Of a stretch of 64,000 nucleotides of DNA, positions 1 to 64,000 are shown in pieces. The stretch lies in contig NC_043005.1 of NCBI RefSeq assembly GCF_006345805.1, positions 101,060,001-101,124,000 of the forward strand, read 5' to 3'. The position numbers and the translations under genes were made by a program. The DNA comes from Octopus sinensis. Its lineage: Eukaryota. Under the pieces are notes generated by a model, which was not told the origin of the DNA, made no database searches, and saw only the letters and a list, made by a program, of their open reading frames with translations. Numbering within the stretch: position 1 is the first letter of the stretch; every line of letters starts with the position of its first letter.

Positions 1-44
1 AGGAAGGGCATACAGCTGTAAAAATCCTGCCAAAACAGAAAGAA

Positions 45-247
45 TGTAAAAACCACTTAGACCAGTTCATGACCCAGAAAGATGCCAATCTCTGGGAGGA
101 TGGGATCATGAAACTGCATCAAAGATGCCAAAAGATAGTGGAACAAAATGGGATATGTGTGGTTGAATAAAGATATATACATATATCTAAATATTGATTT
201 TGAATTTCACTTAAAAAAAATATGTGAACTTTTGTTCCAACCCAATA
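45..247 (+). mobile_element. mariner transposon 3' fragment with right TIR
   Basis: Reads CKNHLDQFMTQKDANLWEDGIMKLHQRCQKIVEQNGICVVE*, a typical mariner C-terminus, followed by a TIR-like end ...cttttgttccaacccaata. Confidence 0.8.
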
Positions 248-3200
248 CGCACTATATATATATATATATATATATTGCTTACACATGGTGGGGGCCTATG
301 TATAATACTTACAAAATAAAGATTATTTATTGAAAACTTACAAAATACATTTTGGACTATTAAATGACTATTTATCCTGAAAATCTTAGAAACTTATTTA
401 AACCTAATAGCTTCTATACATATGCTACCATGATAGCAACAGAATATGTTTTTCTCTTGGGTTTCAATATAAAATTATATTCAAAACTTACATTTTCCAG
501 AAGTTTATTTATAATGAAAAAATCAATGTGAAATAGAAATTTTATATAGTGAACCAACAAGCTTCTAGAAATTTTCTGAGAAATAATTCAATATATTTTC
601 CTATTCAAAGTAATTTGTAGCAATTTGAAGACCTAGAAATCAATAGACATACTGAAAAGACATTCAAACTTGCCTGTACAATCAAATATATATCATATGT
701 TAGCGATAACGATGATTATGATGATTGATGAAACAAACTAATTAACTTAGAATAAGGGACATTACAGATTAATCATTTCAACAATCTCTCACTTATGTAA
801 TGGACATGATAATGACAATGTCCTCTCATCTATTTCTCAAACGCTATGGCTCCGTGTTTATAATAAACTATGGTTTTGCTTACAGACAGAATAATAATGA
901 TATGTTCCAGTTAGTCACATGGTAGTCACATCAAAGAAAGCACATTCTGTTGACATCAAGCAATGTAAACAAGAACACATCACATGACCACTTCATGGAA
1001 TGAATCAGATTCTAAATTACATGAAAGTGGTATGAAGAAACATGGAAATATGCAGGGTTCTGAGAATCGTGACAATATGAGCAAATGGTCGGAGAATGCT
1101 GAGATGGGAAATATTTTACAACAAACAGAAAATTAACCTGAGTGATCACTCTTAAAAGCAAATATAATTCTGCTATTGGAGATGTACACATGCATTATGT
1201 GTGTGTGTGTGTGTGTGTGTATACATACATACATACACACATGCATACATACAAAAATACCCTGTTGTTGATGTTGGAATTCCAATGAAGGGGCCTTAGA
1301 TTGAGGTTAGAAAGTGATTCTATTGGCGAGAAATCTTGAAATAAAAATGAATAATGACATACATGCATACATATGTAGGTACGTACTTACATACATATGT
1401 ACGTACGTACGTACATACGTACATACATACATACATATATGTGACAACATTTCATGAACAAACTTTTGCAGCATAGAATGTGTTTGGTATTTTACAGAGA
1501 AGAAAGTAAATTTCAAATGCAGTATAGCTATGAAAATAGAAGAAAGATTGGATATTTTTGCCTTATAAAAGAAATACTGCTGGCCTTTGGGAATCTGCAT
1601 GGTGGCACCACAGCTGGAAACAGATAGCCAAGGCCGAAGGGAGACAATCGTTTACCTTTGTGGTGCTTTGGTGACCACAAGATGGCAGTGCAGCCAAAGA
1701 TCGATAAGGGAGATAATCACCTAGGGTTTTACCCTTAAAAGCAAGGCTTTTCCCCGTCCATAATTTAAAGAGGTCTCAGGCCAGCAGTATTTGGGGGTCT
1801 GGGGATATGGCATAAGGCTAAACCCCTTATGAACAAGAAACCCAGAGAACCTCATAAACAGGCCTACCTCACTATAATATTAACTGCTCAACATCTTAGA
1901 GTGTGCTTCGCTTCTGGATTCATGTATTTCGTATTTCTACAAATGATATATATACATATATATATATACACACACACTTCATATTTGTGAATCTCCCAAG
2001 ACACAAGACGTATCTACTTATATGTGTGTGTGTGTATGTGTTTGTGTGTGTGTGCATATGAAAATTTGGGGATCAAAGACCAAGGATAACAGAAATCGAT
2101 ATGGGACGTTGTACTAGTTAAAGATAACCGTAGCACAAATATATATAATCTGCAGACTGTGTTAACACTTAAGTGAGGTTGTCTGACAACTATCTTCCTG
2201 ATAAAGTGATAATGTTCAACTATACTAGCAGAAAGCAATGCTTTTATCTCCATAATTCAATAAAAAATACATATAACGCTAAAAAATTGCTGAATAAATA
2301 TATTTCAAGCATATCTATTACATTAAGTTTTTTTTCTTAAATTGAAAAGAATGTTTGGAAGGAAAAGCTCTACTGCAATATCAGCCAGATGTTTTTGACA
2401 AAATTTATTCAAAAATTTAAGATTACACATGTATGTGTGTATGTGTGTATGTATGTATGCATGCATGTATGTATGCATGCATGTATATATATATGTGTAT
2501 GTGTGTGTGTGTATGTATGTATGTATGTATGTATATATGTATATTGCTAGTTATTTCAAATTTTGAAGGAAATTTTATTTCCAAGATAAAATATGAAAAA
2601 GGTTGAGAGAGATAAGAAAGTATGAAAGAAGCCATTTGGTAAAACTTTTCCCAGCTATAATGCAATTCAAAACATTTATCCTCAAAAACGATTTTCATTT
2701 TTTTAAATTAAGAACTGTAATTAAAACAGAAAAAAAAAAATAAATAACTAACACACATATTGTTTTCACATTTTAAAATTATTTTTCTCAATTTTCTCTA
2801 TTTGTTTTTTGTTTTTGTTTTTTTTTTGCCACGAAGACCTTTTTTAATCAGCCTTTCTTTAAATAATCATGAAAATTCTGAATTTCAAACAATACCATCA
2901 ATCAATTGAAATTTATATTTGCATAACTTTAGCTTTGAAACAGCATTGATTTATGGAAGAAATTGTAGAATATCTGTTACTAATATAGATTATATGCCTA
3001 AATAGATAAGCGGCTATTTCGGTAAGTGTATGATTTTATATGTATTACTAAATTTGGAGCCAATACTGACAATTCTATAAGATATTGTTCTTATACTTCT
3101 ATGAAGAATGAAAAAATAATTCAAAATAATAGCCAACTATACAAATATTCGACGAAAATAACGATCTTGAATCATTCTTATATAATTTACAGACACCAGA

Positions 3201-3258
3201 AAGATGTATCCATAAGTGAAGTAAATGTATTTTCAATGTGTCTCCATTTTGTCTCCTC

Positions 3259-3301
<43 letters not shown>

Positions 3302-3519
3302 ACACATACATACAGTCATTTCATATCATACTCCAGTTAGTTTGCAGAGTATTGTCCACCCTTTAATTGAAACAGTATGATGCATGCAAATATCTAAAGA
3401 AACCCTTAACCCAAATAAACTAAACTGGCCAATGCAAGTGTCATCTAACAGGTACCCATGCTGGTAGCAGGTAAAAACATTGGGCCTCATGGCATCATCC
3501 CTAAACATTGGGCATCATC

Positions 3520-3748
3520 TCTAAACAAACCTTATTCAGGGACCTTTTTGAGTGGGATGGGCTACTTGACCTGAAGAAAATTCTAACTGGGCCCCACCTG
3601 CAAGGTCATGTGCTGTTTATCTTGATATGAGATCACAATGTTGTGCCTAGTGAACCCTTATCAAATGGGTAGTCATGATGGGTATACTGGGTTTCATATA
3701 TTTTACCCAGGTGTCACTTTGATGGCATGCACTGCTGTCTCAGTCAAT
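3520..3748 (+). mobile_element. Interspersed repeat 'family D', partial copy ending in (AAT)n
   Basis: Reverse complement of 60130-60380 with an internal deletion; abuts the (AAT)n array. Confidence 0.75.
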
Positions 3749-3802
3749 AATAATAATATAATAATAATAATAATGATAATAATAATAACAATAACAATAA
3801 TG

Positions 3803-3839
<37 letters not shown>

Positions 3840-3895
3840 CAATAATGATAATAATAATAATAATAATAATGATAATAAGAATGATAATAATGTTA
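3745..3895. repeat. (AAT)n microsatellite
   Basis: Direct reading; source of the poly-Ile ORFs. Confidence 0.95.
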
Positions 3896-4398
3896 AAGAT
3901 ATTTTTATCCAAAGCAAGTCAAAATCTCATTCTCCAATTATAAATATAATTACATACTAAAAGCATCTCTAGATTTGGGTGTAATTATTTTCATTTTTTA
4001 ATCACAGGTGCTTCTAGATAGTCACAGAATCCGCTCAAACGAGCAGCCAATCCCAAACTACTAAGTAAAGAATAGGAAGGACACATTAGATAATATAGTA
4101 CATGATGTCCCCAAAATGTAAGGATAATCATGCTTGGTGATAACAACAACAGCAGCAGCAGCAACAGCAGCCATTCAAGAATTTGGACCTGGAGATCTCC
4201 ATTTCCAGCGACTTTGAGGACCACCTCCCAGTGGTGTCGGGCGTCAATGAAGAGCCCTTGACTACAACAAGAAGACCAAAGGTTTTTTTTTCCAAGGTCA
4301 GGGGTCTCCCGCCCCTAAGCCCTAGACCATCACCTAATTACCCTTACTCGTCTTGCTGCTTAACAACAACAACAGCAGCAGCAGCAGCAGCAGCAGTG

Positions 4399-4778
4399 GA
4401 GGCGCAATGGCCCAATGGTTAGGGCAGCGGACTCACGGTCGGAGGATTGCAGTTTTGATTCCCAGAGCGGGCATTGTGTGTGTTTGTTGAGCAAAAACAC
4501 CTAAAGCCCCATGAGGCTCCGGCAGGGTGTTGTGGCGACCCCTGTTGTACTCTTTTACCCCAACTTTCTCTCACTCTTTCTTCCTGTTTCTTGTCCCCGA
4601 CATCCTACGCAACCGCTGAGCCTGGATGCGCATTCATCCATCCGTCGATGCTCTCGGTGTTGGGGGTTGACCTGCTTTCTCTTCTGCGGCTCTTACGAAT
4701 AGCAAAGGACCACGTTTCAGACTTCTCCCACTATAGAGGCGCGATCTTGTGAGCTCTGGGACGAAGACCGCTTCGCTC
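4399..4778 (+). mobile_element. tRNA-derived SINE
   Basis: A-box-like tggcccaatggttag and B-box-like gttttgattccc head, cttgagcaa-like core, embedded in a CAG/CAA microsatellite. Confidence 0.75.
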
Positions 4779-5169
4779 AACAGCAACAACTACAACAACA
4801 ATAGTGTTTGGCTAATAGCACTGTTAGCTATGTACAGCACTAAACTTGAAAGGTATCCCCCTTGGACTATTAATTATTAAAAGATTCCAAGGAATATAGA
4901 CACAGAGCTTGCATATAACCAGTAAAACAACCAGCAAACATGGCAAGGAAGCAGGACAGTCATCTAGACAAAATCTAGATCGACTGAAATTGTTTTTACA
5001 TCAATAAATATTGCTTCAAAGGAAAGAAAATGTCTTCAATTTATTTGGTTTCAGGATTAACCATAACAAAAAGAGGTGTAGGTTTTTCCATGTAACAGAA
5101 ATCATTTGTATTTTCACTGAGAACTATGAACTATACATTTCATTGACAAACTTTGAAATGCCAGCAGCA

Positions 5170-5385
5170 TGACAAACACACACAAACACACACACACTCA
5201 CACATACACACACTCACACACACACTCACACACACACTCACACACACAAACACACACACACTCACACTCACACACACAAACACACACACACTCACACACA
5301 CAAACACTCACACATACACATACTCACACACACTGACACATACACAAACACACATACACACACAATCATGCACAGACACACACAT
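5170..5385. repeat. (CA)n-type compound microsatellite
   Basis: Direct reading. Confidence 0.95.
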
Positions 5386-5674
5386 TGCAAGCATCTGGAC
5401 GCTAATTTTACCAATAATGTGAAAAGTAGTGTCTAAAATAATTTTCTGAAATTATAATGGCCACAGTTTTCTTGTCTGTTGGGATATCGTTGGAACATCC
5501 TAATCTAGCTATTAATATGCATAAGCCTGTCAGTTAAACTATCAGCCAATTTGATTGCCATGGGAAGACTACTTTCTGCTTATTGTCAGCAACATGTTGG
5601 TAAAAGCTTAAATAGGTTATTGTGGTTTGGGTGAAATGATATTCAGAGTTATTGACCATCTAGAAAAAAGCAGT

Positions 5675-5898
5675 GAGCTGTCAGAATCGGGAGCACGTCG
5701 GGTGAAATGCATAGCTGTATTTCGTTTGCCGTTATGTTCTGAGCTCAAATTCCACCGAGGTCTTCTTTGCCTTTCATCCTTTCGGGGTCGATAAATTAAG
5801 TACCAGTTACGCACTGGGGTCGACGTAATCGACTTAATCCCTTTGTCTGTCTTTGTTTGTCCCCTCTATGTTTAGCTCCTTGTGGGCAATAAAGAAAT
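5675..5898 (+). mobile_element. SINE 'family B'
   Basis: gagctg..cagaa head, B box, central gcctttcatcctttcggggtcgataaattaagtaccag, tail gggcaataaagaaata; many copies in the window. Confidence 0.85.
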
Positions 5899-6319
5899 AT
5901 ATTGACCATCAAGAGATGTCAGTGGGCCACGTTTCATTCATGTCTAAGGTTTGGGCTTGGCTTCTATGAATGGATGCCCTTTCTAAAACCAAGCTCTTTA
6001 CAGAACTTACGCATGAGCATTTCATTGTAGCATGAACATAATTATGTATGTCAATATTAATATGTGAATACACATACATATATGAATGTGTATCTCTCTA
6101 TCCCTCTCTCCCTCTCTCTTTCTATCTATCTATCTGAGTGAATGTGTGTGTTTGTGTATGTATATATGTATGTACATGTGCAGATTTGAATGATTTACGT
6201 ATGTCTTCTTATGCATATACTTGCATTACTAGACATAATCATTTATATTTAAATGATAAACTATGTATGCATGTATGCATGTATGTAGGTATCAATGTAT
6301 GTAAAGTTAGATGGGTTAG

Positions 6320-6600
6320 TAGTTATGGCATTCAGCTCCTGATTGTAATATTTTGAGTTCAATTCCCAGTGGCATGTTACGTCCTTGAGCAAGATTCTTT
6401 ATTTCCTATTGATGCAGTCCACTCAGTTGGGAAAATCAGCTGCACCTATAGTTGAAAGGGCCAGCTTTATGACATTCTGTGTGCCATGCTGAATCTCCCT
6501 GAGAACTGAGGAGTACTCAGCCACTAGCATGTTAATCTCACAAGCAGACTGTTCCATCAATCGGCTCAACTAGAACCCTCATCATAACTGACGGAGAGAC
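6320..6600 (+). mobile_element. Degenerate tRNA/CORE-type SINE
   Basis: B box gagttcaattccc, gtccttgagcaag core; 3' part is reverse-complementary to 44350-44450. Confidence 0.6.
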
Positions 6601-6639
6601 AGTCCTATGTAAGTATGTATATATATATATACATATATG

Positions 6640-6869
6640 CTCTTTTACTTGTTTCAGTCATTTGACTGTGGCCATGCTGGAGCACCACCTTTTAGTAGAG
6701 CAAATCGACCCCGGGACTTATTCTTTGTAGGCCCAGTACTTATTCTATCGGTCTCTTTTGCCGAACTGCTAAGTGACGGCGACGTAAACACACCAGCATC
6801 GGTTGTCAAGCAATGCTAGGGGGACAAGCACAGACACACAAACATACACAAACATACACACACACACAC

Positions 6870-6913
<44 letters not shown>

Positions 6914-7073
6914 CGGGCTTCTTTCAGTTTCCGTCTACCAAATCCACTCACAAGGCATTGGTTGGCCTGAGGCTATAGTAGAAGACACTTGCCCAAGATG
7001 CCACACAGTGGGACTGAACCTGGAACCATGTGGTTGGTAAGCAAGCTACTTACCACACAGCCACTCCTCGCCT
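6640..7073 (-). mobile_element. SINE 'family A' (tRNA-derived, CORE-like; probably Octopus OR-type), full length
   Basis: Head gtggctgtgtggtaagtagcttgct, B box ggttcagtccc, cttgggcaagtg core, internal TA/CA microsatellite, tail gactgaaacaagtaaaagag. Confidence 0.88.
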
Positions 7074-7410
7074 GTGTATATATATATAATGTTTTGAATG
7101 TGTGTGTGTTCGTATTTTTAATAAATCTTTTACTTCTGTCTAACTTTCTGACGAAGTTATTTATGTCTAAAACAACAGACATTTCTACTTCCTTCCTTCT
7201 CACCAAGCGTCAAGCTGATAATTACATTTTTTCACTTAGACTGCTTTGCTGTTACTTTCATCAATATTATTGCACCTATATTACATGCGTGTACATATAT
7301 AAATCTAAACACAATACACACACACGCACATACACAGAGAGACATATGTAAACCTTACACATACACACACACACATAAACCATACACACACACTCATACA
7401 GATTTCTTTT

Positions 7411-7681
7411 TTGTTTCATTTACTTGTTCCTGTCATTCCATTGAAGGGTGTGAGTTGAACAAATCTAATTCAATATCATTTTCCTATTCTGGCTCTTATT
7501 CTGTTCATCCCGTTTGCTGAACCACTAAGTCATGGAGATTTAAACAAACCAGTTATTGAATGATCTGGTGGAACAAACACAAATCTCTGTGTGGAAGACA
7601 AATCTCTTCAAGTGGCAGACACTTGCCCAAGGTGCCATATAGTCGGACTGAACCCAGAACCATGTGGTTGGGAAGCAAGCT
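7411..7681 (-). mobile_element. SINE family A body, separated from its head (9148-9184) by a 1466 bp insertion
   Basis: Begins on the minus strand at agcttgcttcccaaccacatgg, where the 9148-9184 head stops. Confidence 0.8.
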
Positions 7682-9147
7682 CCTTTATTTCTTTTAAATG
7701 GCCATAAAGGAATTAGAGAGTGGGGGACACTACAACACATGTGGGGACATATAGCAATTAAAATATAATAAGATCCTATGAATGACACGTGAAAAACATT
7801 AAAATCAAAATATTAAAATAATGATATATGAATGATAACTGAGGAATGAGAATATGAAGAGTGTGTTACTCACCCCACACCGAGTAACACCACTCACCAC
7901 CTCTGAGTTCTACATCGTCTTTAGTCTAGTCTTTCCTTTTCCGTTTTCCCCATCGCTGATGACAACACTCTCTCCTCCATGTACACATAACCTTTTTTCA
8001 CTGGGGGGAGGGGTCTTGTGAATTTTGTGGTGTCTGTTCTTCCTTCTTTTTTTTTTCCTGTGAGGAGAGGGGTGGGTGGGTTTGGTGTCTGTATGGGGAG
8101 GGTGGGTCTGAGTGGTCTTGGGTGGGATGGAGTTAGTCCGGGGTCCCACATCACACTGACTGTTCTTCCTCTTCTTCCTTTTATTCTCTCTCACTGTCCA
8201 TTCATCCTCCTCATTCCTTCCATCTATCTGTACTTCTTCATTTTTCTCCTCTCTCTCTACCACCACTTCTGTCATTTTCCTCTGTAGAGGGCAGTGTGCT
8301 CTAATGTGGCCTTTTTGGCCGCATTTAAAGCATCACGGAACTCTCATACTCTCATAAAATTTCTCCCAACATCACCGTCTCCACCAAATTCTCCAGCTGC
8401 TTCGCTTGTGCTTGTGTGATAATTTCCAACGTTTTTCCTCTATATCTTCCTTCCTCCGTCTCTGTGGCTAAGAGGACAGCCACCTCCTCCTCACTACCAA
8501 TGACGACAGCTGCCACAACCCAAGCCACTTCTATATCAGGTAAGATTCCTTCTAACCTCACCTTAGAACTCTTTCTTCCAAGGTACGTGGGTAGAAGTAC
8601 CACTTCCTCCATTTTCACAGTTGCACTTGCCAGACGCTTTGCCTCATCCACTATCCTAAACTGGACAACTGCCATCCCATATCTATTTCTTTTAGTTATA
8701 TATATCATATCCTTCGATAGTTTTTTCAACGCTTTTTCAATTTTTTCCATCTCCATCCATTCCACCTTCCTACTCTCCGCTGAGTACACCTTGTAAGTAA
8801 TGGTCTTCCTTTCCATATTTTCTATAACCCTTTTTGGGAGTAATAACTTCATGTCACCGCCCACCTGCTGTGTCATCTTACTCAGCTCCTTCAGTCTGGC
8901 TAGGTCCACCTGCCTTTTCTTCACCTCTGCAGCCTCAGCAAAACTCTTTACTCTTTCCAAATGCTCGTCCATTCTATTTACTGCCTTAATGAGCTCCTCC
9001 TCCACTGAGGACAGCTCAGACCTGGTAAGGTCTGAATACATCTTTTCTACCGATATAACACCCAGTGACAAACTGCTGCCAAGCAGCACAAAAAATTCCA
9101 TCTGACTCGTCAAAAATCAACACAGCAAATAAACCGATGCATGTGCA
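7682..9147 (-). mobile_element. Non-autonomous ORF1-only non-LTR element with 10 bp TSD
   Basis: gaagcaagct duplicated at 7672-7681 and 9148-9157; contains a gag-like ORF1 and an AATAAA-ended 3' UTR; no ORF2. Confidence 0.8.
7910..9113 (-). pseudogene. LINE ORF1 (gag-like) with CCHC zinc knuckle, disrupted
   Basis: 253 aa ORF (9113-8352), a frameshift, then P*CFKCGQKGHIRAHCP (CX2CX4HX4C) in frame with the basic, Pro-rich 7910-8275 ORF. Confidence 0.8.
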
Positions 9148-9184
9148 GAAGCAAGCTTCTTACCACACAACCACGCTTGCACCT
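9148..9184 (-). mobile_element. SINE family A head (A-box part)
   Basis: aggtgcaagcgtggttgtgtggtaagaagcttgcttc. Confidence 0.75.
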
Positions 9185-9234
9185 ATATATATATATGTAT
9201 GTATATATATGTCAAGTCACGTTCGAGTGCTACT

Positions 9235-9600
9235 GGTAACATATAACCCAGTACAACTTGTTGCATGGTCGGGTCGGCAGCGACTAAACCGGCAACTCCA
9301 CCAAACTTGCTTGGTGAGGAGGGTGTTTATTGGACACCCTGTGGGATGAAAAACAACACCCGTCAAAGGGTGGAGGAACTCTTGAGAGTCAACGGCCATC
9401 CAATAAATGTCTTAAGGCTGAATCATGCGCAAGGACATAGAAATAATTGGACTGAATACCCGATCGAGCAGTTAAACCATTGGGAGTGAAGGACTCCCAG
9501 CCTTTGTTAGAGCATCCTTCTAGGAGAAGGTAACTCAGGTAACTGGGATAACTCCGACATAAAACCTGCAGCTCAGTGGTTACCGATGATGTTGACATGT
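9235..9600 (+). mobile_element. Probable RTE-type LINE 5' leader fragment
   Basis: GC-richer, hairpin-rich island with aaagggtggaggaac..gtcaacggc and ccttctaggagaaggtaactc, resembling RTE 5' regions from memory; not verified. Confidence 0.4.
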
Positions 9601-9762
9601 TCTTCTTTTCAGATTATGGCTGCTGTTGCTTAGTGAGTGGGATTAACTCAGTGCACAGCCTTTTCTCACTTAAAAAAAATCTTCTTGCACAGGCATTGCA
9701 CGATAACAACATTGATTAAGCTTCGTGCGATGGCCATTCTCAATAATGAGGGGGCAGCCACC

Positions 9763-9793
<31 letters not shown>

Positions 9794-9934
9794 CACACAT
9801 ATATATGTGTACATACACATATATATATATATATGTACATACACATATATATATATATACATACATATATATATATATATATACATACATACATATATAT
9901 GTATGTATGTATGTACATATATATATATATGTAT

Positions 9935-10215
9935 ATAGGACTTGTGAGTGGATCTTGCAGGTGGAAACTGAGAGAAGCCCATTGTATGTATGTATATCTG
10001 TGTATGTCTTTGTGTCTGGGTTTGTCCCCCCCCCCCATCAACTGGTGTTTATATCCCTGTAACTTAGTGGTTTGGCAAAAGAAACTGATAGAATAAATAC
10101 CAGACTTAACAAAAAAATAAATGCTAGGGTTGTTTGAATTGACTAAAACAAGTCGTTCAAGGCATTGCTCCAGTATGGCCACTGTCCAATGACTGAAACA
10201 AGTAAAAAATAAAAG
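9935..10215 (+). mobile_element. SINE family A, 5'-truncated
   Basis: gtggaaactga...ccagtatggccactgtccaatgactgaaacaagtaaaa. Confidence 0.8.
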
Positions 10216-10423
10216 ATGTGTGTGAATATCAAATAGTGACAAGTACTCAACACCACATTGGTGGATAAGTATTCTTTATTTGTGGGGTCATCGGGCTACC
10301 ATTAATTTCATGTTGTGAGAGATATCCCTTCCAACATGAAACCACTGGTAGTCTTGCAATCCCACGAATAAAGTATATATATATATATATATATGTATAT
10401 CTTTGTGTGTGTGTGTGTGTGTG

Positions 10424-10462
<39 letters not shown>

Positions 10463-11139
10463 TGTGAGATTGTGTGTGTGTTTGAAAATTTTAAAACATC
10501 CACATAACTCAGATCCTATAGGAAAAATACAAGGCAAAAACTGCACTAAAAGTTTTTACTTAATTTTAGAATATGATCAATCATTAAATGTTCTGTGTAA
10601 TTTCAAAGTATGCTTCATAATAAATTCAGTCATAGATACTTTCCACAGGTTTTAAATGTACTTGAATATGAATGTAACGTACTTGAATATCTTCATGATC
10701 ACTAAATTCTTTTACATAATTTCAAAAACAACATAGTCACAGACAATTTCCATTATGTTGTCTACTGTAATAATACTATTGTGTATTTCTCCGTCACAAC
10801 ATATGAATGAGAAAGAAAGGGGTAATAGATGAATAAGGATGGAAGGGGTAATGGCAAACTTGGTAGTGAGATGATGGAAGTTCTATGGCGAAAAAAGTCA
10901 AGCAGCATTTCAACTCTGCATCAGTATATGTGTGTGTTTGTAAAAGGCAGCCATGTGAATGTTTGTGTGTGTGTGTGTGTGTGCAATGGAAGTGGGATGG
11001 TCAACATTCAATGCTGAAAAGAAAAATCAAGCAGCATTTCAACTCTGTGTGTGTACATGTGTGTGTGTGTGTGTGTGTGTATAAGGGAAGTATGTAAATG
11101 TTTGTAACTGATTATTATGTACCTTATTTATTTCTTTAT

Positions 11140-11362
11140 TACCTACAGGAAGCTAAACATAGAGGAGACAAACAAGGATAGACAAAGAGATTAAGTCGAT
11201 TACATTGACCCCAGTGTCTCACTGGTACTTAATTTATCGACCCTGAAAGGATGAAAGGCAAAGTTGATCTTGGCGGGATTTGAACTCAGAAGGTAACAGC
11301 AGACGAAATACCACTAAGCATTTCACCCGGCATGCTAACATTTCTGCCAGCTCACCACCTTA
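11140..11362 (-). mobile_element. SINE family B
   Basis: Full-length reverse-complement match to 12530-12760. Confidence 0.85.
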
Positions 11363-12529
11363 TTTATGTACCTTCTTTATACATAAAATACGACAATTAG
11401 CCATCATATTTGATGACATGGAACCAGTTACTTAATAAACATTAATAAGGAAGAATGTCACTAAATTATTTCAATGAGTATTACTAAATCACTCAAGATA
11501 TCCCAATTTAAACACAGTACATTGTTGTTCTGTTCTTTAATCACTTCAGGGGCAAAGAGGGAAAATAGTAAAATTTGGCAAGGTTTGTCTTCCCCAATAA
11601 TCTATATGCTAACACAGGTGAATTTTTATTGTTTATTGCCCAATTTGCTGGTGATATAATGTCACTCTTTTACATAAGATCAAGCCAGTTTGGCATATAT
11701 AATAGTGTCTGCAACTTTTGCACGCCAAAATATGTATTAAATTTTTAGAACAAACAAAGATATAGTTTTAGTTTTGAAAATAGATCCTTCCTTGAAATGG
11801 AATTCAGAACCTTCTAGTAAATACCTGTATACTTTAAAGTTTATTTAGTTATATTCACTGACTTTTACAGCTGTGGTTGTTATATGTAGTTTGGTATTTG
11901 TCAAAGTCTTTTTTAAAATTACTTTGCTTGTAATGATTGGGTGTTTTTCCATGACTTTTTCACCTTTTGGTTTCGGAATAATATAGATAGTTTTGGATGA
12001 ATATTTATAAAAACTTCTGCATTCTTTAGGTTAAAGGTTGAAATATACTGTTTAACATTTTAAACATTTTTTTTCCCCCAAAGTTCTTCAACGTCAATTT
12101 GTTTTGCTCTTTGAATTTCATTATCGATTAAATTCAAAAGATATTTTCTTTTAATAAATATTTCTTTAATTTCCTCCTCCTCCTCCCCTCCCCATCATCG
12201 TCGTCATCATCATCATTTAACATCACTTTTCCATATTGGCAGAAGCTGGCAAACCAGAAGACTACCAAGCTTCTTTGTCTGCTTTAGCATCGTTTTTATG
12301 ATTGGGTGCTCTTCTTAATGCCAACCACTTTGCAGAGGGGAATGACCGCATTTTACATGGCCCCAGCACTGATAAGATCGCCAAGTAATTTGCAAGACAA
12401 AATCCTTCAATTGAGAGGGAGGAGATGTATTGAGGGAATGTGGTTTTGTGCAAGGTGATGCGAGGTTAAAGCAGTGTTTGTCAACCGTTTTACCCTTGCA
12501 TAACCCTTAAAATATATTACATGTCTTGA

Positions 12530-12760
12530 AGGCGGCGACCTGGCAGAAATGTTAGCACACCGGGCGAAATGCGTAGCCGTATTTCGTCAGCTGTTATGTT
12601 CTGAGTTCAAATTCTGCAGAGGTCGACTTTGCCTTTCATCCTTTCGGGGTCGATAAATTAAGTACTAGTTACGCACTGGGGTCGATGTTATCGACTTAAT
12701 CCGTTTGTCTGTCCTTGTTTGTCCCCTGTGTTTAGTCCCTTGTGGGTAGTAAAGAAATAT
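12530..12760 (+). mobile_element. SINE family B, full length
   Basis: aaggcggcgacctggcagaaatgttagc...gagttcaaattc...gtaaagaaata. Confidence 0.88.
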
Positions 12761-12857
12761 ATATTACATGTCTCAAGGAACCCCTGCACAAAAAGAATTA
12801 TATACCATATCTTTCTCATATTTTTTACATCATAGTTCATATGGTGTATATGTATAT

Positions 12858-12893
<36 letters not shown>

Positions 12894-12919
12894 CATACAT
12901 ACATACATACATACAAATA

Positions 12920-13470
12920 TATCATCATCATTATCATCATCATCCAATGTTTTAAATCTGGGTTTTGTGCCCATTAAATGGGGTGGCCGGATCTACCTCA
13001 ATGCCATGGCAAGCACTCTCACATCATCTCGCCAGCTTTCCTGGTTTTGGGTGTCCTCCCTTCTCAAGCCAACCCTCCCAATCTCCTCCTCCACCTGTCC
13101 CCTCCACATTTTCCTCGGTCTATCTCACTTTCACACTCCGTTTACCTCAAATGCAATCATCCTCCTCAGAACACGTTCCTCATCCCTCCTCAACACATGC
13201 CCATACCACCTCACTCCATTCACCCTTGCCAACCATTCCACCGATTCCTCCAACCCCAGCATCCCCATCAAGTCCTCAGTCCTCCTCTTATCACTCCACA
13301 TTTCTCTCACCATTGCTCTCTCTCAGTCCTTCTCTAAATTACCATCTCTCTCTCTCTCTCCCTCAGACACCATGTCTCACTCCCATACACCATTGCACCT
13401 CTCACACAACTCTTATAGACTCTTCCTTTCATCTTCAATGAGAACCTTTTCCCATATAACAATGCTCCAC
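12920..13470 (-). mobile_element. RTE-clade LINE 3' fragment with (GAT)n tail
   Basis: Encodes VRWYGHVLRRDEERVLRRMIAFEVNG..DRPRKMW, the typical RTE ORF C-terminus, followed by a (GAT)n tail. Confidence 0.85.
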
Positions 13471-13662
13471 ATTCCCTGAACTTTACACAGCCAATGATGT
13501 GATTGTTTGTTTTTTAAATGACATATGGTAGGTGAGAGAGGCCAGAACAGACTTATTTGAAGACAGAATAGAATATTTTGGCTGGATATGGTCAATTGAA
13601 ATACTAAAGGGCTAAAGTATGAGTCAGTTTCTAACTCACCATTACCACCAATATATACAAAA

Positions 13663-14002
13663 ACAAGTAGAATCTTATTTACATTTGACGGATATTTGTC
13701 CTCATCTTGTTTGTTTTTAACACAACGTTTCGGATGATATACCCTGTAGCCTTCAACAGGGTGTCTTTGGGAAATTTCAAACCTGGGTTCTCATTCCTAA
13801 GGTATTCTTTGATGTTGTTATTATTACCTTAGGAATGAGAACTTAGGTTCGAAATTTCCCCAAGACACCTGAAGAAGGCTGGAGGGTATATCAGCTGAAA
13901 TGTTGTGTTACCAACAAACAAGATGAGGACAAATATCTGTCAAATGTAAATAATGTACATAATTCTTCATCTCTTAAATATAAAACTGTACAAGTAGAAT
14001 CT
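13663..14002. mobile_element. Penelope-type foldback mini-element with 13 bp TSD and hammerhead-like motifs
   Basis: Inverted arms about 13675-13804 and 13825-13953; acaagtagaatct at 13663-13675 and 13990-14002; CTGAAGA-stem-GAAA in the right arm. Confidence 0.8.
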
Positions 14003-14674
14003 GTTATTATTGTACTCAACAGTAAATTACATGTGAAGTTTATATTGTTTTTAAGGTTTTAAAACTCATTTGGCTGATGAAAATTTTTCCCTTCAAGAAA
14101 TAAGATAATTATCAATGAACCTTTTCCAGTTTCCTTTCACATAAACCACTGAAAAGATTTCCAGATATGTGTGACAGTTGTTCATACATTTCCTAACTCA
14201 TGACATCCCAAAATGAGATTAATCTCAGTTGGTGCAAATTTGCTGCCTCTAGCTATGCTTGACTGTGGTCGCTTGGCTGTGTCACCAAACAGGAAGTAGT
14301 TATTCTCTAAAAGAAATTGATTTCCACCTGTTATAGTCTGGCAGTTCATAATTAATCAGTCTAGACAGCAAATGATACTTATTATTCCACACTTGTTTGG
14401 AGTATTATTACATTAGTTCACAAGATCAAATGAAGTAACATAGATATTTCTATTTACTGTATTTCATAGATAATTGAGAGATGATCAAGATTGTCTCTTA
14501 CAAACTTTGGTATAAATGTCAGGAAAGGTTCCAACAAGATGTCTGCAAAGTAATGTCAAATGTGTCAGGTCTACTACAACGGGTCTCAAATATGAATCGT
14601 CTGGTGAAAGTATATTTGTTTAGTTATTCCTTGCTTATTTTACATGCTTCGATGACCACTGTACTTTTATTCTT

Positions 14675-15068
14675 TAACTCTTTTACTTGTTTCAGTCATT
14701 TGACTGTGGCCATGCTGGAGTACCGCCTTTAGTCGAGCAAATCGACCACAGGACTTATTCTTTGTGAGCCTAGTGCTTATTCTATCGGTCTCTTTTGCCA
14801 AACCACTAAGTTACAGGGACATAAATACATTAGCATTGGTTGTCAAGTGATGTTGGGGGGACAAACACAGACACACAAACACAAACATATATATACATAT
14901 ATATAACGGTCTTCTTTCAGTTTCTGTCTACCAAATCCACTCACAAGGCTTTGATCGGCCCGAGACAATAGTAGAAGACACTTGCCCAAGATGCAACGCA
15001 GTGGGTCTGAACCCGGAACCATGTGGTTGGTAAGCAAGCTACTTACCACATAGCCACTCCTACGCCTA
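14675..15068 (-). mobile_element. SINE family A, full length
   Basis: Same head, core and tail as 6640-7073. Confidence 0.88.
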
Positions 15069-15169
15069 TTTATTTTTAGTAATCCACAGGAATTTCTTGT
15101 TCTACATTTAAAATTTGTACCATTTTCTATATAAATTTATTAAAGCAGTGAATTGTTTTATAATTTTTG

Positions 15170-15286
15170 TAGGCAATGATATTTTGGTTTCTCCATATGT
15201 ACTACTCTTAGCATATTCAGTATAATGCTGCCATAACGCTCTGTGACCATAATAAGAACTGAACTTCCATTGTCACTTTCTTTTAA
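15170..15286 (-). pseudogene. Penelope-like element ORF, part downstream of the piggyBac insertion
   Basis: Removing the piggyBac and one TTAA gives SKLDEYLKESDNGSSVLIMVTERY, resembling the PLE IIKxADKGxAVVIMD motif. Confidence 0.65.
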
Positions 15287-15918
15287 CCGTTTAGTCTTCA
15301 GATTAATTTGTGAAATGTAATGCTTATCTGTTCACATTAATTTTGGTTTATTCAGGTTCAAGAGGGGTGGCCACAATATTTGTTTGTAACTTTGTTAATT
15401 TTCTACATACAGATATGAAATTTTGTAAATGGGTGCTTATATGCCAGTGGTTACATAATTGTAGCTGATCTTTCTGATTAGATTTGACTTTTATGAGCAG
15501 GTAAATTTAATTAACAGGTGTAAAAACAATAACATTATGAAGAAACACTAAAATTTATATTCCTAATACATTTTACTTGTTTGGTTTGTCACTAAAATTA
15601 TTCCATATGTCAACCGACAACAATTTTACATTTTTCAAGATGAGGTACATTAATTTGAACTAATTAAAATACAGGTGTGATCAGTGCAAGATTTTATTCT
15701 TTCTCTATATTTCATTCAAACATTTTCATTGAAAGACTGCAAAAGGGTATGAGATTGAGACTCCGTATATGGGTTTCTTTTGCAAAGTGCCCTTGTGTAA
15801 AGGGTGCTTTGGGCAGTTTTATGACAGAAATATGTCATAACTAAATTATTTTGTAACTGTATTATTTTATTAAATATTCGTGTCATTTTATTATAAATAA
15901 TAGGTGTAAGTCAATATA

Positions 15919-16182
15919 AGAAATAATAATAAATGCGCCCTTTTAAAGCCTAGCTAGGCTCTTGGGCCTGGTTTCCCAGTTTCCATGACGTATGTGTTCC
16001 CCAACTGGACGGGACACCAGTCCATCACAGCGTTGCTCATTTTTGCCAGCTGAGTGGACTGGAGCAACATGAAATGAAGTGTTTTGCTGAAGAGCACAAC
16101 GCATCACTCAGTCCAGGAATCAAAACCACAATCTTACAATCATGGTGCTGACACCTTAACCACTAAGCCATGCACCTCCTGA
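15919..16182 (-). mobile_element. tRNA-derived SINE nested in the piggyBac, 11 bp TSD
   Basis: Head tggcttagtggttaaggtgtcagc; aagtcaatata at 15908-18 and 16183-93. Confidence 0.85.
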
Positions 16183-16398
16183 AAGTCAATATACCATTGG
16201 CTGTGTACTCTTATACAATTTAATGCATTTATGTAACAGAATGCATCTAATAAAAAAAGTTCATTAACAGGTGAGACAAAGGTGAATACAGGTGTATAAC
16301 ATACAGAAAATTAATATGCATTTCCCACTTTCACATATTATTTATAATAAAATGAAAAGGACTATTTGATAAAATAATGTAGTTACAAAATAATATAG

Positions 16399-18233
16399 TT
16401 AACTGCCCAAAGCACCCTTTACACAAGGGCACTTTGCAAAAGGAACCCATCTCAATCTGATACACTTTTGCAGTTTTTCCTTTTTTACAGCAAACAGTCT
16501 GCAAACTTTTTTCCTTCTATTTATCTTTTCAACTTTATGAATGTCAGTATTTTCTCTGTTGACATCTGCCTCAGTTAATTTTGTTTTTCTCCCAGTTCTC
16601 TGCTTTCTAGAAGAAAAGCCCTCGCGTAACTGAGATGTGATGTCAACCCAAAATTTCAAATGGTCGTAGTCCTTTGGTGGCGGAGGTACTTTGTGGATTT
16701 TTACATATGCAATATATGAATTAACTATAGTTAAATCAACTTAAAACCACGAAATATACCTCCACCATTTCTTTCCAGGTCGACCAACTGGGTAATATGC
16801 CTGACATTGGTCAAATTTTCCAACCCCACTCATACATTTGTTATACAAATATTCACTAGGGGTTTCCCCTCTGCACCAACACCAAGTTGTTCATTAGTAG
16901 ACAGAAATAAAATCTGTCTTTTGTCTTTGAAAGCAGTAGCTAATAAGTTTTCCGTTTGCATTAGTAAAATTTCTCCTCTTCTTTTTTTTAAATTTTGTTT
17001 TCATTTCACAGGGTAAACCTTTACGGTTACCCATAACAGTACTGCACAGGTAAGTACTTACATGGGCAAGATTTTCTGCCAAAGCCACTGATGAAAAAAA
17101 ACGGTCAAAATAGAGATGCCGGTGCTGATTGTGAAATGGTTCAGTAAGAGACCATGCTACATCATGTCCCAATCCATTTCTTCTGTTTCCATTATATTTA
17201 TTACCTGTGTAAACATCGAAATCTACACTATCCAGTGTCTGATTCCCAAACTTCCCATACCTTGATCCCCCATTTAGTGGGTTTGACAGGCATGTACTGC
17301 TGAAAATGTACTCTGCCCTTATAGCCTTATCATGGCTTCATCTACACTGAGATTTTTCCCAGGTAGATACACAGTTTAATAACTATTAAGGAGTAAATTG
17401 ATTACAGGACGCACTTTGTATAGGGGGTCGTATTTTGGGTCGTTTTTGCTGAGGGCATTAGCAGAATCAATTAAATGTAAATACTGAGATATTTTCGAAT
17501 ACCTCATCTTTGACATTATACTTCAGATATATGGATTATCATACCTTATATCGACTCCAGTAGGAAGCTGTTTAACACCAAATATTAATTGTGAAAAATG
17601 CTCTTTTCCGCAATATAAGTTGGCTGCCATAGTGGATGTCCATGAATAGAAATTATACGTTGTGCATATTTGTTTGTTTCCTTCATAATATTTTCAAAAA
17701 AGCTTTCTGGTAAAAATATAAATTGATAGTCCAATGGTTGAGCATCAGGAGGTAAATTGTGTTGTGCACCAGTGTTTTCTGTGAAATCAGGAATAGTGAA
17801 TGTTACTGTATTCTTTGACCATGTTGCCATGTTTACAATATCATTTTCATCACTTTCATTCTCAAAATCTTCCTCGTCCTATGAATATTCTTTAATATCA
17901 AAATCAGATTAGTCCGAAGACAAAATACTCGTTTCCAGCACGTAAAACGTACCATCCGATTGTGGCTGTTTGCCAGCCTCCCCTGGCCCCTGTGCCGGTG
18001 GCATGTAAAAAGCACCCACTACACTCACGAAGTGGTTGGCATTAGGAAGGGCATTCAGCCGTAGAAACATTGCCAGATCAGACTGGGCCTGGTGCAGCCT
18101 TCTGGCTTCCCAGACCCCAGTTGAACCGTCCAACCCATGCTAGCATGGAAAGCAGACACTAAATGATGATGATGATGATGATATTGTCAAGAGTAAAACC
18201 TTCAAAGTTGGAATCGCTACTTACTGACACCAT
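16399..18233 (-). pseudogene. piggyBac transposase, frameshifted and interrupted by a SINE
   Basis: MVSVSSDSNFEGF start; ETNKYA; SVDEAMIGYKGRVHFQQYMPVKPTKWG; LYFDRFFSS...NRKGLP; KFDQ...KKWWRY; Cys-rich end FCKVPLCKGCF. Confidence 0.9.
17930..18180 (+). mobile_element. RTE-tailed repeat 'family C' nested in the piggyBac ORF
   Basis: gtggttggcattaggaagggcat...catgctagcatggaaagc + (GAT)n. Confidence 0.85.
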
Positions 18234-18500
18234 TTCATTAAAAACTAAGGAACAGACTTCTCTTCAGACATTGAAAAAACCCTGTGGTCTAAACAGTTTC
18301 ACAGTATTTATGCTTGAATAAAGGCAGGAAATGCTTCATCTTACATTATCTCAAAGCTACAAGAATTCAAGAACGTAATTTGTTTATTTTTTTTAGCGAT
18401 TTTGTAGAGCAGCAGGATACGGGCAGATTTGGCCAGTTTGAACAAATAAGGAGGAATTAATTTTGGCTGGTTTTGGCCAGTTTAAACACTAAAAGGTTAA

Positions 18501-19800
18501 ATATTCATCCAATTTTGAATCTCAGTCAGGTGTGTTCATCGTTATGCAGTGAATTTGGATTTTGTTTGTCCCATTTCTGTTGTTCTAAATAGAATTTTCA
18601 AAATATGTTCACAAAATTCCTTAATTCTATCTTTTTCAGAGCAGAACTCACAAAAGGAAAACTTAAAATGTTGTTATTCTGCTTGTCTTTTATGGATTTC
18701 CAAAATATCATCTGTAATTTCTAGAATACTAAATTTTTGAAGAGTTGGTGTGAATTCATGTCCTTTACAGAATAAAGGTAACATCTATTTGCATCGATGT
18801 TAATTCCTTGTTGTGATAGTTGGATTATTTATGGTTTCTCAGGAGTGGGATCCATCTTATGCCAATGTGATTCCAGGTTTTGATCTGAAAATTGATTAAC
18901 AGTCCTCAGCTTCTATTTCCTTTTATTTTGGAATCTGTTTCTTCTAAAGTTAACATTCCTACTTGTTGATCTACCCCTTTGATTATGCATAAAATTGCAT
19001 GTGACCCTCCAACTTTTAAAATCTATTTCTTCTAATATTCGATTTCTTATTTGCTCATCTATCTCTATATCTGGAAGGTGATGGATATCCCTGAAGAAGC
19101 CGAGTTCTCTTATAATCAAAAGCTACATCTAACTTTAGCCTGTTTCTTTATTTTTGGTAATTGTGGCTTTGGGATAATTTTATTGGAAGGCTTCAACATA
19201 GCTTTTCTCACTCTTGGCTTTCTGTAAGAATTGGTTTCAAAAGTGCATTCCTTTTTAAATTGCTTCTTGTAGCTTAAAAACAATTCTCATTTTTTCCCCA
19301 ATTTCTAAAAAGATAACAACTATTTTTCTTTTCACATTTTACCTCTATAATTTGCAAACTTGATCCAGTAAATTAACACCAGTTACATTTGGAATTTTCA
19401 CTTTTCATGTTCTCATCAATATCTTTGTTTTTATCTTCATTTGAATCTTTACACAAGTTCAATAATTCATTGTCAAGAAGCAGTTTTTGACATAGGTTTT
19501 TTCCTATTATTCAGGCATTTTTATTTACAGTCCTGAGTCGTAATTTTCTTGCTAAACTCAGTGAAAATGAGACTGTACAACATTTGCAAATTTCTGCTTT
19601 GTTTTGATTCATCAGCTTAATTCCGAAAGGCAAATTTTCTTAAACCAAAGATTTTGTTGTATGCATAATTATTCAGCTTTTTGTATGAAACGTAACTTTG
19701 AGATTATGCTGCTGAAATTCTTTTCTAAGTGATAAATTACTTCCTGATAATCTACCAAAGGTTTTCTTTAAATAGTTGTTTTGATATTTGAAATAATATT
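18501..19800 (-). pseudogene. Penelope-like element, N-terminal part of ORF, decayed
   Basis: IIQLSQQ...CKGHEFTPTLQKFSILEITDDI resembles the PLE NLS...LxKGLxFxPTP motif; the 5' boundary is uncertain. Confidence 0.6.
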
Positions 19801-19864
19801 TCTATGTTATTACTGACCTGAATATTTTTTTTGTATACTGGATTGTAAATCCAAGAAATAGGTA

Positions 19865-20278
19865 TCATATAGACATTATAGATGCTACATGGTCATTATC
19901 AGCAGCATATGAGCATCAGAGGCACTACATGGATATCATAGATGCTACATGGTAAACGGATGCTAGATAGTAAATGGAAATCACAGACAGGACTTGAATA
20001 TTGCAGATACTACATGTGAATTAACATAATAGGCATTACAGTGGATATCATAAATATGATATGGCCAACACAGACATAGACACTACATGGTTAACACAAA
20101 CACTACATGAATATCATAGAAAACACATGGACATCACAAATGCTACATGGATATCTTAGACACTATATAGACATCACAGGCACTAGATGGACATCAAAAA
20201 CTCTACATGGACATCAGAGACACTATCAAGATTTCAGAGATAACACATACATATCCTGAATACTATGTGGACATAGAA
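19865..20278. repeat. Degenerate minisatellite with about 20 bp unit (consensus about ggacatcatagacactacat)
   Basis: ctacatgg / gacatca recurring at about 20 nt spacing. Confidence 0.8.
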
Positions 20279-20364
20279 TAATACCCTGCAATTTAGTCTT
20301 ACATAGAATTTGCATTTAATGTTTCTTATAGATCTGGTAGAGAACCAGATTAAATGAAGTATTT

Positions 20365-20830
20365 AATGTTGGGGCCAGTACGTTCCTGAACAAGTCTGGC
20401 ATACTACTATAAAATTTGTAAGGTAGACCATCCAGACCTGGTGCCTTATCCCCAGGGCACTCAGAAAGTACTTCTCCTCGGCTGTGATTGGTCTTTCACA
20501 GCGCTCAGCATCACGAGCCGAAAGACACGGGCCGCTGGCCAGAAAACGCTGTAAGGTGTCTCCGTGGTCCAGCGTCCCGCCCTTCCTGAACAACGCGGCA
20601 AGGTGCTTGTGAAAGACCTCACATATCTCATCTTGACCTTGGATCTCCTGTCCTTTCTCATCTGCCAAAGACCCAATAATGGCATCGATGCTACGTTGGG
20701 TTTCTTCCGAGCGAGCCCATCTAGCAGCATTGATACCTTCATGGCCCATTGCACGTATCCTAGCTCGGACTCTGCATCCTTTGTGAAGTGTGTCTGTACT
20801 CTACATGTCCCTTGTCTGTCCTTGTAACGT
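20365..20830 (-). mobile_element. L1/Tx1-type LINE ORF2 fragment (linker before RT)
   Basis: IGSLADEKGQEI..EICEVFHKH..LF..CERPITAEE, then a frameshift to DKAPGLDGLPYKFY. Confidence 0.85.
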
Positions 20831-21484
20831 CCCCTCTAAGTAAACCTTTTTTATAGATAAATAAAGAAATCTATTTAATGTTGGGGAACTAAAGCTAAAA
20901 AACCCTACATGTTCTTAATTTGAATTACCTGACATAGACATTGTAATTCACCTTCATGGAGTATGGTCAGCAAATACATCTAGATGTCAAACATTAAGGT
21001 GTATATGGTTGTTTATTTCAGGTTTTGTACCTCTGCTGTTATTGTTCTCTCACGATATGCCAATTTAACAGTAAGGAATTTCAACCGTGTTTCGTGGTCT
21101 GCTACCACAACAGCTCCTATATAGGATCCAGTTAGCTCAAGACATCATCAGGAGGAACCACGTCCGGTTTCGGCCCCTACTCCTCTACCGTTTTGACGTG
21201 GCGCCCCCCCCCTTTCGGAGGTGTCTTCAGCTCTGGTGTTGGGTGCATGTCTTCTTTCTTCTTCTCTCTTCTGTTCCCTGGCCTCTTTGATGTAGCGCCA
21301 ACGAGTGTCAGTGGACAACTTACTGACTTATCAAATTTTTTCCTTTAAATACCTGCTGCTAGGCTCCAGCAGGCAACCCCAGCAAGTTGTCACGTGACAC
21401 TGTCTCAACTTTAACTGACTAATGAAGGCGCATAGTCTTAGCCCACGGATTCTCTAAATGACCGTCACCTGTCAGTAAGGCCTG

Positions 21485-21972
21485 AAAATTTGGGGGTTAA
21501 AGATGTTAGTTGATTTGATTGATACCTGTACTCAACTGGTACTTATTTTCTTGGTCCCCTAAAAGACAAAAGACACAGTTGGCCCTAGTGGCTCTTGAAT
21601 TCAGAATGTAAAGCTAAAAGAAATGCAGTCAAGCATCTTGTCTGGCATGCTGTCAGTTCACCAACTTTCTAATAATAATAATAACAATAATCCTTTCTAC
21701 TAAAGGCACAAGGCCTGAAATTTTGGGGGAAGGGTACTAGTCAATTACATCGACTCCAGTGTTTCACTGGTATTTAATATATCGACCCTGAAAGAATGAA
21801 AGGCAAAGTGACCTCAACACAATTTGAACTCAGAACGTAAGGGCAGACAAAACGCCGCTAAGCATTTTGCATACTAACAATTCTGCCAACTCACTGCCTT
21901 AATAATAATAATAATAATGATGATAATAATAATAATAATAATAACAATAATAACAATAATAATAATAATAAC

Positions 21973-22003
<31 letters not shown>

Positions 22004-23657
22004 GTTTCAAATTTTGGTACAAGGCCAGCAATTTGAGGGTAGTGGGTACATCAATTATATCAACCCCAGTGTTCAACTGGTACTTATCTTATCGACACTG
22101 AAAAGACGAGAAACAAAGTCAACCTCAGTGGAATTTGAACTCAGAATATAAAGACAGACAGAATGCCACCAAGCATTTTTCTTGGCATTCTAATGATTCT
22201 GCCAACCTTCCTGATTATAATAATGGTTTCAAATTCTGGCGTAAGGCCAGAAATTTTGGGGTAAGGGATAAATTTATTATATCAACTCCAGTACTCAACT
22301 GGTACTTGTTTTATTAACCCCAAAAGAAAGAATGAAAGATACAGTTGGTTCTGGCAGAATTTGAACTTGGAATGCAAAAATGGACAAAATGCCACCAAGA
22401 ATTTTACCTGGCATGCTAATGGTTCTGCAAGATCACTACCTTTGTAGTAGTAATAATAATAATAGTTTCAAATTTTGGCATAAAGCCAGCAATTTCTGGG
22501 GAGATGGGGAAGGTGGTGAGCTGGCAGAAATGTTAGCATGCTAGGCAAAATGCATAGCCGTATTTCGTCTGCCATTACGTTCTGAGTTCAAATTCTGCTG
22601 AGGTCAACTTTGCCTTTCATCCTTTTGGGGTCGATAAGTTAAGTACCAGTTACACACTGGGGTCGATGTAATCGACTTAATCCGTCTGTCTGTCCTTGTT
22701 TGTCCTCTCTATGTTTAGCCCCTTGTGGGCAATAAAGAAACAGGTATTTCGTCTGTCTTTGCGACCTGAGTTCAAATTCCGCCGTGGTCGACTTTGCTTT
22801 TCATCCTTTCGGGGTCGATAAATTAAGTACCAGTTATGCACTGGGATCAATATAATCAGCTTAATCCCTTTGTCTGTCTTTGTTTGTCCCCTCTATGTTT
22901 AGCCCTTTATGTGCAATAAAGTAATAAGAAATGTTAGCAGTATTTTGTCTGTCTTTATGTTCTGAGTTCAAATTCCACCATGGTTGACTTTGCTTTTCAT
23001 CCTTTCAGGGTCAATAAATTAAGTACCAGTTGCATACTGGGGTCAATCTAATTGACTAGCCCCCTTCCCCCAAATTTCAGGTGTTGTGCCTAGAGCAGAA
23101 AAGTATTTCTGGGGAGGTGGGGTAAGTTGATTACAATGACTCCAGTGCTCAACTGATACTTATTTTACTGACCCTGAAAGGATGGAAGACAAAGTGAGCC
23201 TTGGCAGAATTTGAACTCAAAACGTAAAGACATGAGATGCCTCTAAGCATTTTGCCCAACTTCCTAATCATTCTGCCAGCTCACTGCTGGCAGGATTATT
23301 AGCTTTCATCCTGTTGGTCAAAAAAGTCATCAACAGCAATAATCAAGGTCATTGAATGAAAAGGGGAAAGAAGAAAATTGTAAATCATTTAATTATCAAA
23401 CATTATATAAACCCTTTAGATACCAATTTCTTTACTACCCACAAGGAGCTAAACACAGAGAGGACAAACAAGGACAGACAAATGGATTAAGTCATTTATA
23501 TCTACCCCAGTGCATAACTGGTACTTATTTAATCGACCCTGAAAGGATGAAAGGTAAAGTTGGCCTCGGCGGAATTTGAACTCAGAACATAGCAGCAGAC
23601 GAAATACCGCTAAGCATTTCACTAGGCTTGCTAACGTTTCTGCCAGCTCACCGCCTA
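21485..23657. mobile_element. Cluster of about 9-10 family B SINE copies in both orientations, including a head-to-tail trimer (22505-23105)
   Basis: Repeated gaaaggatgaaaggcaaag / gagttcaaattc blocks. Confidence 0.85.
21900..22002. repeat. (AAT)n microsatellite
   Basis: Direct reading. Confidence 0.95.
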
Positions 23658-23664
23658 TCTTAAG

Positions 23665-23862
23665 ATACCAGCCCTGGCTCTGAGTACAAATGTCTTGCTT
23701 CCATAAGTTTTGAATAAAACTCTTCCACCAAACCTTTGTTATGATTTATGTTCCTAACACAAGCTTAATAATAATTAAGCTATTTTACTAAATTCTTTGT
23801 TAAATTTAAAATTAATTGAAAGAAACACAGAGCATCTCAACAGAAATATAGTAATGAAAGGT
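23665..23862. mobile_element. TTAA-type MITE, one end truncated
   Basis: Same body as 45500-45721 and 52495-52695. Confidence 0.75.
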
Positions 23863-25346
23863 TTAAAGCTTTTATAACGTTTCAAAAGATTTTTACAACT
23901 TATCCATTTGCTTGGTAAAGTCAGGTCATGTCAAAATAAAAACAAGTCCTTTTAGGCAGGGCACTATGGAACAGAAGATGTTTTGCTTAACCCCAGCTCA
24001 TCTCTGAGCATGTTAGTTCTATAGCCAAAGACATGCCAGTCATGCCATCCTCTCTTTTTGCTTTCAAATACAATGAATCTAAGACCACACATTAGCTAAT
24101 GTGACTTTCCTTTCGTTTTTCACAGCAGTAGGTTGTTATGTGAGGGAGATTTGGCTGCTATTTTTAGCTGATTCATCAATCAAGTAAAGGCTCATTTCTT
24201 TGTGTAAAGAATATGGAAGAGTTATTATCTTTGGCTGGCAAATTCCCTAAAGGTTGTGCCTCCTCAAATGCAATAATGGTATTTGTTCAGTTTGAAAACA
24301 TAATCTCCTAAGGTACAGCAGCAGCCTTGGTAGTGAAAGGAAACCTTACAACTTGCTGCAAGAAGATTTCTATAGAAACAAAGAATGGATTGAAAATATT
24401 AGTAATAAAAATAAGAATAATAATGCCGAGGAACAGAGAAATGGTGAGCACATTTATTTAGAATAATAACGGCGATACGATGATGATGAGAATGACAACT
24501 GACGTGATGATGATGATGATGATGATAGTGGTGGTAGTGGTGATGATGATGAGGATGAATAAGAAATTTAAAATCTGTAAGACAGAAAAATAGACAGCAT
24601 TAAGGAAAGAGCGAGAAAAAGGAAAGGAACTGATGTATTTGGATTACAAGTTTGAGAATGTTTAAGAGATATAAGAAGAGGAATATGAAGGGATTAAGGG
24701 AAGTTGAAGATGCAAGGAAGAAGATTATCACTATTAAGGGATACTAAAAAGGGGACAAGTTATATATAGCAGTGAGTGAAGTTAATGATATCGCGAGAAA
24801 TGATACAAGGATATAACAACTCTGATACCAATTATGTGTTAGATTTTACTGATGGAGTTATCACAGATGTAATGAGTGTTGATTCTATGAGAAGATTGCG
24901 AAAATAACAGGGGAACCAGAGGAGCAGGAAGACTGGAAAGGAATTAAATGGAAAGCAATCCAAGTCCATTCCAGCCAAAGAACTATAAAACATTGCATTC
25001 TCGTCCTTAGGAAAATTCTAACCAAGGGGGAAAACAGCCAAACTAAAACACAATTTTCATCTTAAACCACTTTCACTCTTTACATATATACATACACACA
25101 TACACACACATACATATTTACATATACATACATACCTACATGGAAACAATGGAGACACACTGTTGACAATTCCTATTAGGATGAAACAGTGCAGTCCAAT
25201 GTTCTCGCTTTGCTTCACTCATGGGGCAGTTATCTACCCTGTCAGTATATATAAATGTGCTTCTATGCAACTATAAGTGGTTTAACTCTTATTTCTAGCA
25301 ACATATGGGCTTACATATATATATATATATATATATATTTAAATTA

Positions 25347-25653
25347 TTTTAGCATTTTCTACCTTGTCCTATTTTCTTATACATATCAATTCATGTGTTA
25401 CTTTTCAACCTTCTACATATAATATATATATAAATATGTGTGTGTGTGTGTGTGTGTGTGTGTTTGTATATAATAATTTGGGCAACTGGGTGTCACAATT
25501 AGTGGTGACTAAATTTTGCCTATACAATTTATATTGCACCCAGTTGCCCAAATTGATTATACACACACTAATTTATATATATGTAGAAGGTTGAAAAGTA
25601 ACACACGAGTTGATATGTATAAGAAAAATAGGACAAGGTAGAAAATGCTAAAT
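25347..25653. repeat. Foldback (inverted repeat) element
   Basis: tttagcattttctaccttgtcc...ttctacatata mirrored at the far end; inner pair aatttgggcaactgggtg / cacccagttgcccaaatt. Confidence 0.85.
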
Positions 25654-25655
25654 TA

Positions 25656-25705
<50 letters not shown>

Positions 25706-25736
<31 letters not shown>

Positions 25737-26300
25737 TTAACGTCCGCTTTCCATGCTAGCATGGGTTGGACGGTTCAACTGGGGTCTTGGGAGCCCGAAA
25801 GCTGCACCAGTCCAGTCAGATCTGGCAGTGTTTCTACAGCTGGATGCCCTTCCTAACGCCAACCACTCCGAGAGTGTAGTGGGTGATTTTATGTGCCACC
25901 GACACAGGTGCCAGACGAGGCTGGCAAACGGCCACGCTCGGATGGTGTTTTTATGTGCCACCGACACAGGTGCCAGACGAGGCTGGCAGACGGCCACGCT
26001 CGGATGGTGTTTTTATGTGCCACCGACACAGGTGCCAGACGAGGCTGGCAGACGGCCACGCTCGGATGGTGTTTTTATGTGCCACCGACACAGGTGCCAG
26101 ACGAGGCTGGCAGACGGCCACGCTCGGATGGTGTTTTTATGTGCCACTGACACAGGTGCCAGATGAGGCTGGCAACGGCCACGATCGGATGGTGCTTGTT
26201 ACGTGCCACAGCACGGAGGCCAGTCGATGCGGTACTGGCTACGGCCACGTTCGGATAGTTTTCTTATGTGCCACGTGCCACCGGCACTGGTACCACAAAG
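25706..26300 (-). mobile_element. RTE-tailed family C element with expanded internal 62 bp minisatellite
   Basis: (CAT)n + tttaacgtccgctttccatgctagc...ggatgcccttcctaacgccaacc; units start at 25891, 25953, 26015, 26077, 26139. Confidence 0.9.
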
Positions 26301-26376
26301 ATACAAATTCCATTGATGTTCATCTATTTTGATTTGTTTTGATTTGATTTTGATTTTATACATATATATATATATC

Positions 26377-26545
26377 ACATACTGGAGTAAGCACATAAAT
26401 GTGAAACAAGTTGGTAAAAAGAGTACTCAAATACCAGAGGTAGAGTAATATGCTTTATCTAAAAGCAGCAGAAATATAACAAAAGAAATTCACATTCCCA
26501 TTCGTTGGACAATTTTGTTAACAAAACTGTCCTACAAATGGATTT
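26377..26545. mobile_element. Penelope-type fragment of the 28320/42835 family, ending in a short palindrome
   Basis: tactggagtaagcacataaatgt... shared with 42835; palindrome ccattcgttggacaattttgtt/aacaaaactgtcctacaaatgg. Confidence 0.7.
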
Positions 26546-27304
26546 TATACTACAATAGAGTCAATCCAGTTAAGAATTGGAAGCAAGCAGTAGGATACCA
26601 TTTTGCCAAAATATCACAAATCTACCCACCACCTCTGACAGTAAAAACAACAGCCATCCCTTGCAAGTGTGAATGACCAGGTAACATGTACCATGTTTCT
26701 GCTAGCTGTTGAGGCACCAATGTAGTTGCGAACAGACTCTGACACCCTCTTAGACCTCCTACTCTTAAAGTAGAACACTCAGAATGGGACAGATGGGGAG
26801 AGAGAGAGAGACGGACAGAGGGGGGGATAAAGAGAGAGAGACAGACAGAGTGAATGAGAAAGAAAGAGAGAACTGCATCAGAGTGAGGCTGGGAATCATT
26901 ACAGTTGAAATGACTTGAGCAATGTAATATGAATGCCTTTGCTCAAGAATAAAAGATTGGTGGAGACAGGAATTTGCCGTTGTGAATTCCAACACCCTAA
27001 TCACCAAGCATGGATGTGCACAAATAAGAAACCCCACAATATTAGAATAAAGGAGGTTTTCTTTTATCTTTGTTTACTTGCGTCAGTCATTGGGCCGTGA
27101 CCATGCTGGTGCTCCATATTGAAGGGTTTTGGTTGAACAAATTCAACCCAGTACTTATTTTGCTTTTCAAGCGTGGTACTTGTTCTATTGATCTTTTCTG
27201 GCCAGCTGTTACGCTATGAGGATATAAACAAACCAACTCTGGTTGTCAAGTGGTGTGGAGGACAAGCATACAGAAAGGTATATTCCCATTTTTATATATA
27301 TATA

Positions 27305-27995
27305 CATAGGTAAATCAAAAATATAAGAAAAAAACAAAAGTCAAAAGAACATACACAGTCAATATATTAGTTTGACACTCAGTTTAAGATGGAAAACAGA
27401 GGGAGCTGGGGGGGGCGTGACGGTTTGAACACGGGTCTTCATCAGGAAGAGGGAAGAGGAAAAGAAGGAAAAGAACAGTCTGAGAAAAGTATGTGTGATA
27501 TCACAGGGTCGAAGCGCATGTATGTATGCATATATGTGTGTATATATATAAATAAAGAATACACATTAAGTACAGGACACCACCACCGAGCGGAAGACAT
27601 GTAAGCACATGAGAAACAAGTACAGGATAATATATCGTAAAATACACACAATAAGAACAGGACATTAACAATGAGCACAAAACACGCAGTTAAGGGCTTT
27701 GAATGAACAAACAGCAACAGAGTAAACAATGAATGAAGACAAATAATAAGGGCTGTCGGGCCAAGATGCACTGAAATGGGTAACATCTGGGAGAAGTTTT
27801 GAAAGGATACAGAATAAATAGAAGAGAAGAAAATAGTAGAAGAGAAAATATGTCGGGAGGCAAGAGCAATGATGTCCTACATATAATCAACCAAAATTGC
27901 GGAGATAATCTGGTACTTGACTGAGGAAAGAAAACTTCAAATGACCTGTCCATGTTTTCTTTGTATCGTCTATCTGGATGTTTTGTTGTCCCATT
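27305..27995. mobile_element. Probable Penelope-type non-coding fragment with two degenerate hammerhead-like cores
   Basis: CTGATGAagaccc (minus, 27445-27433) and CTGAGGA-aag-aaaa-ctt (plus, 27921-27937). Confidence 0.45.
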
Positions 27996-27997
27996 TT

Positions 27998-28001
27998 GTA
28001 T

Positions 28002-28038
<37 letters not shown>

Positions 28039-28193
28039 TATATACATATATATACATATATATACACATACATATACATACACACATATATATACATATA
28101 TATATACACACACATATATACATATATATATAAATACACACACACATATATATATACACATATATATACATATATATACACATATATATACAC

Positions 28194-28234
<41 letters not shown>

Positions 28235-28270
28235 TATGTACATATATATATTTATATACACACACACATA

Positions 28271-28313
<43 letters not shown>
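27998..28313. repeat. (TA)/(CA) compound microsatellite
   Basis: Direct reading. Confidence 0.95.
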
Positions 28314-28319
28314 TTCATT

Positions 28320-28538
28320 AATAAAGTTGCAAAGGTATCACAAAAACTGTTACTCTGAGTTTCACGTTCCTGTTCATCAGACAGTTTTGATTGGGAATGT
28401 CCAATGAACGGGAACGTGAAACTCTGAGTAACAGCTTTTGTGATGTCATTGCAGCTCTATTAACAGAGCACATTACTCTACCTCTGCTATTCCAATACTT
28501 ATTTCTTCCACCTCATGTTACATCTATGTGCTTACTCT

Positions 28539-28545
<7 letters not shown>
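28320..28545. mobile_element. Penelope-type foldback mini-element
   Basis: Inverted arms about 28343-28377 and 28404-28439; tail is the reverse complement of 42835-42910. Confidence 0.8.
28343..28388 (-). ncRNA. Type I hammerhead ribozyme fold (predicted)
   Basis: AAAACUGU-CUGAUGA-ACAGGAACGU-GAAA-CUCAGAGU-A/ACAGUUUU: 8 bp stem I, intact core, mini stem II, stem III ACU/AGU, GUA site. Confidence 0.7.
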
Positions 28546-28577
<32 letters not shown>

Positions 28578-28589
28578 TCTTTTTACTCT

Positions 28590-28809
28590 TTCCTCTTTTA
28601 CTTGTTTCAGTCCTTTGACTGTGGCCATGCTGGAGCACCACCTTTAGTCGAGCCAATCGACCCCAGGACTTATTCTTTGTAAGCCTAGTACCGATTCTAT
28701 CAGTCTCTTTTGCCGAACCGCCAAGTTACGGGGACGTAACACACCAGCATCGGTCGTCAAGCGATGTTGGGGGGGACAAACACAGACACACAAGCACACA
28801 CACACACCT

Positions 28810-28840
<31 letters not shown>

Positions 28841-29015
28841 CATATATATATACGACGGGCTTCTTTCAGTTTCCGTCTACCAAATCCACTCACAAGACTT
28901 TGGTCAGCCCGAGGCTATAGTAGAAGACACTTGCCCAAGGCGCCACACAGTGGAACTGAACCCAGAACCATGTGGTTGGTAAGCAAGCTACTTACCACAC
29001 AGCCACTCCTTGCCT
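28590..29015 (-). mobile_element. SINE family A, full length
   Basis: Complete head, core and tail. Confidence 0.9.
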
Positions 29016-30892
29016 ATATATGATAATAGTATAATAAAATCATAATGATCTAAAACAGTTGTAACTATCTCTTTTAAAAAATGTCGCAAAACCTACAATT
29101 TACTGTCAATATCTGTAATATACCCTTAACAGAAGGTTAGGGGTATATTGCACGGGGACTAAACAGTAGATGAAACTGCACATGAAGAAAATTAGTTTCA
29201 GATGATATAAGAACAAGACCTTCCCATATAGGTGCAGGGGTAGCTGTGTGGTTAAGGTGTTTTCTTTGCCACTGTGTTCTTTTGTTTCATTGTGCAACAC
29301 ACTGAACAAGAGTTTTCTACTACAGCCCTGGGCTGACTGATGTCTTGTGAGTGAACTTAGTTGACAGAAACATTATAGAAGCAATTTTATATACATATCT
29401 ATGTATCTAGTCGGGGATGGTCATTTTTTTTTCCCTTTTGCCATTCAACCTCATGTACTATATACTTGTTCTTCACTTCAGCTTTATTATTATTGTGTTT
29501 ATTTTAGTATCTTAGTCTGAAATCTTTTGTCACACCTCCTGTGACCTCTTCAGTGATTCTCCATCCCATGTGTCTCCTCCTGTTCTGTTTAGTCCGTTCT
29601 GTGATTCTAAACATGTGTAAATCTTGCTGTTTGCCCTTCAACTACTTGATAACCAACGTTGGTTTGTTTATGTCCTTATAATTTATTAAGCTGATAGAAT
29701 AACTGTCAGACTTAAAAAGATAATTACTACTGGATTCAATTTGATTGAGTAAACACTTCAATGTGGTGCCTTAACATGTTTGCAGTTCAATGACCAAAAT
29801 ATGTTAAAGAATAAAAAAAATTTTTTAAATAATTCTTATTATTTCTTTAGCAAGATCTATTTTTGCCGAAATTGTAATAGATTTTCACAAATTGATATTT
29901 TACACCATTGAATATATCTGAATTTTTTTTCAGTTTCCTCTGATTCAAAATAAATTATCTTTTATTTGTATTTCCTTTTACATTCCAACCAATTTCTAGC
30001 TACACCTTTCAGTTATTTTCTTAAATGATTGATTATAGTCATTATATAAGTGACCTGATTGGATTAAGATCATTGCCATCTTCATTTCCTTGCCAAATTC
30101 ACGTGATCTTTATCAGATTTTAGTCAGGGTATATTCTATGACAGGTATGTATGAACCCATTTAAAACATAATAATTGCATTGTGCAAAGGGAATGGGCAA
30201 TCTATATTTTTTTCAACTTTAAATTGATTTTTAAATTAGTTTTCCTCTCTTATAGATTCCACCTTTAACTTTTTTTTTTTTTTAATCTTAATCATCTGTA
30301 GACACCTGCATGGCTGTGTGAGTGAGAACCTCTCTTTGCAACCAAGTGACTTCAGGTTCACCTTGGATAAGTGTCTTCTGCTATATCCCCAAGCTGGTCA
30401 ATGCCCTGTGAATGAATTTGGTAGAGGGAAACTTTATGGAAACCTGTTGTATATATATAAATGTATATACTTTTTTCTATACACTTTCCTTCCTTCTTAT
30501 GATCTATACTCATGTAACAACTCAATCACCATGTGTAAAGATACAAATTGTTATTCTACATCGAAGGAGTCAGTTGTAACAGCACTTTGAACACACCCTA
30601 CAAAACACTGCTTGTCACTGCTGACTAGTTTACAGAATGCAGTTGGGATGTGAAGACAATTTGTAAGCTCACTATGCAATGAAGTTTTGTGTTAAACAGG
30701 GCAAAAATACTGGAGAGACTTATGGTATGCTCCAGATTCACTTGTACAAGCTGAGCCTGTTTTTGTTGGCACAAGAGGCCAGGTGAAGCAAGTCTACTAA
30801 AAAGCACACAATGATCCCCTTTATGGCAGAAGGGCATCAAAACTACATCCACAGAGCTCCCTCTGACCAGACAGTCAACAAAGAGTACTTTG

Positions 30893-31280
30893 TGAAGGGT
30901 TTTAGGGAGTTCCTGAGGAGATTTCATCACAAAATGCCAGAGATCCAGGACAATGCCCCAGTCCACAATTCCATCTGATTAACTTAATAAAGATGGGTAT
31001 CAAAACCGTCTCTCACCTTCCCTATTGTCCAGACATTGCTCCCTGTGATTTTTGGTTGTTCTCCAAGCTAAAGGAGAAGACGAAGGAGGCTGTAACAAGG
31101 GTACTGAACACTTTCACTTCATAGGGAACATCCAAGGGGTCTTCATAAAGTGGCTGGAGCACTACAACACGTGCATTGAAGTCAGAAGATTCTTCTTTGA
31201 AGGAAATTAGAGTCTTGCATTTCTTTGAAATTAATAATTTTCTCTCTTGAAAACATCTGAAACCTTTTGGAATGCACCAT
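30893..31280 (+). mobile_element. mariner 3' fragment
   Basis: QDNAPVHNS...KMGIKTVSHLPYCPDIAPCDFWLFSKLKEK (YSPDLAP motif), TIR-like end. Confidence 0.8.
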
Positions 31281-31878
31281 GTATTTCCTGCCTACGCTGC
31301 TCAGAGTTTATCTCCCATTATTAACTTTCAAAACAGAAGTTGATTTTCCAGAGATACGTTTTAATCCCTACACCTTGTTTTCTTGTTTGAATTGCTTCAA
31401 TAACATCTTATAAATACTGATAAGAGAGTTCTCCACATCAAAATACAAACTTCAAAATCATTTCAATTGTAGCAGCCGTATTGTCCATGCTATACATCTT
31501 CCAATGCGTCACTTCATCTTGCAGTGCTTTTGTATAGGGAAACTCAACTCCTCATCACCATACAATGATATTTAAACTTTTAACAAGGGAAGGATTATAT
31601 TTGCTAGCTTTCACAATAACAATTAACAACAACAATCAACATTCTGCAGATGCCAGGTAATATCATAGCAACAACAACAGCAAAACTTGTGATAAAAATA
31701 AACTCCAAAGATGTTCAGAGATTTACATAGAAAATTTAATGACATGAAAATAAATATATAAGAAAAGAACTGAAGATGAGGCAGAAGATGCATATAAAAC
31801 TGTATTAGAGAGTGTGCCACATACATACATATTCTGTGTGTGTGTGTGTGTGCGTGTATGCATGCATGTATATGTGCA

Positions 31879-31918
<40 letters not shown>

Positions 31919-32577
31919 AGAATTAACACTTCCTTCTCTAATCCTAGATTCGAAACCGAATCCAAGAATTCTCGGTCATCCAAACCACGACGATCAACAG
32001 GCGCAAAAAAAGGTTTTCTTTGTCCTGTCAAAAATTGATTGATCATCTCCCTTTGACCTCCGACCTCATCATGTCAGGCGAAGTTCAACTGGACAAGCGC
32101 TGACCTATTTAGGTACAAACTCTGCTGCAGTATGTCTGTCTTTCTAGCTGCCACAAATATTATAAAACCAGGTGAAATACCAGAGGCAGACAGACGGGAG
32201 CAAACAGACGAGATAGATCTATCTACAAGCCAAGTTTTTGGCAGACGACAGAGACAGGGAGAAATGTTCAAAGTGCCGATAGACTACTGTTTCAAATGAA
32301 ACACGCACACACACTCAAACATATTCATTCCTAATATGTACTCTGTATTTCTAGCAACTCGTAGCAGTTGCCTACATTTGTATGTAGTGTATCTATAACC
32401 CTGTAAATAAATTCCTTTCAATCATGAATCGGTTTACGTATTTGTTTACATACACACTTAACCACTACATACATATATAGCTTGTTATGCCATATGGGCA
32501 GAGCCCGAGGATTACATGAAGGCACTAGACATGTTACAAAATGCTGTCTAAGTTTTCTTCATCACATGAAACTACTA

Positions 32578-32735
32578 GTCATCGTCGTCTAACGTCCGCT
32601 TTCCATGCCTAGCATGGGTTGGACGATTTGACTGAAGACTGGCGAACCAGATGGCTGCGCCAGGCTCCAATCTGATCTGGCAGAGTTTCTACAGCTGGAT
32701 GCCCTTCCTATCACCAACCACTCCGAGAGTGTGGT
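32578..32735 (-). mobile_element. RTE-tailed family C element, short
   Basis: aacgtccgctttccatgc...ggatgcccttcctatcaccaaccactccgagag. Confidence 0.85.
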
Positions 32736-33084
32736 AGGTTTATGCAAATGTTATGAATGTTTGCTTGTGTGTTTATGTGTGTGTGTGTGTATATATATAA
32801 TCTCAATGTATATATAAAGTCAGTTGATTGGGTAGTTGGAATTCTTCTTTTAAAAAATTTTTTTTTTCGGATCTTGCCATCTCCACAGAGCTTCTAGCAA
32901 GTTCTTCATACATTTACAGGCACAGCAGCAAGGCTTCAGGTAAAAGAAGGATTCCTTTGGGTTTGTATATATATCCAGATGGCCCTTGACTAATGAGGAA
33001 ACAGTATATAAAATATATACACCAGCATGGAAAGCAGGCGTTAAATGACAACAATGATGCTGATGATGATTTGTATGAATATAT

Positions 33085-33240
33085 TTATACAAAACAGGCT
33101 TCTTTCAGATTCCTTCTGCCAAATCTACACACAAGGATTTTGTTGGTCCAGGGCTATAGTAGAAGGTGCCATGCAGTATGACTGAACCTGAGATCACATA
33201 ATTTGAAAGTAAGCTCCCGAACCACATAGCCATGCTTGCA
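33085..33240 (-). mobile_element. SINE family A, degenerate 5' part
   Basis: ggcttctttcag...ctatagtagaag...accacatagccatgc. Confidence 0.7.
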
Positions 33241-33571
33241 AATTCAAGTAATAACTATTTACAAACAACCTGTAGGGGATACCTTGCCTTTGGATTAAGG
33301 GAATATTTGTTCTTTCATGAGTGTCATGAGATTTTAATACAGATTAAAGACTAAGGATTATGTGTAATATCTTCTTCAGTTAATTAATTAATTAACTCAA
33401 ATTGCGATTCAAATGAACAACAACAACAACAATAGCAAATATCTTGGATAACTAATAAATAATGTTTTTGAAGATTTTTCATGGTTTGACATTTCTTGTT
33501 TAATTAATAAAACCAATGCTGCCTTTTGATTAAAGATTTTAGATGATGGCATCAATAAAGGGTAAAGCATA

Positions 33572-33835
33572 AAGACCATCTTCGGTCATGAATGACCATG
33601 GGATTGCATCCAGAAAGATACAGCTCCAGGTGAGGTTTTTTTTCCTTTTTTTAATGAAGACCAGCAATTGCTCATGCATACCAGCATCCTCTCTCCATAC
33701 CCAGTAATGTTATCCAAGGGAAAGGCAAAGGCTGATACAGCTTGGCACAAGTGATGTTGCAATTCATTTCCGAGAATCGAACATACTATCTCATGATTGT
33801 AAGCCCAACGCTCTGACCACTGAGCCATAACCCTT
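33572..33835 (-). mobile_element. tRNA-derived SINE (another family)
   Basis: Head tggctcagtggtcagagcgttggg, B box gttcgattc. Confidence 0.75.
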
Positions 33836-34489
33836 CACTAGCATCTGTGATAGAGGGAAGTACTGTCAGCAAATGGTGTGTGAAGCCTCTAAGTCTTCAG
33901 CACTTTCGTTACTGGGTCTCAAATCATTGAAGCATATCTGTAGCAGCCAAGGCAATCTAGCGTGTCGCAGTTGGCTAATAACATACCCGTGGAGTTGACA
34001 ATGTTCTTACCTTGGATAGAGTGACCTGAATTTTGAAGGACCAGTTTCAAAAATTGCATAGGAGTCCCCAATGTTTTGGCCAGGTACAATATTAGCACTT
34101 TCCAGCAATTGCAGTGGCGGCAATGTTGCTTAGAATTTTCACATAAATATTTGGCAATGCTAAAATATCAAACTGTTGAAGATGAGAGAGCATATGAATG
34201 CAAGCATTATCAATAATCATATTACTGAATTCAATTTGGTGATATTTTTGCAACATTCTAGAAATAGTTTATCACCAAGTTTCATTATATTTGCCATGTG
34301 AATAGCTATGGGTTTTTGTGTCTATGTTTCACAGCAAAATCAAATGCATATTCCACAGTATTGGTACACCATTTGCTGGTGATGAGTTTCATACTATTAA
34401 CACCTTTTGAAATACTTTTACCAGGTGTTTCATACTTTTAACACCTGTACACATCCACATGTTCTGATTCGGCAATAATGTGTGATAAC

Positions 34490-34680
34490 ATGTTCAGCCA
34501 TGGGGAAATATTACCTTGCTTGGAAACAGGCGAGCGTTGGCAATAGGTTGGGCATCTGACAACAGAATAGCAACCTCGGCAATCTCCATCTGACTCATGC
34601 AAGCAGGGAAAAAAATGGATGTTAACATGATGATAATAATAATGATGACCATCATTATCATCATTATCATCAATGAAGAC
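34490..34680 (+). mobile_element. RTE-tail-like fragment with (GAT)n end
   Basis: gttggcaatagg..gggcat..gcaagc....aaaatggatgttaa + atgatg tail. Confidence 0.55.
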
Positions 34681-34693
34681 ATTTATATTTATA

Positions 34694-35065
34694 CTAGCAG
34701 TATCGCCCGGCGTTGCTCAGGTTTGTTTTGACCCTTTAGAATTGGAATGTTTTGAAAAGTAAAAATGTTGCTTTAAGTGAAAATTCTTCTGGTTGAAATA
34801 CACCGAAAAATGGCGACACAGCAGTAAAAAAATTGTAAAAAATAGGGATTTTCATAGAAAAAAAGCACCTTTTTGATGTAAACAATTTTTGGTGTTAACA
34901 TGGTGCAATTTGAATTGTTTCTTCTATGGAAGTAAGAGCAAGCCTTCTTCTATCATACTCTCAATTTTGGTCAACTTGCGCCGCAGAGTCTAGGAGGAGA
35001 TAGTGTTAGTTGAAGTCTACCAAACCTACCATACACAGACAATTTCAGCTTTATATAGAGAGAGA
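34694..35065 (-). mobile_element. Non-autonomous mini-Helitron (372 bp)
   Basis: A|TC 5' end, 3' cctgagcaacgccgggcg hairpin-like motif, CTAG|T 3' end. Confidence 0.85.
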
Positions 35066-35244
35066 TTTATTTAATAAGTTAATTATCTCTGATGTGATTA
35101 ACTAAAAATACAATCTTTCATCCAATAAATCTTCCTGATTAAATGTAGGAATCATTATTAGCAAGAAAGAAAACGGCAGAGAATTTAAACTTCCATATCG
35201 AACAACATCTGAGTTCAGTATTAGTGATTGATAGTAGTAATTAC

Positions 35245-35369
35245 CTGATCAACAGAAACATTTTCCACGGTGAAATTGAACCAGACTCGGAAGCGAGGAT
35301 TGCAAGTGTCAGGTCGGATAAACAGATCATATTCGTACTCCGTTATGTAATCAACACGTCCAAGATTTC
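35245..35369 (-). CDS. AGBL4: AGBL4/CCP6 internal coding exon, equivalent to vertebrate exon 3
   Basis: Acceptor ctcttccatctccAG, donor GTaatt; 125 nt, phase 1-0, (G)NLGRVDYITEYEYDLFIRPDTCNPRFRVWFNFTVENVSVDQ; splices in frame to the 54782-54907 exon to rebuild the CCP FESGNL motif. Confidence 0.95.
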
Positions 35370-35822
35370 CTGGAGATGGAAGAGTTTAAAATAAAAAGCA
35401 TCTTGAGAAAAGTGTAAAAGTTAGAGAACAATAAAGTTGTTAGGAAATTATGGATTAGCATCATGTGATGGTATATCTGATAATGTGTATAAAATTGATA
35501 TTGTGCCTGTATGGGTGTTTATATAAAGGAGATGCGATAGGGAACAACCATATCGAGCTTGTTTTGTTTTATTTGTGTTTTTGCCTGATTAATGCTCTGA
35601 AATATTTCTAAAAAAACGAAGAAGAAGAAGAACAGAATAAATTCAATAGATTGATTTTGTTTTTCATGCCAAGTAGGAAAAGATAAATCTTCTGTAAAGG
35701 CCAAAAAGTTTAATTTTACTTCTGTTTAAATTTAAGTGGACTGAATTCTTGCTTATTTTTCAACACAGCAGAAAAGTTTATCCTTATTATCACCATCCTC
35801 TCCCCTCATTATTATTATGATT

Positions 35823-35861
<39 letters not shown>

Positions 35862-35941
35862 GTCATCATTGTCATCACCATCATCATCAATATTCATTTT
35901 GGCAAATATTCTTTCCTAAGTTTTCATTTTCATTTTCATTT

Positions 35942-35984
<43 letters not shown>

Positions 35985-36889
35985 GTAATTATTTCCATAA
36001 TAATTTATCATCTCTAGTTTATTAGCATCATCTTCTGGATAATATAAGAGATAGATAAAAATTGTGATGTAATGAGTTGAGAGTTAATTATATTAAAAGA
36101 TATTAGCTGATATATTTTCATGAAATTCAATAGATCACAACTCTCTCTCACACACACTTCCTCTCTCTCTCTCTCTCCTTCTTACTCTCTCTCCCTCTTT
36201 CTAATTAAAAATATTCAAAAGAAACAAAATAAACCTAACCAACATGCTAACATAATGTTGAAATAGTTCTGGCCATTATCAAAGTGCAAAAGTGTACAGT
36301 TTCGGAGTGCACTGATATTAATTTTTCAGAAAGTTGCTTCATAACTGTAATTTGTGATTCAAAATCTTGAATAGAACTAATTTTTCTGTCACAGAATATG
36401 AAAACAGTTTACCGCAATGGAAGAAGGTGATGGCTTTTGTAAGTTTTGTTGTGTTTTTGTCCTTAAGTGAAAACTTCTCTATTTTGAGTAATTTAAGCTG
36501 TCAAAGAAAGATCATTAGAGCTAGCGCCATTCAAGACAAACTTCATCAATACACAACCAAAATGAAATAGATAAAACTGCAAGTTACACAAGAATCTTTA
36601 AAATATGGTATTGAAATATTCCAAATATATGCTATTTTAATTACATATTAGTTCAATGGTTTTGTGGTAGTAACTTAACAGACTTTTTCAGTTAGTTTGT
36701 AATTAAGTACAACTATGCTACAGTATTTGCCAATGACAGATTAACACCAGTAATTCCAGGATACCAATATAGCTTACTTCAAACCAAGTAACCCATTCTT
36801 GAACATCGGTTAGTTGTGTGACACAACATTTTTTGACAAAAGTCTGAAATTGACAGAACATTTAGCAGATGTGTGGTAAGTAAGTAAGT

Positions 36890-37060
36890 AGGCGCAGGAA
36901 TGGCTGTGTGGTAAGTAGCTTGCTTACCAACCACATGGTTCTGGGTTCAGTCCTACTGCATGGCATCTTGGGCAAGCGTCTCCTACTATAGCCTTGGGCC
37001 GACCAAAGCCTTGTGAGTGGACTTGCTAGAGGGAAACTGAAAGAAGCCTGTCATATATAT
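36890..37060 (+). mobile_element. SINE family A 5' half (host of the Helitron)
   Basis: aggcgcaggaatggctgtgtggtaagtagc...gaaagaagcctgtc, continued at 41199. Confidence 0.85.
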
Positions 37061-37884
37061 GTATTTCTATATATATAAAACTGAGAATGTGTGTCTGTCT
37101 GTCTGTGTGTTTCCCTAAAACTTGAGAACTACACAACCAATTTCATTCAAATTTTACACATGCTTTACTTAAGGTGTGGGGAGTGTCATTGGCAAAAAAT
37201 ATCTTAACTTTTTCCCTAGGGCGACCCCACAGCAATATCATATCTTCTCCACTATTTCAGTATTACGTGTTAAAAGTGAAACAAAAACTCTCTTTTGTAA
37301 TGCAGACACTTTCATTTTAATACTGAAACTATTAAAGTGAAAGTATTATATAACAGGGATAAACCATTAACAAGTGGTCATCCATTTTGCTAGAAGAAGA
37401 TCCGCTATGGTCTTACATGCTACACCACTGGTTTTCAATTCATATTAATCAAATTAATATTCAATTTTTCACCCTTATTATGTGTGTGTGTGTATTTGTT
37501 TAGGTTATTGTTTAAAAATTAAATTGTGTCCCTGTTTGGGGAAATTGACAATATTTTCACCGTCTTTACGGAAGCATTTTTGTTAAAATGCCTTTGATAG
37601 AAGAAAGTCCAAAAATGAATTTCGCTGCAGCCGTACACTTCTATACAAGAGGGAGGACAAGATCCAATTGATCGAAATTGCAAGAGACGGGCCTACAATT
37701 CCAGTCAGTTATAGATTTTGAGTATTGTTATCACTATCGATATCAAGGTATAACTTTGTATTTTGTATTTTATGTGTAGATGTATATATATAGATGTACA
37801 TGTAATATGTACACATATATATACACATATATACATGCATAATATATCTACCCATACACACATACGCACACACACACACATACA

Positions 37885-38040
37885 TAGGGGCAGGTGTGGC
37901 TGTGTGGTAACAAACTACGTTCCAAACACATGGTCCTGGGTTCAGTCCCACTGTGTGGTGACTTGGCATGTGTCTTCTGCTGTAGCCTCAGACCAACAAA
38001 AGCCTTCTCAGTGGATATTTTACATATATACAGGCATACA
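37885..38040 (+). mobile_element. SINE family A 5' fragment nested inside the Helitron
   Basis: ggggcaggtgtggctgtgtggtaac...ggttcagtcccactg. Confidence 0.75.
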
Positions 38041-38099
38041 TACATATATATATACATGCATACGTACATATTCGGCATAAACACTCTACCACTACAACT

Positions 38100-40996
38100 A
38101 ATAACTGTTGGGAACACTTTCAAACCTGCCTTACATTCGAACCGGAATCTCAACGCCCGAGTTTTCCATCTGAAGTTAATCTCTCTCATGGAGCTCATAC
38201 AAAAAGGACAAGTCTTTGAGCCCATACAATGTGACATGTACACAATTGAGTGGCAAAAAAGGGGCCTTCCACATGCTCATATCCTGCTTTGGCTCTCAGC
38301 GAAGATCAATTCCAATGACATCGACAAGATAATCTCTGCAGAGCTTCGTGATCCAGCTTTAGACAAAGAACTATACAAAATAGTTAAAGCAAACATGGTA
38401 CATGGTCCATGTGGGCGTGGATTCAACATAAACACACCATGCTTAAAGGACAGCATATGTTCAAAAAGATTTCCAAGGAGGTTCCTACAAGAAACTCAGA
38501 CAGGTGCTGATGGGTGTCCATCAGAAAACCAGAAGATGGAGGTTTCACAGCAACTATCAGACAGCACAATATTGATAATAGATGGATTGTTCCATACTGC
38601 CCACTCCTGTCAAAGACTTGCAATGCCCACATCAACGTTTTGCAACTCCGTTAAATCCATCAAGTACGCTTGCAAATATGTAAACAAGGGCTCTGACGCT
38701 GCAATGTTTGGACTTCAACAAGAATACTGCCAGGATGAGGTGACGCATTATCAGGTGGGACGGTACATAAGTAGCACACTAGGATTTCTGGTGCATCTTT
38801 GGCTTTCCAATTCACCAACGACACCCCGCCATTCAACAGCTCGCAGTGCACCTGGAAAATGGTCAAAGAGTGTACTTCACCGATGCTAATGCTTCTCTGT
38901 TGGTAGAGGAACCAAGGGATAGGACACTCACTGCATTCTTCAAGCTTTGTCAAGTGGATCCATTCGCTCAAACCTTGCTGTATCCACAGATTCCATCGTA
39001 GTACACTTGGAATGGAAAAAAATGGGCCCCACAGAAAGCAGATCAAAATGTTCATAGATACCCTGGCATTAAGTTTCACACTTGCCTTGGGCGAGTATAG
39101 TGCATCCCACTCAACAAGAGTGCTTCTACCTTCGTCTACTACTGCATGAGGTCAGAGGGCCAACGTCTTTCCAGGCTCTAAAAGCCATTCATGGACATGT
39201 CTGCACAACATACAGAGAAGCCTGCTATCGACAAGGTCTGTTAGAAGATGGTGCACAATGGGATGCAACTTTAGAAGAGGCTGCTTTATCACAATCACCC
39301 AAAAGTCTCAGGGCACTATTTGCAGTATTACTACAGGCATGCGAACTGTGTGATCCGGCCACTCTATGGCTCAAATATAGAGACAACCTGGCTGAAGACT
39401 TTCCGTGCCAAGCTCAACTGCTCTATCCTGACATGGAGGGTACCAGCAATGAAATCTATAACAAAACACTCATTGACATTGAAGACAGAATTGCTAAACT
39501 GGGTGGAAATGAATTGTCGACGTATGGCCTGCCACAAGCATTCAGGTCAGGGTCAAATAGCCTTCCCACTGCTGTCATTCGTGAAACAACCTACGACACT
39601 CAAGCACTTTCAAAGTACATTGTTGAAAATGAGCCTAAATTACTTCCGGACCAGCTGCAGGCCTACAGAACTATTCTTAACAGTGTACGCCAACGCAAGG
39701 GACAAATCTTCTTCCTCAATGCTCCTGGAGGGACAGGAAAAACATTTATTACAAAGCTTCTCCTTGCAGAAGTTAGGCAGAATCAGGACATTGCAGTAGC
39801 TGTAGCCTCCTCTGGCATTGCAGCTACTTTGTTACCTGGTGCCAGGACAGCACACTTAACTTTTAAACTCCCTCTCAATTTAATAGCATCCGAAATTCAA
39901 CATCAACAAAAGCTCAGATCAGGGACAAGTACTTAAAATGTGTCATCTAATTGTCTGGGATGAGTGCACTATGGCTCACAAGGGAGCTTTGGAAGAATTA
40001 GATAGAGCCCTGAAAGACATCCGAGACTGTCAGGCTGCAATGGGAGGTGTAACTCTTCTGTTGTCAGGTGATTTCAGGCAAAATCTTCCTGTCATTCCAA
40101 AAGGCACCAGAGCCGATGAAGTCCAAGCATGCCTAAAGTCCTCTACCCTGTAGCATCATGTTACAATCCTCAGTCTCACCACTAACATGAGAGCTCAGCT
40201 ACACGGCGACAAAATGTCCACAAAGTTTGCACAGGACATTTTGACACTTGGTGGAGGCAAGATGCCTCTCGATGCTGCAGGACAAATGGAAGTGTGGTCA
40301 TTTTCCTCTGTTGTTAATTCTGTAGATGACCTCAAAAACAAAGTCTTTCCCAACTTCACACAAAACTACCAAAATCACAATTGGCTGTGTGAAAGAGCAA
40401 TATTAGCTCCAAAAAACGTCGCTGTTAACAAAATTAATCAACAGCTAATGCATTCTCTTCCCGGCACTATACACACTTACAAATCTGTTGATACAATTCC
40501 AGATATAAATGAAGTTGTGAACTATCCTCCTGAATTTCTCAATTCACTGGATCCTCCTCGACTACTTCCACACATATTAGCACTTAAAGTTGGAACTCCT
40601 ATAATGCTACTCCGCAATCTGGAACCACCAAGACTTTGCAATGGAACACAACTGGTGATAAAGAAAATGATGTCACACGTTATCGAGGCGATCATTCTTT
40701 CTGGATGTGGAAAAGGTTATGGCGTCTTTATTCCAAGAATTCCTCTTACTCCATCAGGAGCAGAAATTCCATTTACATTCAGAAGACTGCAATTCCCCCT
40801 TCGTGTCAGCTTTGCCATGTCCATTAACAAATCTCAGGGTCAAGCCCTCTCTGTAGCTGGTCTTCTCTTGGAAGAGCCCTGCTTCTTATATGGGCAACTG
40901 TATGTTGGCTGCTCAAGAGTAGGAAGCAAAAGAAACCTTTTTGTATATGCTCCACAAGGAAAAACAAGGAACATTGTTTACAACGAGGTGTTATAA
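38100..40996 (+). pseudogene. Helitron Rep (HUH) - PIF1 helicase, frameshifted
   Basis: EWQKRGLPHAHILL, MVHGPCG, KYACKYVNKG; APGGTGKTF, VASSGIAA, LIVWDECTM, LSGDFRQ, RLCNGT, FAMSINKSQGQ. Confidence 0.92.
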
Positions 40997-41198
40997 TCTC
41001 AACAGCCAGGAGGTGTATACATGACCCCTTTTTTTAACAAACTTTATGTACTTTCATGTATTTATATTAATATACATATATATGTGTGTGTGTGTGTTGT
41101 GTGTGTGTGTGTGTGTGTGTGTGTCCATATATATATATAACAGAAAAGTCTAATTCTTCAATTGAATGTAACCGGGCAACGCCGGATATCTCTGCTAG

Positions 41199-41443
41199 TA
41201 TATATATATATATATATGTGTGTGTCTTTGTGTGTCTGTGTTTACCCCCCCCCCCCACACACACACACTTCACTTGACAACCGACGCTGGTGTGTTTACG
41301 TCCTCTAACTTAGCGGTTCGGCAAAAGAGACCGATAGAATAAGTACTAGGCTTACAAAGAATAATTCCTGGGGTGGATTTGCTCAACTGAAGGCGGTGCT
41401 CCAGCATGGCCACAGTCAAATGACTGAAACGAGTAAAAGAGTA
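41199..41443 (+). mobile_element. SINE family A 3' half, resuming after the Helitron
   Basis: TA/TG microsatellite, then cttgacaaccgacgctggtg...gactgaaacgagtaaaagag. Confidence 0.85.
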
Positions 41444-41698
41444 ATAGCACCAATGCATGTATAACCCACTGCAACAGAATGCAATGCACGCAGCCAACTC
41501 TGTTTCAAAATAATATTGACACTCAATTTTTATACAACAAAATATTTGACAAAATGACGGTGTGTGTCATATTAACACTTTTCATGTTTCGTTCATTGTG
41601 TGCAAATAGAGGACCTTGAATGCTGATGGTTTGGAGAATATAAAAAGATCTTTCAATACTTTACACACTTTTTGAAGTTTATCACTGGTATGTATGTA

Positions 41699-42078
41699 CA
41701 CTACCGTCAGAAATTAATTAGCACCCTTGATTTGCTCTTCACTCAAGGTATGTGCTGTCACCTAGTGGCCATATCTCGAACTATTGCTTTGTTGCGAGTT
41801 CACTGTTGCGCAGAACGATGACGTAACTTTGTTTGCAGAGCGGTTTGACAGTCTACAGCCTTATGATGTTGACATAGCAGTGCAACAACAACTTGGAGTG
41901 CAGATGCAGACAAATCTTCCTTTGTTTAATAGATATAGGTAGCGCCTCGCAAGGACCGAAATCACACCATACTAAGTTTTCTCATCGCGTAAGACGTTTT
42001 GAACAGCTCATAGGTTAATTGATTTAACCTATTTAATGTAGAAATTTGAGAAGTGCTAATTAATTTCTGACGCAAGTG
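41699..42078. mobile_element. Tc1/mariner-type MITE, 380 bp, TA-flanked
   Basis: 26 bp TIRs CACTACCGTCAGAAATTAATTAGCAC / CACTTGCGTCAGAAATTAATTAGCAC (2 mismatches), TA on both sides. Confidence 0.85.
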
Positions 42079-42110
42079 TATGTATGTATGTATGTATGTA
42101 TGTATGTATG

Positions 42111-42186
<76 letters not shown>

Positions 42187-42197
42187 ATGTGTATATG

Positions 42198-42249
<52 letters not shown>

Positions 42250-42259
42250 TATATATATA

Positions 42260-42786
42260 TAAACAAGTCAAATTGCGATAAAATAAAAATAATTATTATC
42301 GCTGGTATTTCTAGCACAAGCCATATATTTTTCATATATCAGTACATTAAGGCGAAATTTGTGCTAGGAACACAGAAGCTAGATAAATTTAGTGAAATGA
42401 AGATAAAAACATTTACTAACTTGGTTCCTCTTAGACTGCAGTTTCTTTCTTTTCACCAATAAAGATAATTTATTTGCTCAGGGAGAATTCATCGGTAAGA
42501 GCCCTGTTGTTCTGAGATCCTAACTCACTAGAAGCATGTGCTTCTAATGATTTACTCTCTCTAACTAATCAGATCACTGCGCAGACTCCGAACGTCCCGA
42601 CAAAACTAGGGATTTCTGGTATATCGTCTAGCGCTCAAAACTTATCGAGAAATATGTAAACAAGTCAAATTGCGATAAAATAAAAATAATTATTATCGCT
42701 GGTATTTCTAGCACAAGCCATATATTTTTCATATATCAGTACATTAAGGCGAAATTTGTGCTAGGAACACAGAAGCTAGATAAATT
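42260..42786. repeat. Unclassified element: identical 130 bp direct repeats with 397 bp period
   Basis: 42260-42389 equals 42657-42786; flanked by TA microsatellite. Confidence 0.85.
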
Positions 42787-42790
42787 AGAT

Positions 42791-42834
<44 letters not shown>

Positions 42835-42837
<3 letters not shown>

Positions 42838-43039
42838 TGGAGTAAGCACATAAATGTAAAACAAGGAGGAAAAAAGAGTACTCAAATACCAGAGGTAGAG
42901 TAATATGCTTTATTTAAAAGCAGCATAAATATAACAAAAGCTGTTACTCAGAGTTTCATGTTCCCGTTCGACAAACGGGAATATGAAACTCTGAGTAACA
43001 GCTTTTGTTATATTTATGCTGCTTTTAAATAAAGTATAT
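42835..43039. mobile_element. Penelope-type foldback, same family as 28320, hammerhead core truncated
   Basis: Arms 42903-42968 and 42974-43039 around a 5 nt loop. Confidence 0.8.
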
Positions 43040-43124
43040 ATAGAAATATATTTTGATAGAAATGGTAAGACAACAAATGAAAGAAAGAGACCTTGATATT
43101 ATGTAAATAGAGGAATTTATCTGT

Positions 43125-43300
43125 AAATGTAATATGTGACAATTATTCGGTAGCCATGATAAAACTCCGAGTTTCGGATGTCTGGGTGGAAATCCACACT
43201 GCCATCTCTTCAGTTATCCGTCCATCGGGGAAAAAAAAAAGGATAACTGAAGCAATGGAGTTTTATCATGGCTGCCGAATAATTGTCACATATTACATTT
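43125..43300. mobile_element. Penelope-type foldback mini-element of a third family
   Basis: Arms 43125-43168 / 43257-43300 plus 43208-43219 / 43241-43252. Confidence 0.8.
43158..43218 (-). ncRNA. Type I hammerhead ribozyme fold (predicted)
   Basis: GAUAA-CUGAAGA-[GAUG...CAUCC]-GAAA-CUCGGAGU-U/UUAUC: stem I 5 bp, stem III ACU/AGU, GUU site; stem II register imperfect. Confidence 0.6.
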
Positions 43301-43404
43301 ATATATATATATATATATATATATATCACACAACTTGAAGTTTTGTAGGCTCATCAAATGATCTTGACTGCTCAGGCTCACAGATATATACATACATGTA
43401 TATT

Positions 43405-43570
43405 TGGTGTGTCTCTGTGGTAAGAAACTTGCTTCCCAACCACATGGTTCCAGGTTCAGTCCCACTGTGTGGCACTTTGGGCAAGTGTCTTCTACTATAG
43501 CCTCAGGCCTACCAAAGCCTTGTGAGTGCATTTGGTGGGCGGAAACTGAAAGAAGCCTGTCGTATATAAA
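43405..43570 (+). mobile_element. SINE family A 5' half
   Basis: ctgtggtaagaaacttgcttccc...gaaagaagcctgtcgtata. Confidence 0.8.
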
Positions 43571-43673
43571 TATATGTAATATATAATATATATATATATA
43601 TGGGCAAAGTAAAAAGAAAAACGAAAAAATGTACATTGGATATAAACAATAATGGCTTTTTTTATGAAAATTT

Positions 43674-43892
43674 ATGATAAATATATACTAATTGATGAAC
43701 TGATGTAGAATTAAGAGGAATAAAAGTCATTATTTTGAATTGTTGAAGAGATTCAAAGTCATACCAGCTTTGAAAGCCAGTGAACAGCTTTTGACGATAC
43801 CAGTATGATTTTGAATCTCTTTAACAATTCAAAATAATGACTTTATACCTCTTAATACTACCTCAGTTCATCTATCTGTATATATTTATCAT
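43674..43892. repeat. Foldback element with about 90 bp arms
   Basis: 43674-43764 mirrors 43802-43892. Confidence 0.85.
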
Positions 43893-44283
43893 CACATTAA
43901 AGAAGCCTTTAGTTTTTAAATTCAGTGTACATTTCCTCTTTTTTCTTTTTGCATATTTATACCACGTGTAATCTCTTTTCTCTTTGAAATCTATTTCTAT
44001 TTATATATAAGTATATGTATGTATGCGTATATCTGTGTGCGTGTGTGTCTTTATGCCTATGTTTGTGCCCCCATCACTACTGTAACATTACAGTTAACAA
44101 AACAGACCAATAGAATAACTAGGCTTGCAAAGAATAAGTTCTGGGGGCGATTTGTTCGGCTAAAACCCTTCAAAGCAGTGCTCCAGTGTGGCCGCCGTCA
44201 AAATAATGAAAGAATACATATATAAATATGCTTGCGTGTGTGTAAGAGAGAGAATAATATATATATACATGTGTATGTGTTTG

Positions 44284-44315
<32 letters not shown>

Positions 44316-44455
44316 TATATTTATATGTATATGTATATTTATATATCATAGCACTCTGTCGGTTATGACGATGAGGGTTCCTGTTGATCCGATCAACAGA
44401 CAGCCTGCTCGTGAAATTAATGTGTAAGTAGCGGAGCACTCCACAGACACACAAA

Positions 44456-44900
44456 TATCATCATCATCATCATCGTTTAACGTCCGCTTTCCATGCTAGC
44501 ATGGGTTGGATGATTTTGACTGAGGGCTGGTGAACCAGATGGCGGCACCAGGCTCCAATCTTGATCTGGCAGAGTTTCTACAGCTGGATGCCCTTCCTAA
44601 TGCCAACCACTCCGAGATTTTAGAGGGTGCTTTGTACGTGCCACCGGCATGATGGCCAGTCAGGCAGTACAGGCAATGACCTCGTTCAAATCTTTTTACA
44701 TGTGCCACCGGCACAGGTGCCAGTGAAGCGACGTTGGTAACGATCATGCTCGAATGGTGCCCTTTTACGTGCCACGGGTATGGAAGCCAGTAGGCTGCTC
44801 TGGCAACGATCACGCTTGGATGGTGCTCTTGGCACCCTACTAGCACAGGTACAAGTGCCAGTAAGGTGACGCTGGTAATGATCATACTCGAATGGTGCCC
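44456..44900 (-). mobile_element. RTE-tailed family C element with about 4 diverged minisatellite units
   Basis: (CAT)n, ggatgcccttcctaatgccaacc, repeated gtgccaccggca / cgatcacgct..atggtgc. Confidence 0.85.
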
Positions 44901-45059
44901 ATATATATATATATTTGCTATGGTACTTGAACTGCTAACCTTAAAGAAAGCCTAAATTTGCTTTAGTACAGAGTACTGTAATTTAGGGTGAACATGCAAC
45001 ATGAGTAATTCACAATGTGAATAAACAAAACAAACAAAAAACAATATGGCCCTTTTATG

Positions 45060-45445
45060 CTTTCACTCTTTCACTTGTTTCAGTCATTTGACTGTGGCCA
45101 TGCTGGAGCACCACCTTTAGTCAAATCAAATCGACCCCAGGACTTATTCTTTGTAAGCCTAGTACTTATTCTATCGGACTCTTTTGCCGAACCGCTTAGT
45201 TACGAGGACGTAAACACACCAACGTCAGTTGTCAAGCGATGTTGGGGGGACAAACACGCAAACATATATATATACATATATACGATGGGCTTCTTTTAGT
45301 TTCCATCTACCAAATCCACTCACAAGGCTTTGGTCGGCCCAAGGCTATAGTAGAAGACACTTACCAAGGTGCCACACAGTGGGACTGAACCGGGAACCAT
45401 GTGGTTCATAAGCAAGCTACTTACCACACACCCACTCCTACGCCT
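45060..45445 (-). mobile_element. SINE family A, full length
   Basis: Complete head, core and tail. Confidence 0.88.
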
Positions 45446-45499
45446 ATATCAATTATTGTTTTTTCTGTTAAAATATTCAACTAATCAATTAATTATTAA

Positions 45500-45721
45500 C
45501 CCATTCGATACCACCTCTGCCTGAAACCATCTCTGGCTCTGTAGAACAAATGTCTTGTTTTCAAAAGTTCTGAATTAAAATCTTCCACCAAACCTTAGTC
45601 ACAATTTTATGTTCCTAACACTAGCTTAATGATAACTAAGTTATTTCACTAAATTCTTTGTTATATTTAAAACTAATCAAAAGAAACACAGCATCTCAAC
45701 AGAAATATGGTATCAAAAGGG
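45500..45721. mobile_element. TTAA-flanked MITE (piggyBac-type)
   Basis: TTAA-CCCATTCGATACC ... GGTATCAAAAGGG-TTAA. Confidence 0.85.
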
Positions 45722-47639
45722 TTAATCAAAGAATATTTTATCAACAACTTACTAATGAAAAGTAACATGAAACCAAAGGAACGGTAGAAAATGCAGTATT
45801 TTCTATTTTAAACTTTAGTCTTAAATTGAAATTGTGTCAGAGTTATGCTTGTGTTTTTCTTCTATAGACAACAGATACCAGTAATATACTGGTCTGTAAA
45901 CGACCTTCATCACTAACGAAATAAATGACCTTGAGTCTAATGAAAATATTTACTGCAAAGAATGAAGTTCTCAAACGTCTGAAAGATTTATTAATTACGT
46001 TATAAATTCCAAGAGAAACAGACACCTTAGCTACCATTTTGGCTTTAATGTTGTAAAGTGCCACAGTTTTCAGAAGTTTTAGCAAAGTTCAACTTAACAG
46101 AAGTCAAACAAAAAATTTCACACACACACACACACATGAGCACACACGATCACATTTTTAAAAATTATTCTTTGAAAGGTTTTATATCAACAGTTATTCT
46201 CATTAAATTAGAAATTTATTAATACTTCAAGAGAAATCAGAAGGTGGTAATGAGGGATGGAGGAAGGAAGGGGAGAGGAGAGACAAAACGGACTTGGAAG
46301 AAACAATGCTTTTGATATTTCTTTAAGAAACTAGATATCTGATTATTTTTTAATATTTTTTATGACTACATATTATTTCAGGAACTAACGCCTGATTTCA
46401 CTGTTCAATCAAAATAGTTTTCTGTACTTTAGGCGATGAGAAGAATATGGCATGAAAATCATAAAAGGAATGATTATTGGTATAAATGACCATAAAGCCA
46501 AAAGACATTGATGAAGATATTCAAGAGATGAAGAAAGAGTGAGAGGAGTAGATATTTTGGAAATGACGTACAAAAGACACAGAAATTATGATTGATTTTT
46601 ATGGAGGGTAGGTGGCTGTTGACTGCTTTTTCTTTATTTTTATATAGGACAAAAATATTCTTGCTGAAAGATCGATAATGTTTTGAAATGTACTGGAATG
46701 ACCAATTGAAAGAAGGAGAAATGCAGAAGACGGATATAAAGAGATGGAGATGAGAGAAAATAGAAAAGAAAGAGGAGAAATGGAAAAAGATGCAAAGCTC
46801 TTTGAAGATGACAAGAGAGAGACACCTGTCAAACATGAGACAACTAATATTAACTGTTCAACTTTAAAATATCAGTGAAAATAATCAAATATTCATCTGG
46901 GAATTTTGTGAGAGTTGTGTTGTGTGGAAAGACAATTGTGGACTCAAATATTATGTGTGTGTGTGTGTGTGCGTCAATAAATATGTAAAGAAGGGGTTAT
47001 AGAAGCATATTATGCTCATATATAATATAGACATGTTATGTTCATACTTGGTATAGACATCTCCAAATGCATATGTCTGTTGCCATGTGGATTATTGCCA
47101 TGCACAGATCTACTTTTAAGTGTGCAGTATGCTGCAACATGCATGTTGTGAAAGTAGGCTTATGGATAGGTCAAGGGGATTTATTTGATATGGTTGACTG
47201 CCCATAAGAAGCAAAAGGAATGCAATGTTCCATAGGTTCTTGGTTCAAAACCATTTTCATTTGTAAACATCTCTGGGAAGGACATAAACACCACAACAGT
47301 ACTTTGGTTGTTGTTGCCTTTTTAATTTTTTTGGTTCGGTTGGGGAGTTGGGGTGTTGTCAAGCATGACCACAGCCATGATGTCTGTTATGATCTTAAGA
47401 ACCAAAAGAACCTAACAGACATTTTGAAAATTCTATCTGCAGCAGAATAGCCGAAATATGTTAGACTTATCTAAAACTTAGCATGTATCAGATGTCTAAA
47501 TTCTAATGAATTCAAAATATAAAAACATGGTAGAGTGTGTGTGTGTGTGTAAGCTAATGGACTGATACTTAGTTAAACAAATAGATAAACATATCTGAAG
47601 TATATATTCATTTTGACTGCACCCTAATATACACACACA

Positions 47640-47646
47640 CACCATA

Positions 47647-47687
<41 letters not shown>

Positions 47688-48168
47688 ACATACATACATA
47701 TATATATACATATATATATACATATACATACATATATATACATTATATATATACATACATATATAATATACATACATATATACATATATACATCATATAT
47801 ATATATAATAACATATATACATATAATATACATACATATATACATATACATATATATATACATACATATATACATATACATAATATATACATATATCATA
47901 CATATACATATACATATATATATACATACATATATATATTATACTATACATATATATATATACATACACAATATATATACATACATATATATATATACAT
48001 ACACATATATATACATACATATATATATACATACACATAATATATATACATACCATATATATATATATATATATATACATACATATATATACATATATAT
48101 ATACATACATATATATATATATGTGGTGTGTGTTATATATATATATTATATATATATGTATATATATA
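47640..48168. repeat. Long (TA)/(CA) compound microsatellite
   Basis: Direct reading. Confidence 0.95.
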
Positions 48169-49457
48169 CGAGGGGTGTTCAATAAGTAATGCCCCTGACC
48201 CACTTCCCATAGCAGTAGAGCAACAAAACTTGGCACAGTTATTAGTCTTTTTCTACATAGGAACCACCCAGAGTTACGCATTTCTCCCATCGTTTGATGC
48301 AGCTCTGGAGACCGTTTTTGTAGAAGACCCCAGCTTGGTCCTTCAGCCACGACGTGACTTCAGAAATCAAGGCTGCATCATCTGGGAAACGCTTTCCTTT
48401 CAAAAACAACTTCATGGCTGGGAAGAGGTGAAAATCAGAGGGTGCAAGGTCAGGAGAGTAAGGGGATAGGGAAGGAGTTCATAGCCGCACGCCTGTGCTT
48501 CTGATCTGGTGACACGCGAGTTGTGGACCGGAGCGTTGTCCTGCAAGAGGAGGATGCCTTTGCTGATCTTGCCCCCTCTTGATTTTGATAGCTTCTCTTA
48601 ATTTCCTCAGAAGTGAAGCATAATAGGCTCCTGTAATTGTGGTACCCTTTGCCAGGAAATCTGTCATCACTACTCTGTCCTGGTCCCAGAAGACTGTGAG
48701 CATGACCTTGCCAGCGGAGGGCTGCACCCTTGCCTTCTTTGGAGGAGGTGAGTCACAGTGCTTCCACTGCATTGACTGGGCTTTGGTCTCTGGATCATAG
48801 TGATGGACCCAGATTTCATCCTGTGTAATCAGTCTTTTGAAAAATTTTGACTCATCTTCTTGGCACATCTCCAAATTCATCTTCGAGCACTCGACGCGTT
48901 CTTGCTTCTGGAAAGGTGTGAGCAACCTGGGAATCCATCTGGCAGACACCTTTTGCATATGCAAATGGTCATGAATGATAGTTTCCACAGACCTGGTACT
49001 AATCTTGACCTCATGGGCTATTTGGCGAATAGTTATGTGTCGATCTTCCAAAATGGCAGCCTCAACTTGACGGACAGACGTCTCATCAACGGCAGAAGGG
49101 GGCGACCAGATCTGGGAGCTGTTTCCACAGAGTTCCGACTATGTTTGAATTCACGATGCCAGCGTTTTACAAGGTCATATGATGGGGCATCATCACCATA
49201 AGTTACTTTCATTTCATCAAAAGTCTCCCGTGGTGAGCATCCATTCAAATACTAAAACCGGATCACTGCTCGACACTCAACAGGCTCCATTTCACACTTG
49301 ACTCAGTCCAAACACCTGTAAATCAGATACCACAATTAGTTCAGAGCTATAATTTGCTATTTAATCTATAGAGATATAAATAATTGCACATGCAAAATTT
49401 CAGCTAGATCAAACAACTGCAAGTGGATCAGGGGCATTACTTATTGAACGTCCCTCG
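48169..49457 (-). mobile_element. Full-length mariner transposon (1289 bp), TA-flanked
   Basis: 37 bp TIRs cgaggggtgttcaataagtaatgcccctgacccactt with 3 mismatches between ends. Confidence 0.95.
48242..49290 (-). pseudogene. mariner DD34D transposase with 1 stop and 3 frameshifts
   Basis: MEPVECRAVIRF*..., WIPRLL, ITQDE, QDNAPVH, YSPDLAPSD; 34 residues between D2 and D3 after frame repair. Confidence 0.93.
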
Positions 49458-49490
<33 letters not shown>

Positions 49491-49593
49491 GTATATATAT
49501 ATGTATGTATATATATGTGTATGTGTATGTATGATATATATATATATGTATATATTATATAGTGATAGATAATGTAATATATATAGATTATAT

Positions 49594-49631
<38 letters not shown>

Positions 49632-49635
49632 CTAT

Positions 49636-49690
<55 letters not shown>

Positions 49691-49989
49691 CTTTGTTGGT
49701 AAATGTGCATATTTGTCCAGTAATATGCATGTTTGGGAGATAAAGAAAGTCTATGCATGTGCACACGAAACCTTCATACAAAGCTGTAGTTTACAGTTGC
49801 AATTTAACAAACTATTCAATATTCATCCCTGTACAACAACCAGAAACAATACATTTCCAATATTTGTAGCACTGATGTTCCATTATTACAGATAAGAGTC
49901 TTTGATGTCTGAAATTCTAATTCATTTCAAATTTATCTTCAAATGCGTTTACTCAGCAGAATCTCTGTAAAGTTGGTGGTAAGAATGTG

Positions 49990-50630
49990 TACGCTGGTAT
50001 TTTGCCTTTTTGTTTGGTTACAGATGAGATTGTTAAATTGAATAGGTTGGCAGAGATTAGAAAATATATAAAGTTGTCTGTCATGGGATGTTGTGTTACT
50101 GGAGACAGTAGGAAGGAGAGAGGAGCAGGAGGACGGTGGCGTGAGTGGGAGGAAAGAACCAGGACTTGAGTAGGAGGAAAGACACTGATGGGGGGAGGAG
50201 GAGGTGGTGGTGGAAAAAGAAGAAGTGGAGGATGAGGAGGAGGTGGAGGAGGAGGAGGATAAAAGGTGACAATGACCAGAGTATGGATCAATCAAAAAGA
50301 CAACAGGATTAGAAGTAAGGATGGTAATGAAGTGAGATGAAGGGAAAAGAGAAAAAAATGTCAGTGATTGGAATAGGAGAAAAGCAATCATGGTAGGAGG
50401 AGGAGGAGAAAAGGTAACAGGAGTAGGAGAAAAAAAATAGTGATGACAGGGCTTGGGGAATGAAAAATAGTAGGAGTAGGAGGAGAATGACATGATTAAG
50501 AAGAAGTAGCAGAGAAGAAAGATCTGAAAGAGAAGTGGAGGAGGAGGAGGAGAAAAGCAGGAAGAAGGGTAGTAGCAGGAGGGAAAAGATTGAAGAGGAG
50601 AAAAGAAGAATTTGGAAGAAGCCGGATAAT
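49990..50630. repeat. Purine-rich (GGA/GAA) low-complexity tract
   Basis: Direct reading; source of the Ser/Pro-rich minus-strand ORFs. Confidence 0.75.
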
Positions 50631-51014
50631 GATGATAATTGTGTTTATAATAATGTCCACAGTTAGAACTTAAATGATTAATTACTTCTGTTGATGAAGT
50701 ATAGCGTAATTATTTCTGGGAAACAAGAAACATAAATGAATGAACCAAAGAACATCAGCAGAGCATTGTTTGCTGATGGGACTGGACAGACTCCTTGCCC
50801 TTCATACAGGTACATGAATCTGATACCTGTAATTAATCATACTCTTACCATTTTTGCACTTATCTTTTGTTTTCGTTCTTACTTAGAAACCACTTATCTG
50901 TTGCAAAACAAATATGCCAAGTGACTTCATTTTAATTAACTTATTTTGTTCGTCATGCTTCCATAACAAGTCAATTTGAATCTGTAATTGAGAACCTGTA
51001 ATTTATATGGTATA

Positions 51015-52395
51015 GGGGGGGGGCAGTGAGCTGGCAGAATTGTTAGCATGCCAGACAAAATACTTAACAGCATTTCATCCGTCTTTATATTATGGGTTCA
51101 AATTCCTTTTCTACTCTAGGTACAAGGCCCGAAATTTTGTGGGGAGGAGGGGGCCAGTCAATTAGATCGAACCCAGTATGCAACAAGAATTTAATTTATT
51201 GACCCTGAAAGGATGAAAGGCAAAGTGGACCTTGGTGGAATTTGAACTCAGAACGTAAACACAGACGAAATACCATTTTGTCTAACATTTTGTCCAACAT
51301 TTCTTATTTCTTTATTGTCCACAAGTGGCTAAACATAGAGGGGACAAACAAGGACAGACAAAGGGATTAAATCGATTACTTATTTATCGACCCCGAAAGG
51401 ATGAAAGGCAAAGTCGACCTCGATGGAATTTGAACTCAGAACGCAAAGAAAGACGAAATACTGCTAAGTATTTGTCTGGCATGCTAACATTTCTGCCAGC
51501 TCACCACCTTATTCTCAGTTCAAATTCTGCCAAGGCCAACCTTGCTTTCCATCCTTCTGGAGTCAATAAAATAAGTATCAGTCGGGCACTGGGGGGGGGG
51601 GGGATTCGATGTAATCAACTTCCCCACTTCCCCAAGTTTATTGGTCCTCTGCCACAATTTGACACCAATTCACATGGTGTAACACATCAAGTCAACATTT
51701 TGTCTAATCAAAATGATAATTACTTAATGAATCCTAATTGCTGTAAGCAGGTACAGTTAACATGTTGTTTCGATAAAAGAACTACACAAAGTGAGGAAAC
51801 TAACCTAACTCTGAAAGTCCCTCTGTTATTCACATAATTTTCCAGTTATTTATTTTTAAAACTTTATATTTTAATTATTGGTTTCAAATATTTTCACACA
51901 AGGCCAGCAATCTTTGGGGAGGGGCTAAGCGAATTACATCAATCCTGGGGCTCAATTGGTACATATTTTATCAACTCTGAAAGGATGAAAGGTAAAATCA
52001 ACCTAGGTTGAATCTGAGATGGGCTAAATGCTTAGCAGCATTTTGCGAGCCATGGTAACGATTCTGCCAGTTTCCCACCTTATTTTGAATTGTAACAATA
52101 TTGTTGGTTTCCAAAAGACCAATTGTTGCATCACTGTATTCCTGGCAATGAGAGTGACACGGGAGTGTCTCCAACCACGGAGCAGAACAAATGTTATTTT
52201 CTACTCTAGGCAGAAGGCCCGAAATTTTGGGGGAGGAGGCCAGTTGATTAGATCGACCCCAGTATGCAACTGGTTCTTAATTTATTGACCCCGAAAGGAT
52301 GAAAGGCAAAGCTAGCCTCAGTGGAACTGGAGCTAATAACATAAAGACAGACGAAATACCAGCATGCTAACATTTCTGCCAGCTCACCTCCTTGA
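51015..52395. mobile_element. Cluster of family B SINE copies, both orientations, including a tandem dimer
   Basis: Repeated gaaaggatgaaaggcaaag / gaatttgaactcagaacg blocks. Confidence 0.85.
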
Positions 52396-52494
52396 GTAGA
52401 ACAAATATTGCAAAACTCTTAATTCAAAGGGCACAGTTGTTTTGGTTATCTCACACATCATTACATCTAGAGTATGTCCTGGGTATGACTTTAA

Positions 52495-52695
52495 CCCTTT
52501 TGGTACCAACCTTGCTGAAACTAACTCTGGCTCTGTAGTACAAATGTCTTGCTTTCATAAGTTTTGAATTAAAATCTTCCACCAAACCTTAGTCACAATT
52601 TATGCTCCTAACACCAGCTTAATGATAGCCAAGTTATTTTACTAAATTCTTTGTTATACTTAAAATTAATTGAAAGAAATACAGTAACAAAAGGG
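52495..52695. mobile_element. TTAA-flanked MITE, same family as 45500
   Basis: TTAA-CCCTTTTGGTACC ... CAGTAACAAAAGGG-TTAA. Confidence 0.85.
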
Positions 52696-52764
52696 TTAAA
52701 CTGCATCTGGTAGTGAGGGCCTGGTTCAGGACTTTCAGAGTTTTGAGGAGTGTGGAACCATCTC

Positions 52765-52930
52765 TTAGCCACTGTCGTTCCAAGCCCTTCCTAATGCCAA
52801 CCACTCTCAGAGTGTGGTGGGTGCTTTTACGAATCAGGTGGTACTGGTAACAGCCATGCTCAAATGGTGTTTTTTTTATGAGCCACCTGCACAGGAGCCA
52901 GTCCAGCGGCACTGGCAATGACCTCAGACA
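52765..52930 (-). mobile_element. Family C fragment with 1-2 minisatellite units
   Basis: gcccttcctaatgccaaccactc...gccatgctcaaatggtg. Confidence 0.75.
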
Positions 52931-54781
52931 AAAGTTAATCCAAGCCTGCATAGAAATGATGATGATGATGATGAAGATGACAATAACAAAATTGAGTAGG
53001 AGAAAGGTTCTTATGTTAAGGGATCTGACATTTAGATTTAAAATCTGTTTTGTCCACTTTCCGCAGCCATAAAATCACATCTCTCACAGGCATAATTTCA
53101 AATTAATTTTAGAGTAAGAGTTTATTTCATATCACTGCAGATAGAAGTTGAAACCATTACAATCGGTTTTAATACCGTTGATACTGCAGCCAGTATTTTA
53201 ATTATGGGAAAAAATAGAAGTGGGTAATAACTCATACAGCATACAAGAGAATCTTTCGTCCTCCATGCATGGTATCTCTCTAAAACCCCCAAAATGCTTT
53301 GTAAAGTGGTTAGGGGTAGGAGGGGCATTCAACCACAAAAAGCATGTCAGACAGGAATGTACAAGCACGACATGGACTTTGCAAGGTAGAAATGGCTCTT
53401 TAGTACTCCCAAATGGAACAATTTCTCTAATATTACAAACAAAATAAAATACCCCAAATCCACACAGTAAAACATACCCAACAACAAATTTGGCTGGTTG
53501 TTTTGTTTTTTTTAAATTTTGAGTTAAATGAGGTGGACAACAATGAATATCAACTTTTCTAACGCATGCCAGCACAAAAAAATGGATGTAAATTGTTTAT
53601 GGCTCTCAATATCTGTTGTCTAATACTGAGGAGTATTGTTCTGCATTCTAGAAGGATCCCAACACAAGAATGGAAAGCCATTAGCAAAATGATGAAAAAT
53701 ATAGAATAGAAATTGTGATCACAAAAATTCCTGTCAATTCCACACTGACAAAAACAGAAATGCCAAAGTGACAATTTCTCACTTTGTCTCACTTTAAGAT
53801 GCTATAAGGCCTCCTGTGTATGTGTTTCATATGCGTTTTAAAACCAGTTACCTGAAAATAAAGGTGTTTTTTGTGCCACCTATGGAGTCCAATTTTTTTC
53901 CTGCCTATCATACAATTTCCAGTAACAATGTTCAGCAGTAGTAATTATCCTCCGCATCATTACTAATTTATTTTCTATCTGAAATAGCAGCTTTTAGCAA
54001 AACAATAATTCACCAAGAAGCAATGATTCTTCAATTTATCTGCCCAACACTTTAAGTACTACTGTTTGTATGTATATCATAGCTTACAGCAAAACATAAT
54101 TACAAATAATATATTGAGTGTGTGACTGATAGCATAGAGAATAAAGACTAATTTACTTGAGACACAGTAACACACACAAACACACACGGAATGTGATTAT
54201 ATACATGTATGTGTGTGTGTTTATAATCCTTTCACTGAATTGTCCATATGCTGCTAAATATTTGCTGGTAAATCATCTAAAAAATATTAACTGAAGAAGT
54301 AGAGCTTTATGGAGACACAAACTTGAATGTTGTTACCTGATGTTGCACAATGTTGGATGCCAAGTTATACAAAATACCTCCGTTCTAAATGGAAAATACA
54401 CTGCAAAAATAATATGCGGCAATACTCAAGCTATCTGTTCAATGCATCCTTATTACTAAATGTGTGTAAGAGTGGCTGTGTGGTAAATAGCTTGCTTACC
54501 AACCACATGGTTCCGGGTTCAGTCCCAGTATCATGTTAGAGGTACATATTTTAATTTCAAACATTTTGTTCTCTGAAATTTGCCACAATAGAGAGGTGTT
54601 TGGTGTTTTTTCTGTCTTAAACATGTTATTCTTGCACAGGTTCATTTTACACACAGTTAAGAATATTTCAGTATTCTATCAACTGGTACAGTTTCATCTA
54701 TAAATGTTAATACAGTCCCCAAATTAGAAACTGATCAACAAAAATAATATTAAGAATTGCAACAGGAAACTGAATATTTAC

Positions 54782-54907
54782 CACTTTCAAAGCAAGCATC
54801 AAATGTCAAATGACCTTGTTTTGGTTTGCCAAAATATCCCTGTGGCACAACTGTCAACTTATTAACATTGCCAACCAATGTCTCTTCGCTGATATCAGAA
54901 TCACTAC
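54782..54907 (-). CDS. AGBL4: Cytosolic carboxypeptidase 6 (AGBL4/CCP6) internal coding exon, equivalent to vertebrate exon 2
   Basis: Acceptor tttgtatattttgcAG, donor GTaaat; 126 nt, phase 1-1, open frame SDSDISEETLVGNVNKLTVVPQGYFGKPKQGHLTFDACFES(G), matching from memory human AGBL4 GGNVSKYIVLPTGYCGQPKKGHLIFDACFESG. Confidence 0.93.
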
Positions 54908-55974
54908 CTGCAAAATATACAAAGCAAAGGTTTAGTTGGTAACTAATAGGAGACTTAAAAATTTAAAAACAAATAAAATAAACATGTACCAGTAATCAAA
55001 GTCATTTAAAAGGAAAACAGCAAAATACCAAAAAAAAAAAAAAGGAGAAAAAATATGAATTTTGTACAGAAACTGACCTAACTAAAATGGTTCTTTATTA
55101 AAGAAAGTATCAAATTTTGTTTGCATAATGCACGTGATTTCATTTTGAAATTAGCCAGCTAAGAGGAGATAACCTACTGACATGTTAAACCTAAAGATCA
55201 CAAGAAGAAATTGAAGAATTATTCAAATCTCTTCTTTGCACAGAGAGTCTTCAGTTTAATCTCTTATTTTAATTAGTATAAATGTTGTATTTATTTTTCA
55301 TAAACTGATCGCATTTATAGATAATCTTACATTTGTGACATATATCTATTTTCTATTTCATGAATTCAATTCCATAAAAGTGAAAAAAAAAAAAAATTCT
55401 TTTTTAAAACTGAAATGAAAGAAATTTAATTAATAACAAGAGAAATGTAAACAGAACAGACTGTGTGCAATAATGTGTTTTTAGCTGATATTTAATTTGA
55501 AAATATTCTTGGAGATACATGACTGCAGTGAAAAAAAAATCATATTTCCTTTTAACAAAAGATTAAAAAAATGTTTCTAATTTTCTTCACAGTGTGAAGG
55601 AAATGAAACACTCCTGTTTAATTCGAGCACCATGACGATATGTTTACACAGACTTAGAGTTGAAAACAAACTAAAGTAGTCAAATTTGTACTTTAAATTT
55701 AGCGTTTTTACTGGAGATTAAAATCTATAAAGAAAAGACTTTTGCTTCAGCTGGATGAGTTAGGATAGAATTTGTATCCTGTCATTACTGTTGTGTTGTA
55801 TCTAGTAAACGAGCCACAGATATTTCCTTATGGTTTAGCAGTTCAGGTAGTACTTGCTCTCATTCCACTGTCCAGATGCTGTTAAATACTGGCAGGTATA
55901 TCATCTAAAAAATATTAACTACATCTTTGGTGAATCTCTTCTACAAGAGATCCAGGTTGACTAATATATCCTTT

Positions 55975-56780
55975 TCTACTCTAGGCACAAGGCCCAAAAT
56001 TTACTTAATTTATTGACCTCAAAAGGATGAAAGGCAAAGTTGACCTGGGCAAAATTTTAACTCAGAACATAAAGACAGACGAAATACCTATTTCTTTATT
56101 ACCCACAGGGGGCTAAACATAGAAGGAACAAACAAGGACAGACATAGGTATTAAGTCGATTACATCGACCCCAGTGCTTAACTGGTGCTTAATTTATCGA
56201 CCCCGAAAGGATGAAAGGCAAAGTTGACCTCAGCGGAATTTGAACTCACAACGTAACGGCAGATGAAATACCGCAAAGCATTTCGCCCGGCGTGCTAATG
56301 ATTCTGCCAGCTTGGAAATATCACTAAGCATTTCACCTGGCATGCTTATGTTTTTTATTTCTAATTTCTTTACTGCCCATAAGAGGCTACACACAGAGGG
56401 GACAGACAAGGACAGACAAACGGATTGAGTTGATCATGTTGACTCCAGTATGTAACTGGTACTTATTTAATCGACCCCGAAAGGATGACAGATAAAGTCA
56501 ACCTCGGCAGAATTTGAACTTGGTATGTAGTGGCAGATGAAATACCTATTTCTTTACTAACCACAAGGGGCTAAACACAGAGAAGACAAACAAGAACAGA
56601 CAAACAGATTAAGTCGATTATATCGACCCCAGTGCGTAACTGGTACTTATTTAATTGACCCTGAAAGGATGAAAAGCAAAGTCGACCTTGGCAGAATTTG
56701 AACTCACAACATAACGGCAGACGAAATACGGCTACGCATTTCGCCCGGCGTGCTAACGATTCTGCCAGCTCCGCCCCTTG
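55975..56780 (-). mobile_element. Head-to-tail multimers of family B SINE
   Basis: About four consecutive modules with the same central domain. Confidence 0.85.
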
Positions 56781-56874
56781 GTTGACCAATATATTATGAG
56801 GGAAATTCACAAGATGGAAACTCTGCATCGCATTTATATATGTGGATGTATTTATAAACATTTATCTTTTTCCT

Positions 56875-57200
56875 TTATCTTTCACCTGTTTTATTTATTA
56901 GATTGTGGCCATGCTGGAGCACTGCCTCGAATTGACCCCTGGATTTATTTTCTTAGGCCTAGTGATTATTCTATCAGTCTCTTTTGTTGAACTGCTATTG
57001 TCAAGCAGTGGGGAAGGACAAACACAGACACCACACACACATGCATGATGGGCTTCTTTTAGTTTCCATCTACCAAATCCACCTACAAGGTTTTGACTGA
57101 ATCAAGGCTGTAGTAGAAGAGAAGACAATTGCCCAAGGTGCCACACAACAGGACTAAACCGGATCTATGTGGTTATGAAGCAACCGTATATGCTGTGCCT
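56875..57200 (-). mobile_element. SINE family A, degenerate
   Basis: tgtggccatgctggagcac...gcccaaggtgccacac. Confidence 0.75.
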
Positions 57201-57889
57201 AATACATACATACATACATGCATACAAACATACATATGTACATACAAACAGACATACATGCATACACACACACACACACATACATGTCAATATATTTGTT
57301 TTGCTTGATTCTTACAATATATTATTACTTGTCCAAAAGTTTGGTTCATAAGTCTGGAAATCAGAATTGGATCAATGGATCAGCTATTAGGTAAGTATAT
57401 CTCTATGTTGTATATATTTGAATCAAATTGTATTTAGGCATAACAATTTTAATTTTTTAAATATTGTTCCAAACATCTGACACAACTGTAACAGAATAAT
57501 GCCAATTAGTGTGGTAGGTAGAGAGGAAGATGAGAATAAATAGAATAAAATAGATGAAAATAGAATAAAAATAAGACAGGATAAGATACAATAAACTGGA
57601 GAAATGAAAGAAACTAAAATGAAGAGAAACAATATAGAATATAATAGAGTACTAAGAGGTTGTAATTGGTTGGTGGATAGAAAATTTAGGGGCCATGGGT
57701 TTGGCATAATGGGAGTGAAGGATCTCACAGATTTAGAAGCTTTAAAGGTTTGTGGATATAAATATTTTAAAAGTTTTAAAGGTTAAACTTCTTTTAATTT
57801 TTGAAAGGATGTATAATAATCGGTTTAAAAGTCGATAGGTTGGGAGGTGGACAGAGAGAAACTATCAACCTGTTTATGGGTTGATAGTT

Positions 57890-58060
57890 TCATCATCATC
57901 ATCGTTTAACGTCCGTTTTCCATGTTAGCATGAGTTAGACGGTTTTGACTAAGGACTGGCAACCAGATGGCTGCACCAGGCTTGATCTGGCAGGGTTTCT
58001 ACAGCTGGATGCCCTTCCTAATGCCAACCACTCCGGGAGTGTAGTGGGTGCTTTTTATGC
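57890..58060 (-). mobile_element. RTE-tailed family C element, short
   Basis: (CAT)n gtttaacgtccg...ggatgcccttcctaatgccaaccactccggg. Confidence 0.85.
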
Positions 58061-58159
58061 ACCCACTACTACGCACCCAGTTTCGTAAATTAAATTGCAA
58101 TTTACCAGTAAATCATGTCTACAGGAAGCTTTGATTTTTGTTGATATTTCTCCAAGTGT

Positions 58160-58375
58160 AGGTGATGAGCTGGCAGAATCGTTAGCAGCCAGGCAAAATG
58201 CCTAACAGCATTTCGCCCATCTTTATGTTCTGAGTTAAAATTCCGCTGAGGCCTATTTGCCTTTCATCTTTCTAGGGTTAATCAAATAGGCAGTAGCTGA
58301 GCACTGGGGTCAAAGTAATTGACTTCCCCCCTCCTCTGAAACTGCTGGCCTTTGGCTAAAATTTGAAACCAATAT
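58160..58375 (+). mobile_element. SINE family B variant
   Basis: ggtgatgagctggcagaatcgttagc...gagttaaaattcc. Confidence 0.8.
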
Positions 58376-58410
58376 TACTCAAAGTATGCCACTAATGTTC
58401 TTAGAAATTT

Positions 58411-58592
58411 GGAAGGGCATGATGTTCAGAACATCCCAATTCGTCTAATATTCCTGATAAGCTGGAATGGCATGACACTAAAGACATCCTAATGTCATTA
58501 ATATTCCATACCATTTGGAGTTACATAATGCTACAAACATCCCAATGCACTAATATTCCTGATAAGTTGGGACAGCATGATGCTAAGAACAT
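58411..58592. repeat. Degenerate tandem repeat with about 53 bp unit, about 3.4 copies
   Basis: gcatgatg..aacatcccaat..ctaatattcctgataag recurring. Confidence 0.75.
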
Positions 58593-59139
58593 TTTTTTGT
58601 TTACTTACTCAATTTGATAAAGAAAATTTTAGGTGTTATGTTTAATAGAAAGAAATCATATCTTTCCTATTTAGAGACTATACCAATCTAGCAATGGAGT
58701 GACAAGTTACTAAACAACTGAAACATAGTATATTACTGGGTAAACAAGAAAATTGCAGCAAAGCTGCATGATAGTGGTGCCAGACGTGGTATGCGTGCCA
58801 TCATATAATTTATTTTATTCTTCTCTTTCATGTTATTTTGACATACACATTGTGATTTTTATTCTTCTCTTCTGTTTTATGAATTCAGTGTGCACATACT
58901 TCCCTTTCCAGTTCCAACTCAAAGCTGTTTACAGATCACAGCCATCTCACAAACCTGCGTTCATGAGGAGCACTTCATGCTCTGATGGTTGTGAAAAGAA
59001 ATGCTTCAGCTCCTGAATAATATGAACACAGAATGGAAAACTAATGGCGTAGATATTGTCAAGTGTCTAATTTGGCACAAAGCTATTTCCTTTGTTACTT
59101 TCAGGTTATTACCATCTTTGTCTCTAGCAGAAATATTAC

Positions 59140-59547
59140 TCTTTACTCTTTTACTTGTTTCAGTCATTTGACTGCGGCCATGCTGGAGCACCGCCTTTAG
59201 TCGAGCAAATCGACCCGAGCACTTATTTTTTATAAGCCTAGTACTTATTCTATCAGTCACCTTTGCCAAACCGCTAGGTTACAGGGACGTAAACACACCA
59301 GCATCGATTGTCAAGCAATGTTGGGGTACAAACACAAACACACAAACATATACACACACATACACATATATATACATATATACGATGGGCTTCTTTCAGT
59401 TTCCGTCTACCAAATCCACTCACAAGGTTTTGGTCGGCCCGAGGTTATAGTAGAAGAAACTTGCCCAAGGTGCCATGCAGTGGGACTGAACCCAGAACCA
59501 TGTGGCTGGTAAGCAAGCTACTTACCACACAGCCACTCCTGCGCCTG
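59140..59547 (-). mobile_element. SINE family A, full length
   Basis: Complete head, core and tail. Confidence 0.88.
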
Positions 59548-60129
59548 CATATACACTGTTTTGTTTTATTCCCAATAGCTTCAAGTTCATTTTATTGAAC
59601 AATAAGGTTGACATTCTACCATGAAGTGTTTTAGCAAAGATTCACAGATTTGTCTGTTTTAGACAACTTACCATCATTCAGATTACTATCATTTTGTGTT
59701 CTTTAAATTCACTAAATTACTCCTATCAACACTATCACCAGCTTAATAGGGCAACTTTTAATTAACAGGATCAGATCTTATTACTGAAAGTTTCTTTTCT
59801 TGTAGTTATCAAAGCCTGATGCCTCTAGTCAACTTAAATGGTTTTCTCTTACCTCTATTGATGGATAAATAAATTATTAATATCAAATATCAATCGGCTG
59901 AATTTTGATAATGGAATAAGAACATTTTTCAAAACATAAACAAAAAGAAAAGGAAAGAATGAAAAACAGAAACTACAGCAAATAGTTTACAACAATTCAC
60001 ATTAGTCTTCATGTTCTGAATAGAAAACAACAAAGGAAGTCATTAGTAAGTGGCCATCTCCAATTCTGTTCAAATTGTCATTAGCTTTATTGTTATTATT
60101 ATTATTGTTATTATTATTATCATTATTAT

Positions 60130-60710
60130 TGAATGAGAGAGCAGTGCATGCCATCAAAGTGACACTGGGGTAAAATATACGAAGCCCAGTATACCCATCA
60201 TGACTACACATCTGATAAGGGTACACCAGGTACATGCATCATAACCATATGTGCATAACATGGTGATCTCATATCAAGATAAACAGCACATGACCTTGCA
60301 GGTGGGGCCCAGTTAGAATTTTCTTCTGGTCAAGTAACCCATCCCACTCAAAAGGTCCCTGAATAAGGGTTGTTTAAGGATGTTGAACGAACCACCCATG
60401 TTTCCAGAGGTGAATTATTCAAACCCCAAAGAATCCCTCTCAACACATGTCTATGATGCTCACCCACTACTTCTGCTTATGATCAGAGATGCACATATCA
60501 TCAGCCAGTAAGGGCCATGCTCAACTGGTTAAGGTCAAACAACTGACAAGCAAATCTGTGGTATTGAGCAGAATATTTGCTGTGGCCCATCTTTTATACC
60601 AAGAGAAAACAATGTACATAACACTTCCAATCAGTTAAGATCAGAAGCCATGAGAGCCACTGCCTGGTACTGCATCAGGGCATTTATGGTACTGCATCAG
60701 GGCATTTATT
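60130..60710 (-). mobile_element. Interspersed repeat family D, about 580 bp, between (ATT)n arrays
   Basis: Shares sequence with 3520-3748; terminal tandem duplication of ggtactgcatcagggcattt. Confidence 0.75.
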
Positions 60711-60786
60711 ATTATTATTCTCATTATTATTATTGTTGTTGTTGTTTATTATTATTATTATTGTTATTATTAATATTATTATTATT

Positions 60787-60828
<42 letters not shown>

Positions 60829-61210
60829 ATATATGGGCAATATGTCTTTATTTGGAAGTGGAGTACCAACGGGGTGGTCTACTATGTAAATGAAGAGCAG
60901 GGGTTGAATATTGACTGATTTATTATAAATCAGGTGTTGAAACAATTAAAGTGGCATACTGGCAGGGCTGTTAGGGCATCAAACAGACTACCTCAAATTT
61001 GTTCTAGTTCTCTGAACTCTGATTTCAAATCTGCTCAAGGTCAGTTTTCTGTTTCATCCTTTGGGGGTCAATGAAATTCACAGAAGTCTAAGTGGAACAT
61101 TAAACAGCATCAACCAGTCCTGGAGGGCCTACACACCCACCCCAACAGATGCAAACGATGACAAAGTTAGCAGCTGACTTGCATCAGTTAAAAAAGTCAT
61201 ATGCCTATAC

Positions 61211-61591
61211 TCTCTTTTACTTGTTTCAGTCATTTGACTGTGGCCATGCTGGAGCACCACCTTTAGTTGAGCAAATTGACCCCAGGACTTATTCTTTGTA
61301 AGCCTAGAACTTATTCTATGGGTCTCTTTTGCTGAACCGCTAGGTTACAGGGACGTAAACACACCAACATTGGTTGTCAAGCGATGTTGGGGGGACAAAC
61401 ACAGACACATACATACATACATATATACGGCGGGCTTCTTTCAGTTTCTGTCAACCAAATCCACTCACAAGGCTTTGGTCAGCCCGAGGCTATAGTAGAA
61501 GACACTTGCCCAAGGTGCCACGCAGTGGGACTGAACCCGGAACCATGTGGTTGGTAAGCAAGCTACTTACCACACAGCCACTCCTGTGCCT
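61211..61591 (-). mobile_element. SINE family A, full length
   Basis: Complete head, core and tail. Confidence 0.88.
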
Positions 61592-64000
61592 ATATCTAAC
61601 ATTATTATAGACTCATCTATAATGAACTTTCATCTGTTCCAAATTATTAGATTGCCATCATCATCATTATGCTCAGTATCGCTGAAGCCTACAGTATAAT
61701 GTATTGTCAAAATTGGTGCAGCACTAGTCAACATACCCTGCAGTACTTAGATGCATTGTTTTATATTGTATTTTCAAATTCCCTTGCAGTCAACTTAAAT
61801 CTTCCATCTGTTGATAAAATAATTAGTAATCAGACAACAGATTTAATTTGATCAACAGTTCTACTCTTATAGAATGTACAGCCTTGCTAGAAGTCAAATT
61901 TGAAAGTAGTAGAGGGATGGATCTAATGCAGTATTCACTTTACATCACCCAACATCTTGAGTTCAAATCCCAGTCAGCTCAGCCTTTCATCATTCGATGT
62001 GTAATAAAACATTTAGCAATCAAGTGTTAGGGAGAATTTAAATCAATTGTTCCTTCAAAAGTAAGTTTCAAAAACCAATTATGATTATAGCCCATCCAAT
62101 GATGTCTGACAATATCTTGGTTCCAGCTTGGTTCCACCTTCTCACAATTTAATATCCAGCCTCAAATAATGCAACATAAAATTTAATTATGCAGGGTGTG
62201 GCTTTATATTGAAAATGGCATGGTCGTATGAAAATATAATGAAAAAAAAATGAATTGCTTTATATTGGAATAGTTGGAGGGAAATTTAGTATTTCATTTA
62301 TTTTTCTTACCTTTTGTCTATAGTAAAATAACCCAAGGTCTCTGACAGACCTCAGAGTCAAGAAAGACTGTATCACAAATGTCCCTGTAATGAATAGAGC
62401 AATTGTATCCAGCATTTTACCAGCTGCATGCAGTTATCAAATTACATCTAACAGAATAGGGCCATTATGTATAAAAGATACAAAACATGAGTACGAGGCT
62501 CAGGAATTGGATACAACAAGGATGATTAGAAGAGGAGAGACAAGTAGGACAAGAATACCTGAGTGACAGTGGCATGAACTCAGTCAGATCTGAGGAGCAG
62601 AGGTCATTATCATAGTAGTAGAAAAGGCAGAAGGAGAGGAAAGAAAGCATCTGCGAGTAAGAAGTTGGAGCTTCTCTATGCATGATTTTATGTCAATCCG
62701 TTTGGTGACCTTTTGCGACAAGCGGTCTGGAATGTCTCCATGGCACTGTGCTAGATGTGAGAGCGATATTGTATGGGCTTCATCTGAACTTTATAGACTA
62801 TCAATGAATTAATAGCTGGGCCCTGAAGAGAAGGGCCAAATATGTATGTGTGCATAAAGTAATATTAGTGGCGGTGTATGTAATTCATTTGTACGATGCA
62901 TTGATTCCCTTGTTTCTACTTATGATTCAAGCTGATTCAATTCAGTCAGCTGTTTTAGCAGTGTATGATATGGATGTATAGATATAATATTTATACTGAA
63001 TCCATTGACTGAACCGTTGCATTTAGCTGGTAAATGTTGGGAAAATAGAGATGGAAGATTTTTCCCAGTATATTGGTTCTAATGCTCATTCAATCTTTAC
63101 GTATACTCTAGGGTGTCTCTCCTTTGTAAATTTCAAGGAGTATTATACATAATATAATACCTTATGAACAATACTCCTACTAGTATATAATCCTTCTTCA
63201 TACTTTATATGGGAAGGGATGAAGCTAGCATCCTCAACAAGAGAATTTCAAAAATGTGCACGAAAGACAAAAAAGAAATGCATTAACAGAAAAACTGAGC
63301 ATAAAAGACATTAGATGAAGGGCGCAAGAAAGAAAACTGCACTGGTGCAGATGCATATGGATGGGGATAGCTGTATAAAGAAGTACTGTTCCCTTAATGA
63401 AGACGGAGATTGTGGAAAAGGGAAACCTAAGAAGAAGGAACAAAGTGGTAAACAAAGGCTGATTTCAGGACCTTAAACTGCATGTACGAGATGACAAAAG
63501 ACTCAGATGACTGAGGAATCCTGCCTAACCTCAAAGAAACTGAGATTCTGGAAGCAAAATATACAATTTCCCCTTCTACCCAATTTTATCCTTAAGCTAT
63601 TCCCACCACCTATCATGTCTTTAACCGCACTATATTGCAGCTGTTATCAAATATGAGTAGAACACAGAACTGTATACTTCATTTTTCTCCTTGATACTTC
63701 CACCCATCCCTTTTAGCACTCAGAACCATTTCACTGTTACCCATCTTCCGTTCTCAATACTCTTCTCTCCATCCACATTTTACATTGATCACCCTCCAGA
63801 ACCACCAAATTATCTCTCTTCCACCACCATACATCTCCCTACTCCACTTTCTATCTCTTACCCCCACACACTCACAACCTACACGCCAACATGTCACCTT
63901 CCCTTCACTCTTTCATCCATCCTCTCTCTTACTTCCCTTGTCAACTGTATCAGCATTATTATTATTACTATTCTGGTGCTCTTTGCCACCTCTTTTCTGC

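Follow-up and report, generated by a model that had tools for sequence, protein, structure and literature searches.

A hammerhead-like motif in an intron of the octopus AGBL4 homologue is very probably a pseudo-hammerhead that arose by mutation in a foldback repeat

Results

Genetic organization of the locus

The window analyzed here is a stretch of 64,000 nucleotides of Octopus sinensis DNA (contig NC_043005.1), and all positions refer to the full length of this stretch. The candidate motif and the exons that define its genetic context are located on the same strand:

54780..54905, minus strand, N-terminal coding exon of AGBL4/CCP6 (..LTFDACFESG), with 166 homologues, detected by tblastn
~35257..35370, minus strand, next AGBL4/CCP6 exon (NLGRVDYITEYEYDLFIRPDTCNPRFRVWFNFTVENV; NLGRVDY..VENV), detected by tblastn and translation
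28343..28388, minus strand, candidate hammerhead-like motif, recognized from its sequence and as the sole descriptor match in the window

The identity of the host gene was deduced from an exhaustive representative search that was followed by an evaluation of Pfam domains and cluster names. The long homologues of the exon at 54780-54905 contain the domains Pepdidase_M14_N and Peptidase_M14, and bear the names cytosolic carboxypeptidase 6 or ATP/GTP binding protein-like 4; when the 42-70 aa AGBL4 exon was used by itself, Pfam and PDB searches yielded nothing useful. The exon at 35257-35370 lacks a start codon and was hence not called as an open reading frame, and a tblastn search for AGBL4 residues beyond ~95 gave no match in the window. 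Judged from these homologies, the host gene is an AGBL4/CCP6 homologue that carries the candidate on its sense strand, and the orientation proposed in the first-pass annotation agrees with the location of both exons on the minus strand. The candidate lies ~6.9 kb downstream of the exon at 35257-35370 in the following intron, for which the designation 'intron 3' is plausible.

Several vertebrate homologues of the exon at 54780-54905, P0339 and P0357 among them, are annotated as isoforms of the BEN domain-containing protein 5. In these BEN-annotated proteins the carboxypeptidase N-domain is fused to a BEN domain, and they look like read-through or nested-gene models of AGBL4 and BEND5.

Structure and rarity of the hammerhead-like motif

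The minus strand of 28388..28343 reads AAAACTGT-CTGATGA-ACAGGAACGT-GAAA-CTCAGAGT-A-ACAGTTTT, corresponding to the RNA AAAACUGU CUGAUGA ACAGGAACGU GAAA CUCAGAGU A ACAGUUUU. According to this reading, the motif can be divided into the following structural elements:

5' strand 28381-28388 and 3' strand 28343-28350, minus strand, stem I, 8 Watson-Crick base pairs
28374-28380, minus strand, C3-A9 box CUGAUGA
28364-28373, minus strand, stem-loop II, A10.1-U11.1 and C10.2-G11.2, then an A·C mismatch and a GGAA loop
28361-28363, minus strand, G12-A14 (GAA)
28352-28360, minus strand, stem-loop III, 3 bp (ACU/AGU) with a 3-nt CAG loop
28351, minus strand, A17 of the GUA triplet, with cleavage predicted between 28351 and 28350

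The invariant hammerhead core is present in the candidate (C3 U4 G5 A6 N7 G8 A9, G12 A13 A14, A15.1-U16.1 and H17), with A15.1 at 28360 pairing with U16.1 at 28352, and the open helix I gives the motif a type I topology. The complete type I core that the first-pass annotation had described on the minus strand, with all core nucleotides, an 8-bp stem I and a 3-bp stem III, can accordingly be read at 28343-28388, and the placement of A17 at 28351 agrees with the cleavage site that had been predicted after GUA. The annotated A·C mismatch of stem II was likewise recovered at the position where the sister arm of the foldback has a G-C pair, the plus strand of this arm reading CCAATGA and ACG-GGAA-CGT. 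A tertiary contact between a loop or bulge of helix I and loop II is needed for the activity of hammerheads at cellular Mg2+ concentrations; stem I of the candidate, as drawn, forms an unbroken 8-bp helix without an internal loop and with a flanking U bulge.

A permissive descriptor (CUGANGA, stem II of at least 2 bp, GAAA, stem III of at least 3 bp, H17 and stem I of at least 4 bp), which was set just loose enough to admit the candidate site, matched both strands of the 64-kb window only once, at the candidate itself. Four matches were obtained in 300 dinucleotide-preserving shuffles, and their stem I never exceeded 5 bp. The candidate match therefore surpasses the random expectation for one window, an excess that arises because the motif sits in a palindromic repeat, by which the stems are supplied free. 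Hammerheads with one core mismatch were found at a rate of 0.41 per shuffled 64-kb window, or 0.027 when stem I comprised at least 7 bp, and an extrapolation of this rate to a genome of a few gigabases gives about a thousand one-mismatch near-hammerheads by chance. The near-miss represented by the repeat family described below is therefore unremarkable at genome scale. A one-core-mismatch match of this chance kind (~0.4 per window) is located at 31183-31236 on the plus strand of the window, with the box CAGAAGA and a 5-bp stem I.

The foldback and its repeat family

Read on the minus strand, the candidate is the right arm of a ~150-bp foldback. This foldback is one member of a repeat family, the copies of which were delimited by means of BLAST and nhmmer:

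28311..28540, minus strand, repeat copy 1, with a long arm of ~175 nt (28398-28540) and a short inverted arm (28311-28392)
28398..28440, minus strand, left arm of the foldback (the sister arm), upstream and transcribed first, complementary to the entire hammerhead-like segment
27999..28310, no strand assigned, TA/CA-rich microsatellite adjoining the short-arm end at 28311, with pure (TA)n at ~28275-28310
28541..28574, no strand assigned, (TA)n adjoining the long-arm end of copy 1
42837..43034, plus strand, repeat copy 2, a near-perfect palindrome (137 nt at 95% identity)
26383..26543, plus strand, repeat copy 3, with an internally deleted long arm and a 23-nt short arm
L005 12632-12716, solo repeat unit of O. 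bimaculoides, found by BLAST/nhmmer in fetched octopus DNA

The arms of copy 1 are joined head to head across a predicted hairpin loop of 14 nt, the core of the foldback extending from 28318 to 28463, and a self-BLAST of this copy aligned 146 nt at 79% identity. The centre of copy 2 is deleted (cccgtt-cgaca-aacggg), leaving both arms without the CUGAUGA box and the 5' strand of stem I; this copy is flanked by (TA)n on the left and by TA-rich sequence on the right. The palindromic centre of copy 3 consists of acaattttgtt joined to aacaaaactgt. A 24-mer of the arm sequence matched the window four times versus none in the shuffles.

The repeat unit begins with AACAAAACTGTCCGACGAACGGGAACGTGAAACTCTGAGTAACAGCTTTTGT... 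and extends over ~175 nt in the long arm, the outer end of which (..GTGCTTACTCYRG) lies against (TA)n. The inverted short arms of 23-70 nt are arranged head to head with the long arm, and those of copies 1 and 2 stop at approximately the same internal point (..TAAATAAAG) against TA repeats. The solo unit of O. bimaculoides shares its starting point with the palindrome centres (AAACAAAACTGTCC), and its tail lies against (TA)n. Every arm other than the copy 3 short arm has (TA)n or TA-rich sequence next to its tail end, and head-to-head inverted pairs are present at three of the four loci of this small sample of seven arms. The octopus DNA beyond the window comprised three loci with a total of 75 kb, reached via a Helitron helicase ORF, and contained one family member; a weak nhmmer match (L004 18277-18307) and a BLAST match (L004 36336-36367) were discarded as unrelated or low-complexity sequences. 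Direct tandem copies of the repeat unit are absent from the window, the arm pattern GGAAYRTGAAACTCWGAGTAACAG had no match in JGI metagenome contigs, and the open frame of the repeat had no match in the protein database at E<=10.

From the arrangement of its ends, the element can be classified as a short non-autonomous interspersed repeat of Octopus, in which the head is constant and the tail adjoins (TA)n; retroposition may be the mechanism by which it spread. Several other assignments were considered and rejected. A SINE head derived from a tRNA, 5S or snRNA gene had no Rfam match at E<=10 over 28000-28800, and the hairpin is not located near a CTRR terminus as in a Helitron end. The element does not resemble a Stowaway-like MITE either, as its termini are not mutual inverted repeats and the long arm has ~85 extra nucleotides.

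Two further kinds of repeats occur in the neighbourhood of the family members. A tandem array of a 62-bp unit (6.3 copies with 91% matches) is present at 25882-26274 of the window, ~100 bp upstream of copy 3, and is G+C-rich compared with its surroundings. An abundant short repeat containing ..TTCAGTC.TTTGACTGTGGCCATGCTGGAGCACC.. (translation FQSFDCGHAGAPP) occurs at 27057-27116, at 28581-28640 and at many more positions, e.g. 6613-6816, 45021-45296, 59172-59447 and 61104-61298. This abundant repeat with TTCAGTC is probably an octopus SINE, and one of its copies lies immediately upstream of the foldback-flanking (TA)n.

The core box in the repeat family and CpG decay

The box that corresponds to C3-A9 of the hammerhead could be compared in five informative arms:

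CTGATGA, candidate (copy 1 right arm)
CCAATGA, sister arm (copy 1 left arm)
CCAACGA, copy 3 long arm
CCTACAA, copy 3 short arm
CCGACAA, O. bimaculoides solo unit

The dinucleotide U4-G5 is present in one of the five arms, the candidate alone. The majority consensus of a MAFFT alignment is AACAAAACTGTC-CGACGA-ACGGGAACGT-GAAA-CTCTGAGT-A-ACAGCTTTTGT, with ..GTCCGACGAACGGGAACGTGAAACTCTGAGTAACAGCTTTTGT around the box. It already contains the complement of stem I, a 3-bp stem II, GAAA, a 3-bp stem III and GUA, and it differs from a hammerhead in one core nucleotide, carrying C4 in place of U4. The states of the box in the individual arms therefore point to CCGACGA as the ancestral box, and the ancestral sequence, with C4, was not a canonical hammerhead.

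At core positions 4-5, one arm of copy 1 has TG and the other has CA, while CG is kept in the O. bimaculoides unit. Since the two arms were presumably identical when the inverted pair was formed, the TG/CA contrast between the arms of a single insertion is a signature of CpG decay. The copy 1 arms differ at 13 of 70 sites (18.6%), and 11 of these 13 differences are transitions, including a second TG/CA pair. Throughout the window the observed-to-expected ratio of CpG is 0.40, compared with 1.27 for TpG and 1.31 for CpA, a depletion that is consistent with methylation-driven CpG decay in an intronic region. The consensus, the TG/CA pair and the depletion of CpG therefore indicate that U4 and U7 were made after the insertion by C-to-T changes at CpG sites. 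The caution expressed in the first-pass annotation, namely that CUGAUGA could stem from CpG decay of CCGACGA, is borne out by the comparison of the arms, the MAFFT consensus and the CpG ratio. The comparison of core positions with a family consensus, which the same annotation had suggested as a check of the ribozyme, turned out against it, as the consensus reads CCGACGA and not CUGAUGA.

Tests for selection on the fold and comparison with Rfam models

In an alignment of six arms, compensatory changes were found at none of the 14 hammerhead pairs, and paired cells amounted to 81.3% versus 81.7% in column shuffles. The changes in helix II are all of the CpG type, the C-to-U changes leaving wobble pairs and the G-to-A changes breaking the helix; stem II is broken by a G-to-A change in three of the six arms, the candidate included. 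Selection on the hammerhead fold has thus left no apparent sign in the aligned arms. The 5' ends of the repeat units (copy 3, the L005 unit and the right arm of copy 1) are located 5' of stem I and not at the predicted cleavage site; therefore, the insertions of this family carry no discernible trace of self-cleaved RNA intermediates.

The Rfam models Hammerhead_1, Hammerhead_3, Hammerhead_II, HH9 and HH10 gave no match at the gathering score in the whole window, and the hammerhead models gave no match at E<=10 when searched on 28000-28800 (801 nt) or on 28336-28395 alone (60 nt). The closing pair of helix II is A10.1-U11.1 in all six aligned arms and not G10.1-C11.1, which is highly conserved in natural hammerheads, those of the Penelope type included (PMC4209133). 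Cleavage in vitro has been reported for hammerheads whose helix II is reduced to one or two pairs (PMC544870), and GUA belongs to the natural cleavage triplets (PMC1636495).

Predicted folding of the motif and of the foldback

The minimum free energy structure of the isolated 46-mer has -8.3 kcal/mol (z = -0.78), and in this structure the core CUGA is paired with UCAG of loop 3, a complement that is exclusive to the candidate arm and results from its T-to-A change. The hammerhead secondary structure of the 46-mer was calculated at -2.2 kcal/mol, with an ensemble fraction of ~8e-6; as drawn, it gains no net stability from helices II and III, and its penalty in the isolated state is ~7 kcal/mol. 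A stretch of 181 nt folded into one long hairpin with a minimum free energy of -89.4 kcal/mol (z = -14.2). According to nearest-neighbour estimates, which ignore tertiary contacts, helicases and RNA-binding proteins, this hairpin is favoured over the hammerhead by a very large margin, i.e. by 40-48 kcal/mol in transcripts that end at the last hammerhead nucleotide and by 53 kcal/mol when the full foldback is present. In the presence of the upstream arm, the ensemble fraction of the hammerhead decreases to values between 1e-29 and 1e-38. The first-pass annotation had also considered that the long foldback may sequester the motif, and the preference of 40-53 kcal/mol for the hairpin, along with the earlier transcription of the upstream arm, bears out this assumption.

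Comparison with known hammerhead systems

The features of the candidate were compared with those of known systems. With the hammerheads of Penelope-type elements (Cervera & de la Peña 2014, PMC4209133) it shares the type I order, a short and weak helix III and a near-palindromic 15.2-16.2 segment. The minimal hammerheads of Penelope-like elements exist as thousands of dispersed truncated copies, including opposite-strand pairs 100-700 bp apart; single motifs display little or no activity in vitro, and they contain an unpaired nucleotide between A9 and 10.1 as well as a helix II of 6-8 bp (PMC4209133). In contrast, the octopus candidate has an A-U closing pair and no unpaired nucleotide after A9, and helix II comprises 2-3 bp in every arm. 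Moreover, the octopus consensus has C4 and not U4 and shows no covariation. Inspection of the window ORFs by eye revealed no reverse transcriptase/GIY-YIG ORF to which the motif could be linked, an absence that is not decisive, as such motifs are solo at most of their genomic sites (PMC4209133). Microsatellites, (TA)n among them, are the preferred targets of Penelope-like elements, and their insertions are often accompanied by an inverted, 5'-truncated copy (PMC8557442); the octopus repeat resembles them in its location at (TA)n and its inverted arrangement, a likeness of behaviour that does not prove ancestry.

The metazoan non-LTR retrozymes (Cervera & de la Peña 2020, PMC7229834; Li et al. 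2026 preprint) are likewise short, AT-rich and non-autonomous. Their units of ~170-400 nt contain a type I hammerhead and are present in molluscs such as mussels; they are organized as direct tandem repeats that give rise to circular RNAs, and the ends of a unit coincide with the cleavage site (PMC7229834; Li et al. 2026 preprint). In the octopus, by contrast, units occur singly or as head-to-head inverted pairs, and their heads lie 5' of stem I.

Among the copies of foldback or inverted-repeat transposons, two inverted copies in one transcript likewise result in a long predicted hairpin, and the coincidental hammerhead consensus in one arm is all that sets the octopus locus apart from this ordinary class. 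The amniote intronic hammerheads (Rfam Hammerhead_HH9 and HH10) likewise lie in introns of protein-coding genes in sense orientation, which brings up the possibility that the pre-mRNA is cut co-transcriptionally. These amniote motifs, the subject of work by de la Peña and García-Robles in 2010, are reportedly ultraconserved and are said to combine stable helices and tertiary loop contacts with efficient cleavage. The octopus candidate, in contrast, occurs in a single arm of a single repeat copy, is sequestered thermodynamically and has no match to either model.

Discussion

Origin of the motif

The data presented here indicate that the motif is very probably a pseudo-hammerhead, i.e. a sequence-level match that arose by mutation in a repeat and does not represent a ribozyme. 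The locus is a copy of a short non-autonomous Octopus repeat that often occurs as a head-to-head inverted pair and thereby generates a foldback, and the family consensus stops one core nucleotide short of a hammerhead, with C4 and not U4. Deamination of CpG sites in the right arm after the insertion most likely converted CCGACGA into CTGATGA and so completed the core, while the same process probably broke stem II by changing G10.3 to A. During transcription of the AGBL4 pre-mRNA, the left arm would be synthesized first and the emerging right arm would zip into a hairpin of ~60 bp, with the consequence that the hammerhead junction would never be populated. We infer that no cleavage takes place in vivo and that the only likely consequence at the RNA level is a long double-stranded hairpin in the intron, which may be edited or diced. 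A near-miss in a repeat that multiplied, with subsequent CpG decay, suffices as an explanation of the motif. Some points run counter to this interpretation: random sequence rarely yields the exact motif with its 8-bp stem I (0/300 shuffles), the consensus forms a striking three-way junction only one nucleotide off the hammerhead core, and the bare 46-mer might show some activity at high Mg2+ concentrations (PMC544870, PMC1636495). It is unlikely that the motif represents the de novo birth of a hammerhead core, in which CpG deamination completed CUGAUGA...GAAA...GUA and the isolated right arm cleaves with Mg2+ in vitro. If this were true, a hammerhead could arise easily and repeatedly in repeat-rich genomes, and a fraction of the other Octopus family copies would have made the same transition.

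Alternative explanations of the locus

The locus might also be regarded as the relic of a hammerhead-bearing retroelement, either the terminal repeat of a Penelope-like element or a retrozyme-like derivative, in which U4 decayed to C in the master copy; the present copy would then have regained the canonical core by chance and may cleave weakly when isolated, without a role in vivo. The three-way junction of the consensus with its hammerhead order of elements and its single core mismatch is in accordance with such a descent, as are the outer ends against (TA)n and the head-to-head inverted pairs that are also known from Penelope-like elements (PMC8557442), the minimal hammerheads of which are widely dispersed, truncated and equipped with a short helix III (PMC4209133). 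Yet the extra nucleotide after A9 is missing, helix II has an A-U closing pair and 2-3 bp instead of 6-8 bp, covariation and Rfam hammerhead matches are absent, and no Penelope-type reverse transcriptase/GIY-YIG ORF was recognized by eye among the window ORFs of at least 55 aa. About a thousand one-mismatch near-hammerheads are also expected by chance in such a genome. On balance, we consider this descent quite unlikely.

A functional intronic ribozyme that cuts the AGBL4 pre-mRNA co-transcriptionally in intron 3 and thereby lowers or regulates the expression of the host gene, as proposed for HH9 and HH10, is very improbable. The complete core and its location on the sense strand of the host gene would fit this role, and a passage of PMC7229834 mentions that amniotes have sense intronic hammerheads. 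These features are opposed by a fold that is disfavoured by 40-53 kcal/mol against the hairpin with the first-transcribed arm, by a core that is a recent mutational accident unique to the candidate arm, by the lack of G10.1-C11.1, the instability of helices II and III and a stem I in which no internal loop or bulge for a tertiary contact is visible, and by the failure to match a covariance model. Furthermore, introns of vertebrates show a depletion of hammerhead-bearing retrozymes, suggesting that active copies are selected against there (bioRxiv 10.64898/2026.07.22.740005). The suggestion of the first-pass annotation that an active fold could cut the intron co-transcriptionally is thus left unsupported in view of the derived box, the sequestration by 40-53 kcal/mol, the missing Rfam match and the missing covariation. 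The hairpin itself could be the relevant feature of the locus, providing a near-perfect intronic duplex of ~60 bp as a substrate for A-to-I editing or for the formation of small RNAs. Extensive RNA editing is a characteristic of cephalopods, and inverted repeats are the usual substrates of ADAR enzymes. The high stability of the foldback (-89.4 kcal/mol, z = -14.2) is in favour of such a role, as is a weak, sub-threshold likeness to a microRNA precursor (mir-196, 34 bits versus a gathering score of 55.4) that reflects the hairpin shape. The arms have, however, drifted 18.6% apart without compensation, which argues against selection on the duplex, and the Rfam matches are far under the threshold. 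A dedicated role of the hairpin is accordingly rather unlikely, and it would be compatible with the origin of the motif as a pseudo-hammerhead.

Interpreted as a pseudo-hammerhead, the motif adds one decayed repeat copy to a long octopus intron, and little changes otherwise. The example demonstrates that descriptor-level hammerhead matches in repeat-rich genomes need to be checked against the family consensus, the surrounding fold and a covariance model. It also shows how a near-miss sequence can be turned into a canonical ribozyme core by CpG decay, which bears on the number of hammerhead-like motifs to be expected without selection. An active sense intronic ribozyme in an invertebrate gene would have extended the phenomenon known from amniote introns, but the evidence does not support it.

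Other mobile elements in the window

In addition to the repeat family, the window contains other sequences that resemble mobile elements. A mariner-type transposon with the domains HTH_48 and Transposase_1 and broken ORFs is located at 48162-49464 on the minus strand. It shares 91-92% DNA identity with the regions L001 9498-10794 and L002 1422-2725 of long contigs from ENA assemblies; besides the mariner, these two contigs have nothing in common with the window, and no copy of the repeat family was found in them; they do not represent host DNA. This similarity suggests a mariner lineage that is shared across unrelated genomes, possibly as a result of horizontal transfer. A Helitron-like element at 37888-40993 on the plus strand comprises three large ORFs with a Rep-like segment (KRGLPHAHILLWL) and a Pif1-type helicase, and the best protein matches of the helicase ORF were found in Octopus bimaculoides (84%) and O. 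sinensis. ORF fragments resembling a piggyBac transposase were recognized by eye from the translation at 16897-17878 on the minus strand.
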